59,799 nt of DNA from a virus (Duplodnaviria; Caudoviricetes). Positions 1-59,799 of the stretch are shown piece by piece. The DNA lies in IMG/VR virus record IMGVR_UViG_3300021964_000069, positions 1 through 59,799 of that record. One strand, 5' to 3'. How positions within the stretch are numbered: the first letter of the stretch is position 1; the number at the start of each line of letters is the position of its first letter. The notes beneath the pieces were generated by a model. The model saw only the letters and a list, made by a program, of their open reading frames with translations. It was not told where the DNA came from and searched no databases. A program made the position numbers and the translations under genes.

Positions 1-516
1 ATCTGCCCATTTTCTTATTTTATCAAATATAATAATATCATTTATAATAATATCATTTGATTCTACATATTTTTGAAAAGCCCCAGCTTCTGACATAGCT
101 TTATTATAAATATAACAGGTTGAAGGTCCAAACTGACTAGTATAAGAATTACTAATAACCCAATCAATTTTATCTTGAGCATCAAGTTTGAATTTTCCAT
201 AAGGAGTGTCTATTTCTAAGTCTGCTAAAAATGCTCCATTTAAATCCGACTTAGGTATTTTAAACGTAGTGGTAGCATCTGATGATGTATGTTTTTTCAT
301 TTTCTTTTTAAATAAATTCTTATAAAGTTTTAAATCTTTTTTATATCCGTATTCTTCTTGCAATATAGACTCAGCATTTGACGCTTCATTTATATCTTCT
401 GTTTCAAGTAATACTTCATATTCATTTTCTTTATAACCTTGTTGCTCGGTAACTCTTCGTTGTAAATTTTTAGTACAACCAATTTTTCTTCCGGGTATAT
501 GATATATATAATACAT
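1..516 (-). CDS. GIY-YIG-like N-terminal domain, probably fused to a MazG-like NTP pyrophosphohydrolase (3' end truncated by the window edge; not in ORF track)
   Basis: Manual translation from ATG at 516 (TAATG overlap with thyA stop): MYYIYHIPGRKIGCTKNLQRRVTEQQGY...IIFDKIRKWAD, open to position 1. YIY...KIG.T.NL..R resembles GIY-YIG; FDKIRKWAD resembles the start of phage MazG-like domains. Confidence 0.6.
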   Translation of the reverse strand, partial: MYYIYHIPGRKIGCTKNLQRRVTEQQGYKENEYEVLLETEDINEASNAESILQEEYGYKKDLKLYKNLFKKKMKKHTSSDATTTFKIPKSDLNGAFLADLEIDTPYGKFKLDAQDKIDWVISNSYTSQFGPSTCYIYNKAMSEAGAFQKYVESNDIIINDIIIFDKIRKWAD

Positions 517-1340
517 TATGTTGCTAGTGGTGCTTTTATTGGTTTTTGTGGGTTATAGTTAGTTAGCTCAATATCTTCATGAGTTGGTACCCATGCTACC
601 CTGCTTAACTTTTCATCAAGTGTAATACCTTTCTTTAATTTTAAAGTTGGTAGCTCACTATCTTCACGCGATAAATATTCTTTTACTTGATCTACGTGAT
701 TATTATAAATATGGCAATCGCCTAAAAAAGCAATTAAACTTCCTGGTTTATATCCAAATCCTTTAGCAAGCATTTCTAATAATAATCCATACATTGCAAT
801 ATCATATGGCAGTCCAAGAAACATATCAACCGATCTTTGATTCCAGCTTAAATCTAATTTACCGTTGTTAATATATATTTGAAAACCATAATGGCAGGGA
901 GGAAGTGCCATATCGCTGAGATCATTAGGGTTCCATAAGCTTGCCATAATGCGCCGCGAGCTTGGGTTGTTTTTAATTTGCTGGAGAACATTAAAGAACT
1001 GGTCCACACCATTAAAGCTCCTGAGCTGCTTACCATAAACAGGGCCCAAAGTTCCGTCTGTTCTACCTGATTGGTTATAATTATCATCCCAATAATTAAC
1101 ACCATGTTCGTGCAAGTAAGCAAGATCAGTACGTCCCGCAAGTATCCATAGTAATTCCGTAATTGCATGATTAAAATATATTTTTTTTGCTGTTAATAAT
1201 GGGAACCCCAAAGACATATCATGCCTAAATACTCTTCCAAAGACAGAGATTGTCCCAGTTCCTGTTCTATCTTCTTTTTGTTTTCCGCTATGGAGTGTTC
1301 CTGATAATAATCCTCTATATTCATCCAGTCCGTTTATCAT
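516..1340 (-). CDS. thyA: Thymidylate synthase
   Basis: DRTGTGT, FPLLT, ELLW, LGPVYGKQ, SRR, MALPPCH (catalytic Cys), QRSVDMFLGLPYDIAMY, GDCHIYNNH motifs. Confidence 0.97.
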   Translation of the reverse strand: MINGLDEYRGLLSGTLHSGKQKEDRTGTGTISVFGRVFRHDMSLGFPLLTAKKIYFNHAITELLWILAGRTDLAYLHEHGVNYWDDNYNQSGRTDGTLGPVYGKQLRSFNGVDQFFNVLQQIKNNPSSRRIMASLWNPNDLSDMALPPCHYGFQIYINNGKLDLSWNQRSVDMFLGLPYDIAMYGLLLEMLAKGFGYKPGSLIAFLGDCHIYNNHVDQVKEYLSREDSELPTLKLKKGITLDEKLSRVAWVPTHEDIELTNYNPQKPIKAPLAT

Positions 1341-1611
1341 AATAGTATTTCTTCATATTATATAATTCTTGCCATATATTATCTGATATATAAATATTAG
1401 GAGATAAATATGGTTTTTCTCCGCGTTTGTATGGCCCAACACTAATAGCAATACGCCATTCTTCTGGATACATTCCTTGTTGAGTAGGAACAGGGCTTAT
1501 ACGTATATTATTTTTTATACAGTAATCATCCCATTTTAGTTGCTCTTCATCTGCAACAAATCCTGTATTTAAGCCTTTATAATTAGATTTCCTTTTTAAC
1601 CCACTTCCCAT
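1321..1611 (-). CDS. Hypothetical protein
   Basis: 96-aa ORF overlapping both neighbours in the operon. Confidence 0.75.
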   Translation of the reverse strand: MGSGLKRKSNYKGLNTGFVADEEQLKWDDYCIKNNIRISPVPTQQGMYPEEWRIAISVGPYKRGEKPYLSPNIYISDNIWQELYNMKKYYYDKRTG

Positions 1612-3305
1612 GGCATTGCATCTATTGTTGTTTCCGCTAATGGCATATAGTCACCACTTGTATGATCCCATTTAAAATGTGCTTCCGCTTGATTTTCACC
1701 TAAATTTTGAAACTTAACTTTTAGCACTTTTACTTTAACAGTTTTTTGTTCGTAATTACGGTGTACCAATAATCCGTGATAAGACGCATCATACCACTCA
1801 CCTCCACCTTTGATGCTATACATAGTCGGTTCATCAATCGTACCGTCATCTTTCTTATACATTTTAGTTGGGTGTGCAACTATTATTACAAGCACATCAT
1901 ATTTTTTAGCAAAAGCTTCAACTCTTGTTAAGTATTCCATAGTTGCGTCGGGTATACTCATTGCACTTGAACCATTCATTTTAACTTTATTGTAAGGATC
2001 TATAACTAGACATTTAATACCTTTACGTTTTACAAGCTCAGCACCTTTAGCTAAAACAGCATCAAGATCATATCTTTCATTCTCAATAAAATAAAAATTA
2101 TCATTAACTTTTGATATAACATTATTCCATTTATCTGTTCCAATATCATCTTTATTTGGCATCCAACCACCAATCTTTCTAATCAATTTATGAGTATGTA
2201 AAAAAGTTGGTTTGTTTTCAGGCGAAGCAAATGCAGTTTTCCAACCGTATTTTAAGTAGTATCCCACCACCATTCTATCAACAAAATCAGACTTCCCACT
2301 GCTAGGAACCCCTGTAACGGTGATGAACTGGCCTGTGTATGTAGAGAATATGTTATCAAAGTTATCAAGGCCGATTTGATACCCAGGTTTAAAGCCTTCG
2401 TAAATAAATTCTTCAAGTTCTTCATTTATATCTTTTAAAGTTACTACATTTTCTATTGGAACAGGCTTAGCTTTATTAATAACAGCAGCAAGCATACTAC
2501 CCCCGTGTTTAATAATAAACTCGTTAGCATCTTTACATGTATTGAACTCAACCGTAAAGCATTTCTCTGCTCCAAGTCTTCGAATAAGCTCTTGCTTAAG
2601 TGCAGATCCCGCCTCATCTTCATCAACTGCGAGTATGATTTTTTCTTTTGATTCAAAATAATCAATGCAGGAATCCAAGTAGTCAAGGTTAGTATTATTA
2701 ATAGTAGCTCCGTTTGGTACTGATACAACAGAGTCAATACCAGCTTCAACAAAAGAAAGAGCATCAATTTCGCCTTCCACCACAACCATATAGTCATGCC
2801 CAATAGTCCGATCAATATTGTAAAATACCTTTTCGGCTCCTTTAACCAGTTTAAAATTTTTCCTACCATCTCTATACTTTATGTTAATTAATTCGTTATT
2901 TATAAAGTAATTGAATTGAATTGTATTTTCATTTTTACCGGTTTGTGGCATAAACTCAACGCCTTCAGTTACTTTCATTTTAACTAAAGTGTTTTGACTT
3001 ATACCGCGGCTCTCAAACCATTTAATTACTCGATCACTTAGCTGAGTATTATTTTTCCATTCTGGTTTGGTATATTCTTTCAATTTATCAGATTTTCTTT
3101 TAAAAGTATGTAATTGAAAAACTTCATTACAATTCATACAAGTACCGAGACCACGTTCCCAATCATACATAGCACATTTAGCTTTTTGATTTTTGGGCTG
3201 CCTGGTGTGCGAGCAAAGAGGGCATACACCCTCTCGCTTGCCAACCTGCAGATCATATTGATTGAAATTATCAATTTCAAAACCGTTAATCTCTGTAGTA
3301 TTCAT
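1596..3305 (-). CDS. Bifunctional DNA primase-helicase (T7 gp4/Twinkle-like)
   Basis: N-terminal Zn finger (CPLC...CMNC), TOPRIM (VVEGEIDALS, VSVPNGA, DEDEAG, KDANE), SF4 helicase Walker A GVPSSGKS, LVIDPYN, IVAHPTK. Confidence 0.95.
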   Translation of the reverse strand: MNTTEINGFEIDNFNQYDLQVGKREGVCPLCSHTRQPKNQKAKCAMYDWERGLGTCMNCNEVFQLHTFKRKSDKLKEYTKPEWKNNTQLSDRVIKWFESRGISQNTLVKMKVTEGVEFMPQTGKNENTIQFNYFINNELINIKYRDGRKNFKLVKGAEKVFYNIDRTIGHDYMVVVEGEIDALSFVEAGIDSVVSVPNGATINNTNLDYLDSCIDYFESKEKIILAVDEDEAGSALKQELIRRLGAEKCFTVEFNTCKDANEFIIKHGGSMLAAVINKAKPVPIENVVTLKDINEELEEFIYEGFKPGYQIGLDNFDNIFSTYTGQFITVTGVPSSGKSDFVDRMVVGYYLKYGWKTAFASPENKPTFLHTHKLIRKIGGWMPNKDDIGTDKWNNVISKVNDNFYFIENERYDLDAVLAKGAELVKRKGIKCLVIDPYNKVKMNGSSAMSIPDATMEYLTRVEAFAKKYDVLVIIVAHPTKMYKKDDGTIDEPTMYSIKGGGEWYDASYHGLLVHRNYEQKTVKVKVLKVKFQNLGENQAEAHFKWDHTSGDYMPLAETTIDAMPWEVG

Positions 3306-3306
3306 A

Positions 3307-3375
3307 TTAATCTTCGATTGTAATTAAATTACCGTCTTCGTCTTTGTGAATATAAATATAATCCTCGTCAATCAT
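3307..3375 (-). CDS. Putative acidic micropeptide (22 aa)
   Basis: MIDEDYIYIHKDEDGNLITIED; ATG overlaps the upstream stop (TAATG) and the ORF fills the gap before the primase. Confidence 0.45.
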   Translation of the reverse strand: MIDEDYIYIHKDEDGNLITIED

Positions 3376-3692
3376 TAGAATGGTAAATCTGGTTCAGATG
3401 ATATGCTTTGTAACATATCAACATTTGATTGTTGAGGTGCTTGCTTTTCTGCTGTATCAACATTCTGACCATTAGTCCATACAACCTTTACATTACCAAG
3501 ATATTGTTTTGCTGTTTTAGCATCACGTTCATCTTTAGTTTGCTCTGTCATAATATAACCCGAGTCACCATATTGACCGGGCTCATCATTTAACACAACA
3601 GTAACAGGATAATACTTACCCTTCTTACCTTCATAAATTTTGGCTTTATCAATTTTGGTTAAATCAATACTGCCTGAAATAATACTTGCCAT
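3375..3692 (-). CDS. Putative single-stranded DNA-binding protein
   Basis: Small beta-rich protein (IDLTKIDK...GKKGKYY...YLGNVKVVW) with the SSB-type C-terminal DLPF tail, lying between recombination genes and the primase. Confidence 0.7.
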   Translation of the reverse strand: MASIISGSIDLTKIDKAKIYEGKKGKYYPVTVVLNDEPGQYGDSGYIMTEQTKDERDAKTAKQYLGNVKVVWTNGQNVDTAEKQAPQQSNVDMLQSISSEPDLPF

Positions 3693-3883
3693 TAATAAGT
3701 AGATATTTGATTAAACATTCTTCTTAATTGTTCTTTGTTAGCACCTGTTAGTCTACGCATGTTATCAACTGCTTTAACATGAGACTGATTGTTGTAGAAA
3801 TTTCTTTCACTAGTTGTAACTCCAGTTACATCACAGGTTCTTTTACGTGTTCTTGGCATAATAATAAAAATTAAATTAAACAA
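3692..3883 (-). CDS. Hypothetical protein (likely start at MPRTRKR)
   Basis: Small basic ORF translationally coupled to the SSB gene. Confidence 0.65.
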   Translation of the reverse strand: MFNLIFIIMPRTRKRTCDVTGVTTSERNFYNNQSHVKAVDNMRRLTGANKEQLRRMFNQISTY

Positions 3884-3887
3884 TAAA

Positions 3888-4619
3888 TTAAAGTGTTTTT
3901 GATATATAATATTGGCTTATATCAGCGCCATCATTAACAAAAAATTCATTATATATTTGAACTGCTTTAGCAACTTTATTTGCTCCTGATTGTATAAATC
4001 TATCTGAACAATCAAACAATCCAAGTTGATGAGTGTTTTTGTCAATTACTAAAAATATTAATTCATAACCAAACATTTTAGAATAAATATAAGCTTGGCT
4101 GTCGTAATTAAATTTGTAAGCTGAACTAGAAAATGCATTTATATTTCCTGTTGTTTTCAAATCAATAACTAATTGTTCTGAATGATTTACAATATCAGCT
4201 TTACCTTTCCACATCATATTCTCAAGCTCAACTATTCCGGGCTTCTCGTATTCAACATCGCCATCTTGTATTAATTGTTTAAATAAATCATTATCTAAAA
4301 CAATTTCACGCATGAGTTGTATTTCGTCTGCTTCTTTTTCAAGTAAACAAATATCGCCATCTGATAGTTCTTTATATTCTTTTGTATTACGAGTCTTAGA
4401 TTTAGAAATCTTAAATTTATCCAGCTTATGTGGCTCGAGAATACAAGTGTGAAAGTAACCGCCAACGACTAAAGCGGTTGTTTTTGGTTTTTGCTTCTTA
4501 AAATCAAGAGGATTATTCAATAGTGCGTATATATCAGAATTACTTAAGTATGTCCGACCGAACTCACCGTAATAATTCTCATCATCACGCAATTTTTCTA
4601 TAATCTCTTTATTATCCAT
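3888..4619 (-). CDS. PD-(D/E)XK exonuclease (RecE/ExoVIII-like, DUF3799-like)
   Basis: YLSNSDI, G.YFHT.ILEP, KGKADIV, IDLKTT, YDSQAYIY motifs; adjacent to ERF. Confidence 0.88.
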   Translation of the reverse strand: MDNKEIIEKLRDDENYYGEFGRTYLSNSDIYALLNNPLDFKKQKPKTTALVVGGYFHTCILEPHKLDKFKISKSKTRNTKEYKELSDGDICLLEKEADEIQLMREIVLDNDLFKQLIQDGDVEYEKPGIVELENMMWKGKADIVNHSEQLVIDLKTTGNINAFSSSAYKFNYDSQAYIYSKMFGYELIFLVIDKNTHQLGLFDCSDRFIQSGANKVAKAVQIYNEFFVNDGADISQYYISKTL

Positions 4620-5178
4620 TCTTTAATTGTTCTAAAGCGTTAGCTTCAATGTTATATTTATCTTCTAGAGTTTTAAGCAAGCCTCCGTTTTTTAAAAACT
4701 TCTTAGCTTGATCAATATTTTTTGAATTAATTATAGGCTTTTTAGAAGCCATTATTTTATTTTCTAATGTATTTACCTTCTTAGCAAATCCGTGGTCATT
4801 AGTAGCATCTGAATCAGCTGTATCGTCAATCAATAATAAATTACCCAGCGCATATTTTTTACCATAAGAAGATGCTGAACCAAATTGCTGAGGTACTTGC
4901 ATACCCTTTTGATTTAAATCAACACCAACAATTGCAGTAGCGGTAATTTTTTGATCGCCATCGTGTATAGTAGCAACTGAATGTATAATTGGTAAGCCTG
5001 AAATCTCGCTTACTCTTTCTTCAATTGTAAAATACACTTTGTATTTTTCATTAATAGGTTTCAATGCTTCCAGTATGTCCTCAGCAGATCTGAAATTGTA
5101 TTTACCAAAAGAATTGTAACGGGACTTTTTAGCTTTAAATTCCTGTTGAATTAGACTTAATTTTTCTTGAATTGTCAT
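4612..5178 (-). CDS. ERF-family ssDNA annealing protein
   Basis: YNSFGKYNFRSAEDILEALKP, QQFGSASSYGKKYALGNLLLIDDTADSD, which is the ERF signature. Confidence 0.92.
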   Translation of the reverse strand: MTIQEKLSLIQQEFKAKKSRYNSFGKYNFRSAEDILEALKPINEKYKVYFTIEERVSEISGLPIIHSVATIHDGDQKITATAIVGVDLNQKGMQVPQQFGSASSYGKKYALGNLLLIDDTADSDATNDHGFAKKVNTLENKIMASKKPIINSKNIDQAKKFLKNGGLLKTLEDKYNIEANALEQLKNG

Positions 5179-5217
5179 TTGATATAAATTTATGTTTGTA
5201 ATATAATCCGTTTTTAT

Positions 5218-5255
5218 AGTAAGTTATAATACCATCGCCAATAACATAACTTACT
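5218..5255 (-). promoter_or_regulatory. Perfect 10-bp inverted repeat (leader hairpin) between promoter motif copy 1 and erf
   Basis: AGTAAGTTAT (5218-5227) / ATAACTTACT (5246-5255). Confidence 0.5.
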
Positions 5256-5263
5256 TTGTCATC

Positions 5264-5301
5264 TATATAATCACTTGTTTCCATGATTTGTTGTGTACTT
5301 T
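5264..5301 (-). promoter_or_regulatory. Phage bipartite promoter-like motif, copy 1
   Basis: Minus strand AAAGTACACAAC-N15-GTGATTATATA, upstream of the erf/exo/ssb/primase/thyA operon. Confidence 0.8.
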
Positions 5302-5641
5302 AGTTTAATAAGTCGTAAATTATGTTATTTTTTTTAGTTAGCCTACGTTTATATGCTTTAGTTAATTTACCGTAGCCGGTATTTACATCATCATATCCGT
5401 TAATACAATCATATTCATTCCATATTTTATTTTTTAGATTAACGCCTTTACCAGTCAATCTATTTAAAGATAGATTAATATATTTAGATGAAGAAACAGC
5501 TTTAACATGATTAACAGAATAGTTTGCTTCTTTCATCTTTAAGTTTGAATCGATGCTAACAGCATCATTACTATGTTTAATATAAGGCATAACATCTATA
5601 TTGTTATTTATAAGCTTATATTGTGTTTTAAATTGTTTCAT
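5300..5641 (-). CDS. Hypothetical basic protein
   Basis: 113-aa ORF co-oriented with the early arm. Confidence 0.7.
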   Translation of the reverse strand: MKQFKTQYKLINNNIDVMPYIKHSNDAVSIDSNLKMKEANYSVNHVKAVSSSKYINLSLNRLTGKGVNLKNKIWNEYDCINGYDDVNTGYGKLTKAYKRRLTKKNNIIYDLLN

Positions 5642-5681
5642 AGGTATATATAATATAGTGCAAAATTATTTTAATGGGACG

Positions 5682-6458
5682 CTAATCAGCATAAATTTTT
5701 AATTTTTTTTCAGCGTAGTCGTAAACCTGCGAAGAAGATTTAATACCTGTTGTTGCAACATAAAAAGCTAACTCATTAAGCGCCTGTTCGTTAGATCTTA
5801 ATCTTTTTAATAAACGTTGCTTTTGTTTTTTAACAGCCTCAGGTGTCATTCTAAATTTAATAGCAATATCAGAAATTGATTTTGCTTTTGAATAAACGTC
5901 GTCAATTCCGTATAGCATAAGCATCATCTCGCGGTATTTTGGTAAATGCTTATTTAGCCATCCGTCAAAAAACTCCGCAAGTTTTTCATACTCATAATCA
6001 TATACCTCATCTTCAATTAAAGTTAAAACATTAGTATCAAACCAGTGCGGAAATAATACTGTTAAAAAACCCATTGCATCTGTGCGACGCGTTTTTGTTT
6101 CATTATCCCAAATACCTTTAATAGGTTTTTTAGTGCCATCTAAATTTTTCTTTATTTCATCTTTAACTAAGCCAGTTACACTTTTTTTAATATATTTAGT
6201 AATGGCTTTTTTACGATCAAGTTCATTTTCAATTTCATTAATGTAATCCCATTTAATATTTTTCCAAGACTTAATTAATGCTAAAAAAGATTCTTGCATA
6301 AGATCATTAATATTCATAACGCCTATTGCAGCGTATTCTTTTGAAAAACTGTGCGCAATGTTAAATGCTAATTTAAAGTATTTTTTAGGTATGTCACTTT
6401 TAACTTTCTGTAAAGAAGATATGTTTAATGCATATATTTTCTTATTAAAGTTTTTCAT
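5682..6458 (-). CDS. Sigma70-family RNA polymerase sigma factor
   Basis: Region 2 (LAFNIAHSF...INDLMQESFLALIKSW) and region 4 HTH (MLMLYGI...SISDIAIKFRMTPEAVKKQKQRLLKRLR). Confidence 0.8.
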   Translation of the reverse strand: MKNFNKKIYALNISSLQKVKSDIPKKYFKLAFNIAHSFSKEYAAIGVMNINDLMQESFLALIKSWKNIKWDYINEIENELDRKKAITKYIKKSVTGLVKDEIKKNLDGTKKPIKGIWDNETKTRRTDAMGFLTVLFPHWFDTNVLTLIEDEVYDYEYEKLAEFFDGWLNKHLPKYREMMLMLYGIDDVYSKAKSISDIAIKFRMTPEAVKKQKQRLLKRLRSNEQALNELAFYVATTGIKSSSQVYDYAEKKLKIYAD

Positions 6459-6530
6459 TTTTTGTTTTTATTCTTTCTTTGTTGATCAATTTTTGATTTA
6501 ATATTAAAAACATTTGTTTTTATAAGATGC

Positions 6531-7022
6531 TTATATATTTGGTATGCTTTCATATGCGTTTTCAGCTTTAGTTATAATTCGTTTTTTATCGTAAATATAA
6601 TAATTCCAGTATGCTTTAATACTGTTATTTTCAACCTTGTATTCATCTGGCATGCATTGAGGGGGCTCAGTGAAGTTTTGCATTGGTATATATTTAGGCA
6701 GCGTGTATAGCAAATCGCGGCAAGTCATAATTGTTTTATGAACTTTGCCGTAGCGACGAGTATACTCTTTGCCAAGAGCCATCATATATTGATAAGCCCA
6801 TACATAATTTTCAGCATTACTGCGAACCCATATAGATGAGGGGTGATTAACGTGTACTTTTTTATATGGTATATAAGAAGTATCATAATCATACTCTTCA
6901 CCTAATGCATGATGCGCCGTACAAAGCATTTGAGCAGCTTCTAAGGGCATTTTAACTACATGCCTATTATAATGGTAGCTTGCTGCTTTTTTAGGGTCGT
7001 TATGTAAATAAAATATATTCAT
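6531..7022 (-). CDS. Pyrimidine dimer DNA glycosylase / endonuclease V (DenV-like)
   Basis: MNIFYL...HVVKMPLEAAQMLCTAH, YKKVHVNHPSSIWVR, EYTRRYGKVH, PPQCMPDEYK; the true start is probably MNIFYL at 7022. Confidence 0.85.
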   Translation of the reverse strand: MNIFYLHNDPKKAASYHYNRHVVKMPLEAAQMLCTAHHALGEEYDYDTSYIPYKKVHVNHPSSIWVRSNAENYVWAYQYMMALGKEYTRRYGKVHKTIMTCRDLLYTLPKYIPMQNFTEPPQCMPDEYKVENNSIKAYWNYYIYDKKRIITKAENAYESIPNI

Positions 7023-7186
7023 ACGTAATTCCAAAATGAATCAACTTTTTCAATATAAGTTAAACCATTCTTTTTAAAATGCAAAGTTTTATTTTTATCA
7101 AAACTATTTGGTATATCACCAACAGCATAAGGTTTAAACTCGTGTACTTTGTTTGTTATAGTATTTCTTAATTTAATTGTTTTCAT
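7019..7186 (-). CDS. Hypothetical protein (55 aa, not in ORF track)
   Basis: MKTIKLRNTITNKVHEFKPYAVGDIPNSFDKNKTLHFKKNGLTYIEKVDSFWNYV; ATGA overlaps on both sides. Confidence 0.7.
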   Translation of the reverse strand: MKTIKLRNTITNKVHEFKPYAVGDIPNSFDKNKTLHFKKNGLTYIEKVDSFWNYV

Positions 7187-7521
7187 TTTAATAAACTTAT
7201 TTTTATATTATCCCATTTACAGCATTTACGATTTTTATTAACTAAAAGATCAATGCGCTTTTCCCACCTTTTATTCATACGGTCTTGTATTTCCCATTCA
7301 CCATCAAGCTCATCATTAATACCTTCAATTAATATTTTTTTACCAAATGTAAAACCATATTTTTCAAGATCACGTGACACAGCTACCCAGCGATGCTTTG
7401 CTGGATTTAGGCTATCAATAACAGAATTAGATGCTGTTATAAATGGAGTATCGTCGGTTTGCTTTGGGTCAGCATGGTATATTGTAACCGTTACCAATAA
7501 ACTTAATATTATTTCATTCAT
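7183..7521 (-). CDS. 3D-domain (MltA-like lytic transglycosylase) protein
   Basis: VTVTIY...QTDDTPFITAS, WVAVSRDL, FGKKILIEG, IQDRMNKRW..RIDLLV; start probably MNEIILSLL. Confidence 0.8.
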   Translation of the reverse strand: MNEIILSLLVTVTIYHADPKQTDDTPFITASNSVIDSLNPAKHRWVAVSRDLEKYGFTFGKKILIEGINDELDGEWEIQDRMNKRWEKRIDLLVNKNRKCCKWDNIKISLLK

Positions 7522-8359
7522 AATTACGAAATGCTTTTGCTCGAGGAAAACGATATGCACCACCGGGTGTACGTTCGAAATACTCGAACGTTAATTGCTT
7601 GCCAATCAAGCTTTTACGGATAGACCAGATACGTTTGCGTTCTGGAATTGTAAGTGAGGGCCAAGGTACTTCTACAGCGAGTCCATTATTATCGGTGCCG
7701 AGAAATTTACCGAGCCCGTTTTTAAATTTGCCTTGACCTTCAATATAGCCAGTGACCGTGATCTCGGTATCTGACCAGTCTTTAACTTTTTGTAGTGTGT
7801 AACTGCGTTTTTGTTCATAAGGTTTGTTTTGTCTAAGTATAGAGCCTTCATAGCCGTTTGCTTTGTTTTGTTTATGGAATTTATTTAAGTCAGCTTGTGA
7901 CCAGATAACTTTGGTTTCAACTTCGTGTAAAAATTTTAGTTTGTACTTGCTTTTAAGATTTGTAATTGCAAGAGTACGATCTATAAAATCAACATTAGAA
8001 AAGCCTGTTGCTTCAAATAAATCGTAGCAATGAAATTGTGAATAGCTAGCGGCTTCAAATTTGTCTTGCTGCGTAGGTTTTTGCTTACGAACAAGTGAAA
8101 TTATTTTGTTGAAATTATTTTTAAACTTATGGTTATAAAGCTCACCATCAAGAATGAGATAAGGATTATCAGCAAAAAGTGGTTTAAGCTCAGTGAGTAT
8201 ATGCTTACAATTGTGGAACCGTTTATTGTTTCGGCTAAATGCACCATCTTTTGTAATGTAGCAACGGACTCCGTCAAGCTTTGGTTGAACAAAGTGTGTT
8301 TCATTAAAGTCAATTGTTTTGGATACTGGGTGAGCCAGCATGGGTTTAAAGGTTGTCAT
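7514..8359 (-). CDS. ATP-dependent DNA ligase
   Basis: KPMLA, QPKLDGVRC (KxDG), LDGELY, YDLF, GYEGSILR, KRS..LQKVK, RFP motifs; start probably MTTFKPMLA. Confidence 0.95.
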   Translation of the reverse strand: MTTFKPMLAHPVSKTIDFNETHFVQPKLDGVRCYITKDGAFSRNNKRFHNCKHILTELKPLFADNPYLILDGELYNHKFKNNFNKIISLVRKQKPTQQDKFEAASYSQFHCYDLFEATGFSNVDFIDRTLAITNLKSKYKLKFLHEVETKVIWSQADLNKFHKQNKANGYEGSILRQNKPYEQKRSYTLQKVKDWSDTEITVTGYIEGQGKFKNGLGKFLGTDNNGLAVEVPWPSLTIPERKRIWSIRKSLIGKQLTFEYFERTPGGAYRFPRAKAFRNYE

Positions 8360-8648
8360 ATTCTTGTTTGATTTTGTCATATATTTCTTGTAATTCAATT
8401 AATAATTCGTATTTTTCTTCGTTAATAAGCTTTTGTCTTTGAGAATCAAGCTGCTGCAATTGTAATAATAATATATCTTTTTGAGAAGTATTTTTAATAT
8501 TACCAAAACCATCAACGTTTTGATGGAAAAATTGTTCAGGGGGCATAGGATCCCACACTTTAATTGTTTTATCAAAGTATTGAATTATATGCTCTAATAT
8601 AATTCTAGCCATTTTTTTGGCTATTTCGTCTATTTCTTCAGGCGTCAT
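8346..8648 (-). CDS. Hypothetical protein with C-terminal UVR-like coiled coil
   Basis: C-terminal QKLINEEKYELLIELQEIYDKIK resembles the UvrB/C motif (E.YE.A..L). Confidence 0.6.
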   Translation of the reverse strand: MTPEEIDEIAKKMARIILEHIIQYFDKTIKVWDPMPPEQFFHQNVDGFGNIKNTSQKDILLLQLQQLDSQRQKLINEEKYELLIELQEIYDKIKQEYDNL

Positions 8649-8937
8649 TTGTTAATTGTTTAGCTATATAAACTGAATAAGGTTCAATAGGTGTTTTGTA
8701 TTTAAGTTTATCAAAATGATGGTTATCAATAATTGAAGCTAAATATTGCCACATACGCAAATTACGTATATTGCCAGCAATTTCAGTGTATAGCAATTCG
8801 GGCCATTGCTCGTGGTGCCGTGCTCTAAACTTGTCGCGAATATCTAAACGCAGTGTAGCAACTTTAGATATAATCATTGCTTCAATGCGATCGTCATAAT
8901 ATTGTTTATTCATTTTCATATCGTTCAATATAATCAT
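8638..8937 (-). CDS. Hypothetical protein
   Basis: Coupled ORF in the early arm. Confidence 0.7.
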   Translation of the reverse strand: MIILNDMKMNKQYYDDRIEAMIISKVATLRLDIRDKFRARHHEQWPELLYTEIAGNIRNLRMWQYLASIIDNHHFDKLKYKTPIEPYSVYIAKQLTNDA

Positions 8938-9223
8938 TTACTTCATATTCCGGCAAACGACTTTCAATATCATCAACATATATTATAGCTTCACCACCAC
9001 CAATTGCGTCAGCAGTTTCTTTAATACGATCAATAATAGTATCAAAGTCTGGTTCATAATAATACGTGTCATATTCCCAATCAATATTTTTATGATCATT
9101 TGTCATAACGGTTAGCTCATAGCCATCAGCTGTATTCCAAGTGCTAATCTCAAGATCGGGATAGCCTCGATAGTCGTCAGTAATTTGTGCTACATTTAGT
9201 AGCTCAGCTAGTTTTTCAATCAT
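8906..9223 (-). CDS. Highly acidic hypothetical protein
   Basis: 105 aa, D/E- and Y-rich; first ORF downstream of the tRNA. Confidence 0.75.
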   Translation of the reverse strand: MIEKLAELLNVAQITDDYRGYPDLEISTWNTADGYELTVMTNDHKNIDWEYDTYYYEPDFDTIIDRIKETADAIGGGEAIIYVDDIESRLPEYEVNDYIERYENE

Positions 9224-9245
9224 TATATTTAATTTAAAAAGTTAG

Positions 9246-9318
9246 TTGCGTGGGCAGGATTCGAACCTGCGACCTCAGGGTTATGAGCCCTGCGAGCTGG
9301 CCACTGCTCTACCACGCT
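9246..9318 (-). tRNA. tRNA-Met(CAT), initiator type
   Basis: Minus strand AGCGTGG TAGAGCAGTGGCCAGCTC G CAGGG CTCATAA CCCTG AGGTC GCAGG TTCGAAT CCTGC CCACGCA A. Unpaired 1:72 position and three consecutive G-C pairs in the anticodon stem are fMet hallmarks; CCA is not encoded. Confidence 0.93.
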
Positions 9319-9325
9319 AAAAAAT

Positions 9326-9568
9326 GCAAGTGCACAGACTGGTGGATTTTTATCTGTACTTTAGTCCAGTAATACTTGCTGAGTCTCACCATTGCTTTTC
9401 GTTCACCCTTGCAAGAGGTACGTCGGTTTTTTGACTCTATATAAGATACCGAGGGCGCAGCACATTACCTGTCTTTTTAACTAGTATTATTGCTCGTCAG
9501 CATTCCCTCGGTGTAATATTAATGCTTCTCTGAGTAATGCCTTACTACGCGGTTTTCACTAATATTAC
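9326..9568 (-). ncRNA. Putative structured ncRNA(s): four closely packed stem-closed modules
   Basis: No ORF in the track here and GC-richer than its flanks. Closing stems at 9513-9524/9557-9568, 9448-9455/9505-9512, 9381-9385/9433-9437 and 9326-9331/9374-9379; lies between two tRNA-like genes. Confidence 0.6.
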
Positions 9569-9573
9569 TTTTG

Positions 9574-9649
9574 TGGACGTGGGAGGAGTCGAACCTCCGT
9601 TTGCTGATAGTGTACTTTCGAACTTTGTCAGCACTTACCCGGCACGCCC
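9574..9649 (-). ncRNA. tRNA-like RNA resembling the tmRNA tRNA-like domain (Ala identity)
   Basis: GGGCGTG/CACGTCC acceptor stem with G3.U70 and discriminator A; T-arm GGAGG TTCGACT CCTCC; stemless D-loop CCGGGTAAG; long irregular hairpin TGCTGA...TCAGCA instead of an anticodon arm; 3-nt AAC connector. Confidence 0.75.
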
Positions 9650-9650
9650 A

Positions 9651-9851
9651 TTATTTGCGTCGCCAAGATCGGTGCACTGCTGCACTTGTTGCTTGGTCAA
9701 CGACTTGTATTTCTAACACTTGTTTGCTACCGATTATAGGAACATAGCTATATAATTGTGTATCAGAACATTGCACACATTTATTATAACCTAAATCTAA
9801 TCTTGCTTGTGGCATTGTGTTGCCGCATCTACAGTATTTCATATTGAGCAT
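9651..9851 (-). CDS. DksA/TraR-like C4 zinc-finger protein
   Basis: CRCGNTMPQARLDLGYNKCVQCS matches the C..CG..IP.ARL......C..C pattern. Confidence 0.6.
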   Translation of the reverse strand: MLNMKYCRCGNTMPQARLDLGYNKCVQCSDTQLYSYVPIIGSKQVLEIQVVDQATSAAVHRSWRRK

Positions 9852-10044
9852 TTATTTTTATATATTGATTATTTTCATTCCAAGCGTCTGCTGACATATA
9901 ACCTACGCGTTGATAAACATAATTATCAAGGTGTTGCATCATTTGTTTACGCTCACTTGTTAATTCAGGCTTTTTGCATTTTTTAATAAAGTGAATAACT
10001 CTTGCGCCGTTATCATTTTCGCCATAAAATACCCAGTTTTTCAT
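9829..10044 (-). CDS. Small early hypothetical protein
   Basis: Overlap-coupled ORF. Confidence 0.7.
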   Translation of the reverse strand: MKNWVFYGENDNGARVIHFIKKCKKPELTSERKQMMQHLDNYVYQRVGYMSADAWNENNQYIKINAQYEIL

Positions 10045-10232
10045 AATTGTTGGTTTAATATATAATTTATTACTTGCGATGGTGTACCAATTAATGTACG
10101 CTCTTCGTCATATAAATCTTGATAAACTAATTTATAGAACTTTGGCTTATGTATAGCAAATTGTGTATCAAACTTATTCCCGGCCATCTTACTCGTATTC
10201 AAATTCAATATAGTTACTAAGCTTTGCAGCAA
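10041..10232 (-). CDS. Small early hypothetical protein (likely start MAGNKF)
   Basis: ATGA overlap with the downstream ORF. Confidence 0.6.
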   Translation of the reverse strand: MLQSLVTILNLNTSKMAGNKFDTQFAIHKPKFYKLVYQDLYDEERTLIGTPSQVINYILNQQL

Positions 10233-10428
10233 AATATTCTACGATTTCGTCGTATTCAAAACCTTCTTCTAATAAAGGTATAAGCTTTTCAATTTGGTAA
10301 CGCACTGCGAATTCGTCAATACTTTCATCCATTTTTTTAAACTTTGCTTGATAGTTTAAATAGTTATTTAAATTACTGTTCATAATCGTTAATTTGTAAT
10401 TGGTTAAACATTTCTTTAATTTCTTCAC
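10189..10428 (-). CDS. Small acidic early protein (likely start MNSNLN)
   Basis: First ORF downstream of promoter motif copy 2. Confidence 0.65.
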   Translation of the reverse strand: MKKLKKCLTNYKLTIMNSNLNNYLNYQAKFKKMDESIDEFAVRYQIEKLIPLLEEGFEYDEIVEYFAAKLSNYIEFEYE

Positions 10429-10429
10429 T

Positions 10430-10468
10430 TATATTATCACAATCAAAATTATTTTGTTGTGTACTTTT
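10430..10468 (-). promoter_or_regulatory. Phage bipartite promoter-like motif, copy 2
   Basis: AAAAGTACACAAC-N15-GTGATAATATA. Confidence 0.85.
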
Positions 10469-10671
10469 TAATAAATACATAAAATATTTTTTATTTTTTT
10501 TACAGCATTACGCTCACGAGTCTGATTCATTTCATACCAAGCTAAATGCGTTTCTTGTTCATTTAATGTTAATCCGCCTTTGTTAATACGATTTTCAATA
10601 ATACGCATTTTGTTTCTAGCGTCGTCAACAATTTTATTTAGTTCAGTTATTTGTTTCATATTAATATCCAA
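10468..10671 (-). CDS. Small early coiled-coil protein
   Basis: 67-aa ORF in the early arm. Confidence 0.65.
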   Translation of the reverse strand: MDINMKQITELNKIVDDARNKMRIIENRINKGGLTLNEQETHLAWYEMNQTRERNAVKKIKNILCIY

Positions 10672-10861
10672 ATTTTAAATAATGTTTAATTGTGTTAACG
10701 CTTGCTTTATTGAAAGCGTGTACTCTATCTCTATATTTTTGATCGGTACAATATTTTTTCATTGCATTTACATTAGTAATACCGTGGTCAACACCGTATT
10801 TTTCTTCAAATTTAGCTATTTGTTTTAGCTTAGCGTCCATCATTTCTTTAGTTATATTCAT
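10661..10861 (-). CDS. Small early hypothetical protein
   Basis: 66-aa overlap-coupled ORF. Confidence 0.7.
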   Translation of the reverse strand: MNITKEMMDAKLKQIAKFEEKYGVDHGITNVNAMKKYCTDQKYRDRVHAFNKASVNTIKHYLKFGY

Positions 10862-11025
10862 TTGTTTAATTGTTTTAATAATGCTTGAAACACTTCATTA
10901 TGAAATTTCATATATTCATCTCCATCCATTTCTTCAATTTCTTCGTCCATTTGCCAGTCAATTAAATTATATATTTCTTCTAATACAACTGGTTGTAATT
11001 TGTCGGCTAAATCTTCTGCTGTCAT
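10858..11025 (-). CDS. Small acidic early protein (55 aa, not in ORF track)
   Basis: MTAEDLADKLQPVVLEEIYNLIDWQMDEEIEEMDGDEYMKFHNEVFQALLKQLNK, directly after promoter copy 3; ATGA overlap with the next gene. Confidence 0.7.
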   Translation of the reverse strand: MTAEDLADKLQPVVLEEIYNLIDWQMDEEIEEMDGDEYMKFHNEVFQALLKQLNK

Positions 11026-11039
11026 TTTATTTATTTTAT

Positions 11040-11078
11040 TATATTATCACAGTATTATTAATTTTGTTGTGTACTTTT
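11040..11078 (-). promoter_or_regulatory. Phage bipartite promoter-like motif, copy 3
   Basis: AAAAGTACACAAC-N15-GTGATAATATA. Confidence 0.85.
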
Positions 11079-11394
11079 ATTCAGTTTCAAGTACTTTTTC
11101 CATTTCATACCAATTTACGGTATCGTCATGGTTATTTAATAAGTCATATAAGGCTGAATAGGCAGCTTGTTGCCAGTTATTAGCTCGACCAAATGTATCA
11201 TGATTTTGAAATACATCATAATCTAAATTGTCAATGATTAGTTTACATTCATAATTGTATATAACTTTATTGTCAAGCCATTCGTTTTGAAATGTATAGA
11301 AATCATCTTGATCGTTTATATCACCTTGGTGAAAAGCATACCAAGCATCATCACCAAATTCATGTACTAATTTATCTGCTTCAGTCCAGTTCAT
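11077..11394 (-). CDS. Ocr-like (T7 gp0.3-like) acidic DNA-mimic anti-restriction protein
   Basis: 105 aa, acidic; GDINDQDDFYTFQNEWLDNKVIYNYECKLII aligns by eye with Ocr [32 protein letters not shown]. Confidence 0.6.
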   Translation of the reverse strand: MNWTEADKLVHEFGDDAWYAFHQGDINDQDDFYTFQNEWLDNKVIYNYECKLIIDNLDYDVFQNHDTFGRANNWQQAAYSALYDLLNNHDDTVNWYEMEKVLETE

Positions 11395-11509
11395 ATTATT
11401 TATTTTAAAGTCATTGTTAGTAATTCAAATTCATCGTTTGTTATAATTCCTTCCATTAAAGCTAGGAATTCTTTTGAAACGTCTCGACCTGTGTATTTAT
11501 TTGTTATAA

Positions 11510-11710
11510 TCATAATTTACTAAATATTTCTAAGATTTCTAATTCATTTTTGTAATCTACTTTTTGTAAGTCTGTTAATTCATACATAGAGTCTACGTCA
11601 GCTGTATGTTTTATAAAGTTTTTTGCTGTAAAATAGATTGTATCTATTTGTTGTTGAGTTAATTTAATTGCTTTCATATCATTTATTACATTTACAAAGT
11701 ATTGTTTCAT
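11510..11710 (-). CDS. Small early hypothetical protein
   Basis: 66-aa ORF in the early arm. Confidence 0.6.
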   Translation of the reverse strand: MKQYFVNVINDMKAIKLTQQQIDTIYFTAKNFIKHTADVDSMYELTDLQKVDYKNELEILEIFSKL

Positions 11711-12110
11711 ATTTATTTATTTTTTGTCACACTCATTCAACAGTTTTTTATATGGTATCAGAAAATTGGTATAAACCTCCATATTTTTATTTTATACTTC
11801 TTCTACTAAAAATATATTGTCACTTCCAAAATGTTTTATAACTTTTTCAATACTATCACTTTTCATATACTTAACGAACGGACGTACATTTCCATTTTTA
11901 TCTTTCCAACTTGTAGTTTTAATTACTTTAAACATTTTCATAATTTCTAATTTTTTATTTATTCATTTCAATAATTTCATTATATATTTCGTCTATTTCT
12001 TCTACACTAAATGTTAGTAAATCTTTAAGATCTTTTTCATTATGTGTGTTTTTAATATAATTTTTAATGAATTTTATTTTGTTTTTCATGTTTACTATTT
12101 TATTTACATT

Positions 12111-12149
12111 AATATTATCACTTTATTATAAATATTGTAGTGTACTTTT
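12111..12149 (-). promoter_or_regulatory. Phage bipartite promoter-like motif, copy 4
   Basis: AAAAGTACACTAC-N15-GTGATAATATT; overlaps the 3' end of ORF 12126..12347. Confidence 0.85.
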
Positions 12150-12347
12150 TGGAATATTTTCAACATTAATAAAACTAAAACCTTTATTTGTAAATTCAAT
12201 TAAGTTATCTTCTTTTAAGTAGAATTTGAATTCTAGTAAATCATTTATTTTAAAACCTATATATTTGTTGTTATTAAATTTAAACTTTTTAGTATTTATA
12301 AGTTTTGATTTGTAGTGATTAGTTTTTAATTTTGCTAAATTTGACAT
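12126..12347 (-). CDS. Small early hypothetical protein
   Basis: Directly downstream of promoter copy 5; weak similarity to ORF 7019..7186 (F..KG.SFI / F.KNG.TYI). Confidence 0.7.
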   Translation of the reverse strand: MSNLAKLKTNHYKSKLINTKKFKFNNNKYIGFKINDLLEFKFYLKEDNLIEFTNKGFSFINVENIPKSTLQYL

Positions 12348-12369
12348 ATTGTTATTTTTTATTTACATT

Positions 12370-12408
12370 TATATTATCACTTTGTTATAAAGTTTGTAGT
12401 GTACTTTT
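12370..12408 (-). promoter_or_regulatory. Phage bipartite promoter-like motif, copy 5
   Basis: AAAAGTACACTAC-N15-GTGATAATATA followed by AATGTAAAT. Confidence 0.85.
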
Positions 12409-12602
12409 TAGATTAATTCTAATTTATAAAAATATTCACATCTTTTATAAAACTCTTCTAAAGCTTCATTATATTCCATTTCTACTCCTAAATCTTTGAA
12501 AGCAAATCTTACTATTAAGTTTTCATTTTCTATTTGGTTTTTACTTCCATAATAGTTGATATTTTTTAATAACTTTAACTCTTTCCTAATAATTTCTAAC
12601 AT
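12408..12602 (-). CDS. Small early hypothetical protein (first gene of the minus arm)
   Basis: Directly downstream of promoter copy 6. Confidence 0.7.
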   Translation of the reverse strand: MLEIIRKELKLLKNINYYGSKNQIENENLIVRFAFKDLGVEMEYNEALEEFYKRCEYFYKLELI

Positions 12603-12625
12603 TATTCTTATATTTTATTTACATT

Positions 12626-12664
12626 TATATTATCACTTTATAATAATATTTGTTGTGTACTTTT
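12626..12664 (-). promoter_or_regulatory. Phage bipartite promoter-like motif, copy 6
   Basis: AAAAGTACACAAC-N15-GTGATAATATA followed by AATGTAAAT. Confidence 0.85.
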
Positions 12665-13150
12665 TATTAATTAAATACAAAATGTCCCTTTTTGAAAATA
12701 TTGCACTATAATATAATGTATAACATTATATGTTTAAAGTATTTAAATAAACATTGTAAACTATTCAATACAACTATTAATTCATTGAATATAATGCAAT
12801 AACAAAAGTAAATACTATAAAACATTAATATAGAATTGTGTATAATACAGGTATAACACCGTTTGTATGTATATGTAACAATAAAATGTACAAATCATTG
12901 CAAAGTTTGCGACGAACTAGTACAATGATCGACATATTAACAATATAACTGTATATCAATGTGTTATGATTGCATTATTAGTGACAATTTATTGTAATTA
13001 CTGTAAATATTGTAACAAAATCATTGTAAAACTAACAATATAGGGGCTATTTATAATATGACTTTCCTAACAAGCTGGTTATCATATACATATGTATAAC
13101 ACAATACCTCTATATTTGTAACATATTTTAATTTAATTCACTATTATTTC
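12665..13150. other. AT-rich non-coding divergence region (candidate genome end, packaging site or origin)
   Basis: Longest ORF-free stretch, at the strand switch, with many ATTGT/ACAAT-type short repeats. Confidence 0.5.
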
Positions 13151-13151
13151 A

Positions 13152-13316
13152 ATGAGTAAAGAATATACCCACATTAAGGCTAATGGTATCCGAAACGAGC
13201 TTAAAGAGATACGTAAGTCTGTGGACAAACTAACTGACGCCATAAAGGCACACACAAACGCTTATGAAAACCTTAAATATAATGCTCGTCCTTCTGATAT
13301 TCTTAGCGGGATGTAG
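13152..13316 (+). CDS. Small coiled-coil protein (54 aa, not in ORF track)
   Basis: MSKEYTHIKANGIRNELKEIRKSVDKLTDAIKAHTNAYENLKYNARPSDILSGM. Confidence 0.6.
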   Translation: MSKEYTHIKANGIRNELKEIRKSVDKLTDAIKAHTNAYENLKYNARPSDILSGM

Positions 13317-13443
13317 CGCAACGAGAGACCTTAAATATGCAACATACAAAGAGATTACTCAGGATGTTTGCATCGACAATGAACACGAAGTGCATTTAGC
13401 ACAACAACTATACCTATATATGCTAGGCCCGGGGCATAAATAA
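13264..13443 (+). CDS. Small lipoprotein (59 aa, not in ORF track)
   Basis: MKTLNIMLVLLIFLAG-CSATRDL...: basic N-terminus, hydrophobic core and canonical LAGC lipobox. Confidence 0.75.
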   Translation: MKTLNIMLVLLIFLAGCSATRDLKYATYKEITQDVCIDNEHEVHLAQQLYLYMLGPGHK

Positions 13444-13548
13444 TATCGGGCGTTCTGTACAGTATTTGATGCAGAATACTTAATATGTTGTTTTTTTGAA
13501 CTAAAAGTAATACGGGGCAACATATATAACCTATAAAACCAAAAACCT

Positions 13549-13845
13549 ATGACTTATTTTTATTACCAGGCATCTAGACAGGTGCAACCGAAAATTTCCA
13601 ACGAAACCATCGAACTGTGGAAACGCCATGCAGACAAGACTAACTGGCGGATCACTGAATTACCGAATGGGTACTACCAAGCGGAGTTCGATAATGCCGG
13701 GGAGTGGGCAGATATCACTCGCCGTGAAACCATTGAAGGTACAGAAAGAGCAATTGACTCCTCAATCGAGCATTACAAACGTAAGCTTAAATTAATAGAG
13801 GGGCCAGTTGTGGTAAAAACATTTAAAAAGAATGGCAAAAACTAG
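13549..13845 (+). CDS. Conserved phage hypothetical protein
   Basis: NWRITELPNGYYQAE...TRRETIEGTERAIDSSIEHY; 98 aa. Confidence 0.8.
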   Translation: MTYFYYQASRQVQPKISNETIELWKRHADKTNWRITELPNGYYQAEFDNAGEWADITRRETIEGTERAIDSSIEHYKRKLKLIEGPVVVKTFKKNGKN

Positions 13846-14005
13846 AAGAAGATCGAGTAGAAGGAGAGCTGGGAGTAACCTGGCTTCTCCTTTTCCTCTT
13901 AAAGATAGCTGCTACTACAGCGTAAAAGCAAGGTATGATGTATTTCCATCGGCTTATGCTTCTGGTGCAATAGCCAAATGTAGAAAAAATAAATCTAAAA
14001 AATAA
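13832..14005 (+). CDS. Small basic phage protein (57 aa, not in ORF track)
   Basis: MAKTRRRSSRRRAG...KDSCYYSVKARYDVFPSAYASGAIAKCRK; the PSAYASGA..KCRK motif is recalled from marine phage proteins. Confidence 0.75.
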   Translation: MAKTRRRSSRRRAGSNLASPFPLKDSCYYSVKARYDVFPSAYASGAIAKCRKNKSKK

Positions 14006-14009
14006 AAAA

Positions 14010-14171
14010 ATGGGATTAGGACCACAAAATTTAGGGGCTAAAGGAATGAACCCAAAAAGCACACCTTGCGGGCATTCAAAATCACCCTTAGCTAAGCTTA
14101 CTGATCTGTCTGGTGATGGCAAGATTACACAAAAAGACGTATTAATTGGTAGAGGTGTAATTGAAAAGTAA
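14010..14171 (+). CDS. Small protein with EF-hand/dockerin-like loop (53 aa, not in ORF track)
   Basis: ...LTDLSGDGKITQKDVLIGRGVIEK; TAATG overlap with the next gene. Confidence 0.7.
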   Translation: MGLGPQNLGAKGMNPKSTPCGHSKSPLAKLTDLSGDGKITQKDVLIGRGVIEK

Positions 14172-14467
14172 TGGCTGTGCGCAAAACCAAAAAGGGATTA
14201 GCGCTCAAACGTTGGTTTAAAGAAAAATGGACTGACGAAAAGGGTAATCCTTGCGGTTCAACTAAAAATAAAAATACCAAAAAATGCCGACCATCGAAAC
14301 GGGTGTCCGGCAAAACGGTAAAAACCTGGGGTGAGATGTCACCTTCGGAAAAAAAGCGTGCGGTAGCTGAAAAGAAAAGAGTTGGTATGGGAAGAAAGAC
14401 TTCTCAAATAAGAAGAAAAACGACTAAAGCAAAAAAGAATGACACTACCAAAAAACGGCGTCGCTAA
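14171..14467 (+). CDS. Small highly basic phage protein
   Basis: LKRWFKEKW..PCG..KCRPSKRVS.KT.KT; very K/R-rich. Confidence 0.8.
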   Translation: MAVRKTKKGLALKRWFKEKWTDEKGNPCGSTKNKNTKKCRPSKRVSGKTVKTWGEMSPSEKKRAVAEKKRVGMGRKTSQIRRKTTKAKKNDTTKKRRR

Positions 14468-14855
14468 AGAGATTAGATCATATATAGGTTCTTTATTTAT
14501 ATTTTTATTTGTGGTGGGTATTATAATTACTTTACTGCAGTTTCCAGTATTGGAAGGAAATAAAGAGGTTGTTATGATCCTTATAGGTACTGTAGCTGCG
14601 TCTATACCTACTGTAATAAGTGCAATTACTGGAACCAAACCTGATGATATAAATGCTCTTAAAGGCGATATAGCTAAAAGAGACCACCAGATTGAATTAC
14701 TTATTAAGTCAAAAGATGACTTAGAAGGAATGGTAATTGAACTACAAAGAGAAATACTAAAAAATCAAGACGATATAATGGACAAGATAGTTCTTAAAGC
14801 TGCTCTTGATTTTGATGATAGAATTGCCGCTAAAGCAATATTAAATAAAAAGTAA
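14439..14855 (+). CDS. Membrane protein (2 TM + coiled coil)
   Basis: Hydrophobic segments YIGSLFIFLFVVGIIITLL and VVMILIGTVAASIPTVISAI, then a heptad-rich tail. Confidence 0.75.
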   Translation: MTLPKNGVAKEIRSYIGSLFIFLFVVGIIITLLQFPVLEGNKEVVMILIGTVAASIPTVISAITGTKPDDINALKGDIAKRDHQIELLIKSKDDLEGMVIELQREILKNQDDIMDKIVLKAALDFDDRIAAKAILNKK

Positions 14856-15175
14856 TGGCTAACATAGATATTGATGGTGACGGAAAAGCCGACTTTTCAA
14901 TAAATATAAGTCAGATAATTACCATAGGTGCATTGTTTGCATCTATAATAGGTTCTTATTACACTTTATCAGCTAAGATTGATTCAAATGCAACGGCTGT
15001 AAAGAAGTTAAAAGAAAATGAGCAGAAGTATACATGGCCTGCTCAGCGCAAGCTTGAAGAAGACGTGCAAAAAATGACAGTAGAATTTCAAGCAGCCATG
15101 AAAGATATCGAATACTCTATGCGCGACATAAGTAAGTTGCGCGAAGAGGTCGATAGTAAACGAGATAAAAAATGA
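14855..15175 (+). CDS. Membrane-anchored coiled-coil protein with N-terminal DxDxDG loop
   Basis: DIDGDGKADF, TM segment IITIGALFASIIGSYY, coiled-coil C-terminus. Confidence 0.7.
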   Translation: MANIDIDGDGKADFSINISQIITIGALFASIIGSYYTLSAKIDSNATAVKKLKENEQKYTWPAQRKLEEDVQKMTVEFQAAMKDIEYSMRDISKLREEVDSKRDKK

Positions 15176-15426
15176 GTCAGAAGTTAACCCGAAAAGCCAG
15201 AGCGGCTAAAGCAAAAAGGGATTTGCGATATGCTAATGCGCGAGATCGTAAAGCAAAGCGTGCAGATAGCCAAAAGAAACGTAGAGCTGCTAAGAAGGCG
15301 GGTTTAAATCTGACTGGTAAAGACTACGATCATAAGGATAGTAAGTTTAAATCAATAAAGAAAAACCGTGGTAACGACGGTAAAGGAACAAAAAGAGAAA
15401 AAAGAAAACTAATAAAACGTAAATAA
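15172..15426 (+). CDS. Small basic protein with degenerate HNH-like motif
   Basis: GKDYDHKD...SIKKNRG; very K/R-rich. Confidence 0.65.
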   Translation: MSQKLTRKARAAKAKRDLRYANARDRKAKRADSQKKRRAAKKAGLNLTGKDYDHKDSKFKSIKKNRGNDGKGTKREKRKLIKRK

Positions 15427-15430
15427 TATT

Positions 15431-15727
15431 ATGAAAGGTTCACCTTATTTTAAGATGGCCATGGGATCTAAAGAAAAAGACACCCCTGGAATCATGAGCG
15501 ATAAACAAACCGGATTATTAAAATCAGCACCTATGTATAAATACGCAGATGGCCCAATAATTAAGCCAGGCGATATGTATGCTAGCGAAGCTGCTAATGC
15601 AGAAGCTACTAAAGCAAGCTCTGGAGATAGCTACGAAAGTATGTCTTCATCTTTTGATAGTGGTAAATCAGCTGGAGAAAAATTTGTAGGCAAAAAAGAG
15701 AAAAAAGAAGAAGAAGGTAAAGAATAA
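15431..15727 (+). CDS. Hypothetical low-complexity protein
   Basis: 98-aa ORF, TAATG overlap with the next gene. Confidence 0.7.
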   Translation: MKGSPYFKMAMGSKEKDTPGIMSDKQTGLLKSAPMYKYADGPIIKPGDMYASEAANAEATKASSGDSYESMSSSFDSGKSAGEKFVGKKEKKEEEGKE

Positions 15728-16035
15728 TGCCTGCTAAAAAAACTACTCGGCGAAAACCGCCTGCTCCATCAAAAAAGAAATCTTTAGGATATTACTCTAA
15801 AGTAAAAAAAGGAGGAGGTAGAGGAGCTAAAGCTGGTGGTGGTATGACTGCAAAAGGTGTTGCTAAATATCGTAAAGATAATCCAGGCAGCAAGCTTAAA
15901 ACCGCGGTAACCACTCCGCCTTCAAAGCTTAAAAAAGGTAGTAAAGCAGCAAAGCGTAGAAAATCATTCTGTGCGAGATCTAAAGGCTGGACTTCAGAAA
16001 GAGGTAGAGCTGCTAGGCGTAAATGGAACTGCTAA
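15727..16035 (+). CDS. Small highly basic phage protein
   Basis: GGMTAKGVAKYRKDNPGSKLKTAVT...RRKSFCARS...ARRKWNC, a motif family recalled from marine phages. Confidence 0.8.
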   Translation: MPAKKTTRRKPPAPSKKKSLGYYSKVKKGGGRGAKAGGGMTAKGVAKYRKDNPGSKLKTAVTTPPSKLKKGSKAAKRRKSFCARSKGWTSERGRAARRKWNC

Positions 16036-16063
16036 TATAATAAATTAAATTAAATCTAATTAA

Positions 16064-17644
16064 ATGGCACAATTTGGTGGGCCTAAACTTGTCAAAAAAA
16101 TGTATTTTGATGGTGAGGCTAAGGAGAAACTAATTAATGGAATAAATAAAATAGCTAATGCCGTAGGCTCCACATTAGGAGCTAGCGGTAAAACTGTTAT
16201 TATAGAAGACGACTTCGGTGGTCCTCAAGTTACTAAAGATGGTGTAACCGTCGCTAACAGTATTTTATTACAGAGTCCGGTAGAAAACCTAGCGGTATCT
16301 ATGATGAAACAAGCTGCCCAAAAAACAGCTACTGTGGCCGGAGATGGTACAACAACATCTATAGTTTTAACAAAAGCTATTATTGAAAACTATTATTTTA
16401 AAAAGGGCGAAAAGCATTCTTTTAGGGATATTAAAGCCGGTATGGAAGCTTATAAAGACCATATCATTAATATACTTAATAAGAAAGCAATTCCTGTTAA
16501 AAATAAGCAATTAACTCAAGTTGCAACTATTTCTGCTAATAATGATGTAGAGCTAGGGGAAACCATAGCTAAAGCATTTACTGAAGCCGGTAATAATGGC
16601 GTGGTGGCAATGGAAACATCGCCAAGCAATGAAACTTATGTTACCTCTGTACAAGGAACTAAAATAGGTAGTACGGCTAAAAGTCCGCATTTTTATACTA
16701 ATGCCGAAAAAGAAATAACTGAACTTGAGAATCCTCTTGTATTTATTAGCGCATCGGATATACCAAATATGCGTAAAATCCAAGATATTCTGGAGTATGC
16801 GATAAAGTCCAATCGCTCTATACTCCTAGTTGCCCCATTAGAATCGCAGCCGCTAGCTGCACTGTCTATGAATAAAGTAAAGGGCAACATTAAAGTCAAC
16901 GTTGTAGATCCACCTAGTTTTGGACTTAAGAGAAAAGATATACTAGATGATCTTGCGTTGCTTGTCGGGGCTAAAGTTTTTGACGAAAGCCTGGGTGATT
17001 CAATTGATGCAATCACCCCTGACATGCTAGGAACAGCCGATAAGGCTATCTCAGATAAAGATGGTACTGTACTTATTGTTGAAAACAAGCCTGAAGAAGT
17101 GCAGGAAAGAATTAAGTATTTAAAATCTGTTCTTGAAAAAGAAGACCATCACGTTATGACTCGGCATTTAAATGACAGACTTGCATTATTATCAGGAGGT
17201 GTTTCTGTAATATATGTTGGTGCTGACACTGAAGTTGAGTTAAAAGAAAAACAAGACAGAGTAGATGATGCTATACACGCTGTACGTGCGGCTAAGAAAG
17301 AAGGCATTCTTCCTGGCGGCGGCAGTGCTTTAGCTTATGCTGCAGCAGCGGATTGGGAATTTAAAGGTACCGCCGGTTTTTTAACTGGCGTAGAAATACT
17401 CAGTAGAGCACTTGCAGCACCATTTACCAAAATACTTACAAATGCAGGCTTAGATCCTTCTGCTTATACACTAAACAAGTGGGGAGAAGGTATTGATGTT
17501 ACTTGCGGACAGAAAGAAGATATGATTAAAAAAGGTATTGTTGATCCATTAATGGTCACAAAAACCGCTTTAAATAATTCTGTATCTGTTGCTTCTACTA
17601 TATTATCGACCGATTGTGTAATCAGTAATATACGTGAAGAATGA
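16064..17644 (+). CDS. groEL: Chaperonin GroEL (phage-encoded)
   Basis: VTKDGVTVA, AGDGTTT, VATISANND, LSGGV.VI.VGA.TEVELKEK.DRVDDA.HA.RAA..EGI.PGGG, GIVDP; no GGM tail. Confidence 0.97.
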   Translation: MAQFGGPKLVKKMYFDGEAKEKLINGINKIANAVGSTLGASGKTVIIEDDFGGPQVTKDGVTVANSILLQSPVENLAVSMMKQAAQKTATVAGDGTTTSIVLTKAIIENYYFKKGEKHSFRDIKAGMEAYKDHIINILNKKAIPVKNKQLTQVATISANNDVELGETIAKAFTEAGNNGVVAMETSPSNETYVTSVQGTKIGSTAKSPHFYTNAEKEITELENPLVFISASDIPNMRKIQDILEYAIKSNRSILLVAPLESQPLAALSMNKVKGNIKVNVVDPPSFGLKRKDILDDLALLVGAKVFDESLGDSIDAITPDMLGTADKAISDKDGTVLIVENKPEEVQERIKYLKSVLEKEDHHVMTRHLNDRLALLSGGVSVIYVGADTEVELKEKQDRVDDAIHAVRAAKKEGILPGGGSALAYAAAADWEFKGTAGFLTGVEILSRALAAPFTKILTNAGLDPSAYTLNKWGEGIDVTCGQKEDMIKKGIVDPLMVTKTALNNSVSVASTILSTDCVISNIREE

Positions 17645-17895
17645 AAGCTGTAGGTAACTATTTGATAGTCAAAGAAATAGAAGAAAATATTACAAAAACT
17701 TCCGGCGGACTGGAGCTAGCTGAAAAGCATAGAGACGATCTACGATACAAAAAAGGTATCGTGGTGTCATCGGGCCCTGAAGCAATACAAAAAGATCAAG
17801 AAATACTTTACGATAAAATAGCTGGGCACAATGTTGAAAGCGCGGGAACAATATTTAAAGTTATCCAGCTTCGTGATGTTGTTGCTATTTTGTAA
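17641..17895 (+). CDS. groES: Co-chaperonin GroES
   Basis: KAVGNYLIVK...KTSGGLEL (mobile loop)...GIVVSSG...DVVAIL; ATGA overlap with groEL. Confidence 0.9.
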   Translation: MKAVGNYLIVKEIEENITKTSGGLELAEKHRDDLRYKKGIVVSSGPEAIQKDQEILYDKIAGHNVESAGTIFKVIQLRDVVAIL

Positions 17896-18344
17896 TGGAC
17901 CGATCCGATTTTGTAGAAAGAGGTGAACTAAAAGTAGATTTTCTTAAAAACTATAGGCTTGTTTCTCGCTGGGCCTGTAAGAATAATGATTTAAGTGTAG
18001 CTGACTTAGAATTACTATTTTATTTAGATCCTATAATATATTTTACTATTGACGATTTTAAAGATGGTACTTTATATTATTCGTGGGATAAAACTAGATT
18101 TTATCGTTTACAAAAAGAAGGATGGGTAGATAAAGTGCATACAGGTAAGGGAAGAGTTGGTGATCATAATAAATATAAAATTAGTTATAAAGGTAAAATA
18201 TTAATTAATAGAATATATAAGATATTAATTGGTCAAGAAGATTTACCGGAGTCAACTAAGCGCAATGTAATCATGAAAAGAAATAGCTATATAGATAAAG
18301 TATATAGCCAAGCAATAAAAAAATTTAACAAACAAAAAAAATAA
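17895..18344 (+). CDS. Winged-helix-like (MarR-like) protein
   Basis: LSVADLELLFYL...RLQKEGWV...YKISYKGK pattern. Confidence 0.55.
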   Translation: MDRSDFVERGELKVDFLKNYRLVSRWACKNNDLSVADLELLFYLDPIIYFTIDDFKDGTLYYSWDKTRFYRLQKEGWVDKVHTGKGRVGDHNKYKISYKGKILINRIYKILIGQEDLPESTKRNVIMKRNSYIDKVYSQAIKKFNKQKK

Positions 18345-18347
18345 AAA

Positions 18348-18704
18348 ATGGGATTTTTAGCTATAACTCCTTCAATTGATGCAAATACAGGTGAGGTTAC
18401 TTACTCTTCAGCTGTGCCTGCTAATGGCGTTAAAGTCATTGGCGTTGTATTAAGAGAATTTATGACAAACGGTCCTGCTAAACTATCTAACGGTTTATAT
18501 GATACAACCGTAGGTAATTTAGTTTACGACGTAAAAGTAAGACCAAATAGTGTTACAGCTACAATTACTGTAACTAGTGGCGGTAACGATTATTCTATAA
18601 TTGTATTTAAAACGCCTGAAGGTATAAAACAAGAATACAAATTTGCTACAGGCGATACTATTAAAGTGAATGGAGTTGTAGCAGCATTAATAACAGACGC
18701 ATAA
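18348..18704 (+). CDS. Hypothetical beta-rich (likely virion) protein
   Basis: 118 aa, T/V/G-rich, at the start of the structural module. Confidence 0.65.
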   Translation: MGFLAITPSIDANTGEVTYSSAVPANGVKVIGVVLREFMTNGPAKLSNGLYDTTVGNLVYDVKVRPNSVTATITVTSGGNDYSIIVFKTPEGIKQEYKFATGDTIKVNGVVAALITDA

Positions 18705-18708
18705 GATC

Positions 18709-18843
18709 ATGAAAAATAAAAAAGTAAGCTTATTAGGAGATGGTAAAAATTTATGCGGTTGTTCTGGAAAATGCAGCTGTATGGATCCTATAACAAGAAA
18801 AGTAAAAAACAATAGTAACGGAACTTTATTAAAAAATAAATAA
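18709..18843 (+). CDS. Small Cys-cluster peptide (44 aa, not in ORF track)
   Basis: MKNKKVSLLGDGKNLCGCSGKCSCMDPITRK...; TAATG overlap with the next gene. Confidence 0.55.
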   Translation: MKNKKVSLLGDGKNLCGCSGKCSCMDPITRKVKNNSNGTLLKNK

Positions 18844-20963
18844 TGGCAAGAATCAGTACGTACACCATAGACTCTCTTGTAGAAGGTGGCGATAAGCTTT
18901 TAGGCACTGATGCCAACTCAAGTTCCGCATTAGCAACTAAAAATTATACGATAGATAGCCTTAAGGACTATATATTAAGTGATTCTACTGAAAGTAAAAT
19001 CACTGATGTAGTGCCCCTTGGCTTTTCTCTTTCTGTAAATAGAGAAGGCAATGCCTACGAAAAATCTTTAATAAGAACACTTTCAAGTTCTGTACTTACA
19101 AATGTTGTTTTAAAAGATGCAACAACTAATACAGGGTGTGATATATATCTTAACACACTTGGTACAGGTCAAGTATTTTTAGTTATTAGAGATTATAATG
19201 ACGGGCAATTTGCTTTAGATTATGACTTAGCTGATTTTGCAAATAATTCAGCAACGTTTACCGGTGTTCTTGGTGGGGTAACCTATACAGGCACCGTTAC
19301 TTCATTTAATGCACCTACATTTACTTCCGCTTCTGTAGAGCCTAATGTTACACAATATACTGTAAATGGCAACGCAAAGTATACGGATTGGTGCTTTAAT
19401 GTTACTTTAGATCAAGTATATTCTGGTGGCCAAGTGGCTTTTACTGAATTTACATTTTTAACCGGTGTGCAACAAATTGAAACTCAAGTAATTGGTGATT
19501 TAAAAATTACTAGAGATTTAATTATTGATTCGGGTGATGTAGTTATTGGTACTGATAATCCAAACAATGATCCAAGATCATTAACAGTGCACGGCCCTAT
19601 AAATGTAAAAGACAGCGAATCATCTATTGTATTTGGAGATACAGATCCTAATGTTACTTTAGCAACAGACGGATCAAACTTAACAATATCAGGTAATGGT
19701 AATACCATTGTATCTAATAATACTAGATTTACAAATGATATTGTTAGAGATTCAAATACAGACGCTGCTGACGGCAGAACAATAATGGGGCAAAATGAAT
19801 TCACCGCTATTGCTACAGATGGCACACGAGCTGTTTACGGCGCTTCTGGCGTATCTTTACAGAATTCATCAGGTATTGAAACTGGAGCACAAATAAAACC
19901 AATTGAGGGCAACCCAGCGAGTATTTCTGGTTTAACAGAACAAGGGCTTCTTTCTCAATTACAAATTGGTGATGATTACTTTAATCTTCCTGAGTTAGCT
20001 TCAGGTGTTGCGGCTGCACTGCCTGGGCTTTCAGAGCAATTAGCTGGACCTTCTGGTAGCATTACTGTTGGAAGATTATTTTATGGTATACGTCAAAGTA
20101 ATGGTGCTTTATTCCAGGCCGCAACTTCGCCGGCTACAATAGCAGGCATTAATATTACATCAGGTAATACTTCTGTTGTATTGTCTCAATCTGACTTTAC
20201 GACTATGGAAACTATATTTGATGCTACGCCTTCCACACAAGCTTTATACTTTGTGGAAGATACTTATGTAGCAGCTTTTCCATCTGTGAACGGATTAATA
20301 AACGATACGTCTGTAAATATATATCAAATAGTAGCTGTAAATGAATCTAATTTAACAGTTACATTTGGTAAGCAGGGCGATGGTATACTAACAATTAATA
20401 CTAGCGAAGTAAATATTAATTCCGAAGTATTAAAGTTAAATGATATACCGCAAGCTTCAAAATCAAGCTATTTGCAATTTGACCCCTCTACTAAAGAAGT
20501 GTCTCATAATGCACTGCAAATATTAGCCACGGCTAATGGCGCTACATATGATTATAATGCTTTAGTTGATGTTGCTGTAAATTCAATAAACTTTGATAAT
20601 TTACAAATTACAGCGCCAGCTAATGGGCAGGTTGTAATAAAGCAAGGCTATGCATATGGTGGAGCTTTAACTTCCAGCACTACAGCAGCTGTTTGGAATT
20701 TATACATATTAAGTAACATAACGTCAGATAGCACACTAACTTTACCAGCTGGTAATGAAGGTGATAGTATAAAAGTTACCAATATGTCAGCTTTTGATAG
20801 CAATGGCAATTATGCTGTGCCAACATATACTTGGACAATAAATCCTAACGGATCTGAAAAAATAATGAGAGCAAACACTTTAGTGCTCGATGAATCAACC
20901 TCATCTTTTGAATTGTATTATACTGATGCTGCAAACGGTTGGGTAATAAATGGAATTAGCTAA
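18843..20963 (+). CDS. Tail fibre / virion structural protein
   Basis: N-terminal MARISTY..D...GGDKLLGTD anchor shared with 24082; T/S/G/N-rich; C-terminal TLTLP...GDSI.V...W module typical of fibres. Confidence 0.75.
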   Translation: MARISTYTIDSLVEGGDKLLGTDANSSSALATKNYTIDSLKDYILSDSTESKITDVVPLGFSLSVNREGNAYEKSLIRTLSSSVLTNVVLKDATTNTGCDIYLNTLGTGQVFLVIRDYNDGQFALDYDLADFANNSATFTGVLGGVTYTGTVTSFNAPTFTSASVEPNVTQYTVNGNAKYTDWCFNVTLDQVYSGGQVAFTEFTFLTGVQQIETQVIGDLKITRDLIIDSGDVVIGTDNPNNDPRSLTVHGPINVKDSESSIVFGDTDPNVTLATDGSNLTISGNGNTIVSNNTRFTNDIVRDSNTDAADGRTIMGQNEFTAIATDGTRAVYGASGVSLQNSSGIETGAQIKPIEGNPASISGLTEQGLLSQLQIGDDYFNLPELASGVAAALPGLSEQLAGPSGSITVGRLFYGIRQSNGALFQAATSPATIAGINITSGNTSVVLSQSDFTTMETIFDATPSTQALYFVEDTYVAAFPSVNGLINDTSVNIYQIVAVNESNLTVTFGKQGDGILTINTSEVNINSEVLKLNDIPQASKSSYLQFDPSTKEVSHNALQILATANGATYDYNALVDVAVNSINFDNLQITAPANGQVVIKQGYAYGGALTSSTTAAVWNLYILSNITSDSTLTLPAGNEGDSIKVTNMSAFDSNGNYAVPTYTWTINPNGSEKIMRANTLVLDESTSSFELYYTDAANGWVINGIS

Positions 20964-21277
20964 TGGGACTAACAATAGATTTACCAAGCGCTGGTCTTCT
21001 AGGAATTACCAACGCAACAGGAAACGTAATAAGTACGACAGCTACATTAAATGTTAACTCTGTTAATATTTTAGATGGTAGTGTTAATTATACTGTAACA
21101 TTGCCAAGCATAAGCTTAAATGCGGGTGATGAAGTTGTGCTTAAGAAAGTGGGAACCGCTACTGTAACAATTGCTTCAGCAACAATAGAAGGTGTAAGCC
21201 AATCGATAACAATTACAAATAATCAACCAATTAGATGTCTATATGTTAATGGAACATTTGGTTGGGCAATAACATAA
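20963..21277 (+). CDS. Small tail-fibre-like protein
   Basis: YTVTLPS...AGDEVVLKK...TIEG...GW module. Confidence 0.7.
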   Translation: MGLTIDLPSAGLLGITNATGNVISTTATLNVNSVNILDGSVNYTVTLPSISLNAGDEVVLKKVGTATVTIASATIEGVSQSITITNNQPIRCLYVNGTFGWAIT

Positions 21278-21281
21278 AGCT

Positions 21282-21485
21282 ATGCCAGATATTTCAACAT
21301 TTTATCCGGGAGCATCTGCAGCAAACCCTATAAATAATTCTACAGATGCGGTAAATGCAACTACTGCTACAAATGTAGATGATCAAAATCAAACACAAAA
21401 CGCTCTTGTTTGGACCGGTACAGCTGCTGAATACGCCGCTATTGGTTCTAAAGATGCAAATACACTCTATTTCGTACTAGCATAA
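21282..21485 (+). CDS. Small tail fibre adaptor-like protein
   Basis: C-terminal WTGTAAEYAAIGSKDANTLYFV motif. Confidence 0.7.
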   Translation: MPDISTFYPGASAANPINNSTDAVNATTATNVDDQNQTQNALVWTGTAAEYAAIGSKDANTLYFVLA

Positions 21486-22714
21486 TGCCATTATATAAAG
21501 GAACTAGCGAGATTACCGGGGGAAACTTATATAAAGGGACTACTGAGGTTGAAGATGGATACAAGGGTACAAATTTGTTTTATGAAAACCAAACAACCGT
21601 TTCATGGGGCACTCCTACAGGACAAGGATATACCTATTCAGTACCATCACCTCAAACTTCAACAGGAGATGCAGGAGCTTCTATACCTACAACTACTTTA
21701 ACAATAACATCCGCAGGATATAATTTACAAGGTACTGCAAGCGTTTCTGGATTACCACCTGGTATAACTGTATTAAGTCAAACAAATAGCGGAGGCGGAT
21801 TAAACAACACTATTACTATTACGTTAACTGGAACATATCCAGACAGTAGCTATACTAATGTTGTATTAAATATTACAGGTTTAACTGCTTCTACAAATTA
21901 TGACGCACATTTCTTAATGATAGGAGGTGGTGGAACCAATATTGGATCTGCTGCAGGAGGATTAAGAACCTCATGGGGATCTGCCTCAGGGGGAGGAAGT
22001 GCCGCAGAAAGTCAGCTTTCTTTGCAAGCAGGAACAACTTATACTATAAGTATAGCGGGACATACTGTTGTTGAATCTTATACGTGGAATACAGGTTCAG
22101 GAATAACATACTTTTCTAAAAAAGGTGGTAACGCTAGCATTGTTGGTGGGTCAATTAATAAATCTGTTGAAGGTGGTGCAAACGGTTGGACGGTTCACCC
22201 AGATCCCGGGCAAACTAATCAAAACTTACAGTACAGAGAAATGGACGGAGCCGACGGAGGCTGTGGAGGAGGTGCTAGAACATGGTCAACTAATCTAGAC
22301 TATCATTCCAAAGTTGGCGGTAATGGTAATGCTAATGAAGGTTTTGACGGTGGTTCGGTTAACAACGTTAGAAACGGACAGGCTCGTGCCGGTGGAGGAG
22401 GAACAGCTTCTGCGGGTGGAGATGTAGCTACTTGCAGTGGGTGCGGAACACTTACGGGAACTGCAGGAACGGCATTGGCTGTATCAATAACAGGATCTAC
22501 TTATTATTATGGATCTGGATTTGGTTCAGGCCAGCTGTACACTAATAATTATGGTTCTGCTCAAGGAGGCACGCAGGAATCAGGTAATGGAGGAACTGTT
22601 ATTTTAAGAGTACCAACTTCTAGTTTAGGAACTCCAACAGGCACTTATACGACTTCTACATCAGGTAGTGATACAATAATCCAGTGGACTGGAAGCGGAT
22701 CTTACACTGCATAA
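21485..22714 (+). CDS. Tail fibre/adhesin with Ig-like and glycine-rich domains
   Basis: LYKGT N-terminal repeats, SGLPPGIT Ig-like segment, Gly-rich domain (AGGLRTS...GNGGTVILR). Confidence 0.75.
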   Translation: MPLYKGTSEITGGNLYKGTTEVEDGYKGTNLFYENQTTVSWGTPTGQGYTYSVPSPQTSTGDAGASIPTTTLTITSAGYNLQGTASVSGLPPGITVLSQTNSGGGLNNTITITLTGTYPDSSYTNVVLNITGLTASTNYDAHFLMIGGGGTNIGSAAGGLRTSWGSASGGGSAAESQLSLQAGTTYTISIAGHTVVESYTWNTGSGITYFSKKGGNASIVGGSINKSVEGGANGWTVHPDPGQTNQNLQYREMDGADGGCGGGARTWSTNLDYHSKVGGNGNANEGFDGGSVNNVRNGQARAGGGGTASAGGDVATCSGCGTLTGTAGTALAVSITGSTYYYGSGFGSGQLYTNNYGSAQGGTQESGNGGTVILRVPTSSLGTPTGTYTTSTSGSDTIIQWTGSGSYTA

Positions 22715-22731
22715 TTTTAAAATTTAATTAA

Positions 22732-22941
22732 ATGAAATTATTTATAAAAAAAGGGCACGGGAATTGTGAAGCATTAAATACCAAAGGTATTAATGTAGAA
22801 ATAATAGACATAAGCGAACCTAGCTATGACGGAATTGTTTCAGTACAATTACCTTTATTGCAATTTGAAAACGGTATACAACTTATAGGAGATCCCGTAA
22901 TAGCCAATGTATTTGAACAAATAAGAAAACATCAAAAATAA
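22732..22941 (+). CDS. Glutaredoxin/NrdH-like fold protein with HxxC
   Basis: MKLFIKKGHGNCEAL..KGINVEIIDIS...VQLPLLQFENG..LIG follows the Grx pattern. Confidence 0.5.
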   Translation: MKLFIKKGHGNCEALNTKGINVEIIDISEPSYDGIVSVQLPLLQFENGIQLIGDPVIANVFEQIRKHQK

Positions 22942-22944
22942 AAA

Positions 22945-23328
22945 ATGGCAAATTTAACAAACATAATAGGTGGCCAGCCATACTATGATGCAGCGAATGC
23001 TAATTCAGAATCTTTATTAAGCTTTTGGAAAGGTACACAGGCTCAATATGATGGCTTAAAACAAACCAGTGCAACAACAACTGGTAATCCATCAGCTGCT
23101 TCTTCTGTAACTTTTACCGTTACATCATCATCTATTTTTACAGTAAATGATGTTGTTCATGTTACAGGCACATCAGGAAATACAACAAGAACGCAAGGAA
23201 CTGTTTCTGCAGTGCCCGATGGGACTTCTGTTACAATAGATTTTACTCCTGCGTATACATCAGCTGCTTCTACAGGATATCAAATAGATCTTTATGACGC
23301 TAATACATTTTATATTATAATACCATAA
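22945..23328 (+). CDS. Tail fibre adaptor-like protein with inserted beta domain
   Basis: WKGTQAQYDGL ... YDANTFYII, the same motif as 21282 but split by an insert. Confidence 0.65.
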   Translation: MANLTNIIGGQPYYDAANANSESLLSFWKGTQAQYDGLKQTSATTTGNPSAASSVTFTVTSSSIFTVNDVVHVTGTSGNTTRTQGTVSAVPDGTSVTIDFTPAYTSAASTGYQIDLYDANTFYIIIP

Positions 23329-23329
23329 T

Positions 23330-24082
23330 ATGCCTTCTAATATACAACATGAAAATATATCCGATTTAAAATTAGGTATTGATACTGTTACCGGAGCATA
23401 TGTTGGGCATAATATTGTATATCCAAATCAAAGAGAAATAATAAGTGCTGCTTATACAGATACTTCTTTATTAGCAGCAAGTGGCGGAACTAGATATTTA
23501 AGAGTTACAGGTGAAATCGGTGCTACTTATGATTTAACAGGCGACGGTGCTGGTTCTTATATATTAGCTACGTCTCCTTATGACCAGCCTATAGTAATTA
23601 GTGCAAATGGTACGGCTCCTTGTTACACGGGTTCAAATAGAACAATTACAACAACATTAACGCCTACAAATTCTACAACAATACAAGGCGGAGCTTCTAA
23701 TATATCAGACGGATTTACTCAAGACGGTGGAACAGGTGTTGTTTCATTTACACCTTCTATAACAAAAAGCATTACAAATACAGTACGAGTAACAACTACT
23801 GTTAATGGTAATTTAAGATGGGCAACAGGAGCTGAATTTACAGTTTCTTTTACAGCTCCCTCAGATGCTACAAAAGTTGATTATTATTCAGCAGATGTTT
23901 ATGCTGTAGGCACTACATTTAGCTATTCAGGAACACAAACTGTAGCTAATACTGGAGGTAGCACATCATTTACAGCAACAATAACATCAGGAACTCCAGA
24001 TTATGTATATGCAAATATATACATATATGAGCAAAGCTGTTATTCTACATCAGATCAGGTTACAACTAATTTATATCCATAA
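23330..24082 (+). CDS. Tail fibre/adhesin protein
   Basis: N-terminal ISDLKLG...AYVG..IVY motif; T/S/G-rich beta domains. Confidence 0.7.
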   Translation: MPSNIQHENISDLKLGIDTVTGAYVGHNIVYPNQREIISAAYTDTSLLAASGGTRYLRVTGEIGATYDLTGDGAGSYILATSPYDQPIVISANGTAPCYTGSNRTITTTLTPTNSTTIQGGASNISDGFTQDGGTGVVSFTPSITKSITNTVRVTTTVNGNLRWATGAEFTVSFTAPSDATKVDYYSADVYAVGTTFSYSGTQTVANTGGSTSFTATITSGTPDYVYANIYIYEQSCYSTSDQVTTNLYP

Positions 24083-24795
24083 TGGCTAGAATAAAACAGT
24101 ATCCTTTAGATACCACTATCACTGGTGGGGATAAACTAGTAGGAACAGATGTAGGCAATAACAACGCAACCCGCTCATATCAAATTGAAACCATAGGTCA
24201 GTACTTTTCTAAAACAGGAAGTGCAGATGGTTCAAAGCTAGGGTTCCAATATAATTATGCGGGTGTTTATAACAATAATGCAATATCATCAGGTAATTTT
24301 AGATACAAAGTTGATCCTACAGCTCCAACTCAATATGGGTGGGCTAATATTACGGGTATTGCTATTTCAAGATATAATGTAAATCTTACTGATATAGCGC
24401 CTATAGTAGACTTATTTCAAAATCAAGTTATTAAAATAACTGATATAAGTGAGTCAGCGGCTACCAGCTATGGAGCGTATGAAATAACAGCAATAACAGC
24501 ATTATCAAATGCTTATTTATTTACATTATTACATAAAGGAAGCTCAGGTGATCCAACAGGATCATCAATAACAATAGCTAATACAGGTCTAGTAACTGCA
24601 GATAGATTTTTTACTTTTACACAATCAAGCGCTTCTGCTACTTGGACAATACAACATAACTTAGAAAAATATCCAAGCGTTACGGTAATTGATAGCGCTA
24701 ATGATGTAGTATACGGAAATACTACATATACAGACGAAAATAACTTAACAATAAATTTTTCCGCACCTTTTTCTGGAAAGGCTTACTTAAACTAA
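24082..24795 (+). CDS. Virion structural/tail protein
   Basis: N-terminus paralogous to 18843; C-terminal FTQSSASATWTIQHNLEKYPSVTVID...FSAPFSGKAYLN domain. Confidence 0.75.
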   Translation: MARIKQYPLDTTITGGDKLVGTDVGNNNATRSYQIETIGQYFSKTGSADGSKLGFQYNYAGVYNNNAISSGNFRYKVDPTAPTQYGWANITGIAISRYNVNLTDIAPIVDLFQNQVIKITDISESAATSYGAYEITAITALSNAYLFTLLHKGSSGDPTGSSITIANTGLVTADRFFTFTQSSASATWTIQHNLEKYPSVTVIDSANDVVYGNTTYTDENNLTINFSAPFSGKAYLN

Positions 24796-24801
24796 AAAAA
24801 A

Positions 24802-25761
24802 ATGGCAATAAAATATTTAAATAATGTAGACCTGTCTAAAAATCAGTTACAAAACGCTGTAATACAGGTATTAGCTTCAGATCCATCAGGTGCAGTAGCT
24901 GGTCAGATATATTATAATTCAACAGATAATGTTCTTAAGTATTATAATGGTACGGATTGGTTATCTGCAGGGGGAGATATAACAGAAATTACAACAGCTA
25001 CAGCAGATCAATTAACAATTACCAACGGAAGTGGTCCTATACCTAATGTTGATATAGTCACAGGAGCGGTAACTAATGCTGGAGTTGAATTAGCTACGGG
25101 TGATCAGATTTATGATTTTGTAACCACAGGTGTTAATGCTCGTATTCAAAATATTACAGATCCAACCGATGCTCAGGATGTAGCAACTAAAAACTACGTA
25201 GATACAATCGCTACTGGTTTATTAGAATACAAAGGTGGCTACGACGCCAGCACTAACACGCCTGATTTAGATACTGCTTCTAATATTGAAATTGCTAAAG
25301 GTGATACTTATACAGTAACCGCCGATGGAACCTTTTTTACAGAGCAAGTTCGTATTGGTGATGTTATTATTGCTGAAACAGCAATTGCAGCATCAACTGG
25401 TGGTACACTAGCAGACTTTACAATTGTACAGTCTAATGTTGATTTAGCTACTGCAGCCGCAACTTCAGGCGCAGCAGTAAAAGGTATTGCTGGATATGAC
25501 TCAGCAGATTTTGATGTTACATCTGGGTTTGTATCACTTGCAACAAAAACATATAAAGCTTTAATAGGTAATGGTTCATTGACCACTGTGCCTGTAACAC
25601 ATGGTTTAAATAGCCAAGATTTAATAATACAATTATTTGATGCTTCTACTAATGAAACCGTTTATGCGGATGTAGTAAGAACAAGCACATCTCAAGTTGA
25701 TGTAATTTTTTCAACAGCACCCGCAACCAACTCAATAAAAATATTAATTCAGAAAATATAA
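24802..25761 (+). CDS. Tail fibre protein
   Basis: GQIYYNSTDN.LKYYNG..W, DPTDAQDVATKNYVD, YKGGYDASTNTP, VTHGLNS motifs. Confidence 0.8.
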   Translation: MAIKYLNNVDLSKNQLQNAVIQVLASDPSGAVAGQIYYNSTDNVLKYYNGTDWLSAGGDITEITTATADQLTITNGSGPIPNVDIVTGAVTNAGVELATGDQIYDFVTTGVNARIQNITDPTDAQDVATKNYVDTIATGLLEYKGGYDASTNTPDLDTASNIEIAKGDTYTVTADGTFFTEQVRIGDVIIAETAIAASTGGTLADFTIVQSNVDLATAAATSGAAVKGIAGYDSADFDVTSGFVSLATKTYKALIGNGSLTTVPVTHGLNSQDLIIQLFDASTNETVYADVVRTSTSQVDVIFSTAPATNSIKILIQKI

Positions 25762-25764
25762 CTT

Positions 25765-28700
25765 ATGGGCATTAAATTCAAATCGCCACTAGCGCTTTCG
25801 GCACACAGGGCTATAGCACATAGCGATGATGCCCAAACGCTAGAAGTAACAGTTGTAACAAAAACAGCTGCGCACCCTGAATTTGGTAATGGCAGTACAA
25901 ATGGGTATTCCATAGATGGCGTAGAAGGCCCTTATTTGGAATTTACTCCTGGTAATACATATAAGTTTGATCAGTCAGATAGCTCTAATACAGGGCATCC
26001 TTTGGCTTTTTATGAGGACGCGGCAAAAACTACATCATATACATCTGGCGTAACAACAGTTGGAACACCTGGATCATCAGGAGCTTATACTCAAATAATA
26101 CCAACAGCTTCAACGCCTCCTATACTTTATTACCAATGTACTGCTCATTCTTTAATGGGTAGCTATACCAAATTTGGTACAGGTTCTCAGGGGGATACTT
26201 ATACGTTTAGTGCCTCACAAGATGGTGATAATGTTGATTTATTATTGGATGCTGGTTCTGGAACAGATTCTACTGTTCAATTAACAGCAGGTACAAATGT
26301 TACTTTAACTAGAAATAGTGCTTCTGAAGTAACTATTGATGCTTCAGGAGAAGCGGAATCTGCACTTAAAATACTTTTAACTGTTAAGAATGTATCCGGA
26401 GGATCGCTTAGTCCCGGAACGCTTGTAAGGGTAGCCCCAACAGCAACTCCCCCTTCTGGAAATGTTTTAGAAGTAGACGTAGCTGATAATAGTGCTTCGT
26501 CCACAATGCCTGCTATAGGTATACTAATAGATACTATAGCTGATCAAGCAGAAGGAAACTGTGTTGCTTTTGGTAGAGCTGCTGGATTTTCTACGTCAGG
26601 TTATACTGAAGGAGACCCTATATGGGTTGGTAGTAGTGGTGCATTTACAGGTACAAAACCAACGGGAACAGCCTTAATACAAAGGGTTGGTCAGATTATT
26701 AAAGTACATAGTTCTAACGGTAGTATTGAAGTGTTTGGTGCAGGAAGATCTAATGATGTTCCAAATATTCCTCAAGATCAATTATGGTTAGGTAATTCAA
26801 GTGGTGTTGCTACAGCTACAAGTCATACCGTAGAGAACATATCTAATGTAACTACATCATCTAAAATAGATGGTCAATCATTAGTTTGGGATGCTACAAA
26901 TAATTATTGGAAAAACGCAACCGTTTCTGGAGGCGGAGGCGGTACAGTAACAGAGGCGTTTAAAACTTTTGCAGTATCAGGACAAAGTGATATTGTAGCC
27001 GATGGCCCTACTGATACATTAAATGTAGCGGCAGGTAGCAATATTACTTTAACTACAGATGCTACAACAGATACCCTTACGATTGCATCTACTGGCGCAG
27101 GTGGCGGCAATGAGCTTTCCATTGAAACAAATGAATTTACTGCAACTGCTAATCAAACAGCTTTTGTAATATCTTCTGAGATAACATCAAGCTCTAGCAC
27201 ACAAGTTTATATTGACGGAGTATATCAATCAAAAGATAATTATACAACGTCTGGATCAACTGTAACTTTTAGTACAGGTGTTCCTGTTAATTCAAAAGTA
27301 GAAATAGTACATTTTATTTCTGTATTATCAAAAGTATATACTGATGACTTTACAGGTGACGGCTCTACAGTTGCTTTTACAGCTTCTAATGACGTTACAG
27401 ATGAAAATGTTACACAAATATACATAGACGGAGTTTATCAGTCTAAAGACAATTATTCAACTTCTGGCACGACCATTACATTCTCCACCGCACCACCTAA
27501 TGGGAGTGCCATTGAAGTTGTTCATTTTGTACCAGCAACTTATTCAACTTTAAATAGTAATCAGTTTACAGGTACAGGATCACAAACAGATTTTACACTA
27601 ACTCAATCAGTTGAAGAAGATTCATCTTTTGTTTTTTTACAAGGTGTATATCAAGAGAAAAGCACGTATAGCATAAGCGGAACAACACTTACTTTTACAA
27701 CAGCACCGCAAAGTGGATATTCAGTAGAGGTAATAACTGTTGGGCAAGTTTCAATGCGCCCTGATACTATAGATATTGACAACTTTAGTGGCACTGGTTC
27801 ACAAGTAGATTATACTTTAACATCTACCCCTAGCAATGAAAATGCAATTGATGTCTATATAAATGGTTTATATCAACAAAAAGATACGTTTAGCTTATCT
27901 GGCAAAACTTTAACGTTTTCTACCGCTCCACCAAACAACTCAACAATTGAAGTTAAACATCAATTTATAGCCAGTGTAGGTTCAGGTTCAGTAGATTTAA
28001 CAGCTGGTACTGGTATTGGCATTACAGAAAATTCAACAAATAATTTTACTATTTCTTCATCTGTTGAAGCAGGTGTTGATTGGCAATCATCAATTAAAAC
28101 TGCAGATTTTACAGCAGTTGCTGGCAAAGGATATTTTGTTAATACAACTAGCTCAGCGGTAACAGTCACACTTCCTAGTTCACCTAGTTTAGGAAATGAA
28201 GTGCATATAGTTGATTATGCTGGTACAGCTGATACAAATAAAATAACAATTACCTCTAGTGATAACATTAATAGTGCAGGTGGTGATGTATTTATAGATT
28301 ACGAAAGAGGTAGTGTTGCTATAGTTTATATTGACGCTACTCAAGGTTGGGTGGCTTACAATGCCGCGAATGAATCTAGCAATGCGCTAGCTCCTGATTT
28401 ACCTTTAACAGTAGACTATTTAGTAGCTGCTGGTGGAGGTGGCGGCGGCGGCGGCGCGTTTACTAATGCTAATGGCGGGGGTGGTGGTGGTGCTGGCGGC
28501 TTAAGAACTTCTTATGGTTCAACAACTGGTGGGGGTGGCTCTTCAGAAAACAGTTTATCTCTTGCTGTGGCAACAAATTACACAGTTACAATAGGAGCTG
28601 GAGGTAATGGTGGTCCCACTACTTCTGGGGCTACCAGCGGTAGTAATGGTTCTAATTCTGTGTTTTCTACAATAACTTCAACTGGAGGTGGTGGAGCTGG

Positions 28701-29256
28701 AGGAGAAACAGACGCTAATGGAAAAGATGGTGGTTCTGGTGGGGGAGCATCTTCTAGTGGCACTGGTGGATCAGCTGTAACTTCTCCTGTAGTTCAAGGT
28801 TATAATTCAGGAACATCAGTTGGCCAAGGAGCTGGTGGCGGGGGTGCTGCAGCTTTAGGATCAAATTCATCTACATCTGATGTTGGTGGTGATGGTGGTG
28901 CTGGTTTAACTACGTCAATAACTGGAGTATCTGAATCTTTTGCTGGCGGTGGCGGCGGTGGAGGTTATAATGGTGTTGGCGGCTCTGGTGGTATAGGCGG
29001 CGGAGGAGATGGTGGTCAAGCAGCTCCAGAAGTAGGTAGTGATGGAACAAATAATACCGGTGGTGGTGGTGGTGGTTCTAGAAGTAGAAATGCAGCTAGG
29101 GCTGGCGGCGCAGGAGGTAGTGGAGTAGTTATACTACGCTATCCAAATTCATATACTATAACAATAGGTAGCGGTTTAACAGGAACTACTCAAACAACTG
29201 GAACAGATAAAGTTACAACTTTTACAGCTGGAACTGGAAATATAACATTTAGTTAA
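25765..29256 (+). CDS. Large multidomain tail fibre (cupredoxin-like domain, 4 tandem beta repeats, Gly-rich tip)
   Basis: HPL...YYQCTAHSLMG; 4x VYIDGVYQ...Y..SG.T.TFSTAP...IEV; FTAVAGKGYFVNTT module; C-terminal Gly-rich domain. Confidence 0.8.
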   Translation: MGIKFKSPLALSAHRAIAHSDDAQTLEVTVVTKTAAHPEFGNGSTNGYSIDGVEGPYLEFTPGNTYKFDQSDSSNTGHPLAFYEDAAKTTSYTSGVTTVGTPGSSGAYTQIIPTASTPPILYYQCTAHSLMGSYTKFGTGSQGDTYTFSASQDGDNVDLLLDAGSGTDSTVQLTAGTNVTLTRNSASEVTIDASGEAESALKILLTVKNVSGGSLSPGTLVRVAPTATPPSGNVLEVDVADNSASSTMPAIGILIDTIADQAEGNCVAFGRAAGFSTSGYTEGDPIWVGSSGAFTGTKPTGTALIQRVGQIIKVHSSNGSIEVFGAGRSNDVPNIPQDQLWLGNSSGVATATSHTVENISNVTTSSKIDGQSLVWDATNNYWKNATVSGGGGGTVTEAFKTFAVSGQSDIVADGPTDTLNVAAGSNITLTTDATTDTLTIASTGAGGGNELSIETNEFTATANQTAFVISSEITSSSSTQVYIDGVYQSKDNYTTSGSTVTFSTGVPVNSKVEIVHFISVLSKVYTDDFTGDGSTVAFTASNDVTDENVTQIYIDGVYQSKDNYSTSGTTITFSTAPPNGSAIEVVHFVPATYSTLNSNQFTGTGSQTDFTLTQSVEEDSSFVFLQGVYQEKSTYSISGTTLTFTTAPQSGYSVEVITVGQVSMRPDTIDIDNFSGTGSQVDYTLTSTPSNENAIDVYINGLYQQKDTFSLSGKTLTFSTAPPNNSTIEVKHQFIASVGSGSVDLTAGTGIGITENSTNNFTISSSVEAGVDWQSSIKTADFTAVAGKGYFVNTTSSAVTVTLPSSPSLGNEVHIVDYAGTADTNKITITSSDNINSAGGDVFIDYERGSVAIVYIDATQGWVAYNAANESSNALAPDLPLTVDYLVAAGGGGGGGGAFTNANGGGGGGAGGLRTSYGSTTGGGGSSENSLSLAVATNYTVTIGAGGNGGPTTSGATSGSNGSNSVFSTITSTGGGGAGGETDANGKDGGSGGGASSSGTGGSAVTSPVVQGYNSGTSVGQGAGGGGAAALGSNSSTSDVGGDGGAGLTTSITGVSESFAGGGGGGGYNGVGGSGGIGGGGDGGQAAPEVGSDGTNNTGGGGGGSRSRNAARAGGAGGSGVVILRYPNSYTITIGSGLTGTTQTTGTDKVTTFTAGTGNITFS
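27130..27965 (+). repeat. Four tandem ~70-aa beta-domain repeats inside the fibre gene
   Basis: FTG.GS...F.L...(V/I)Y(I/L)(D/N/Q)G(V/L)YQ.K..Y..SG.T.TF.T.P...S.(I/V)E(V/I), seen four times. Confidence 0.85.
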
Positions 29257-29258
29257 TC

Positions 29259-30476
29259 ATGGCACAAACAAAACCTAAAGCAGCACAATTTTATGGAGTA
29301 ACCGGGGACGGTACTGCAGGTCAAGTTTTAGTTAGTGACGGAAACGGGGGGATGTCATGGGGAAGTAATACAGAGGAATTTACTGTTTCATGGAATACTC
29401 CAACAGGACAAAGTCTTACATATACACAACCCTCACCTCAAAGTTCACAAGGAGCAGCCGGAACTGCGTTTCCAACAACAACATTTACAGCAACTAAATC
29501 TGGCGAAATAATTAGTGGCACAGCTACTATAGCGGGTCTACCCACTGGAATAACAGCAACCCAAAGTCTTAGTGGATCTGGAGCTGATAATGTATTAACA
29601 GTCACATTATCCGGTGTATTTCCAAGCCAAGATTCTTTAAATACTGATTTAACTTTATCTGGATTAACAGTTAATACTCCATTAACAATAGATTACCTAA
29701 TAGTTGCTGGTGGCGGCGGAATGGGTAGGTCTGATATATATTACGGCGGTGGCGGCGGCGGTGGTGGCTTTAGAACATCTATATCATCCGATGGAAATGG
29801 AGGAGGAGCTTCATCTGAAACCGCTTTAGAAGTTAATGACAATGGTGTAGATACTTATACAATTACAGTAGGAGCTGGTGGACCGGCTGCAGGTGATAAT
29901 TCATCTAATGGAAGCACGGGGTCAAACTCTGTTTTTTCAACGGTAACTTCTACCGGTGGGGGTGGAGGCGGTAAAGCTGATACAGACGGATTAGATGGCG
30001 GCTCTGGTGGTGGAGGCGGTGGTAATGATGCAGCTAATTCAGGCGGAGCTGCTGTTAGTCCAACTCAAGGATATGCTGGAGGAGGAACTAATAGTGGCAG
30101 CGGACTAGGTGGTGGAGGCGGCGGCGGCGCAGGCTCAATAGGATCAACCGCTACAGCAGGAGGTGCCGCTGGAGGTGATGCTAAAGCATCAACTATTACA
30201 GGATCAAGCGTATATTTTTCTGCCGGTGGCGGTGGTAAACGGGGTTATTCTTTAGCCTCAAATGGCGCGTCTGGCTCTAATTGGCGACAAACTAATTCTG
30301 GTTGTGGTGGTACTGCAACGTCTCCAAAATCTGGTCAAAGTGGTATTGTAATAATTAAGTATCCAAATACTAAAACAGTAACAATAGGATCTGGATTAAC
30401 AGGAAGCACAACTACATCGGGATCAGATAAAATAACCACATTTACAGCTGGAACTGGAACAATAACATTTAGCTAA
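29259..30476 (+). CDS. Tail fibre/adhesin with Ig-like and glycine-rich domains
   Basis: GTAGQVLVSDGNGGMSW; Ig-like segment paralogous to 21485; Gly-rich domain. Confidence 0.8.
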   Translation: MAQTKPKAAQFYGVTGDGTAGQVLVSDGNGGMSWGSNTEEFTVSWNTPTGQSLTYTQPSPQSSQGAAGTAFPTTTFTATKSGEIISGTATIAGLPTGITATQSLSGSGADNVLTVTLSGVFPSQDSLNTDLTLSGLTVNTPLTIDYLIVAGGGGMGRSDIYYGGGGGGGGFRTSISSDGNGGGASSETALEVNDNGVDTYTITVGAGGPAAGDNSSNGSTGSNSVFSTVTSTGGGGGGKADTDGLDGGSGGGGGGNDAANSGGAAVSPTQGYAGGGTNSGSGLGGGGGGGAGSIGSTATAGGAAGGDAKASTITGSSVYFSAGGGGKRGYSLASNGASGSNWRQTNSGCGGTATSPKSGQSGIVIIKYPNTKTVTIGSGLTGSTTTSGSDKITTFTAGTGTITFS

Positions 30477-30478
30477 TT

Positions 30479-31753
30479 ATGGCATTAACAAAATTAATAA
30501 CAGACTTAATTGATGGGTCTTTAGGTACTAACTGGCAAGCTACGCCTAAAACTGCTGCATTTACAGCAGTTGCTGGAGAGGGTTACTTTGTAAATACTAC
30601 AAGTGCTGCAATTACAGTTACGCTGCCTAGTTCGCCTAGTGCTGGTGATGAAATTATCATTGTTGATTATGCTGGTACAGCTGATACAAATAACATAACT
30701 ATAACATCTTCTGATGACATCAATGGCTCTACAAATGATGTTAAAATAAATTACGAAAGAGGTAGTGTATCTATGGTCTATGTAGATTCCACTCAGGGAT
30801 GGATAGCTTACAATGCTAATAATGAAACCGCTGACTCCTTAATTGAAATTGTACCTAATATTGATATTGAAGTTTTAATTGTTGGTGGTGGTGGTGGAAG
30901 TTCAAGAGGTGCTGGAAGTGGTGGAGGTGGTGCTGGAGGTGTGCAAACTGGAACACTTTCTTTAGATCCAGTTACAGCTACTGTACTAACTACTACTGTT
31001 GGTGGTGGTGGAGGTAAAGCTACTGGCGGATATCCATCTTTAGGAACGAGCGGTTCTTTATCAAAAATAGTTTTAACAGGCGGAACTTCTGGAACTTATA
31101 CAGCCGATGGTGGAGGTTATGGTGGAACACATCAAAGCGGCAACGATGCCGCAAATGGTGGCTCTGGTGGTGGCGGGGGTGGTTATACTGGAAATAACAC
31201 TGATACTAGTGGTGGAACATCTACACAAACAAGCACATCACCTTTAACTGGATATGGAAACGCTGGTGCTGATGGAGGTACTGGCTCTGGATATATTGGA
31301 GGGGGTGGAGGAGGAGCTGGAGCGGCTGGTACGCTTGCATCTGGCTCAGTAGCTGGTAGCGGAGGTGCTGGTATAACTACAAACATAATTTCAACTAGCA
31401 TTGCTACTGCGCAATCTATTGGAGAGGTAGCATCATCATCAGTATATTTTGCTGGAGGTGGTGGAGGTGGAGTAGAAAGTGGATCAAACACACCAGGAAC
31501 TGGTGGTTATGGAGGGGGTGGTGATGGAACTAACAACGCAAATCCAACTAATTCACCCAGTAATACTGGTGGTGGAGCTGGCGGAGGTGGAACTAGTACT
31601 GCTGGTGGAGCAAATGGAGGCTCTGGTTTGGTTATCTTAAAAATGCTTACTTCAGATTATAATTCATCTGGAAATTCAGGAGGAACAGTAGTTACAGATG
31701 GATCAAATACAATATTAATATTTAAATCAGGTGGTAGTTATACAACTATATAA
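30479..31753 (+). CDS. Tail fibre/adhesin with glycine-rich domain
   Basis: MALTKL; FTAVAGEGYFVNTT module paralogous to 25765; Gly-rich domain ending GGSGLVILK. Confidence 0.8.
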   Translation: MALTKLITDLIDGSLGTNWQATPKTAAFTAVAGEGYFVNTTSAAITVTLPSSPSAGDEIIIVDYAGTADTNNITITSSDDINGSTNDVKINYERGSVSMVYVDSTQGWIAYNANNETADSLIEIVPNIDIEVLIVGGGGGSSRGAGSGGGGAGGVQTGTLSLDPVTATVLTTTVGGGGGKATGGYPSLGTSGSLSKIVLTGGTSGTYTADGGGYGGTHQSGNDAANGGSGGGGGGYTGNNTDTSGGTSTQTSTSPLTGYGNAGADGGTGSGYIGGGGGGAGAAGTLASGSVAGSGGAGITTNIISTSIATAQSIGEVASSSVYFAGGGGGGVESGSNTPGTGGYGGGGDGTNNANPTNSPSNTGGGAGGGGTSTAGGANGGSGLVILKMLTSDYNSSGNSGGTVVTDGSNTILIFKSGGSYTTI

Positions 31754-31765
31754 AATAAAATAAAC

Positions 31766-32137
31766 ATGGCACATTACGCATTTTTAAATATGCAAAACGT
31801 AGTTACTGAAGTGATAGTAGGTAAAGAAGAAACGGATGGACCAACAAATTGGGAAATTCACTACGGAAATATTAGAGAACAAGTTTGTAAAAGAACTTCT
31901 TATAATACATATGGTGGAGTACATTCTGGTGGTGGCGTTGCCTTTAGAAAAAACTACGCTGGTATAGGATATACGTACGATGAAACTCGTGATGCATTTA
32001 TTCCACCAAAACCATACGATAGCTGGATGCTAAACGAAACTACTTGTTTATGGGAAGCACCCACTGCATATCCAACAGACGGACAACAATATGTTTGGAA
32101 TGAATCTACTACAAGCTGGGATTTAATAGCTGAATAA
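31766..32137 (+). CDS. Conserved fibre-associated protein (assembly chaperone-like), paralogue 1
   Basis: MAHYA...TSYNT.GG.H...RKNYAGIGYTYD..RDAFIPPK...W.LNE..CLWEAP. Confidence 0.75.
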   Translation: MAHYAFLNMQNVVTEVIVGKEETDGPTNWEIHYGNIREQVCKRTSYNTYGGVHSGGGVAFRKNYAGIGYTYDETRDAFIPPKPYDSWMLNETTCLWEAPTAYPTDGQQYVWNESTTSWDLIAE

Positions 32138-32139
32138 AT

Positions 32140-32511
32140 ATGGCGAATTACGCAAAAATAAACCAAGGAAAAGTAGTTAAAGTAATTGTAGCAGAAGCAT
32201 CATTTTTTGATAATTTTGTTGATGATTCACCGGGCACATGGATTAAAACATCTTATAATACTCATGGAGGAGTTCATTATACAAATGGAATTGCATCAGC
32301 TGATCAATCAAAAGCACTTAGAAAAAACTATGCGGGCATAGGTTACTCTTATGATGAAGGTAGAGATGCATTTATTCCACCAAAATTTTATGCTAGCTGG
32401 GTATTGAACGAAACTAGTTGCTTATGGGAAGCGCCAGTATCTTATCCAGATGACGGGCAACAATATACTTGGAATGAAGAAACGACAAGTTGGGATTTAA
32501 TAACAGATTAA
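32140..32511 (+). CDS. Conserved fibre-associated protein, paralogue 2
   Basis: Same motifs as 31766; tandem duplicate. Confidence 0.75.
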   Translation: MANYAKINQGKVVKVIVAEASFFDNFVDDSPGTWIKTSYNTHGGVHYTNGIASADQSKALRKNYAGIGYSYDEGRDAFIPPKFYASWVLNETSCLWEAPVSYPDDGQQYTWNEETTSWDLITD

Positions 32512-32521
32512 AAAATAAAAA

Positions 32522-33052
32522 ATGGCATTAACTAGAGTAACCGCGGCAGTATTAAGCGATGGAGCAGTAGACTCTACAAAGTTGGCTGATGGCGCGGTGG
32601 ACAGTACACAGTTAGCGGATGGATCAATAGACACTACGCAGCTTGCTGCAAATTCAGTAGACGGTACAAAAATAGCCGCCAATGCAGTTGGTCACACAAA
32701 TTTAGAAGCTAGATATACGGCACAAGCGTCAATCACAACATTAACAGGAACAGTTTCTTTTGATTGTTCAACTGCTAGTAGCTTTAAATTAAGTGGCGAT
32801 TTAACTGGTGCATATACAATTGATTTGTCAAATTATAAAAAGGGCCAAGTTGTTTCGATATATCCATTGAAAGCACAATCAGTTACATTAGATGCACAAG
32901 GTAGTTCAACAAACACTTTTAACAAAATTGGCGCTATTGACTACGATAACACTATATCTAGTATTTTGCAAATTGAGTGTGTGGATGATTCTGCAACAGA
33001 TCCTGTTTTCTTTTATTCAATTGCTACATTTGCGAGTGACTCAACTATTTAA
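32522..33052 (+). CDS. Short fibre protein with 10-aa repeats
   Basis: LSDGAVDSTK-LADGAVDSTQ-LADGSIDTTQ-LAANSVDGTK-IAANAVG. Confidence 0.75.
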   Translation: MALTRVTAAVLSDGAVDSTKLADGAVDSTQLADGSIDTTQLAANSVDGTKIAANAVGHTNLEARYTAQASITTLTGTVSFDCSTASSFKLSGDLTGAYTIDLSNYKKGQVVSIYPLKAQSVTLDAQGSSTNTFNKIGAIDYDNTISSILQIECVDDSATDPVFFYSIATFASDSTI

Positions 33053-33055
33053 ACT

Positions 33056-33970
33056 ATGGGATTAGGTAGAAGATTTTTAACAACAGGAGGGATTACACTA
33101 GTTCAATTTGATTTGCAATTTTTAGTTCAAGCTGGCGGAGCAGGCGGAGGACAAACAGGTGGGGCTGGAAGATATTCAGGAGGCGGTGGCGCAGGCGGCT
33201 TTAGATCTTCTGTAGACAATTCGGGTGGCGGCACAGCTGCAGAGTCCGCAATAACCGCGTCAAGTAATGACGTTTTAACTATAACAGTAGGTTCTGGTGG
33301 GACTGTAAATTCTAATGGTAACGATTCTTCTATAACTTCTGCTAATTCTAACTTTACTGCGGTAACCTGTACAGGAGGAGGTAAAGGTGGTGGAGGTGGT
33401 AGTGGATCTCCTGGAAATGGAGGCTGTGGAGGTGGCTATCATACAGCCTCTGTTGGATTAGGAACAGCAGGTCAAGGGCGCAACGGGGGTCCTGGAGATA
33501 ACACAGGCAACGCCAGCTATCAGATGGGTGGTGGTGGAGGTGGAACCGCTTTTGCTGGTAATTCATTAGGACCCGGTAGTGGTGGTAATGGTACTATATC
33601 TTCTATTATATCTACATCAAATGCAAATGCTCAAAGTGTTGGAGAAGTAAGCGGAGGAAATGTTTATTACGGTGGTGGTGGTGGAGGCTACGATCAAGTT
33701 AGTAATAGTTCTGTATTTATTGGTTTAGGCGGGGGAGCGTCTTTACATGGGAGTGGCATAGCGAGAGATTCTTTAATAAATTCAGGAGGAGCAGGCGCAG
33801 CTTCAGATCAATTAACTAGTCGAACCAAAACCTATGGGTCAAGTGGGGTGGTAATACTTAAAATGCCTACCTCAGTTTATACAGGAACAACAACAGGAAG
33901 CCCTGTGGTTTTAACCGACGGTACTGACACAGTTTTAATTTTTAAATCTTCAGGAACATATACAACTTAA
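33056..33970 (+). CDS. Stand-alone glycine-rich domain protein
   Basis: FLVQAGG...GGGGAGGFRSS...SSGVVILK. Confidence 0.8.
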   Translation: MGLGRRFLTTGGITLVQFDLQFLVQAGGAGGGQTGGAGRYSGGGGAGGFRSSVDNSGGGTAAESAITASSNDVLTITVGSGGTVNSNGNDSSITSANSNFTAVTCTGGGKGGGGGSGSPGNGGCGGGYHTASVGLGTAGQGRNGGPGDNTGNASYQMGGGGGGTAFAGNSLGPGSGGNGTISSIISTSNANAQSVGEVSGGNVYYGGGGGGYDQVSNSSVFIGLGGGASLHGSGIARDSLINSGGAGAASDQLTSRTKTYGSSGVVILKMPTSVYTGTTTGSPVVLTDGTDTVLIFKSSGTYTT

Positions 33971-33971
33971 A

Positions 33972-34388
33972 ATGGAGAAAAAGAAATTTAAAGACACCAC
34001 GGTTGGCAAATTTTTACTAAACAAAATACCATCCGTGGTGGGTGCAATAGCAGAAGATACACCGGTTGGAAGTGTTATTCAAGCGATTATTGGTGGCTCT
34101 GAAATGTCAGATGCTGACAAGCAATTAGCACTTAAAAAACTAGAATTAGAAAGAACAGAAATTGACGGCATAACAAAACGTTGGGTAGCTGACGCAAGAT
34201 CAGGATCTTGGTTGGCTGCAAATGTAAGACCATTAACATTAGTATTTTTAACAGTAGCTTTTGTTATTGGATGGTATATGCAAATAGAGCAATTAGATAC
34301 AGTAAAAGAATTGATGACAATTGTATTCATAGGATATTTTGGATCTCGCGGCGCTGAAAAGATTATGGGTAATAACAGACACAAATGA
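33972..34388 (+). CDS. Holin (3TM/GTA-holin-like)
   Basis: RW.AD..S.SWLA.NVRPL.L, two C-terminal TM segments, YFGSRG.EK. Confidence 0.8.
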   Translation: MEKKKFKDTTVGKFLLNKIPSVVGAIAEDTPVGSVIQAIIGGSEMSDADKQLALKKLELERTEIDGITKRWVADARSGSWLAANVRPLTLVFLTVAFVIGWYMQIEQLDTVKELMTIVFIGYFGSRGAEKIMGNNRHK

Positions 34389-34537
34389 CAGATTTAAAAA
34401 TATACGGTATAAATATAACAGCATTATTAGCAAGCTCGCCGTTGGCAGAAGGTTTAAATCCCGCGCTACAAACAGGGGTTTTATTATTAACAATTGTTTA
34501 TACTTTAATTAACATACATAGTAAACTTAAAAAGTAA
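34385..34537 (+). CDS. Small membrane protein in the lysis cassette (50 aa, not in ORF track)
   Basis: MTDLKIYGINITALLASSPLAEGLNPALQTGVLLLTIVYTLINIHSKLKK; ATGA overlap with the holin. Confidence 0.65.
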   Translation: MTDLKIYGINITALLASSPLAEGLNPALQTGVLLLTIVYTLINIHSKLKK

Positions 34538-34541
34538 TATA

Positions 34542-34886
34542 ATGAAATACTTTAATGAATCTGAATTTAATGAATTCAATAAAATGAATCCAAAGCTTTT
34601 AGAAATGCTTGATAATCTAAGAGAAGCTTATGGTTTTCCAATTAAATTAACCTCTACTTATAGAAGCCCAGATCATCCTATTGAAGCTAAAAAAGCAAAA
34701 CCCGGCGAACACGCTCACGGAGCGGCCGTGGATATTGCATGTGTGGGTGGCGAAGCCACCTTTAAATTAGTTAAAGCCGCTATAGAGGTAGGTTTTAAAA
34801 GAATAGGCATATCAAGAAAAAACAACTTTGTGCATGTGGGTATAGGTTATCCAGGGGCACCTGATACAACAATTTGGACTTACTAA
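34542..34886 (+). CDS. Endolysin, peptidase M15A family
   Basis: YFNESEF, LDNLRE.YG.PI.LTS.YRS..H, H.HG.AVDI, RIGI, FVHV. Confidence 0.9.
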   Translation: MKYFNESEFNEFNKMNPKLLEMLDNLREAYGFPIKLTSTYRSPDHPIEAKKAKPGEHAHGAAVDIACVGGEATFKLVKAAIEVGFKRIGISRKNNFVHVGIGYPGAPDTTIWTY

Positions 34887-34887
34887 A

Positions 34888-35106
34888 ATGAAGTTAATTA
34901 GAAAAATATCAATTGGCCAAGATTATAAGAATGAAGCAATGCATTATGCGGTTGGTCAAGAAGTTTACGGAGGACATACAATATCTGATATTATAGAAGA
35001 AGAAGGTTCTTATAATATCTTTATTAAGAAATCAGATGAAGTGCTGCCCTGGAAACATTTTAATAAAAATATGGCTGTATCAGTTGAATACAATCTAGAT
35101 TACTAA
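34888..35106 (+). CDS. Conserved hypothetical protein
   Basis: LIRKISIG.DYKNEAMHY.VGQEVYGGH; 72 aa. Confidence 0.8.
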   Translation: MKLIRKISIGQDYKNEAMHYAVGQEVYGGHTISDIIEEEGSYNIFIKKSDEVLPWKHFNKNMAVSVEYNLDY

Positions 35107-35684
35107 TGCGCTCAATTTACAATTTTATTATTTACTCTAATCAAAGATATAATAACTCTACAGACGTAGAAGGACAAAAGCTGATCTTAAATACTGAAAT
35201 AACAGAAAGAGATTATATGTTCACAAATAGAGTAGGTCGTGTTATGGCAACGCCACTAATGGTGCCTACACCTATTCAAAAAGGCGATGAAGTAATTTTA
35301 CATCACAATGTATTTAGAAGATGGATTGATATACGCGGTAACGAAAAAAATTCATCAAGCTATTTAAATGACCGAGAATATATGGTTTCGCCGGAACAAA
35401 TATATGCCTATAAAAGAAATGATGAATGGCTATGTTTAGATGATTATTGTTTTGTAGCGCCATTACAAGAAGATTCACAATGGGCTGTTGAGCTTGAGCA
35501 AAAATTAGTTGGGAAGCTTGTGTATAGCAACAAGCATTTGGACGCGTTAGGATTTGCTATTGGAGACGTAGTGGGGTTTACACCTGATTCAGAATACGAG
35601 TTTAATATAGAAGATCAAAAATTATATAGAGTTTTATCAAATCATATAACAATTAAATATGGATCGACACAAAAAAGTAATTGA
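35106..35684 (+). CDS. Tandem GroES-like domain protein
   Basis: Two GroES-like beta modules: GRVMATP...IQKGDEVILHH and GKLVY...AIGDVVGF....EYEFNIEDQKLYRV. Confidence 0.55.
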   Translation: MRSIYNFIIYSNQRYNNSTDVEGQKLILNTEITERDYMFTNRVGRVMATPLMVPTPIQKGDEVILHHNVFRRWIDIRGNEKNSSSYLNDREYMVSPEQIYAYKRNDEWLCLDDYCFVAPLQEDSQWAVELEQKLVGKLVYSNKHLDALGFAIGDVVGFTPDSEYEFNIEDQKLYRVLSNHITIKYGSTQKSN

Positions 35685-35910
35685 AGCGGCTGAAGTTGCA
35701 TTAAAAGAACTTGACAAGGTTATACGCCAAAGAATAGATTTGACTGAATTAGAACCTGAAAAAGCAAAAATAGCTGCTCAAGCAAAATGGGCAGCAATTG
35801 AAGATTCATTTAAAATAATTGAAAAAATAGAAGACCTTAGCGAAGAAAACCAAAAAGAATCAAAAAAAGAGTCTGTAAAATTTTTAGGTGTAGAAGATAG
35901 AATAAAATAA
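35659..35910 (+). CDS. Possible terminase small subunit
   Basis: Small helical protein coupled (TAATG) directly upstream of TerL; positional inference. Confidence 0.45.
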   Translation: MDRHKKVIEAAEVALKELDKVIRQRIDLTELEPEKAKIAAQAKWAAIEDSFKIIEKIEDLSEENQKESKKESVKFLGVEDRIK

Positions 35911-38138
35911 TGTATAAGCAAACACTCTACAATATAATTATAGACCACGTTGACACCAAAGAGGTTAAAAAAAATAATAAAGGCAAAAAGTACAAATACG
36001 GTTATAACGAAGATCTTGATTGTGTTATAATAAGTAAAGACGGTACAATTGGTGAGATATATGAGATTCAAGGTCTTAAGGTAGCAATACCTCAAACCCC
36101 TGAAAAAATAGATGGTCAAAATTTAAAAAAAGCAGATCAGGTATTTAAAAGAAGGGAAAGACCAGAATCATTAAGAAAAATTAAATCTGTACACGATTTT
36201 AAACATCAGCCAGAAGAAGTTAAAGAAAACTACTACCAGTATATTGATACTGAGTTTAATAGGCGCAATGATGGCTATTGGTTTATGTGTAATGGCGAAC
36301 CCTGCTATATTACAGGGTCACATTATATGTACCTCAATTGGACAAAGATTGATGTTGGAGCACCAGACTTTAGACAAGCAAACAAGATATTTTATTACTT
36401 CTGGGAAGCATGTAAAGCAGACGATAGATGTTACGGAATGTGCTACCTCAAAAATAGACGGTCTGGCTTTAGCTTCATGGCATCGTCAGAAACAGTTAAT
36501 CTTGCAACAACCTCAAGAGATTCAAGATTTGGTATTTTATCAAAGACAGGAGGCGACGCAAAAAAAATGTTTACCGATAAAGTAGTTCCAATATCTATTA
36601 ATTATCCTTTCTTTTTTAAGCCAATACAAGATGGTATGGAGCGGCCTAAAACAGAATTGTCATATAAGGTTCCATCAAGAAGACTTACTAGAAATTCATT
36701 TAAAGAAAATGATGACGAACTAGTGGGTCAGGGACTTGATACTACAATAGACTGGAAAAATACTGGAGATAATAGTTATGATGGGGAAAAATTAATTTTA
36801 TTAGTACATGATGAATCCGGCAAATGGGAACGACCAGATAATATATTAAATAACTGGCGAGTAACTAAAACGTGTTTACGTTTAGGTGCAAGAGTTGTTG
36901 GCAAATGTATGATGGGCTCTACGTCTAACGCTTTAGACAAAGGTGGCGATAACTTTAAAAAACTTTATTATGGCTCAGATGTTAGAGAACGAAATAAAAA
37001 TGGCCAGACTACAAGTGGATTATACGCTTTGTTCATACCTATGGAATGGGGATACGAAGGATTCATTGATAAGTATGGCTACCCTGTCTTCAATACACCA
37101 CAAAAAGCGGTTGAAGGAATTAGCGGGGGTACTATCACTACAGGAGTTATTGAACACTGGGAAAATGAAGTTGAAGGATTAAAAAATGATGCAGATGCTT
37201 TAAATGAATATTACAGACAATTTCCAAGAAGCGAAAAGCATGCATTTAGAGATGAAACTTTAAATTCATTATTTAATTTAACAAAAATATACGAACAGAT
37301 TGACCATAATGAAGAAATGGCAATGAATGGTTATGTTGTTCGCGGAAGTTTTTCTTGGAAAAACGGTATAAAAGATTCAGAAGTTATTTGGACACCAAAT
37401 AGAAATGGAAGATTTTTAGTAAGCTGGTTACCAAAAGCTGAATTAAGAAATAATGTAATTGAAAAAAATGGAATAAAATATCCAGGCAATGAAGGCTTTG
37501 GTTATTTTGGATGCGACTCATACGATATATCAGGTACAGTTGGGGGAGGCGGTTCTAATGGAGCATTGCACGGCTTAACAACGTTTTCAATGAATCCAGA
37601 TTTTCCGTCAAGCAAATTCTTTTTAGAATATATTGCTAGGCCTCAAACAGCTGAAATATTTTTTGAAGATGTATTAATGGCTACGGCATTTTATGGCATG
37701 GCAATACTTGCAGAAAATAACAAGCCTAGATTACTATATCATTTTAAAAGAAGAGGTTATAGAGGGTTTTCTATGAACCGACCAGATAAATTGCGGGCCA
37801 CATTGTCAAAAACAGAAGCTGAACTTGGGGGTATACCAAATACATCGGAGGATATACGACAAGCGCATGCTGCTGCTATTGAATCCTATATAGAAGAAAA
37901 TGTTGGCAATCTTGGTGACAATTATGGAAATATGTATTTTCAAAGAACATTAGAAGATTGGGCTAAATTTGATATATCAAAACGAACAGCGCATGATGCG
38001 TCAATTAGTAGCGGCCTTGCAATAATGGCTTGCAGAAAACATTTATATAGACCAAGACAAGAGAAATCAACAAAAAAACTTAATTTTTCATTCTCAAGAT
38101 ATAAGAATGAAGGAAATAAAAGTGTGTTAATTAAATAA
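35910..38138 (+). CDS. Terminase large subunit
   Basis: KNRRSGFS (Walker A-like), LLVHDESGKW (Walker B), MGSTSN, RNaseH-like GCDSYD, AENNK, HDASISSGLA. Confidence 0.9.
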   Translation: MYKQTLYNIIIDHVDTKEVKKNNKGKKYKYGYNEDLDCVIISKDGTIGEIYEIQGLKVAIPQTPEKIDGQNLKKADQVFKRRERPESLRKIKSVHDFKHQPEEVKENYYQYIDTEFNRRNDGYWFMCNGEPCYITGSHYMYLNWTKIDVGAPDFRQANKIFYYFWEACKADDRCYGMCYLKNRRSGFSFMASSETVNLATTSRDSRFGILSKTGGDAKKMFTDKVVPISINYPFFFKPIQDGMERPKTELSYKVPSRRLTRNSFKENDDELVGQGLDTTIDWKNTGDNSYDGEKLILLVHDESGKWERPDNILNNWRVTKTCLRLGARVVGKCMMGSTSNALDKGGDNFKKLYYGSDVRERNKNGQTTSGLYALFIPMEWGYEGFIDKYGYPVFNTPQKAVEGISGGTITTGVIEHWENEVEGLKNDADALNEYYRQFPRSEKHAFRDETLNSLFNLTKIYEQIDHNEEMAMNGYVVRGSFSWKNGIKDSEVIWTPNRNGRFLVSWLPKAELRNNVIEKNGIKYPGNEGFGYFGCDSYDISGTVGGGGSNGALHGLTTFSMNPDFPSSKFFLEYIARPQTAEIFFEDVLMATAFYGMAILAENNKPRLLYHFKRRGYRGFSMNRPDKLRATLSKTEAELGGIPNTSEDIRQAHAAAIESYIEENVGNLGDNYGNMYFQRTLEDWAKFDISKRTAHDASISSGLAIMACRKHLYRPRQEKSTKKLNFSFSRYKNEGNKSVLIK

Positions 38139-38140
38139 AT

Positions 38141-40549
38141 ATGGCATATAACACCAAAACAAATATTGAATTTCCTAGCCAAGCGGTGCTTGACATAGAG
38201 AAACAATCAATAGAATACGGTACAAAAGTAGCTAAGGCAATTGAGCGCGATTGGTTCAATAAAGACGGCTCTTCTGGAAAATTTTATCAGTCAAGAGACG
38301 AATATCATAGGCTAAGGCTATACGCTAGAGGTGAACAATCTATAAGAAAATATAAAGATGAATTTGCTATTAATGGAGATTTATCATATCTTAATTTAGA
38401 TTGGAAACCAGTGCCTATTATTCCTAAGTTTGTTGATATAGTCGTAAACGGAATGCAAGATCGGCTTTTTTCAATAAAAGCGTTTGCACAAGATCCTATA
38501 TCAACAGGTAGAAGAACGCAATTTGTAAATTCTATACAAAGGGATATTAACGCAAGAAGCTTAATAGACAATATTAAAAATACGTTAGGTGTAGATGTTA
38601 GAAACGTACCTGATGATGAAGCCCCTCAAAATACAGAGGAGCTTGAGCTTTACATGCAACTTCAATACAAACAAAGCATTGAGATAGCTCAGGAACAGGC
38701 TATACAAAATATATTTCTTAGCAATAAATATAAGGAAATAAAAAAACGTATAGACTACGATATAGCGGTAATTGGTATTGGAGTAGCAAAACATTCATTT
38801 AATAATACAGATGGCATTAAACTGGATTATGTTGATCCAGCTAATTTAGTTTGGTCTTATACAGAAGATCCAAATTTTCAAGACTGTTATTATTTTGGAG
38901 AAATTAAAAGAGTAAAAATAAATGAATTAAAGAAAGAGTTTCCTGATTTAACTATGGAAGCTTTGGAAAAAATAAGACAAAAAGGAAATTCCTATAATTC
39001 TTATTCAAATTCTTTAAGCAATAGTGGGGAAGATGAAGATAATAATACTGTAACATTATTATATTTTAATTGGAAAACTTTTGAAAATAATGTTTACAAA
39101 ATAAAAGAAACAACTTTTGGCGGAGCACGAGCAATAGAAAAGCCAGACTCATTTAATCCTCCAAAAGATAAAAGAACAAGGTTTGAAAGAGTAGCTCAAT
39201 CAAGAGAAGTAATATATGAAGGAGTTTATGTTTTAGGTAATGAAACTTTATTAAAGTGGGAAAAAGCGACTAATATGATTCGTCCTTATTCTAATACGAA
39301 TAAAGTTTTAATGAATTATATAGTTTCTGCTCCTAGAATATATAAAGGAAAAATTGACTCTCTTGTTGCTAAAATGGCTCCCTATGCTGATTTAATTCAG
39401 CTAACCCATTTAAAAATGCAGCAAGCTATTCAAAGGATGACTCCATCGGGGGTATATATTGATGCTGATGGCTTAGCAGAAATTGATTTAGGTAATGGGA
39501 CTAGCTATAATCCTCAAGAAGCATTAAATATGTATTTTCAAACGGGATCTATTATTGGCAGATCATTAACCGTTGAAGGCGACCCTAACCCTGGAAAAGT
39601 TCCAATTCAAGAATTACCCGGGGGAGGTGGAAATCAAGTTCAATTGCTTATTGGAGCTTATAACCAGTATTTACAAATGATACGTGATATTACTGGATTG
39701 AACGAGGCTCGTGATGGATCAGATCCAGATCCTAAAGCTTTAGTGGGCGTTCAAAAATTAGCAGCCGCTAATAGCAACGTTGCTACTAGACATATATTAG
39801 ATAGTAGTATGTTTATAACAAATACTTTAGCAGAAGCAATTTCATTAAGATTTAAGGATATGCTAGAGTTCCATCCTACTAAAGAAGCTTTTATAAGTGC
39901 GTTAGGGCAATTCACAGTAGGTGCATTAGAAGAAATGAATAATTTGCATATTCACGATTTTGGTATATTTTTAGAATTAGAACCAGATCAGCAAGAAAAG
40001 CAATTATTAGAAACTAATATACAAATGGCTCTTTCTCAACAAGGAATAAATCTTGAGGACGCAATAGATATTAGAGAAATTAAAAATATAAAGTTAGCAA
40101 ATCAACTATTAAAAGTTAGAAGACAAAGAAAAGAAATTGCTGACCAACAAAAAGCTCAAGCAGCTTCAGTTGCTCAAGCTGAAGCGCAGGGACAAGCCCA
40201 AATACAAATTGAACAAGCAAAAGCTCAATCCGCTCAAATAAAAGCTGAATCTACAATTCAAATTTCTAGTGCAGAAAATGAAATGGATATTAAAAAGCTT
40301 GAAATTGAAGCTAAAACAAAAAAAGAGCTAATGTATTATGAATATGAGCTTAATGTTAAATTAAAAGAGCTAGAACTACAAGCTCAAAAAGAATTAGCAG
40401 ATAAACAAGCAAGAACGCAGGAAAAAATTGCAGACAAAAAAGCATCAATAACTGGGCCACCAAAAACGGAAAAACCCAAAAAATCTTTTGAATCAAAAGG
40501 CAATGATGTATTAGGAGGTTTTGATCTTTCAAGATTTGAGCCAAAATAA
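38141..40549 (+). CDS. Portal protein
   Basis: 802 aa directly after TerL; LDWKPVPIIPKFVDIVV, IRDITGLNEARDG, long C-terminal coiled-coil barrel. Confidence 0.88.
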   Translation: MAYNTKTNIEFPSQAVLDIEKQSIEYGTKVAKAIERDWFNKDGSSGKFYQSRDEYHRLRLYARGEQSIRKYKDEFAINGDLSYLNLDWKPVPIIPKFVDIVVNGMQDRLFSIKAFAQDPISTGRRTQFVNSIQRDINARSLIDNIKNTLGVDVRNVPDDEAPQNTEELELYMQLQYKQSIEIAQEQAIQNIFLSNKYKEIKKRIDYDIAVIGIGVAKHSFNNTDGIKLDYVDPANLVWSYTEDPNFQDCYYFGEIKRVKINELKKEFPDLTMEALEKIRQKGNSYNSYSNSLSNSGEDEDNNTVTLLYFNWKTFENNVYKIKETTFGGARAIEKPDSFNPPKDKRTRFERVAQSREVIYEGVYVLGNETLLKWEKATNMIRPYSNTNKVLMNYIVSAPRIYKGKIDSLVAKMAPYADLIQLTHLKMQQAIQRMTPSGVYIDADGLAEIDLGNGTSYNPQEALNMYFQTGSIIGRSLTVEGDPNPGKVPIQELPGGGGNQVQLLIGAYNQYLQMIRDITGLNEARDGSDPDPKALVGVQKLAAANSNVATRHILDSSMFITNTLAEAISLRFKDMLEFHPTKEAFISALGQFTVGALEEMNNLHIHDFGIFLELEPDQQEKQLLETNIQMALSQQGINLEDAIDIREIKNIKLANQLLKVRRQRKEIADQQKAQAASVAQAEAQGQAQIQIEQAKAQSAQIKAESTIQISSAENEMDIKKLEIEAKTKKELMYYEYELNVKLKELELQAQKELADKQARTQEKIADKKASITGPPKTEKPKKSFESKGNDVLGGFDLSRFEPK

Positions 40550-40577
40550 AAAATAAATTATTATATTATATTATATT

Positions 40578-41810
40578 ATGGAAGAACAAGTTGAAGTAAA
40601 AAGTGTTGAAAGTACAGAAAATGTTTCAACACAAGAAAAAGAAGCTGCTATTTTGCAAGAAGCTATTGATGGTGGCGAAGTAGATTCTAATTATGGGTTT
40701 CAAGACGATGGCGTTTACCGCGTAAATGTTGATGCCCCACCAAAACAACAAGAAGATGCCATTCAAGAGCAAGAAGCAGAGAGCATATCTGTGGATGAAA
40801 CATCCGGAGATAGCGAAAAAGTGGACGAACAAGTACGGGTCGAAAATACAGAAGACCAAGAAGAAGAAAAGGTAGCTGTATTAGAAAAAATAATTGATGA
40901 AAGTACAGAAGAGGCTGCTATTGAAAAAATAGAAAATCAAAAGCCGCCAGAAGAAGTAGTCCAAGATAATAAACAACTAGCTGTAGAATATCCGGAAGAT
41001 ATTCAAAAATTAGTTAGCTTTATGGAAGAAACAGGAGGGTCTTTAGAAGATTATGTAAGTCTTAATAGAGATTACTCAAATATGAATAGTTCTTCTTTAA
41101 TATACGAATATTTAAAAAACACAAAACCTCATTTAGATAATGAAGATATAAACTTTTTAATGCAAAAAGAGTTTGCTTATGATGAAGAAACAGCTGAACC
41201 TTCTGAAATTAAAGCGAAACAATTAGCATTTAAAGAAAAAATGTATGAAGCTCAAAAGTATTTCAATGATTCAAAGGAAAAATACTACGCTGATCTTAAG
41301 TTAAGAAAGCAAACTAGTATTCCTGACGAATACAAAGAAGCTATTGAGTTTTATAATGAAAACCAAGAAGCTTTAAAGCAGAATGAACAATTAAGAGAAG
41401 ATTTTGGTCTTAAAACAAATAAAGTTTTTAACGAAGAATTTAAAGGTTTTGAATTCAAGGTAGGTGAAGACAAATATAGATTTAAGATTGAAAATCCGCT
41501 AAAAGTAAAAGAAGTGCAAAGTGATTTTAGAAATTTTGCAGAGCTTTTTATGGACAAAGAAAAAACTTTTATTGATAAACCGTTGGAATATCATAAAGCT
41601 CTATATGTTGGCGCAAATGCCGACAAAGTAGCTACACATTTTTATGAGCAAGGCCGTGCTGATGCTATAAAAGAAGCTGCTAGAAAAGCAAAAAATATAG
41701 ATATGCAACCAAGATCGGATAATTCAAGCATCAGTACACCTACTGGTCAAAAAATAAAAGTTATTTCAGGGAATTCTTCGGATAAGCTTCGAATAAAATG
41801 GAACAAATAA
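40578..41810 (+). CDS. Capsid scaffolding protein
   Basis: Very acidic N-terminus and helical C-terminus (HFYEQG.ADA), between portal and MCP. Confidence 0.7.
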   Translation: MEEQVEVKSVESTENVSTQEKEAAILQEAIDGGEVDSNYGFQDDGVYRVNVDAPPKQQEDAIQEQEAESISVDETSGDSEKVDEQVRVENTEDQEEEKVAVLEKIIDESTEEAAIEKIENQKPPEEVVQDNKQLAVEYPEDIQKLVSFMEETGGSLEDYVSLNRDYSNMNSSSLIYEYLKNTKPHLDNEDINFLMQKEFAYDEETAEPSEIKAKQLAFKEKMYEAQKYFNDSKEKYYADLKLRKQTSIPDEYKEAIEFYNENQEALKQNEQLREDFGLKTNKVFNEEFKGFEFKVGEDKYRFKIENPLKVKEVQSDFRNFAELFMDKEKTFIDKPLEYHKALYVGANADKVATHFYEQGRADAIKEAARKAKNIDMQPRSDNSSISTPTGQKIKVISGNSSDKLRIKWNK

Positions 41811-41833
41811 CTTAATTTTAAAAACATTTAACA

Positions 41834-43360
41834 ATGGCTTTTACAAGTGGAGTACCAGCAGCTTTGCAACCAACTCAAAGCAAAGCTCTTTATACTGGTA
41901 ACTATATTGATTTTACAGACAGCTCATTTAATCAGTGGGCACAACAATTTTTACCTGATGTATACGAACAAGAAGTAGAGCGTTACGGAAATCGTTCTAT
42001 CGGATCTTTCCTTCGTATGGTATCAGCAGAAATGCCTTCATCTTCAGACCAGATTATTTGGACTGAGCAAGGCAGATTGCATACTCGTTATGCTAATATT
42101 ATTTACTTAAGCTCAGCAGCTACTATGCCTACTTCAGGAACTACTGCTGGAACAGCTACTTTATCTGCTTCTGGTGGACAAGTCATGAACTTTACTGTTC
42201 CTACCTCTCAGCCAACAAGCTTAGGTATTACAACTCAAGGAACTACAGCTGTTAACTTCCGTAAAGGACAAACAGTTATGATCCAAGCACAATCATCCGC
42301 TACTTCTGGAATTGGAGGCACTGGATCTGTTGTTAAAGGTATCGTAACTAATGTATCTGGACAATACTTCCAAGTTAAAACTTTAACTGGAACTCCAGCT
42401 ATTCTTAATACTGAAAGATTTACAGCTCTTGCTTACGGATCTGAATTTGCAAAAGGATCTTCTAACTTTACTGAAAAGCTAGATCCTAGCTATGCTACAT
42501 TTAATAACAGCCCTGTTATTCTTAAGGAGCATTATTCTATCAACGGTTCTGACACTGCTCAAATCGGATGGATTGAAGTTACTTCCGAAAACGGAGCTTC
42601 TGGATACTTATGGTATTTAAAATCTGAGCACGAAAATAGATTACGTTGGGAAGATTATTTAGAAATGGCAATGGTTGAAGGTGTTGAGCAAAATGGTACT
42701 GGAGCTACTCTAGACTTTTACGATTCAAACATTACAGCTACTGCTAAAGGTTCTGAAGGATTCTTTGCTGCTATTGAAGCTCGTGGTAATGTATACTCTG
42801 ACTTTGGGGCTCAAGCTTCTGGAGGTGCATTAACTGATTTTGATGCTGTTCTTAAGCAATTAGATAAGCAAGGAGCAATCGAAGAAAATATGCTTTTCTT
42901 AGGTCGTGATCTTTCTTTAGAAATTGATGACATCCTAGCACAACAAAATGGTGGATACTCAGGAGGTACTTCTTTCGGTGTATTCAACAACAGCGAGGAT
43001 ATGGCTCTTAACTTAGGATTTACTGGATACCGTAGAGGTTCTTATGATTTCTATAAAACTGACTGGAAATACTTAAATGATTTCTCTACTCGTGGAGGTT
43101 TCAAAGATATTGAAGGTGTATTAGTACCTGCTGGTACTTCTACAGTTTATGATCAAGTACTTGGTAAAAACATCAAGAGACCATTCTTGCATGTACGTTA
43201 CCGTGCTTCTGAAACAGAAAACAGAAAAAACAAATCTTGGGTTACAGGATCTGTTGGAGGTGCTTCTAACTCACCAATTGATGAGATGAGAATGCATTAT
43301 CTATCTGAAAGATGTTTAATTGTACAAGGAGCTAACAATTTCGTATTGTTTAAAGCTTAA
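41834..43360 (+). CDS. Major capsid protein
   Basis: 508 aa after the scaffold, strong codon bias (GCT/ACT/TCT), WTEQGRLH, followed by a stable hairpin. Confidence 0.88.
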   Translation: MAFTSGVPAALQPTQSKALYTGNYIDFTDSSFNQWAQQFLPDVYEQEVERYGNRSIGSFLRMVSAEMPSSSDQIIWTEQGRLHTRYANIIYLSSAATMPTSGTTAGTATLSASGGQVMNFTVPTSQPTSLGITTQGTTAVNFRKGQTVMIQAQSSATSGIGGTGSVVKGIVTNVSGQYFQVKTLTGTPAILNTERFTALAYGSEFAKGSSNFTEKLDPSYATFNNSPVILKEHYSINGSDTAQIGWIEVTSENGASGYLWYLKSEHENRLRWEDYLEMAMVEGVEQNGTGATLDFYDSNITATAKGSEGFFAAIEARGNVYSDFGAQASGGALTDFDAVLKQLDKQGAIEENMLFLGRDLSLEIDDILAQQNGGYSGGTSFGVFNNSEDMALNLGFTGYRRGSYDFYKTDWKYLNDFSTRGGFKDIEGVLVPAGTSTVYDQVLGKNIKRPFLHVRYRASETENRKNKSWVTGSVGGASNSPIDEMRMHYLSERCLIVQGANNFVLFKA

Positions 43361-43367
43361 TATTTAT

Positions 43368-43405
43368 TAGAGGACGGGGTGGCATAAGCTGCCCCATATC
43401 CTCTA
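43368..43405 (+). terminator. Stable hairpin after MCP (terminator or mRNA-stabilising stem)
   Basis: TAGAGGA C GGGGTGGC ATAA GCTGCCCC ATA TCCTCTA; weak U-tract. Confidence 0.6.
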
Positions 43406-43429
43406 TATTTAATCTTATTATATTATATT

Positions 43430-44203
43430 ATGGAAGCTACAAAAAAAGCCCCAGCACACAAAATTGAAAAAGGCTGGGAAATCAAAGATCGAATATATGT
43501 TTTAGCTGGCGGTAAAGCTCCAATTAGCTGGACCGTTCAATCAAAGCATACAATTAGAAAACCACTTTTTTGGTTTGATGAAGAAAACGGAGAAAATAAA
43601 GAAATACGTTATGCAACAAATCAAAAATCATTATTTGTTGATGAACAAACTGGATACGCTACTCTAGGTCACGTTATTTTTTATGATGGCGTTTTAGAAG
43701 TGCCAAGACAACAACAAAATTTACAAAAATTAATGTCTTTATATCATCCACAAGCAAACATGCTTTGGACAGAGATTGATGAAGTAAAAGAAGCTACTGA
43801 CGAAGTTGAATCATTAGAGCTAGAACTAGAAGCATTAAATCTTGTTAGAACTTTAGATATTGAACACTTAGAAGCAATTATGAGAACTGAACTTGGTTCT
43901 GCTGTTGCTGGAATGTCTTCTAAAGAATTAAAAAGAGATGCTTATAGGTTTGCTCAAGATGACCCGGAGCTATTTATTGAACTATCTCAAGATGAAGATA
44001 TAAAACTTAGAAACCTAGCTAATAGAGCGGTTGAAATTGGTTTATTAAATTTAACTGATGACGGCACTGTATTTAAATTAGCAAATGGTAAAAAGGTAAT
44101 GACTGTACCTTTTGATCAACATCCTTATGGAGCATTAGCTGCATACTTTAAAACAGATGAAGGTGTTGATTTAATGAAGTCTATTATGAAAAAAATTTCA
44201 TAA
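43430..44203 (+). CDS. Conserved head-associated/hypothetical protein
   Basis: 257 aa after MCP. Confidence 0.75.
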   Translation: MEATKKAPAHKIEKGWEIKDRIYVLAGGKAPISWTVQSKHTIRKPLFWFDEENGENKEIRYATNQKSLFVDEQTGYATLGHVIFYDGVLEVPRQQQNLQKLMSLYHPQANMLWTEIDEVKEATDEVESLELELEALNLVRTLDIEHLEAIMRTELGSAVAGMSSKELKRDAYRFAQDDPELFIELSQDEDIKLRNLANRAVEIGLLNLTDDGTVFKLANGKKVMTVPFDQHPYGALAAYFKTDEGVDLMKSIMKKIS

Positions 44204-44209
44204 GATACA

Positions 44210-44240
44210 GGGTATAAAGCGAGAAATTAGCTTTATATCC
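44210..44240 (+). terminator. Intergenic hairpin
   Basis: GGGTATAAAGC-N9-GCTTTATATCC; no U-tract. Confidence 0.45.
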
Positions 44241-44259
44241 ACTAATTAATAATCTACGC

Positions 44260-45003
44260 ATGGTAAATATAAACGAAGTATATAATATTGTACTTACTAT
44301 TACTAATAAAGATAATAGAGGTTATATAACTCCCGAAGAGTTTAATAACTTAGCTGATCAAGCACAAAATGAAATATTTGAAAGCTATTTTAATAAACAA
44401 TTAATGTATGAATCAAATATAGCTATTAATACTGATTTTTCTGATCCAGAGCTATTAACTTCTGAAAAAATAAATATATTTTATAATTCATCTACATTAA
44501 CTTTATCAAATCAACTTTGGAGTTTACCTGATGATTTATATAAAATAGGTGTGGTATCTGTAAATAGCGTTGATGCCGACTTAGCTTCACATAAAGATTT
44601 AAAATATATTAATTTATCACCATTAACAGCTCCAGTTGCTGATCAGCCGGTGTATACTATAAATGGTAATGCTATAAAAATATATCCATCAAGCGTAACA
44701 ACTGGCGTTTTATTAGAATATTTAAAAAAGCCAAATAAGCCTAAATGGGGTTATTTAATGCCTACAGCTTCTCAAATAGCTTCTGGTGTTCCAAATAAGC
44801 CTATATATGATTCAACTGTTTTTGATCCAACTACGGACGATTATGGGACTACTAGCAAGTCATTAAACTTTGAGTTACACTCTTCTGAAAAAAATGAATT
44901 AGTTTATAAAATATTAACTCTTGCCGGTGTAATTATAAAACAAGCAGATGTAGCTGGTTTTGGACAACAAAAAGAACAACAATTACAAGTAACTGAACAA
45001 TAA
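44260..45003 (+). CDS. Head-tail adaptor / tail ring protein
   Basis: NK.NRGYITPEEFN..A.QAQ, LPDDLY, YLKKP..PKWGY; position in the podovirus tail module. Confidence 0.7.
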   Translation: MVNINEVYNIVLTITNKDNRGYITPEEFNNLADQAQNEIFESYFNKQLMYESNIAINTDFSDPELLTSEKINIFYNSSTLTLSNQLWSLPDDLYKIGVVSVNSVDADLASHKDLKYINLSPLTAPVADQPVYTINGNAIKIYPSSVTTGVLLEYLKKPNKPKWGYLMPTASQIASGVPNKPIYDSTVFDPTTDDYGTTSKSLNFELHSSEKNELVYKILTLAGVIIKQADVAGFGQQKEQQLQVTEQ

Positions 45004-45926
45004 TGGCAATATCAAGAAAACCTTTAGACGTAGATAATTACTCAGCAGCAGAAGGAGGAACAGGCACTGCGATTCCTGGATACTATAGTAGAGTTCATCT
45101 AAACGATATTATAAATAATTTTATAATTGCTTATATTGGGGATGGTAAAGTTCTTACTAAAGTACCAAGATATGAAGTTGCGTTTTGGGCACAGCGTTCT
45201 GTTCAAGAATTTAGCTATGATATATTCCATGCAGAAAAAAATATTGAAATTGAATTAAGTTCTACGCTACAGCTATCATTGCCTTCTGACTACGTTAATT
45301 ATGTTAAAATTGCGTATGTAGACGCAAACGGGAATCATCGTCCAATACAAAATGCTAAATACGTAAAACCAACAAAAGCTGTTTCTCAGGATCAAGATTA
45401 TAAATATTTGTATGATCAAGAAGGGAATTTAACATTTAATGAAATGTCAGAAACAGCGGAACGTTTCCAGTCTTCTGAAAGATTTCTTACTACAAAAGAT
45501 TTTCAAAATTATTATGATGGGTACCACGATCACGAGGACCTTTCGGCTTACGGAAGAAGATTTGGTTCTGAACCCGAAAGACAAAATATAAATGGTAGCT
45601 ATGTGTTAGATTTAGAAGCTGGTAAAATATATTTTGATTCATTTTTTAGCGAGGGCGATTTAATATCAATACAATATATATCTGATGGCCTTGGCGACAA
45701 TGGTAATTTTGAAAATGTATTAGTTCCTAAACTAGCAGAAGATGCTGTTTATGCTAATATGCTTTATAATTTGTCTAAATTGCGACCCTCAGGAGGACCT
45801 GCTGCAGCTTTATATAAAAAAGAAGCAGCCGCTAAAATGAGAAATGCTAAGCTAAGATTAAATAATCTTAAGTTAGAAGAATTAACACAAGTATTAAGAG
45901 GTAAGTCTAAGTGGATTAAACACTAA
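45003..45926 (+). CDS. Tail ring/tubular protein
   Basis: LPSDYVNYVKI, IYF.S......I.I.YISDG, VPKLAEDA.Y; same fold pattern as the preceding gene. Confidence 0.7.
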   Translation: MAISRKPLDVDNYSAAEGGTGTAIPGYYSRVHLNDIINNFIIAYIGDGKVLTKVPRYEVAFWAQRSVQEFSYDIFHAEKNIEIELSSTLQLSLPSDYVNYVKIAYVDANGNHRPIQNAKYVKPTKAVSQDQDYKYLYDQEGNLTFNEMSETAERFQSSERFLTTKDFQNYYDGYHDHEDLSAYGRRFGSEPERQNINGSYVLDLEAGKIYFDSFFSEGDLISIQYISDGLGDNGNFENVLVPKLAEDAVYANMLYNLSKLRPSGGPAAALYKKEAAAKMRNAKLRLNNLKLEELTQVLRGKSKWIKH

Positions 45927-45929
45927 AAT

Positions 45930-48900
45930 ATGCCAGAAATTAAAAGACTCTTTAACGCGAGTCGAATGAATCGCGATTTAGATGAAAAAATGCTTAAGCC
46001 CGGTGAATATCGAGAAGCATTAAATATAAATGTTAGCAAGTCAGAAAGCTCAGATATAGGTTCAGTTGAAAATATATTAGGAAATAAGCTTATTGTTGAC
46101 ACAGCAATATCTAATGCCAAAACAATTGGGCAATATAGAGACAACGGTGATGAAAAAATATATTATTTTATTACCAACAATAATTCGTATAACCATATTA
46201 ATTCTGGTTCTCACCAAATAATTGAATACGATCAGAAAGCAAATAAATCAACTATAATAGTAAACAGTGCGGCTTTAAACTTTCATCAAGATTATCCAAT
46301 AACAGGAATTAATTTAGTAGATAAATTATTGTTTTGGACAGATGATCGCAATCCGCCAAGAAAAATAAACGTAGAAACTGCAAAAAACAACGCAAACTAT
46401 TATAATCTATCGTCGGATATTGATAATTTAATATCAGTAGCTAAATATGCCCCTTATAATGCGGCAACAATTGTTGGTGTATCCGACGTTGATGAAAATG
46501 GTGATCCTATTACATCAAACTTTTTAGAAAATAAATTAATTAGGTTTTCTTATAGATACCAATTTGAAGATGGTGAATATAGTATATTGGCTCCTTTTAC
46601 GCCCGTATGCTTTTCAAGATTAGATAATATTGATACGATAGCATCAGATATAAATGATTTTGGTGAAATTGAAACATTTGTTAATGCTATTAAATCTGTA
46701 CAACTTTCTGTACCAACTCCATCAAATTATGGTATTCAAAAGGTTGAATTAATATATAAAGAAACAGGATCCGGAGCTCTTTATGTTGTTGAAAAAAAGA
46801 TTGTAACAACAGAAACATCTGTTAACTTCTTTTACAAATCTCAAGACCCATTTAAAACTTTACCTAGCGATCAGCTAACACGTGTATATGACTCAGTACC
46901 ACGTAAAGCTAAATCACAAGAGCTAGCTGGCGGAAGATTAATATACGGTAATTATTTACAAAACTATAATATTCCAACATTATCTTTTACAGTAACAAGA
47001 ACTGGGGAAACTTCTTCTAGGTATGCCGCTTTAGACGAATCTATGTCTGTAAAATCACGTAGAACATACCAGGTCGGCGTAGTTTTAGCTGATAAATTTG
47101 GCAGGCAAACTCCTGTGCTTTTATCCGAAACAGGCGGTGATACAGTATTTATTGATGCGTCTACTGGGGAGGCTGATAGCACTACTGCTTTCAATTCGTT
47201 GCGTATAGCATTTTCTCAAGCTTCAATCAATGCTTTGCAGGCTTTAGATTGGTGTTATTCATATAGAATAGTAGTAAAACAAAGAGAACAAGAATACTAC
47301 AATTGGATTTCTAGTATTACCTCTTTAAATACAGTTGTGCGTTTAGGGGATAGTATAAATAAAATACCTAGAGATCAAACAGCTGTTATACCGCCAAGTA
47401 CAGGAACAAGTATATCTCCATGCGATGTATCTGTATATCCTAAAATTTTAAACGGCGTAAACAAAACAACCTCTAGCTTAACAAAAATACAATCTATTGC
47501 AAACCCTTCTGGAAATGCAACCGTACCTACAGACGGTGTTACTAGCGGTATTTGTGTTTTTGAAACTGAGCCAGTTATTTCTGACTTAGATATATTTTAT
47601 GAAACATCTACCGGCGGACTAATATCAGGGCTAACAACTACAGCTATAGATATTCAGTTTTATAATTGTTATTTATTAACATTTAGTTCTGGTGCTCATA
47701 TTGAAATAAATAGATTACGTGCTGGCTATAATGAAAAAGCATTTGATGTTGGCGTAAGAGCATATTTAGTAAAAGAAAACTTTGCTGAAGAAAGAAGATT
47801 TAATACTTTAATTCATTCAAGTGGTTTATTTAATTCAAGAACAAATATAAATTATATAAATCAATTTAATGAATCTGAAGGCGGTCTTACTATTTCTTTG
47901 GACCCTCAGGATGGGTCAATACAAAAGCTATTTGCTGATGATACACAAGTAGTTGTATTCCAGGAAGATAAAGTTTCAAGATCACCTGTAAATAAAGATT
48001 TTATATATTCTGCAGAGGGTGGAGCTATTCCTGTTACTACAAGTTCTCAATTTTTAGGAACAATAGCGCCTTATGCTGGTGAATTTGGTATTTCAAAAGA
48101 AGCAAAATCTTTTGCTTATTATGGTTATGCTAAATATTTTACAGATAAAAACCGAGGATCTGTAATGCGTTTATCACAAAATGGATTAGTTGAAATATCT
48201 AGAAATGGTATGAGCGACTTTTTTAGGGATGCGCTAAAAAAATCAACAGATATTATTGGTTCATATGACGAATACCAAGGACTGTATCATTTAACAATTA
48301 TAGGTGAAGGGTTCAGCGGATTTAAAGATACAAATGTAGCAACTGCTTCTGATAATTATTTTACAATATCATTTGATGAAGGCTCACAAGGTTGGACTAG
48401 TTTTAAATCTTTTGAACAAGAAGGTGGCATTAGCTTAAATAATATTTATTATAGTTTTAAAAATGGTAAATTATGGAAGCATAACGATGACACCGTAAAC
48501 AGAAACACCTTTTATGGTGGAACTTCTAATGAATCATATATTGAACCTATATTAAATGACAACCCCTCGACAATTAAAACTTTTAATAACATAAGTTACG
48601 AAGGAACTGATGGGTGGGAATTAGATTTTTTAGAAACTGATTTAGGATCTGTTGGTGACGCTCCAGCTTTAGATAATTATAATTTAATATCATTACAATT
48701 ATCAGGAGCCGCTGATAATAGCGTTATTGTAGGGGAAAGGTCTATATATGCAAAAGAAAATGATGTAATCCAATGGACCATTACTGCAAAACCTAAAAAT
48801 GCAGATTATTCATTTGATACAATTACTGATGTTATTTTAACAGGTAGTGGGCTAACAATACAAAGTCCGTCAGCAATTACAGATGGCAATTTGGTGTTTT

Positions 48901-50261
48901 TAATAAGCTATACTGCTGGAACTATTGATGAAACAAAAACAGTAACTATTTCTGGCACTGGTGCTGATCTTATTTATGAAGTAAATCTTTTAACAATAAG
49001 TGTTGGGGATTCCGTTTCAAACGCAGCTGTAAGTCCTGCTTTAGCTACATTTACCAATGCAGGTGATACAGATTTAGATATATTAGTAACGCCATTAAGT
49101 ACACATTATATAGATCCAGGTAATATTATAGCAAACACATCGTCGTTTGGTTCATATAATGTTTCAGGTATATCTGGTACAGAAACTAAAACAGTTATTG
49201 TTAGAAATTACGGTAGCAATGCTTTTGCTATTGATGATTTAAAGCAACCAACTGTGCCACTTACTAAAGGTAAAACCTATATATTTGATCAAAGTGATAG
49301 CTCAAATACCAATCATCCCTTAAGATTTAGTACAACTTCTAATGGTACACATAATAGCGGAGCTGAATATACTACAGGGGTAACAACTAATGGAACACCT
49401 GGAAGTGCTGGAGCATATACACAAATTGTAGTTACCTCTACAACACCTACTTTATATTATTACTGTAGTAATCATAGTAATATGGGTGGAAGTGTAAATA
49501 TAGTTCCGTTCAACATAACTATATCAAATACTGGGCTTACTGCAAGCTTTCCGGTTACAGTACCAACGGTTGCAACAAACAATTCAATTGGAATTAGTGG
49601 GACTGCAATTGTTAAACCTACTTTAACTTGGGCAACGCCTGCTAGTGGTACATTAACAACACCAAGCTCTACTACCATTAATGTTGCTTATGATGCAACG
49701 CCTTATGATACTGTGGATAGAAGAACCGCTGCAATTAAATGGACGGCTTCAGATACAACTAAAGTATTCTTACCGGATGGGCATGGGTTAAGCTATGACG
49801 TTGTTGGTAATGATATTACTACTACTCTTGAAAGCTCTACGCAAGAATATTTAGAAAAAACAATTGTTTTACCTAAAATATTTGAAGATACCGTAGCTAC
49901 TGCTACAATAACAGGAACAGGTGAAGTTACAGCGTCTGTAGGTACTTATGTGACTTCAATTACATTTGCAGCCTCTGGAGATCCTGATACTTCTATAACT
50001 AACTCTAACGGAGCAACCGTGCCAATACAAATATCCGCTAATCAAAACTGGGTGTTAATAAATGGCTCTCCGGGTACAAAAGTAGTAGATCCTGATGGCA
50101 TTAACTTTTTAGGGTCAAACTATCCATTTACAATTAATGTATCTGATAATACAACTGGATCGCAAAGAACTGCTACTATTACAATTAGTAAATATAATAA
50201 TAGCCGTGTAACAGGTTCTGCGGTAGCGGACCAAACAATTAGTATAACACAAAATGCATAA
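45930..50261 (+). CDS. Tail stabilisation (P22 gp10/nozzle-like) protein with C-terminal adhesin domains
   Basis: MNRDLDE...GEYREALNI, LFWTDDRNPPRKIN, GEFGIS, YFTDKNRG.V.RLS, GWTSF; then Ig-like and cupredoxin-like domains. Confidence 0.8.
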   Translation: MPEIKRLFNASRMNRDLDEKMLKPGEYREALNINVSKSESSDIGSVENILGNKLIVDTAISNAKTIGQYRDNGDEKIYYFITNNNSYNHINSGSHQIIEYDQKANKSTIIVNSAALNFHQDYPITGINLVDKLLFWTDDRNPPRKINVETAKNNANYYNLSSDIDNLISVAKYAPYNAATIVGVSDVDENGDPITSNFLENKLIRFSYRYQFEDGEYSILAPFTPVCFSRLDNIDTIASDINDFGEIETFVNAIKSVQLSVPTPSNYGIQKVELIYKETGSGALYVVEKKIVTTETSVNFFYKSQDPFKTLPSDQLTRVYDSVPRKAKSQELAGGRLIYGNYLQNYNIPTLSFTVTRTGETSSRYAALDESMSVKSRRTYQVGVVLADKFGRQTPVLLSETGGDTVFIDASTGEADSTTAFNSLRIAFSQASINALQALDWCYSYRIVVKQREQEYYNWISSITSLNTVVRLGDSINKIPRDQTAVIPPSTGTSISPCDVSVYPKILNGVNKTTSSLTKIQSIANPSGNATVPTDGVTSGICVFETEPVISDLDIFYETSTGGLISGLTTTAIDIQFYNCYLLTFSSGAHIEINRLRAGYNEKAFDVGVRAYLVKENFAEERRFNTLIHSSGLFNSRTNINYINQFNESEGGLTISLDPQDGSIQKLFADDTQVVVFQEDKVSRSPVNKDFIYSAEGGAIPVTTSSQFLGTIAPYAGEFGISKEAKSFAYYGYAKYFTDKNRGSVMRLSQNGLVEISRNGMSDFFRDALKKSTDIIGSYDEYQGLYHLTIIGEGFSGFKDTNVATASDNYFTISFDEGSQGWTSFKSFEQEGGISLNNIYYSFKNGKLWKHNDDTVNRNTFYGGTSNESYIEPILNDNPSTIKTFNNISYEGTDGWELDFLETDLGSVGDAPALDNYNLISLQLSGAADNSVIVGERSIYAKENDVIQWTITAKPKNADYSFDTITDVILTGSGLTIQSPSAITDGNLVFLISYTAGTIDETKTVTISGTGADLIYEVNLLTISVGDSVSNAAVSPALATFTNAGDTDLDILVTPLSTHYIDPGNIIANTSSFGSYNVSGISGTETKTVIVRNYGSNAFAIDDLKQPTVPLTKGKTYIFDQSDSSNTNHPLRFSTTSNGTHNSGAEYTTGVTTNGTPGSAGAYTQIVVTSTTPTLYYYCSNHSNMGGSVNIVPFNITISNTGLTASFPVTVPTVATNNSIGISGTAIVKPTLTWATPASGTLTTPSSTTINVAYDATPYDTVDRRTAAIKWTASDTTKVFLPDGHGLSYDVVGNDITTTLESSTQEYLEKTIVLPKIFEDTVATATITGTGEVTASVGTYVTSITFAASGDPDTSITNSNGATVPIQISANQNWVLINGSPGTKVVDPDGINFLGSNYPFTINVSDNTTGSQRTATITISKYNNSRVTGSAVADQTISITQNA

Positions 50262-50500
50262 TGAGTACAATAATTAAATTTCCTTTTGAGGCAAAAGAAG
50301 GTAAGTATTTTGCACCAATAGTTTCAGAAGAAACAACGTATAAGGTTTCTAATGGAGCTGTTGTAGCAGATGCCACTAAACTTGTTTCTGGTACAAAAGG
50401 TACATTTATGCGAACGCGCATTAAATTACCAATAGATAAATCAATTAATAAAGCCGAATTATTTGCTTTAAATTCAGAAGCTGTATATTCGTCAAACTAA
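50261..50500 (+). CDS. Small protein resembling the C-terminal segment of tail stabilisation proteins
   Basis: FEAKEGKYFA...SGTKGTF...KAELFALNSE...SS; TAATG overlap. Confidence 0.6.
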   Translation: MSTIIKFPFEAKEGKYFAPIVSEETTYKVSNGAVVADATKLVSGTKGTFMRTRIKLPIDKSINKAELFALNSEAVYSSN

Positions 50501-50502
50501 AT

Positions 50503-50904
50503 ATGCAATTTAATATAAATAAAATTCAAGATTCCGATTGGGAATTTTTACCATCTTGGTGGGTAAAATACAAACAAGATCCACCACCTAGAGATTTTTT
50601 ACCAGATAATGGTTTAAGCGGATTTATTATAAAAAAAGATGTCCCTATAGCCGCAATGTGGCTATACCAGACAAATAGTAAAACTGCAATTCCAGCTGTA
50701 ATGGTTAGTGATAAAGATTATAAACAACCAGACAGAAGTGACGCATTGCAACTTTTATTAGAATTTACTACAGATACAGCACATTCATTGGGATTTAAGT
50801 ATTCTTTTGCATGGGCAAAATCTGGTGTATTGTTAGAAAAATATGAAAATTTGGGGTTTAAAAAAGATACAAGCCCTTCTTATGAATTAATATTAAAATA
50901 CTAA
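50503..50904 (+). CDS. GNAT-fold protein (P22 gp14-like position)
   Basis: PIAAMWLY...LGFKY.F......L...YENLGF pattern, between the nozzle and ejection genes. Confidence 0.55.
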   Translation: MQFNINKIQDSDWEFLPSWWVKYKQDPPPRDFLPDNGLSGFIIKKDVPIAAMWLYQTNSKTAIPAVMVSDKDYKQPDRSDALQLLLEFTTDTAHSLGFKYSFAWAKSGVLLEKYENLGFKKDTSPSYELILKY

Positions 50905-52073
50905 TGGGAGCAATAGTAGGAGGCGTTGCTTCTCTCTTTGGGGGAAGAGCAAGAAGACGCGAACAAAAAGCAGCAAATCAAGAATTTAATAGAGCTAGAC
51001 AAAGCATACAGCAATATCAATTTAAAGACGTTGGACAGGGCTTAAATGCAACTGGGTATGATGCGGCCACTGGTCAAGCCCCAACTTTAGAAAGCTTAGG
51101 GCTTGGAGGAGCAGCTCAAGCACAAGGAGGTCAGCTTGGTCCAGCACAAGGTTATGAAAGTCAAGGATACGAATCTCAAGGTTATAGTGCTACTGGTTTT
51201 GATGCAGCACAAACAAATGTTGCTGGCCTGCAAAGAGGAGCAGCGGCTGGTTTAACTAATACCATGAATAACCTCCAGGTTTCAACCGCAGCGGCAGAAA
51301 TGGCGGCTCAAGAAGCAGATCAATCCTTAGCAGCTTCTCAAGACTTAGCGGCACAAGCAGGTACAGGAGCGGGCGGAGCTACTGCTTTAGCGGCGGCAGC
51401 TGCTAAATCAAAAGCAGGAATAACAGCTGATATAGATAAAGATATTAAGCGAAATGAAATGATTAGGGCTCAAGCTGAGGGACAACTACAAAAAGATATG
51501 CTAGCCCAAGAAAATTTAGCTTCAAAATTTGATTTTGGTCAACAACAATTCAATGTTGGTCAAACAAATACGTCTAGGCAATTTACGGCAGCAGCTGAAA
51601 ATCAGGCTGCACAATTTGGAGCCCAAGCGGCAAATCAAGCGGCTCAGTTTGGAGCACAGGCAGCAAATCAAGCTGCACAATTTGGCGCACAGGCTCAAAA
51701 TCAATTTGCTTTATCGCAATTTGATGCTACAAATAAAATGAATATGTTTAACGTAGGTCAACAACAAGATCTATTAAGAGATCAGTATAGAGCTGCAACT
51801 CAATTTGGAATGCAAAATTTATCTGCCCAAAATAGAGCAGCTGAATTTGGAGCTTCTTCAACAAATCAGTTTGCTCTGCAGCAAGCTAAATTTGCACAAG
51901 ACCAACAAATGGCACAATATGGCCAAATGCAAGATGTATATGGAATGGGATCAAGTCGAAAGGCTTCAGCTGATCAAGCGAGACAAAGCGCAACAAATGC
52001 ATTGGTAAAAGGAATTGGCGGTGTAATTGGCGCTGCTAGCGGGCCAATTGGAGCATTATTAGGAGGAAATTAA
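50904..52073 (+). CDS. Ejection/DNA pilot protein
   Basis: N-terminal GAIVGGVASLFGG, A/Q-rich helical body, Gly-rich hydrophobic C-terminus. Confidence 0.7.
   Translation: MGAIVGGVASLFGGRARRREQKAANQEFNRARQSIQQYQFKDVGQGLNATGYDAATGQAPTLESLGLGGAAQAQGGQLGPAQGYESQGYESQGYSATGFDAAQTNVAGLQRGAAAGLTNTMNNLQVSTAAAEMAAQEADQSLAASQDLAAQAGTGAGGATALAAAAAKSKAGITADIDKDIKRNEMIRAQAEGQLQKDMLAQENLASKFDFGQQQFNVGQTNTSRQFTAAAENQAAQFGAQAANQAAQFGAQAANQAAQFGAQAQNQFALSQFDATNKMNMFNVGQQQDLLRDQYRAATQFGMQNLSAQNRAAEFGASSTNQFALQQAKFAQDQQMAQYGQMQDVYGMGSSRKASADQARQSATNALVKGIGGVIGAASGPIGALLGGN
51591..51710 (+). repeat. 33-bp (11-aa) tandem repeat AANQAAQFGAQ x3
   Basis: Seen directly in the translation of 50904..52073; QGYES repeats also occur near 51147-51190. 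Confidence 0.85.
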
Positions 52074-52075
52074 TT

Positions 52076-53635
52076 ATGAGCAGTCCATTAAAAAGACCGG
52101 GAGATTTAGCTAGGCTAGCAACCCAACTTGATACACGCCCAATAGACTATACAGCAGTCTCAAGCGGAATTGACGCTGATATGCGTAATTTTGAGGCTAG
52201 ACAAAGAAGTTTTAAAGAGCAAAGAAGACAAGAAAAGCTTGATAAAATGAGAGATTATCGCGTTGGAATGATTAAAGCAGACCAACTAAGCTCATTAAAA
52301 ATAGATTCTAATTCAGGATATTCTTCTGTTGATAATTATTTTAGACAAGCCGGTAATGCATTAGCAGATGAAGCTTCAAATTTAATGATTTCATATGGAA
52401 ATAGCGAAATAACATCAGACGAATTTGCTAATAAATATAGTAACATACAAAGCCAAGTTGAGCAATTAAAACCTTTTGCAACAGGCATACAAACTATGAT
52501 GCAAAATTATCAATCTGATTTAGCAAATGGTACATTAAGTGCTGCTAATAAAGGTATGTATGAAGACTTTTATCAAGCAATATCTGAAGACAAAGGAAAT
52601 TTATTTTTAGATGAAAACGGAATTTTAACTTACCAAGGTAAAACAGATGGACCTGATGGTTCTGAAGAATTTAGCATTCCAATAAATCAGTTACAAAAAG
52701 TACCTCAGCCAATTAAAAAAGTGGATTCTTTTGAGTCTTTAACAAAAGATACAGCAAAAATTTTAAGCACACCTGTAGAAAGGTTTGATCCAGCTACAGG
52801 GCGTACCACAATGGAATCCCCCACGCCTAACCTTAATAATCAGGAATATAACACGGGGATAAGAACTGCTTTTGATGAATTTTTAAAGCAGCAGGGTAAT
52901 AATGGGTTGAGATCTTTAGCAGTAGACCATTTAGGTATGGATATTGATGAAATGGAAGGAAAAATAAATGGTGGTGCTTTTGTACCACGTGATGAAGATT
53001 TTTCTCAAGAAGAAATTGCTAACGGATTCGGTGATATGATAGGTGAGCGTTTTTCAAGTCAATTAGAATTTGAAATGGAAAAGCAGTTTATTAAAACCGG
53101 AATGCAACAATCTCAATATACTCAGTTGCAAAATAAACTGCAAGCAGAGCTAGATTTGAAACGCAGACAACTTGATATACAAGCACAAAATGCAGCTAGG
53201 CAGCAAGCAAAAGCAGCAAGTGGTACATCACAAGAAAGAATGATGGCAAGTAATCAAAGATTTTTTCAATCAAACGTAAAAGCATTAGGACAAAACTTTG
53301 ATCCAACTGAAGAAGAAAGTATTGCAATACTAAATCAAGATACTAATGCTAACGTTAATTTTGAAATGCGAGACGGAAAGCTTTATGCTGTTGGTAGAAA
53401 TTCAAAAACAAATGAGGAGCAAGCGGAGCCTATAAATAACATGTACGACTTCTACCTATATTATGGAGCAGGGCACGGGTTAACCCCAGCAATGCTTAAT
53501 GATATGGGCTTGGATAAACAAAAATTAAGAACAATTCCATTAAATTATAATAAAACCCCAAAAAACAATACCACAAAAAATAGTGGATCTGGCAGCTGGT
53601 GGAATTTTGCAAGTAAATTTAATTTAGGAAATTAA
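52076..53635 (+). CDS. Internal virion/ejection protein
   Basis: 519-aa helical protein between the pilot and giant proteins. Confidence 0.65.
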   Translation: MSSPLKRPGDLARLATQLDTRPIDYTAVSSGIDADMRNFEARQRSFKEQRRQEKLDKMRDYRVGMIKADQLSSLKIDSNSGYSSVDNYFRQAGNALADEASNLMISYGNSEITSDEFANKYSNIQSQVEQLKPFATGIQTMMQNYQSDLANGTLSAANKGMYEDFYQAISEDKGNLFLDENGILTYQGKTDGPDGSEEFSIPINQLQKVPQPIKKVDSFESLTKDTAKILSTPVERFDPATGRTTMESPTPNLNNQEYNTGIRTAFDEFLKQQGNNGLRSLAVDHLGMDIDEMEGKINGGAFVPRDEDFSQEEIANGFGDMIGERFSSQLEFEMEKQFIKTGMQQSQYTQLQNKLQAELDLKRRQLDIQAQNAARQQAKAASGTSQERMMASNQRFFQSNVKALGQNFDPTEEESIAILNQDTNANVNFEMRDGKLYAVGRNSKTNEEQAEPINNMYDFYLYYGAGHGLTPAMLNDMGLDKQKLRTIPLNYNKTPKNNTTKNSGSGSWWNFASKFNLGN

Positions 53636-53640
53636 TATAC

Positions 53641-56600
53641 ATGGATAACAATTATAATCCTTTTGGTACAGAATACAATCCTTTTGATCCTGAGCAGGAA
53701 CAACAAGAGCCTGAGCAAGGTTTTTTCGAAGGATTGATGTCTTCTATAGACCAATATTATACTTTGGGTAGATCAAGTGAAGAAATACTTGATTTGTTAG
53801 ATGGTGAAATTGATGATACCAATCTTGAAAAAGCAATTGAAAGATTAAATAAAATCAATGAGACCGGCCAACCCACTCAATCTATGCTGGATTACCAGAA
53901 AGCTGTGGAAGAAAACGGCGGAGGTTTTTTGGGAAATTTAAAAGCTATAATATCAAACCCTTTAGATTTTGGAGGAGCTGCAGCACAGCAAATTTTTGGA
54001 AGTTTAGCAGGCGTAGCTGGAGTTGGGCAGGAAGCTTTGCTTTCTGGAGTTCTTGATGACCAAAGACGCGGGGATACAACAGCAAACCTCTTAACAGCAG
54101 GTACTGCTGTTGGCGCTGGTATTGGAGCTGGTGCCACAGCTGCGGCAGGAACTATAGCTGGCCCTGCGGGAACTTTTATAGGCGGTTTTGCAGGTGGTAT
54201 TGCGGGAGGCGCTAAAGGAGCTTTTTCTACAGCATCTGGAATTATGGAAAGCGTAGGTAAAGTTGCTGAGCTCTTAAATGAATATACGGAAGGTGATCTT
54301 ACTAAAGAAAAAATTAGAGCTGTACTAAATGATCCGGAAAAACTTAATGACATAAGATCAAAGGCTATTGGTAGAGGTGTTGCTATTGGAGCAACAGACT
54401 TTGTTTTAATGGGCGTTGGCAAAGGTATTGGCACTACTTATAAAGCACCTAGACTTGGAGAAGCAATAGGGGAGGTTGCAGGAGGAGCTGGTGGTGAAGC
54501 TATTGCTCAACAAGTGGCTGACGAAGAATTTGATCCAACATCAATAGTAATGGAAGCTGCAGGGGTTACTCAATCTTTACCTGGCGCAATTAAAAGAGGC
54601 GCTGAAAAAGCTATAAATTCATATAACTTAAACAAGCAAAATTTAGCTAAGCAAGATTTTTTAGAGGTAATAAAAAATGCTAATGACGAAGATGTTGCAG
54701 CCGCGGAAATATTTGTAGAAGGGGATGACAAAGAGATAGCTAATATTGTAAATGAAAAAAGAAAAAAAGCTATTGAAGAAAAAAAGGTTGATTTATTTAA
54801 ACAACTTATTCCTAGTTATATTGAACAAAAAAGAAATAGCAAATTAAAAGAAATAATTGAGTTAACTAATACAAAAAAAGAATTAGAAACTCAAAAAGCA
54901 AGTCCAGCTGAAATAAACGCAGTAACAGAAGAAATAAATGATATAAATAGTTCTCTTGCTGAAAATGAAAATGTACTTAGAAGCAATATAAATAATTTAT
55001 CAACTGAAGATAAAATAAATATATTAAATGAAAAGGCTAAGTATAATTTTTATGATAAAAAAAGTAAAAGCTATAAGTCTACTGAAAAGCAAAAAGAAAT
55101 TGCTGAAAAACAAAAAAATAAGGCAGAAGCTATTATATTAACTTTATTTACAAATCCTATTCAACAAGAAGTACAGCAAAGCTCTATTGAAAGATCTGAA
55201 AAAACGCAAGATATTTTTGAAAAAGCTTTAGCTAATGAAAAAATAAAAAGAGTTGTTGACGAAGGTAATGGCAAAACGTATAATCAAATAGATGGTAATA
55301 CGTTTAATGAAATATTAGAACAACAAGCACCTCTGATAAATAAAGTTGCAAAAGATAATTACTCTAAAATACCAGCAGATTTACGAATTGGTAGTTTTGA
55401 AGATTACAAAATGAATTTGCAAGCTGAGATGTTTAAGTTATTAAGAACTTATAATCCTGAAACAGGAGTACCTTTAGCGGCATATTTAAATAATCCTAGA
55501 ACAGGTTTACCGGTAAGAGCAATGAGTAAAGATGCTTTTGAAAATATTGCAGCTCAAGAATACACTAGAGACGTAGAAGATTTGCAAGTAGCTGAATCTG
55601 AACCGGCACAACAATCTATTGAAGAACAAATAGATATAGAATCTTTTGACAAAGAAATTAATGCTACCAGCATTGCTGATCAATTAAACTTAGATGACTC
55701 TGTTAAAAATGAAATAACAAGAGCAAGTAAGTTAGCATTAGCAACAACAAAACAAAAGGTTGATTCATTAAAATTTACAACCGATATTGCTAATAGTTTA
55801 AAAAATGAATTGTATCCCATATTAAAAGAAACATTGGGAAAAAATACAAAAAATAATAGACAATTTAGCAATTTAATAAATAACAATCCAAAATTGTTAT
55901 ATGATTCTCTACGCCCTGAATCTATGGTAAAAGCTAGAGATGCTAAATTAAATCCTTTTGAAGAGGCTGGAATGCTTAAGGATAATAAAAAAGTTGCTTT
56001 TGAACAAGTGGGGTTAGAAAAATTTAAAAATTATTTTGACAATCCTGAATTAGCTAAAAACAATAAAACAAAAGCTAATAATCGTAGAATGGCTATTCTA
56101 AATTCATTAGCAGAATCATTAGGAGCAACGGAAGCTGAAAATTTGTTAGCCAATAATGTTGATGGGATTAAAGATATATTTATTGAAAAGCAGAAAGCAT
56201 TAAATGTTATAAATGAAAAATTTAATGTTTTTCAACAAACTTTTGAAAAATCTAAAAATGAATTTGCGGATTACGATAGACCATGGAAAGATATTGCTAC
56301 AGAATATGGATTTGAAGATTATAATTTAGATGATCCAGCTCAAAGAGAAACTTGGTTAAATCAAATTAAAACTTCGGGTTTAATTAATAAATTACCAAAA
56401 AGTTTTTTTAGAAATTTTAATGGTGTAAGTGATCGTGCAATTTTTAATGGTGAATATGTAAAAACTTTAGATGGTAAATTAATTTTAGAAAAAGACTATA
56501 AAAAGCTATCTAAAGAAAAAAGACCTAAAATAGAACGAGTTCGTTCTAGAGGTGTATTTTTTATTAATATTAAAGAAGCAGATGCTTGGATCAATCAAGC

Positions 56601-59600
56601 TGAAAAAGAAGGGTACACTTTTGCGGAAGAAAAGGATACTTATTCATGGATTAGTAAGCAAAAAACACCTTATACAAAAATAGTAAATGGTAAACAACAA
56701 ATAAGATTACAAGAGGATTTTAAAAACAAAGAATGGATTAAAAATGAAAACAATAAATTAGTTGGATTAGAAGAAATATTTACCATTTTTGAAAATTTTA
56801 TGTTTCAAAACGGTGAATTAAATTTGGCTAATGCAGCTATTGTTGCTCCATTATTAAAATCTACTTCCTCTTGGCAGGGACATTTTATTAGAAAAGCTTC
56901 TCCCGTAGGATTTGCATCAATTGGTCAAATGTTTGATAAAAATGGCAAAAGACTTTTTGATGAAGAGCATACATTGCCTGCTTCGGCTGTAGCAAAGTAT
57001 CTATTTGAAGCAGCAGCTAATGGAGCTATAAAAAGTAATTTTAAATATGTAAAGAAAAATTATTTTCAAGGGCCATTATTAAAAGCTGATGATAATAAAT
57101 TATCTGGAATAACAATAAACGGAACAAGATTTAGTTATAAATCAAAAACTCCCGAAGGCTTTAGAATTAATAAAGACAATATATGGTCTAGATATTTTAA
57201 TCCAAATGTTAATAATACTAATGGAGGAATTGATCCTAGCTTTATATTGTTAAGGAATGGCAAAACAGTTGCTGAACAATTTAATGTCACATCGGCTGGT
57301 AAAACTGCTGATATTAAAAACGCTCAACAAGATGCAATAAATGAAGAATCTATTGATAATTTTGAGCTATTAATAGAAAGAGCAATACAAGCTATTAGAA
57401 CGCTACAAGGCGATCCAGGTTCTTTACAAACTAATATTGCGGCTATACCGTCGTTTTTATTAATAAACTCATTAAGAACTGTTAAATTAGCCTATAGAGG
57501 AGGTAAAACATTAGCTAAAGCTATTGAAGCTGGATACAATGTTGTTAAAGATTACTTGACTAAGCAAGAATACCAAGATTTTGTACAACAATCTGTATAC
57601 GCTTCAGATGCTAAAACAGGATCTGCAAGAAAACAATTGGCTATACTAAATGAAAAAGGTGTAGCTGAAGTACAAGAACAAGCAAGACAAAAGAATAAAC
57701 AAGACCTTGAAAGTTTCGGTGTTGAAGCCCAAGATTTGTCAACTAATGAAATAATTGATAAATTAAATGTTTTAAAACAAGCAAAAATTGCTGCTTTAAA
57801 TAAAAAAGCTCCTGTTAAAAAAGCAAGAGTATTTGACTTTGATGATACGCTTGCGCAGAGCAAATCTAATGTACTTTATACGCTTCCGGACGGAACCAGC
57901 GGTAAATTAAGTGCTACTGAATTTGCAACGCGTTCTGGGGAACTTACAGAGGCTGGGGCTGAATTTGATTTTTCTGAATTTTCTAAAGTTATAGACGGTC
58001 AGAAAGGCCCATTAGCTTTGTTAGCGAAAAAATTAGTTGAGGCAAAAGGTGATCGTGATGTTTTTGTATTAACAGCAAGACCCGCAGAAGCTGCTCAAGC
58101 TATAAAAGAGTTTTTAAGAGCTGGTTTGGGAATAAGTATACCTATTGAAAACATAACAGGTTTAGCTGATGGTAAACCAGGAGCTAAAGCTTTTTGGATG
58201 GCCAACAAGGTTGCTGAAGGATATAATGATATTTTCTTTGCAGATGATGCGCCTCAAAATGTTGCGGCTGTGAATAAAATGTTAAATAATCTTGGTGTTA
58301 AAAATAAAACACAAATAGCAAAAGAACCTGTTAAAGCTTCTTTAGAAGATGAAATGGACAACATTTTGCGAAGTAAGGCTCCAACAAAGGGGTCTTTATT
58401 AAGAAAATTTAATGTTTATGTACCGCCAGGAGCGGATGATTTTGTAGGATTGCTATACACTTTCCTAGGCAAAGGTAATATTGGTGAAGCTCAAATGAAG
58501 TTTTTCCAAGATAATATTATGACACCTTTTGCTAAAGGCATATCAGCTTATGAATCCGCTAAAGTTTCATTAGCTAAAGATTATAAAGAGCTTTCAAAAA
58601 GATACAAAAATAAAGGTCTTTTAAAAGAAACTATTTTAGATGGTTTATATACGAAAGAGCAAGCTATTAGAGCTTACAATTATGATAAAGCTGGCCAAGA
58701 TTTAGGCATTAATGAAACTGACAAAAACGAGCTACTATTAGCTGTAATGGAAGATGAAAATCTTTTAGCTTTTGCTAATGAGCTTTCTAAAATAACAAAA
58801 ATAAAAGAGGGCTATCCGCAAATAACAGAAGACTGGTTAGGTGGTAATATTCAAACTGATTTAGCTAATGTTTCCAATAAAGCTCAAAGAGCAGAATTTT
58901 TACAAGAATTTTTAAATAATAAAGACCAAGTTTTTTCATCACAAAACATGAAGCTTATAAAGCAACTGCATGGCAACGATTTTACTGATGCTTTGCAAAA
59001 TGTTTTGGAAAGAATGTCAACAGGTATAAACCGCAAAAAAGGTAAAGACAAAGAATTTAATGCCGCAATGAATTGGCTTAATCAATCTGTTGCAAACGTT
59101 ATGGCTGTTAATATAAGATCCGCAGTATTACAGCAGTTATCAATAGTTAACTTCATGAATTGGGACTTTAATAACCCCTTTATGTTTGCTAAAGCTATTG
59201 GTAATACCTCACAGTTTAGTGCTGACTTTATAGAATTAATAAATTCAGACTTTTTAACAGATAGACGTGGTGGGCAAAAAATAGAAATTAATACAGCTGA
59301 TTTAGCAAATTCCGAACCTGGTAATTATTTTTTAAGAATGAATAAAAAGTTACTAGAGTATGGATTTAAGCCAACACAATGGGGCGATAGCTTTGCAATT
59401 GCTTTTGGAGGAGCTACTTGGTATCGTAATAAAATAAACCAGCTTATTGATGGGGGTATGAATGAAGCTGACGCTAAGTCTCAGGCTATGCTAGAGTTAC
59501 AAGAAATTGCCGAAGAAACGCAACAGTCTTCAAGACCAGATAGAATATCAAGACAGCAAGCTTCGGATATTGGAAGATTAATTTTAGCTTTTGCTAATAC

Positions 59601-59799
59601 ACCTTTACAATACGCCCGATTAACAAAAAAAGCTACACTTGATTTAATTAATAGAAGAGGAGACTGGCGAGCGAACGCATCAAAAATAGTTTACTATGGT
59701 GTTGCTCAAAATTTATTTTTCTCAGCAATGCAAAGCGCTTTATTTAGTATGCTATTTGATGAGACATCAGATGAAGAAGATGAAAAAAAATTAAGCTAC
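53641..59799 (+). CDS. Giant internal virion/ejection protein (>2050 aa, 3' truncated, absent from ORF track) with Gly-zipper, sigma-region-2-like and HAD phosphatase domains
   Basis: Frame from ATG 53641 (MDNNYNPFG...) is open in every segment I translated and at the window end. Gly/Ala membrane-insertion segment at about 54090-54240; YNPETGVPLAAYLN at about 55450; FDFDDT at 57832. Confidence 0.9.
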   Translation, partial: MDNNYNPFGTEYNPFDPEQEQQEPEQGFFEGLMSSIDQYYTLGRSSEEILDLLDGEIDDTNLEKAIERLNKINETGQPTQSMLDYQKAVEENGGGFLGNLKAIISNPLDFGGAAAQQIFGSLAGVAGVGQEALLSGVLDDQRRGDTTANLLTAGTAVGAGIGAGATAAAGTIAGPAGTFIGGFAGGIAGGAKGAFSTASGIMESVGKVAELLNEYTEGDLTKEKIRAVLNDPEKLNDIRSKAIGRGVAIGATDFVLMGVGKGIGTTYKAPRLGEAIGEVAGGAGGEAIAQQVADEEFDPTSIVMEAAGVTQSLPGAIKRGAEKAINSYNLNKQNLAKQDFLEVIKNANDEDVAAAEIFVEGDDKEIANIVNEKRKKAIEEKKVDLFKQLIPSYIEQKRNSKLKEIIELTNTKKELETQKASPAEINAVTEEINDINSSLAENENVLRSNINNLSTEDKINILNEKAKYNFYDKKSKSYKSTEKQKEIAEKQKNKAEAIILTLFTNPIQQEVQQSSIERSEKTQDIFEKALANEKIKRVVDEGNGKTYNQIDGNTFNEILEQQAPLINKVAKDNYSKIPADLRIGSFEDYKMNLQAEMFKLLRTYNPETGVPLAAYLNNPRTGLPVRAMSKDAFENIAAQEYTRDVEDLQVAESEPAQQSIEEQIDIESFDKEINATSIADQLNLDDSVKNEITRASKLALATTKQKVDSLKFTTDIANSLKNELYPILKETLGKNTKNNRQFSNLINNNPKLLYDSLRPESMVKARDAKLNPFEEAGMLKDNKKVAFEQVGLEKFKNYFDNPELAKNNKTKANNRRMAILNSLAESLGATEAENLLANNVDGIKDIFIEKQKALNVINEKFNVFQQTFEKSKNEFADYDRPWKDIATEYGFEDYNLDDPAQRETWLNQIKTSGLINKLPKSFFRNFNGVSDRAIFNGEYVKTLDGKLILEKDYKKLSKEKRPKIERVRSRGVFFINIKEADAWINQAEKEGYTFAEEKDTYSWISKQKTPYTKIVNGKQQIRLQEDFKNKEWIKNENNKLVGLEEIFTIFENFMFQNGELNLANAAIVAPLLKSTSSWQGHFIRKASPVGFASIGQMFDKNGKRLFDEEHTLPASAVAKYLFEAAANGAIKSNFKYVKKNYFQGPLLKADDNKLSGITINGTRFSYKSKTPEGFRINKDNIWSRYFNPNVNNTNGGIDPSFILLRNGKTVAEQFNVTSAGKTADIKNAQQDAINEESIDNFELLIERAIQAIRTLQGDPGSLQTNIAAIPSFLLINSLRTVKLAYRGGKTLAKAIEAGYNVVKDYLTKQEYQDFVQQSVYASDAKTGSARKQLAILNEKGVAEVQEQARQKNKQDLESFGVEAQDLSTNEIIDKLNVLKQAKIAALNKKAPVKKARVFDFDDTLAQSKSNVLYTLPDGTSGKLSATEFATRSGELTEAGAEFDFSEFSKVIDGQKGPLALLAKKLVEAKGDRDVFVLTARPAEAAQAIKEFLRAGLGISIPIENITGLADGKPGAKAFWMANKVAEGYNDIFFADDAPQNVAAVNKMLNNLGVKNKTQIAKEPVKASLEDEMDNILRSKAPTKGSLLRKFNVYVPPGADDFVGLLYTFLGKGNIGEAQMKFFQDNIMTPFAKGISAYESAKVSLAKDYKELSKRYKNKGLLKETILDGLYTKEQAIRAYNYDKAGQDLGINETDKNELLLAVMEDENLLAFANELSKITKIKEGYPQITEDWLGGNIQTDLANVSNKAQRAEFLQEFLNNKDQVFSSQNMKLIKQLHGNDFTDALQNVLERMSTGINRKKGKDKEFNAAMNWLNQSVANVMAVNIRSAVLQQLSIVNFMNWDFNNPFMFAKAIGNTSQFSADFIELINSDFLTDRRGGQKIEINTADLANSEPGNYFLRMNKKLLEYGFKPTQWGDSFAIAFGGATWYRNKINQLIDGGMNEADAKSQAMLELQEIAEETQQSSRPDRISRQQASDIGRLILAFANTPLQYARLTKKATLDLINRRGDWRANASKIVYYGVAQNLFFSAMQSALFSMLFDETSDEEDEKKLSY

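Follow-up and report, generated by a model that had tools for sequence, protein, structure and literature searches.

The DNA analyzed here, referred to as the window, is a 59.8-kb IMG/VR virus record (59,799 nucleotides) estimated to be 91% complete, and on its minus strand it carries a compact intergenic block, positions 9326-9568, between a tRNA-like domain (TLD) and a tRNA-Met. The question raised by this locus is whether the structured sequence of the block represents a single RNA, part of a tmRNA, or a series of small RNAs set side by side. The analyses described below demonstrate that the block is neither one RNA nor a tmRNA remnant in two pieces; rather, it consists of modules, each of which folds on its own behind a closing helix, and these helices are kept by compensatory change. 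The explanation to which we lend somewhat better than even credence is that the block comprises four small RNA genes, independent of one another and exchanged horizontally, that would be cut from an early transcript.

Matches to PHROG families identify a terminase, a portal, a primase-helicase, and a GroEL-like chaperonin in the window. The nearest cultured phages, among which the best named match shares 44% terminase identity, infect Flavobacterium, Cellulophaga, Tenacibaculum, and Maribacter; as these are phages of Flavobacteriia, the host of the window phage is probably a member of that class. The block itself is situated on the sense strand of a cluster of early type, in which small ORFs accompany genes for DNA metabolism, and its neighbors are not RNA-related. 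Neither of the ORFs on the two sides of the block has a PHROG match, and the zinc-finger protein encoded upstream, P0001, has a distant homolog in Flavobacterium phages annotated as "DnaK suppressor protein." The locus comprises the following features.

9651-9851, minus strand: zinc-finger ORF P0001, 66 residues, its stop codon lying 1 base 5' of the TLD
9571-9649, minus strand: TLD of 79 bases, tmRNA-type without a coding part, aligning with either end of the Rfam tmRNA model
9513-9568, minus strand: module A, a closing stem of 12 pairs followed by a conserved internal loop and a hairpin of 5 pairs
9448-9512, minus strand: module B, an 8-pair closing stem adjoining A, a small 5' hairpin, and a long, invariant, apparently unpaired stretch
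9438-9447, minus strand: spacer between B and C, 10 bases, A+U-rich in sequence
9381-9437, minus strand: module C, closing helix GAGUC/GACUC, a second helix, a hairpin, and invariant A-rich linkers
9326-9379, minus strand: module D, closing helix GCAAGU/ACUUGC around two crossing helices, pseudoknot-like
9245-9318, minus strand: tRNA-Met (CAT) with initiator-type features, called by ARAGORN and scoring 65.2 bits with the Rfam tRNA model
8906-9223, minus strand: the next ORF beyond the tRNA-Met

All four stem-closed modules reported in the preliminary description are present at these positions, with every helix named in it, and both of the flanking elements that it had recognized are there, the tRNA called by ARAGORN and Rfam and the TLD aligning with the Rfam tmRNA model at a score below the gathering threshold. 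Seven bases separate D from the tRNA-Met. In the Rfam alignment this tRNA is mismatched at 1:72, and its anticodon stem has three G-C pairs bordering the loop, features that presumably mark it as an initiator tRNA. The closing stem of A consists of 11 Watson-Crick pairs and one G.U pair, forming an inverted repeat that is 92% complementary as DNA, and the closing stem of B was likewise recovered by the repeat finder. That the minus strand is favored by G.U wobbles, as had also been proposed, is evident in the pair tables of A, C, and D; the G.U pairs that these contain would be A.C mismatches on the plus strand, which fits the minus strand as the RNA strand. The flanking genes, like the TLD and the tRNA-Met, are also encoded on the minus strand. 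The modules are intergenic throughout, lie on the sense strand, are closed by stems, and have A+U-rich spacers between them, and such spacers likewise part the modules of relatives.

Signals for transcription initiation and termination were sought around the block. Intrinsic terminators were rejected as an identity for the hairpins, since no G+C-rich hairpin followed by a U run was found on the RNA strand in a scan of 8800-10400; the single terminator-like site in that span, for which 0.9 such sites would be expected by chance, lies on the plus strand at 9671-9686, outside the block. A U run is present 3' of D in the window and absent after D in a relative (L002). Promoter-like sites were not enriched (9 vs. 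6.9 +/- 2.7 in shuffles).

Folding energies provide an initial measure of structure. Folded as a whole, the block adopts a minimum-energy structure in which each of the four modules closes separately, with a z score of -2.37 and 2 of 200 shuffles folding equally well. When the modules are folded singly, z scores on the minus strand are -3.29 for A, -3.82 for B, -0.20 for C, and -1.71 for D, vs. -2.27, -2.94, -1.10, and -0.79, respectively, on the plus strand, such that A, B, and D, but not C, have the weaker score on the plus strand. A and B are clearly stabler than shuffles, while C and D alone are not significantly so. Given these modest values, thermodynamics alone is insufficient to carry the finding, and the stronger evidence comes from relatives.

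Relatives were collected with an exact 25-base TLD pattern, which yielded 5 loci, with the upstream zinc-finger protein as query, which yielded 29 loci, and with one degenerate pattern per module applied to viral contigs and, for A, also to metagenome contigs. Following inspection, 11 of 101 matches to the C pattern were kept and 13 of 79 matches to the A pattern passed the closing-stem test; among the matches listed for the remaining two modules, 8 of 28 were kept for D and 7 of 7 for B.

The suggestion that this RNA is uncatalogued held up when the window and 30 related loci were compared with Rfam 15, as only tRNA reaches its gathering threshold. Permissive Rfam searches, with E up to 10 for the region and E up to 0.5 for 10 loci, likewise returned no match on A-D on the RNA strand. 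The 431-base region matches GenBank phages through the tRNA-Met only, the block alone gives one chance match (E = 10), the TLD alone gives generic T-arm matches only, and a megablast search of 10 kb against the same phages gave no match. Among 185,579 reference prokaryote genomes, the C pattern matched once, inside a protein-coding region of a gammaproteobacterial MAG, and this match was judged to be chance. No account of these RNAs was found in the literature searched, which dealt with phage tmRNAs, structured and tRNA-like phage RNAs, early intergenic RNAs, and T4 stable RNAs.

Several specific identities were considered and set aside in the course of these searches. A weak match to Glutamine-II, on the plus strand (12.1 bits, E 2.5), was taken as noise. 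The CUGACGAG stretch of B recalls a hammerhead; no Rfam ribozyme was matched, and these bases fold into a small hairpin in which one pair has changed in a compensatory manner. A motif in relatives resembles SRP RNA, with no Rfam SRP match at E up to 0.5. ToxI-like arrays of type III toxin-antitoxin systems are composed of tandem direct repeats of one short unit beside a toxin gene; such an antitoxin array was rejected here, as a search of 9200-9700 at a minimum score of 30 revealed no tandem repeat, the four units are mutually unrelated in sequence, and no toxin-like protein was seen among the 17 ORFs scanned. Lastly, the tRNA and tmRNA fragments bound by AcrIIIA1 are host RNA fragments (PMC11662646), and they are unrelated to this locus.

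The preliminary description had proposed a comparison with the intergenic regions of related phages, and in these regions the modules are conserved and the helices of A, C, and D covary. For A, represented by four distinct sequences (the window, L198, L135, and L071, with the degenerate forms in L086 and L137 omitted), 15 pairs are paired in 60 of 60 cells vs. 83.1% in shuffles, and double-sided changes affect 6 of the 15 pairs, including 4 of the 10 closing-stem pairs and 2 of the 5 inner-hairpin pairs. Environmental variants of the A hairpin (9533-9546) contribute three more changes, two of them compensatory and the third producing a wobble pair. For C, represented by eight distinct sequences and 16 pairs (omitting the L137 variant with an enlarged hairpin), 93.0% of cells are paired vs. 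85.2% when shuffled, and 7 of the 16 pairs are changed on both sides. For D, with five distinct sequences and 16 pairs, the corresponding values are 93.8% and 85.1%, with double changes in 5 of the 16 pairs; three versions of the closing helix were seen and one of the crossing helices has a compensatory pair, while the helix ACUGG/CCAGU was required by the search pattern and is therefore invariant among these five sequences. An alternative pairing of UGGA with UCCA in D was rejected, as it is not conserved in L138 and L142. The covariation score of each of A, C, and D was reached by 0 of 500 shuffles, in alignments that are small (4-8 distinct sequences), consist of related sequences, and have some columns fixed by the collecting patterns. 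When partners are slid by 1-3 columns, pairing is found in only 21-47% of cells. The pairing counts are conservative, since MAFFT misplaced one-base length differences in L010 (C) and in L137 and L198 (B), so that closing helices made of true pairs were partly scored as broken.

Support for B is weaker than that for A, C, and D. Eight distinct homologs, found in nine loci, are ~90% identical, and double changes occur in 2 of the 14 predicted pairs, one in the closing stem and one in a 4-pair hairpin. No fold accounts for the interior of B, which includes an invariant 12-base stretch with the palindrome ACTAGT. Long unpaired stretches of the modules are invariant in relatives.

A further observation concerns D. 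Just upstream of the TLD, six loci (L012, L014, L016, L027, L028, and L029) carry a larger RNA that shares the helix order and junction motif of D, has ACAGG/CCUGU in four of the six members, and displays a variable hairpin in one loop. On the basis of this shared topology and these short motifs, D is probably a minimal form of the larger RNA.

Motif maps of the window and its relatives gave the following orders, with F and G denoting other recurrent units.

Window: TLD-A-B-C-D-tRNA
L198, L218: TLD-A-B-C-tRNA
L137: TLD, an altered A, B, an expanded C, tRNA
L002: B-D-TLD and another unit
L005: B-TLD
L003/L007: TLD alone, no module
L004/L008: TLD-tRNA, no module
L006, L009: TLD-C, another unit, tRNA
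L010: TLD, another unit, C, tRNA
L039, L080, L089: C-B-TLD, the array lying behind a different ORF
L138, L140: D-TLD-tRNA
L071: A-F-C-G
L086, a close relative of L071: F-G-C
L167, L172, L217: A-F-G
L142, L144, L145: D alone between two ORFs

In related uncultured phages of Flavobacteriia, modules thus stand singly or reordered, before or after the TLD, and in some they are absent altogether. They are also nested: motifs H, J, and K are found both free and inside the TLD loop, M is found both free and inside a larger RNA, and the loop motif of the window TLD recurs as a free hairpin in L018, L019, L034, and L035. To date, 16 recurrent non-TLD motif definitions have been recognized in this phage family. 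A comparison of the window with L002 shows stronger conservation of TLD, B, and D than of the flanking genes, with DNA identities of 76/77, 62/64, and 54/54, respectively, vs. 154/195 and 180/235 for the genes.

Environmental contigs break exactly at the module borders. Four of them were assembled from RNA libraries. In one, which reads TLD-A-B-C-tRNA, 8 bases stand where the window has 9323-9384, and in another the TLD and tRNA are separated by 60 other bases instead of 9323-9568. B (9449-9510) directly adjoins the TLD in a third, and a fourth carries exactly D (9326-9379) between foreign flanks; a DNA contig, similarly, has D directly before the TLD. Unit sequences are present in RNA-library contigs from three studies, and these are assembled contigs in which ends, strand, and abundance are not readable and DNA carry-over is possible; one of the three libraries was oligo-dT selected, and stretches without RNA-library contig cover are uninformative. 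RNA-library contigs from two of the studies end at 9649/9650, the 5' end of the TLD, as RNase P cleavage would give, and a DNA contig runs through this point, such that these ends constitute a weak hint of processing.

In its covariation and in its shuffling as units, the locus conforms to the array of real structured ncRNAs or sRNAs that the preliminary description had envisaged. With regard to how such RNAs might be produced, the position of the modules between a TLD and an initiator-type tRNA-Met on the minus strand makes release of the block by tRNA-processing enzymes plausible. In the sequence of events that we infer, the array would be transcribed together with the small genes upstream, and the block would be freed by RNase P and RNase Z, acting on the TLD and on the tRNA-Met. 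Further cuts would fall in the A+U-rich spacers, where the spacer between B and C could offer a nuclease entry site, and exonucleases would then trim back to the closing helices, leaving stable RNAs of ~55-65 bases. RNase P and RNase Z processing cannot be the sole route, as the arrays of L071, L086, and L142 have no TLD motif or tRNA call in the contig DNA examined.

The module RNAs may then act in trans through their invariant unpaired bases, contacting a small ligand or a protein of host or phage origin, and may supply accessory functions that are directed at the host and differ between phages. A precedent of sorts lies in the neighboring element, for which a role as an SmpB decoy is possible: mycobacteriophage DS6A encodes a TLD-only RNA, and such a molecule is described, in the portion of the report consulted, as strongly inhibiting tmRNA, perhaps by titrating SmpB (PMC4131195). 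It is by analogy with this decoy, and because the distribution of the modules is hypervariable in the manner of accessory genes, that we favor variable, host-directed binding RNAs as the candidate nature of the modules. Weighing against the explanation as a whole are neighboring genes that serve DNA metabolism and not RNA, the lack of a folding-energy signal for C alone, an interior of B for which no fold accounts, and the small size of the pattern-gathered alignments. A bolder extension of the same idea, which we put forward tentatively and consider rather improbable, is that the phage family maintains a combinatorial library of stem-closed, aptamer-like cassettes, traded between phages in the way of accessory genes and at times grafted into the TLD loop, that would serve as decoys or sponges for host RNA-binding, translation-control, or defense factors or for the signaling molecules of these.

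Of comparably low standing, and the first of two main rivals, is the proposal that the modules are cis-acting punctuation of a polycistronic early transcript, either as processing sites for double-strand-specific or A/U-specific host RNases or as 3' stability hairpins shielding the message upstream of them, and have no function in trans. Early transcripts of phage T7 are cut at hairpins of this type, and A resembles an interrupted hairpin of ~17 pairs. The constant features of the modules described above, intergenic placement on the sense strand, closure by stems, and separation by A+U-rich spacers, are those that punctuation would have, and a D standing alone, 5 bases past a stop codon and ~20 bases ahead of the next start, would fit a cis-acting role as well. 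Four different units in a row, however, exceed what punctuation needs, and neither the invariance of long unpaired stretches nor the crossing or multi-helix folds of C and D is accounted for by it. The same motifs are, furthermore, grafted into the TLD loop, and units remain unchanged while their neighbors change, being more conserved than the genes that they would supposedly serve.

We regard as less likely again the second main rival, in which the modules are selfish mini-elements spread by recombination without benefit to the phage, their structure serving their own maintenance or transfer. In favor of this are the patchy presence of the modules, their reordering between close relatives (L071 vs. 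L086), and their nesting in other units, as well as the identity of D in phages whose flanking genes are ~79% alike; in addition, genes for a PDDEXK nuclease and for an annealing protein of the ERF type lie 4-5 kb from the block. Repeat searches revealed no terminal direct repeats or target duplications around the units, however, and we know of no mobility mechanism for units of ~55 bases. The compensatory changes and strand-specific G.U pairs show selection on RNA, not on DNA.

A very improbable reading, mentioned in the preliminary description as conceivable, is that the block, working with the adjacent TLD, completes a two-piece or otherwise fragmented tmRNA by providing its pseudoknots and its mRNA-like part. 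Pseudoknots are typical of tmRNA, the TLD and block together are roughly tmRNA-sized, and the TLD resembles tmRNA ends, scoring 28.4 bits with the Rfam tmRNA model (gathering score 47) with both model ends matched and 39 bases standing in for 326 model positions; the TLDs of six relatives score 29.7-36.6 bits. The TLD has, moreover, a G3:U70 pair in its acceptor stem, the identity mark of alanine, together with a T arm and an inner stem whose loop takes different inserts in relatives. Thirty distinct versions of it, selected for G3:U70, occur in 47 family loci; covariation is seen in their T stem, and in four of the 30 the pair adjacent to G3:U70 changes from C-G to A-U. The 47 loci hold eight further elements with an acceptor and a T arm, including a second TLD class and mini-helices, that are without G3:U70, and the G3:U70 TLD lies downstream of the zinc-finger protein in 24 of the 29 loci found through that protein. 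Two-piece forms are, in addition, common in marine phages according to the part of the source consulted (PMC9004378).

Despite these likenesses, the tmRNA reading fails on several grounds. Firstly, neither the window nor the 12 related loci examined yielded a tmRNA call with ARAGORN, although the same tool called the tmRNA of Cellulophaga phage phi14:2 at once. Secondly, the TLD is not permuted, as its acceptor strands lie side by side, flanking one T arm in the normal order; the Rfam tmRNA_permuted model gives it 13.9 bits against a gathering score of 47, over model positions 36-93 only. Thirdly, no module accompanies the TLD of L003/L007, the arrays of L071, L086, and L142 have no TLD motif in the DNA examined, and elsewhere the modules precede or follow the TLD in varying order. 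Nor is the layout of a one-piece tmRNA found, in which pseudoknots and coding part lie between the TLD halves in a fixed order; a TLD is present in the neighbor at 9571-9649, not in the block, and the modules are outside it, on either side. Finally, no reading frame is conserved. The tag-like frame SENRVVRHYSEKH, ending in a stop, that had been noted in A is indeed present in the window, but it is lost in L135 and L071, where changes in the hairpin compensate in pairing, alter the amino acids, and remove the stop. Relatives of B differ by 1- and 2-base indels, and with these indels and non-synonymous compensatory changes there is no coding signal in the modules.

The notion that the hairpins are functionless chance products of an A+T-rich spacer, for which only the unexceptional stability of C and D alone could be cited, is next to negligible and is already contradicted by the comparative data, given homologs with compensatory changes in many contigs from independent samples and conservation exceeding that of the flanking genes.

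The wider significance of the array lies in where phage biology has tended to look. Accessory and anti-host functions of phages are almost always sought among proteins, and here a family of marine phages of Flavobacteriia carries a hypervariable island of RNA genes; four uncatalogued structured RNA families are present in the window alone, with more than a dozen recurrent motifs in relatives. It is unusual for natural RNAs to be exchanged as cassettes, to nest one within another, or to carry a swappable insert as the TLD loop does. Should the units bind host factors, new RNA-protein or RNA-ligand pairs would be gained, together with a natural precedent for scaffolded RNA display. If the aptamer-library reading were true, an arms race would be fought with RNA modules and not with proteins, and the grafting of cassettes into the TLD loop would be a natural counterpart of the laboratory "tRNA scaffold." Even if they serve only as processing or stability elements, the modules would provide new conserved RNA motifs for the annotation of the marine virome.

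Comparison with known systems clarifies what is distinctive about the locus. GOLLD and ROOL are ornate RNAs, often phage-borne, that occur near tRNA genes; they are single large conserved RNAs, whereas the units described here are small and independent, with no Rfam match to either. In phage T4, RNAC and RNAD adjoin the tRNA genes and are matured with them. The part of the source consulted lists these two among phage-encoded small RNAs "of yet unknown functions" (PMC9697503). The present block is similarly located beside a tRNA gene and on the same strand, and RNAs of the T4 kind would further have to be matured from it as discrete stable species; compared by description, the T4 RNAs are two fixed genes, in contrast to the many shuffled and nested families found here. 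Cellulophaga phage phi14:2 has two long early intergenic regions that, in the portion of the account available, are transcribed above most genes, are stable, and have no known function (10.1101/2020.03.07.982082). Its host class, Flavobacteriia, is shared, but the phage is unrelated and crAss-like; one of its non-coding stretches contains a full tmRNA with a tag frame, and a BLAST comparison of these stretches with the present arrays returned only one 13-base chance match (E 0.046).

Two further comparisons concern tmRNA. The tmRNA pseudoknots of marine phages, as presented in the consulted part of the source (PMC9004378), are likewise compact pseudoknotted units associated with a tRNA-like domain; those pseudoknots lie between the TLD halves, in a fixed order and around a tag frame, whereas the present modules lie outside an intact TLD, in any order, and without a frame. 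The TLD-only tmRNA of DS6A, compared by description from the portion of its report drawn on here (PMC4131195), is a phage RNA that amounts to hardly anything beyond the tRNA-like domain. The neighboring TLD, not A-D, is of this type, with its G3:U70 pair, its T arm, and its freedom from any frame. Unlike the DS6A molecule as so described, the TLD of the present phage family has interchangeable loop inserts and sits in a variable array.

It is these inserts that invite the last comparison. In the tRNA scaffold of Ponchon and Dardel, as outlined in the part of the source consulted, a structured RNA replaces the anticodon arm of a tRNA and is processed and protected by the cell (PMC3401473). The TLD of the present phage family likewise has differing structured inserts at the position of the anticodon arm, and, while the scaffold is a laboratory design, the natural inserts may, by analogy, use the TLD as a protective or delivery frame.

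The tRNA-like domain of tmRNA type (TLD) encoded next to modules A-D, the small stem-closed RNA units of the window, holds no coding part, and its inner stem-loop is a variable slot both in the window and in related loci of uncultured phages of Flavobacteriia.

9571-9649, minus strand: coding-less TLD with inner stem-loop as variable slot (likewise the TLDs of L012-L035 and L080)

Across this set, TLD length ranges from 68 to 124 bases. A single conserved loop motif of 20 bases is present in the majority of TLDs; others bear very dissimilar structured inserts in the same stem-loop, and these inserts are also found elsewhere, either as free hairpins or within other RNAs. An RNA of 107-173 bases, located immediately upstream of the TLD in six loci (L012, L014, L016, L027, L028, and L029), displays the same order of crossing helices as module D and bears a variable hairpin in one loop; additionally, it has in common with module B the 12-base motif AATACTAGTTAA, within which lies a 6-base palindrome.

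Further tRNA-like elements, lacking G3:U70, are present in L024, L030, L031, and L033, as well as in L011 and L016. These are of two kinds, namely a second TLD class with a variable interior of its own, and mini-helices of approximately 40 bases that extend barely beyond the acceptor stem and T arm.

The order of shared modules also varies between close relatives, as in one pair of phages: L071 reads F-C-G while L086 reads F-G-C (F and G being further recurrent motifs of such arrays), with module C in this comparison enclosed by an extended outer helix rich in GT/CA. In L142, L144, and L145, module D is solitary, located 5 bases past a stop codon and approximately 20 bases ahead of the next start, with no TLD or tRNA in the stretch read around it.

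Additional genes of the window are as follows:

3888-5178, minus strand: PDDEXK-like nuclease (DUF3799) adjoining an ERF-family annealing protein
7514-8398: ATP-dependent DNA ligase
16064-17644, plus strand: GroEL-like chaperonin, 526 residues (PHROG 5725, E 2.5e-127)
53641-59799, plus strand: open frame of >2053 residues, continuing past the window end

Together, the nuclease, ERF-type annealing protein, and ligase compose a recombination module that could favor exchange at short homologies. Separately, the chaperonin is carried by a phage genome of approximately 60 kb.

In Cellulophaga phage phi14:2 (NC_021806; L237), a 1.7-kb stretch (2905-4601) contains zero genes in the record, only removed ORF calls, and within it ARAGORN identifies the following:

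4031-4500 of NC_021806: tmRNA, tag GSSVQKLAMVA*

Some of the intergenic RNA that has been reported as abundant and stable in this phage (10.1101/2020.03.07.982082) may be this tmRNA.

What the first reader, a model, noticed from the sequence alone, without database searches (positions are those of the whole stretch)
9574..9649. Minimal tmRNA tRNA-like-domain RNA with alanine identity but no mRNA domain
Seen (minus strand): GGGCGUG-CCGGGUAAG-UGCUGACAAAGUUCGAAAGUACACUAUCAGCA-AAC-GGAGGUUCGACUCCUCC-CACGUCC-A(CAA). It has a 7-bp acceptor stem with G3.U70 and A73, a canonical T-arm, a GG-containing D-loop without a stem, and an irregular helix capped near a GAAA loop in place of an anticodon arm, with a 3-nt connector. 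Known: G3.U70 is the AlaRS determinant. A stemless D-loop, helix 2 and a short GAC connector define the SmpB-binding TLD of tmRNA, and tag-less tmRNAs are known from some mitochondria. Inference: a phage mini-tmRNA that could sequester SmpB to block trans-translation, rescue ribosomes without a degradation tag, or act as a decoy against anticodon nucleases and tRNA-sensing defences.
Basis: partly seen in the sequence, partly recalled or inferred. Interest (0 to 1): 0.88.

Follow-up and report, generated by a model that had tools for sequence, protein, structure and literature searches.

The report
Phage tmRNA-like RNA without message
A marine phage carries a small, well-conserved RNA gene that looks like only the tRNA-like end of the bacterial ribosome-rescue RNA (tmRNA), one of a large unreported phage family of such RNAs whose middle hairpin is swapped between phages.

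Summary
The 76-nt element (minus strand, 9649-9574) is exactly as described. ARAGORN and Rfam's curated thresholds miss it. Rfam's tmRNA model matches it end to end below threshold (28.4 bits, cut-off 47) and beats the tRNA model.

It is a real structured RNA. Ten distinct relatives keep 99% of pairs, with compensatory changes in 6 of 21, and G3.U70 and A73 never change.

It belongs to a large family in uncultivated phages: 95 distinct sequences held here. All share one frame: an Ala-type acceptor stem, a stemless GG D-loop (mostly A8), an A-C connector and a T arm. Between these sit about 50 kinds of central hairpin. Some members have a canonical tmRNA D-loop, and one passes Rfam's cut-off.

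The one published precedent is the "TLD only" tmRNA of mycobacteriophage DS6A, reported to inhibit tmRNA in E. coli.

The central hairpin here has a 20-nt core. That core also occurs free-standing, or in frames without a T arm, in related phages. A conserved 66-aa zinc-ribbon ORF sits just upstream.

The structural reading is supported. SmpB sequestration remains an inference, and a natural tRNA scaffold for hairpin cargo is a live rival. Verdict: new variant of a known kind.

The parts
9574..9649 (-). TLD-only tmRNA-like RNA gene (76 nt up to discriminator A73; trailer CAA at 9573-9571, no encoded CCA)
   Evidence: Sequence. Rfam tmRNA match end to end at 28.4 bits. Covariation.
9643..9649 (-). 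Acceptor stem, 5' strand GGGCGUG (G3 of G3.U70)
   Evidence: Pairs 1-7 with 66-72 hold in 10 of 10 sequences. Pair 6:67 shows UA, AU and UG. It is paired in 94 of 94 frames, where the search pattern left it free.
9634..9642 (-). D-loop equivalent CCGGGUAAG, no stem, contains GG
   Evidence: In the family profile G12 occurs in 72 of 94 and G13 in 54 of 94. A8 occurs in 77 of 94, but the window itself has C8.
9602..9633 (-). Central hairpin ('hairpin A'): 6-bp closing stem plus the 20-nt core CAAAGUUC-GAAA-GUACACUA (core 9608-9627)
   Evidence: The closing stem covaries at 3 pairs. The core also occurs bare, and in frames without a T arm, in other phages. There is a single copy in the window.
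9599..9601 (-). Connector AAC
   Evidence: The two bases before the T stem are A in 89 of 94 and C in 84 of 94 frames. The search pattern did not fix them.
9582..9598 (-). T arm GGAGG-UUCGACU-CCUCC
   Evidence: Stem pairs 2 and 3 are paired in 94 of 94 frames with all four Watson-Crick types.
9575..9581 (-). Acceptor stem, 3' strand CACGUCC (U70), followed by A73 at 9574
9651..9851 (-). 66-aa CxC...CxxC zinc-ribbon-like ORF whose stop codon ends 1 nt before the RNA
   Evidence: Homologues lie just upstream of a frame, on the same strand, in 52 of 53 loci that have one. No Pfam, PHROG or PDB match.
9449..9511 (-). Second conserved structured element ('module C'), closed by CCGAGGG/CCCUCGG
   Evidence: Six distinct sequences show compensatory changes. 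Its position relative to the TLD gene differs between phages.
9245..9318 (-). tRNA-Met (CAU), same strand, with the same kind of 3' trailer (A-CUA)
   Evidence: ARAGORN and Rfam at 65.2 bits. In L004 it follows the TLD gene after 2 nt.

Best explanation
This is a gene for a small stable RNA derived from the tRNA-like domain (TLD) of tmRNA. It has lost the whole mRNA-like part, making it a 'TLD-only' tmRNA.

Shown here: a conserved, covarying three-helix fold. It has an alanine-type acceptor stem (G3.U70, A73), a T arm, a stemless GG loop and a short A-C connector. It sits in a tRNA-type gene context.

Inferred:
- It is transcribed with the upstream ORF and the downstream tRNA-Met.
- Its ends are cut by the host's tRNA-processing enzymes and CCA is added.
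- Host AlaRS charges it with alanine and host SmpB (and EF-Tu) bind it.
- Because it has no message to resume on, it most likely competes with host tmRNA for SmpB and for stalled ribosomes. That would damp trans-translation and tagging during infection. The published TLD-only molecule is reported to do this in E. coli.

The central hairpin occupies the place of tmRNA helix 2. It is a conserved module in its own right, and its role is not explained by this model.
For: Match to the tmRNA model:
- Rfam tmRNA matches end to end (model positions 1-374). It is the best family of the tRNA clan for the element at 28.4 bits, E 1.9e-9.
- The same holds for 12 frames in 17 related loci at 26.5-52.5 bits. 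One of these (L149) passes the 47-bit cut-off, and none is best matched by tRNA.
- ARAGORN finds no tRNA here. It calls only 13 of 104 distinct frame-pattern sequences as tRNA.

Structure:
- 99% of cells are paired, 6 of 21 pairs are compensatory, and 0 of 500 shuffles reach this.
- RNAalifold gives the same fold.
- Across 94 distinct frames, the three pairs that the search pattern left free are paired in 94 of 94. Shuffles give 54-61.

Alanine identity:
- G3.U70 is present in 10 of 10 sequences.
- With 3:70 left free in a complete scan, 48 of 51 sequences not called tRNA have G:U, whereas 17 of the 19 sequences called tRNA have a Watson-Crick 3:70 pair.
- In cellular genomes the same acceptor and T-arm pattern is tRNA-Ala in 79 of 98 distinct sequences.

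tmRNA-type rather than tRNA-type details:
- A8 occurs in 77 of 94 frames, against U8 in 12.
- An A-C connector occurs in 89 and 84 of 94.
- Many family D-loops read GG-UU-(A/C)-GAC, like the real tmRNAs of five MAGs.

Precedent:
- The DS6A TLD-only element sits at 28478-28560 and scores 43.2 bits, also below the cut-off. It has the same architecture and the same A-CUA trailer.
- It is described as inhibiting tmRNA, perhaps by titrating SmpB (PMC4131195 and PMC11915505, passages seen).

tRNA-like context:
- tRNA-Met lies downstream on the same strand, only 2 nt away in L004.
- Frames sit beside tRNAs in L149 and L138.

The phage has no SmpB gene of its own, so any partner is the host's.
Against: - The tmRNA score is below Rfam's cut-off. 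It is carried by the acceptor stem and T arm. Run alone, the same model gives 20-40 bits to ordinary tRNA-sized sequences in bacterial genomes. The two I printed carry a D arm and, by my reading of the printed sequences, Ala anticodons. Descent from tRNA-Ala instead of tmRNA is therefore not excluded.
- The window's copy has C8, not A8, and AAC, not GAC.
- G3.U70 is lost in two frame-type relatives, L011 and L382, which have A3-U70.
- Three of nine judgeable relatives lack the element (L006, L008, L013), so it is dispensable.
- Some genomes carry two frames with different hairpins (L067). The hairpin core is kept where the T arm or the whole frame is gone. Simple SmpB titration does not need either feature.
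- Binding, charging and expression were not shown. RNA-library contigs cover the element, but they may contain DNA, and some cross its 5' end.
Confidence: 0.55

Rival explanations
1. Scaffold for cargo. The tRNA-like frame mainly provides processing, CCA-capped ends and nuclease resistance, or delivery to AlaRS, EF-Tu or the ribosome. The active part is the central hairpin (here hairpin A), for example as a protein-binding aptamer or decoy, possibly working with the upstream zinc-ribbon protein.
For: - 95 distinct frames carry about 50 kinds of central insert.
- At least four insert types also occur outside any frame in related phages.
- The 16 fixed bases of hairpin A's core are identical under at least five unrelated closing stems (UGCUGA, GUAGUUAA, AGCUAG, AGCUGA, GGUGA). 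They are also kept in frames that lost the T arm.
- Insertions keep the apical stem paired: L004 has 2 more pairs.
- L067 carries two frames with different inserts plus a bare hairpin A.
- L081 carries 'module B' both bare and framed.
- The engineered tRNA scaffold shows that such grafts are processed and stabilised in bacteria (PMC3753655, passages seen).
Against: - Exact conservation of the core is partly built in, because the hairpin scan required it. Frames found without that requirement show variants (F031, F049, L012).
- The frame itself is under strong, specific constraint (G3.U70, A73, A-C connector), more than stability alone would need.
- L011 keeps a frame with no hairpin at all.
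- No partner or target of hairpin A is known. It matches no Rfam family.
- Its core was not found in 401 genomes of the class of a Bacteroidetes MAG.
Confidence: 0.25
2. Decoy against defence. The RNA mimics tRNA-Ala or tmRNA to absorb or blind host systems that sense or cut tRNA-like RNAs, or that carry SmpB-like domains. It would not act on trans-translation itself.
For: - The frame is a minimal acceptor and T-arm mimic with Ala identity.
- CoCoNuT type IV restriction systems carry SmpB-like OB folds predicted to bind tmRNA (PMC11090510, passages seen).
- The rapid turnover of inserts and the patchy presence among relatives fit an arms race.
Against: - No defence or anti-defence gene was identified beside it.
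- The PADLOC library was not searched.
- No data link any such system to these hosts.
Confidence: 0.12
3. Non-functional remnant: a decayed tRNA-Ala or tmRNA fragment, or the leftover of integration into ssrA.
For: - It is missed by gene finders.
- It is absent from some relatives.
- Variants without a T arm or without a hairpin exist.
Against: - Compensatory changes and full pairing are kept across 94 distinct sequences.
- Both acceptor strands are present.
- The window has no tyrosine integrase domain.
Confidence: 0.04
4. A DNA-level signal (promoter, origin or recombination hairpin) rather than an RNA gene.
For: In some relatives the closing stem plus core can be read as TTGACA-N16-TATCAA (by eye).
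Against: - The promoter scan lists no site on the minus strand inside the element.
- L004 has 4 extra bases in the would-be spacer, yet keeps the hairpin paired.
- The stems covary.
- The likely hosts are Flavobacteriia. By my recollection, not from a call, their promoters differ from the sigma-70 consensus.
Confidence: 0.04

Closest known systems
TLD-only tmRNA of mycobacteriophage DS6A (Hudson, Lau and Williams 2014, PMC4131195; repeated in PMC11915505)
   Same: - Phage-encoded and about 80 nt.
- 7-bp acceptor stem with G3.U70 and A73.
- Stemless GG D-loop, one central irregular hairpin, short connector ending in AC, T arm.
- No tag frame, and an A-CUA trailer instead of CCA.
- Also below Rfam's tmRNA cut-off (43.2 bits).
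- My model R1, built on the window's kind, finds it at 29.7 bits, E 1.4e-5.
   Different: - Different host group and phage type: an actinobacterial temperate siphovirus, against a likely Flavobacteriia podovirus without an integrase.
- DS6A has the canonical D-loop ending GGUCGAC. The window has CCGGGUAAG.
- DS6A is a single reported case. Here there is a family of 95 distinct sequences with about 50 exchangeable central hairpins, free-standing copies of those hairpins, and a conserved upstream ORF.
Bacterial tmRNA (SsrA, Rfam RF00023), tRNA-like domain
   Same: Acceptor stem with G3.U70 and A73, T arm, no D stem, GG in the D-loop, an A-C connector before the T stem, and helix 2 in place of the anticodon arm.
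   Different: - No pseudoknots, no resume codon, no tag reading frame. 326 model positions are replaced by 39 nt.
- No encoded CCA.
- The score is below the gathering cut-off.
CDS-less organellar tmRNAs (jakobid mitochondria; about 65-bp plastid forms in Mallomonadaceae, PMC11915505 passage)
   Same: A tmRNA reduced to little more than the TLD, without a tag frame.
   Different: These are organellar genes that co-occur with an imported SmpB and are thought to act in rescue. Here the element is a viral gene facing an intact host tmRNA. I did not test the Rfam mt-tmRNA model separately.
Engineered 'tRNA scaffold' for recombinant RNA (PMC3753655, passages seen)
   Same: An acceptor stem and T arm are kept, and the anticodon arm is replaced by a hairpin of choice. 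The chimera is processed and protected like a tRNA.
   Different: It is man-made and keeps the D arm. The natural frame has tmRNA-type rather than tRNA-type details and strict Ala identity.
tRNA-Ala
   Same: The same acceptor and T-arm pattern is tRNA-Ala in 79 of 98 distinct cellular sequences. In the viral set, 5 of the 13 sequences that ARAGORN called tRNA are tRNA-Ala.
   Different: No D stem, no anticodon stem-loop, C8 or A8 instead of U8. ARAGORN makes no call and the tRNA model scores below the tmRNA model.

Membership tests
tmRNA (SsrA, RF00023) | 7-bp acceptor stem with G3.U70 and discriminator A73 (alanine identity) | tested here: met
   G:U in 10 of 10 sequences, and in 48 of 51 frame-type sequences when positions 3:70 were left free.
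tmRNA (SsrA, RF00023) | T arm with a 5-bp stem and a 7-nt T-loop | tested here: met
   GGAGG-UUCGACU-CCUCC. The stem covaries.
tmRNA (SsrA, RF00023) | D-loop without a stem, containing GG; A at position 8 | tested here: inconclusive
   No stem and GG are present. Position 8 is C in the window, but A in its closest relatives and in 77 of 94 frames.
tmRNA (SsrA, RF00023) | Short connector (G)AC between helix 2 and the T stem | tested here: met
   AAC in the window. A-C in 89 and 84 of 94 frames. The base before it is A in 57 and G in 16. Real tmRNAs of 5 MAGs have GGAC.
tmRNA (SsrA, RF00023) | mRNA-like domain with resume codon, tag reading frame and pseudoknots | tested here: not met
   Only 39 nt lie between the TLD halves. 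ARAGORN finds no tmRNA or tag. Read from GCU at the start of helix 2, the frame has no stop codon before the 3' end (by eye).
tmRNA (SsrA, RF00023) | Score at or above Rfam's gathering cut-off (47 bits) | tested here: not met
   28.4 bits. Of the 12 family members scored, only L149 passes, at 52.5 bits.
tmRNA (SsrA, RF00023) | Alanylation by AlaRS and binding by SmpB | not testable with these tools
   No tool offered here models RNA-protein binding. The window encodes no SmpB.
TLD-only phage tmRNA (DS6A type) | A complete TLD (both acceptor strands, D-loop, helix 2, connector, T arm) with no mRNA domain, encoded by a phage | tested here: met
   Side-by-side comparison with DS6A 28478-28560.
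TLD-only phage tmRNA (DS6A type) | Inhibits host trans-translation when expressed | not testable with these tools
   Known only from statements in PMC4131195 and PMC11915505 that cite Mao et al. 2009. That paper is not in the library and I did not read it.
tRNA (RF00005) | D arm and an anticodon arm with a 7-nt loop | tested here: not met
   No ARAGORN call. No tRNA hit at the gathering score. In the clan competition the tmRNA model outscores the tRNA model. The central helix has a 6-bp stem, a 4x4 internal loop, a 4-bp stem with U.U, and a tetraloop.

The most novel reading that the evidence does not exclude
The TLD frame is a natural, alanine-chargeable 'tRNA scaffold'. Phages of aquatic bacteria use it as a cassette holder. 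A pool of small structured RNA modules (hairpin A, module B and dozens more) is moved in and out of it. The frame gives each module tRNA-type processing and stability, and possibly access to SmpB, EF-Tu or the ribosome. The conserved 66-aa zinc-ribbon protein encoded just upstream may be its partner. If so, this is a modular phage RNA-effector system and not merely a tmRNA inhibitor.
Probability: 0.25. Interest if true: 0.85.

Novelty: new variant of a known kind. Interest (0 to 1): 0.62.

Why it matters
Trans-translation is the main ribosome-rescue pathway of bacteria, and how phages deal with it is little known. The literature I could search names one TLD-only phage tmRNA (DS6A). The 2025 tmRNA database paper lists 'rejecting truncations' as a filtering step (passage). 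I infer that this step would discard RNAs like this one.

Here the form turns out to be common in uncultivated aquatic phages:
- 77 in a complete scan of one sub-pattern;
- 95 distinct sequences held here.

The family is strongly constrained for alanine identity and is combined with exchangeable hairpin modules and a conserved small protein. It therefore offers a ready set of natural variants for two questions. Do phages shut down tmRNA-SmpB? Can tRNA-like frames serve as natural carriers for functional RNA modules?

Gene finders and Rfam's thresholds miss these genes, so phage annotation currently leaves them out.

Tried and rejected
- Intron-containing or decayed tRNA: rejected. There is no anticodon arm, no ARAGORN call, and strong covariation.
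- Two-piece (permuted) tmRNA using the 250 nt downstream: the permuted model gives only 13.9 bits, E 2. Both acceptor strands already flank the element. Dropped.
- Hidden tag frame: none found by eye. Some other family members hold short GCN-to-stop frames, which I regard as chance.
- Promoter reading of hairpin A: not supported.
- Upstream ORF as a TraR/DksA zinc finger: suggested by eye, but not supported. There is no Pfam hit for the window's ORF or for any of 25 members, no PHROG hit, and no significant PDB sequence match (only two rows, at E 0.46 and 1.2). Foldseek finds nothing at E <= 0.001. Its weak rows (E 3.7 and 6.7) include E. coli YbiI and a Chlamydia DksA.
- Hairpin A as a copy of a cellular RNA: the core pattern was not found in 401 genomes of the class of a Bacteroidetes MAG, and there was no Rfam hit. 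Resemblances I recalled to rRNA loops and to phage boxB were not tested and are dropped.
- Close relatives in cultured phages: blastn of the region and of the element found only tRNA-Met and T-arm-sized matches. tblastn with the 706-aa ORF found nothing.
- tmRNA-model search of four cultured or assembled relatives: nothing in MW202828 or phi10:1 and nothing relevant in elemoE. In Maribacter phage Panino an annotated 'tmRNA' overlaps tRNA-Asp and tRNA-Thr, and the Rfam hit borrows the tRNA-Asp T stem as its 5' strand. This is ambiguous and was not used.
- Host tmRNA mimicry: the frame's acceptor stem (GGGCGUG) differs at pairs 4 and 5 from the real tmRNAs of five MAGs that hold frames. It is not a copy of those.
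- AcrIIIA1, which binds t(m)RNA fragments (PMC11662646): no link to this element.
- Expression: all four RNA runs laid are assembled contigs. One contig of X19 starts at 9649 and one of X22 ends at 9650, which is the RNA's 5' end. However, another X19 contig (record 3) crosses that point. A loose end at 9651 reads, by my own reverse-complementing, as running on into a variant of the element. No DNA run was laid beside them, and RNA libraries can hold DNA. I count this as no more than a weak hint. Stretches without cover say nothing.
- Supplementary files were not consulted. The tables of PMC9004378 and of the tmRNA database paper may list further phage tmRNA forms.
- Mao et al. 2009 is not in the library. 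I know it only through two citing passages.
Full report
**What is there.**
- A 7-bp stem GGGCGUG/CACGUCC with G3.U70, followed by A.
- A 9-nt GG-containing loop with no stem.
- A 6-bp helix enclosing CAAA-GUUC-GAAA-GUAC-ACUA.
- The connector AAC.
- A canonical T arm.
- The trailer is CAA, so CCA is not encoded.

The window is a whole IMG/VR virus record of 59,799 bases, estimated 91% complete. The element starts 1 nt after the stop codon of a 66-aa ORF and lies 252 nt upstream of a tRNA-Met on the same strand.

**Gene finders.** ARAGORN calls only the tRNA-Met, and Rfam at curated thresholds lists only that tRNA. With permissive thresholds on 9100-10000, the best family is tmRNA (RF00023). The match runs from the first to the last model position at 28.4 bits against a cut-off of 47, E 1.9e-9, with 326 model positions replaced by 39 nt. 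Lower-scoring matches of the same clan were suppressed.

One caution applies. Run alone on bacterial genomes, the same model gives 20-40 bits to many 75-77-nt sequences. The two I printed have a D arm and, by my reading of the printed sequences, Ala anticodons. The score therefore mostly reflects an Ala-type acceptor stem plus a T arm. What separates the element from a tRNA is the lack of a D arm and an anticodon arm. The single sequence does not fold better than shuffles to a convincing degree: z -1.72, with 12 of 200 shuffles as good.

**Conservation and covariation.** The neighbouring DNA ligase found 15 related viral loci.
- Nine hold enough upstream DNA to judge.
- Five of these carry the element with a central hairpin (L002, L003, L004, L010, L012).
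- One carries the frame with no central hairpin (L011).
- Three carry nothing (L006, L008, L013).

A scan of IMG/VR for the hairpin core added more, giving 11 distinct framed sequences. On 10 of them, 99.0% of cells pair and 6 of 21 pairs changed on both sides (13 cells). No shuffle out of 500 reaches this, and sliding the partners gives 36-58% pairing and 0-1 such pairs. RNAalifold predicts the same acceptor stem, central helix and T arm. G3.U70 and A73 are invariant in this set. In L004 the apical stem is two pairs longer and still pairs, and the tRNA-Met follows after 2 nt.

**A large family.** A pattern for the frame found at least 119 stretches in IMG/VR. The pattern fixed acceptor strands of the GGGCGNG / CNCGTCCA type and the T-loop, and allowed any 38-68 nt between.
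- ARAGORN of them tRNA, five of them tRNA-Ala, and none tmRNA.
- The rest share one frame: GGGCGUG, then a loop typically AAAUGGUUAG(AC), then a variable hairpin of about 20-60 nt, then (A)AAC and the T arm, then CACGUCC-A-CUA.

At the three pairs the pattern left free, 94 of 94 distinct uncalled frames are paired, with all Watson-Crick types present. Shuffling gives 54-61. Positions not fixed by the pattern are also conserved. The two bases before the T stem are A (89 of 94) and C (84 of 94). Position 8 is A in 77 and U in 12. G12 and G13 occur in 72 and 54.

Some members have the canonical tmRNA D-loop ending in UUCGAC and a GGAC connector. These match the real tmRNAs of five MAGs.

In a clan-competitive Rfam scan of 17 loci, 12 frames were best matched by tmRNA at 26.5-52.5 bits. 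L149 was above the cut-off and none was best matched by tRNA. The frames of five loci were not listed at E <= 0.01.

**Alanine identity.** I repeated the scan with positions 3 and 70 free. For technical reasons it was anchored on the CTA trailer. This scan was complete: 77 stretches and 70 distinct sequences.
- Of 51 sequences not called tRNA, 48 have G:U, one A:U, one C:C and one C:U.
- Of 19 called tRNA, 17 have a Watson-Crick 3:70 pair.

In cellular genomes the G:U version of the pattern is tRNA-Ala in 79 of 98 distinct sequences. Eleven are uncalled, among them frame-type elements on MAG contigs labelled Bacteroidetes, Ilumatobacteraceae and Actinomycetes. G3.U70 as the AlaRS determinant is textbook knowledge and was not tested here.

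**The precedent.** Hudson, Lau and Williams (PMC4131195, passages seen) list 'Mycobacterium phage DS6A (TLD only)'. They write that a similar molecule, chargeable or not, strongly inhibits tmRNA, perhaps by titrating SmpB, citing Mao et al. 2009. The 2025 database paper repeats this and adds about 65-bp CDS-less plastid forms (PMC11915505).

I located the DS6A element at 28478-28560. It scores 43.2 bits, also below the cut-off, and has the same architecture and the same A-CUA trailer. My model of the window's kind finds it at 29.7 bits.

Searches for TLD-only, mini-, truncated, tag-less, minimal or tmRNA-like forms found no other phage report. A survey of phage tmRNAs by ARAGORN (PMC9004378, passages) concerns full-length one- and two-piece forms.

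**The central hairpin is a module.** The core CAAAGUUC-NNNN-GUACACUA was required exactly by my scan, so its invariance is partly built in. It occurs in four settings.
1. In the full frame.
2. In a frame that has lost the T arm.
3. As a bare hairpin with an unrelated 8-bp stem that overlaps the stop codon of homologues of the upstream ORF.
4. Before a terminator-like hairpin, with other tetraloops.

The closing stems differ completely while the core does not. Phages with the bare hairpin still carry frames with other inserts. L067 has two frames plus a bare hairpin.

A k-mer search showed at least three further insert types that occur both inside and outside frames. The 95 distinct frames fall into 50 insert clusters, and hairpin A is the largest with 12 members. 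Frames retrieved without requiring the core show small variants of it (F031, F049, L012).

The core matches no Rfam family. It occurs once in the window. It was not found in 401 genomes of the class of a Bacteroidetes MAG.

**Context.**
- The portal protein has relatives only in phages of Flavobacteriia: 87 of 87 records. These are Flavobacterium 68, Cellulophaga 15, Tenacibaculum 2, Maribacter 1 and one uncultured. A marine or estuarine Flavobacteriia host is therefore likely.
- DNA runs that hold the stretch are labelled estuary, seawater, mangrove, aquatic or sponge metagenomes; four carry no label.
- The phage encodes no SmpB, tyrosine integrase, RF-1/ArfB-type or CCA-adding domain.
- The upstream ORF belongs to a CxC...CxxC family with no known relatives.
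- Homologues at 33-86% identity occur in 53 of 263 loci. In 52 of these a frame follows on the same strand, usually within 600 nt. The loci were chosen for frames or hairpins, so only position and strand are unbiased.

**Expression.** Contigs assembled from RNA libraries of two studies cover the element and the tRNA-Met. One starts at 9649 and one ends at 9650. Other contigs cross that point, no DNA run was laid for comparison, and contigs cannot show ends. This is at most a weak hint of an RNA 5' end at the first G.

**Verdict.** The element is a functional, structured, tRNA-like RNA gene, best described as a TLD-only tmRNA relative. I put about 0.8 on that identity. A tRNA-Ala origin is not excluded.

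The most likely mode of action is engagement of host AlaRS, SmpB and EF-Tu, with competition against tmRNA. This is inferred from the published DS6A-type molecule. The modular, independently conserved central hairpin, the multiple frames per genome and the conserved partner ORF are not explained by that model. They keep a scaffold-for-cargo reading alive.

It is a new variant of a known kind. The kind has one published member. The variant is a widespread aquatic-phage family with exchangeable inserts.

Noticed in passing
window 9245-9318 (-): By eye, the tRNA-Met (CAU) has initiator-type marks: a 1:72 mismatch (A.A), three G-C pairs at the foot of the anticodon stem, and A11-U24. It carries the same A-CUA trailer as most TLD frames. 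The copies in L107 and L088 lack the GGG/CCC run.
   Followed up: partly
window 9449-9511 (-): A second conserved structured element ('module C'). Its closing stem is CCGAGGG/CCCUCGG and its inner hairpin is UUGC-UGACGA-GCAA. Six distinct sequences show compensatory changes. It lies downstream of the TLD gene here but upstream of it in L003, L021, L084 and L039. No Rfam match on its strand; the only overlapping row is a weak opposite-strand Glutamine-II hit (E 3.7).
   Followed up: partly
window 9651-9851 (-): A 66-aa CxC...CxxC zinc-ribbon-like ORF with a basic C-terminus (WRRK). Ten columns are invariant across 25 homologues. No Pfam, PHROG or PDB relatives. It is nearly always found directly upstream of a TLD frame on the same strand. 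AlphaFold mean pLDDT is 79.
   Followed up: yes
L035 (minus strand, about 140-500 of the reversed locus), L081, L124: A non-coding stretch of about 360 nt between the zinc-ribbon ORF and the next ORF holds a row of structured RNAs: bare hairpin A, 'module B' (closed by GUGUG/CACAC), further hairpins, then a TLD frame with a different insert.
   Followed up: partly
L011 20-66: A 47-nt frame with no central hairpin at all and A3-U70 instead of G3.U70. It may be a decaying copy or a minimal acceptor/T-arm minihelix.
   Followed up: no
Maribacter phage Panino PP540027, 27557-27889 (L400 1558-1890): The annotated tmRNA (ARAGORN 'tmRNA*') overlaps tRNA-Asp and tRNA-Thr. Rfam matches only 27560-27651 and uses the tRNA-Asp T stem as the 5' acceptor strand. 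The annotation looks doubtful.
   Followed up: partly
Arthrobacter phage Reedo NC_071032, about 27770-27855 (L362), and 46 further Arthrobacter phage records: Unannotated DNA between the primase/helicase and DNA polymerase I genes holds a T-arm-like hairpin. By eye it shows a 5-bp plus 7-bp stack and an A-CUA trailer but no G3.U70. It may be another kind of tRNA-like element.
   Followed up: no
window 16064-17644 (+) and 45930-50261 (+): A Cpn60/GroEL-family chaperonin gene (Pfam E 1.3e-55), and a 1443-aa protein with a crAss-phage muzzle C-terminal domain (E 9.6e-8).
   Followed up: no
F038, F090, F099, F100 and F077, F082, F084, F085, F092 (loci L136, L171, L174, L194; L211, L137, L206, L205, L176): Some central inserts contain two copies of a 10-14-nt motif (ACCGAGNCAUGGUA, or GACAGUAUCU). 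This hints at paired binding sites.
   Followed up: no
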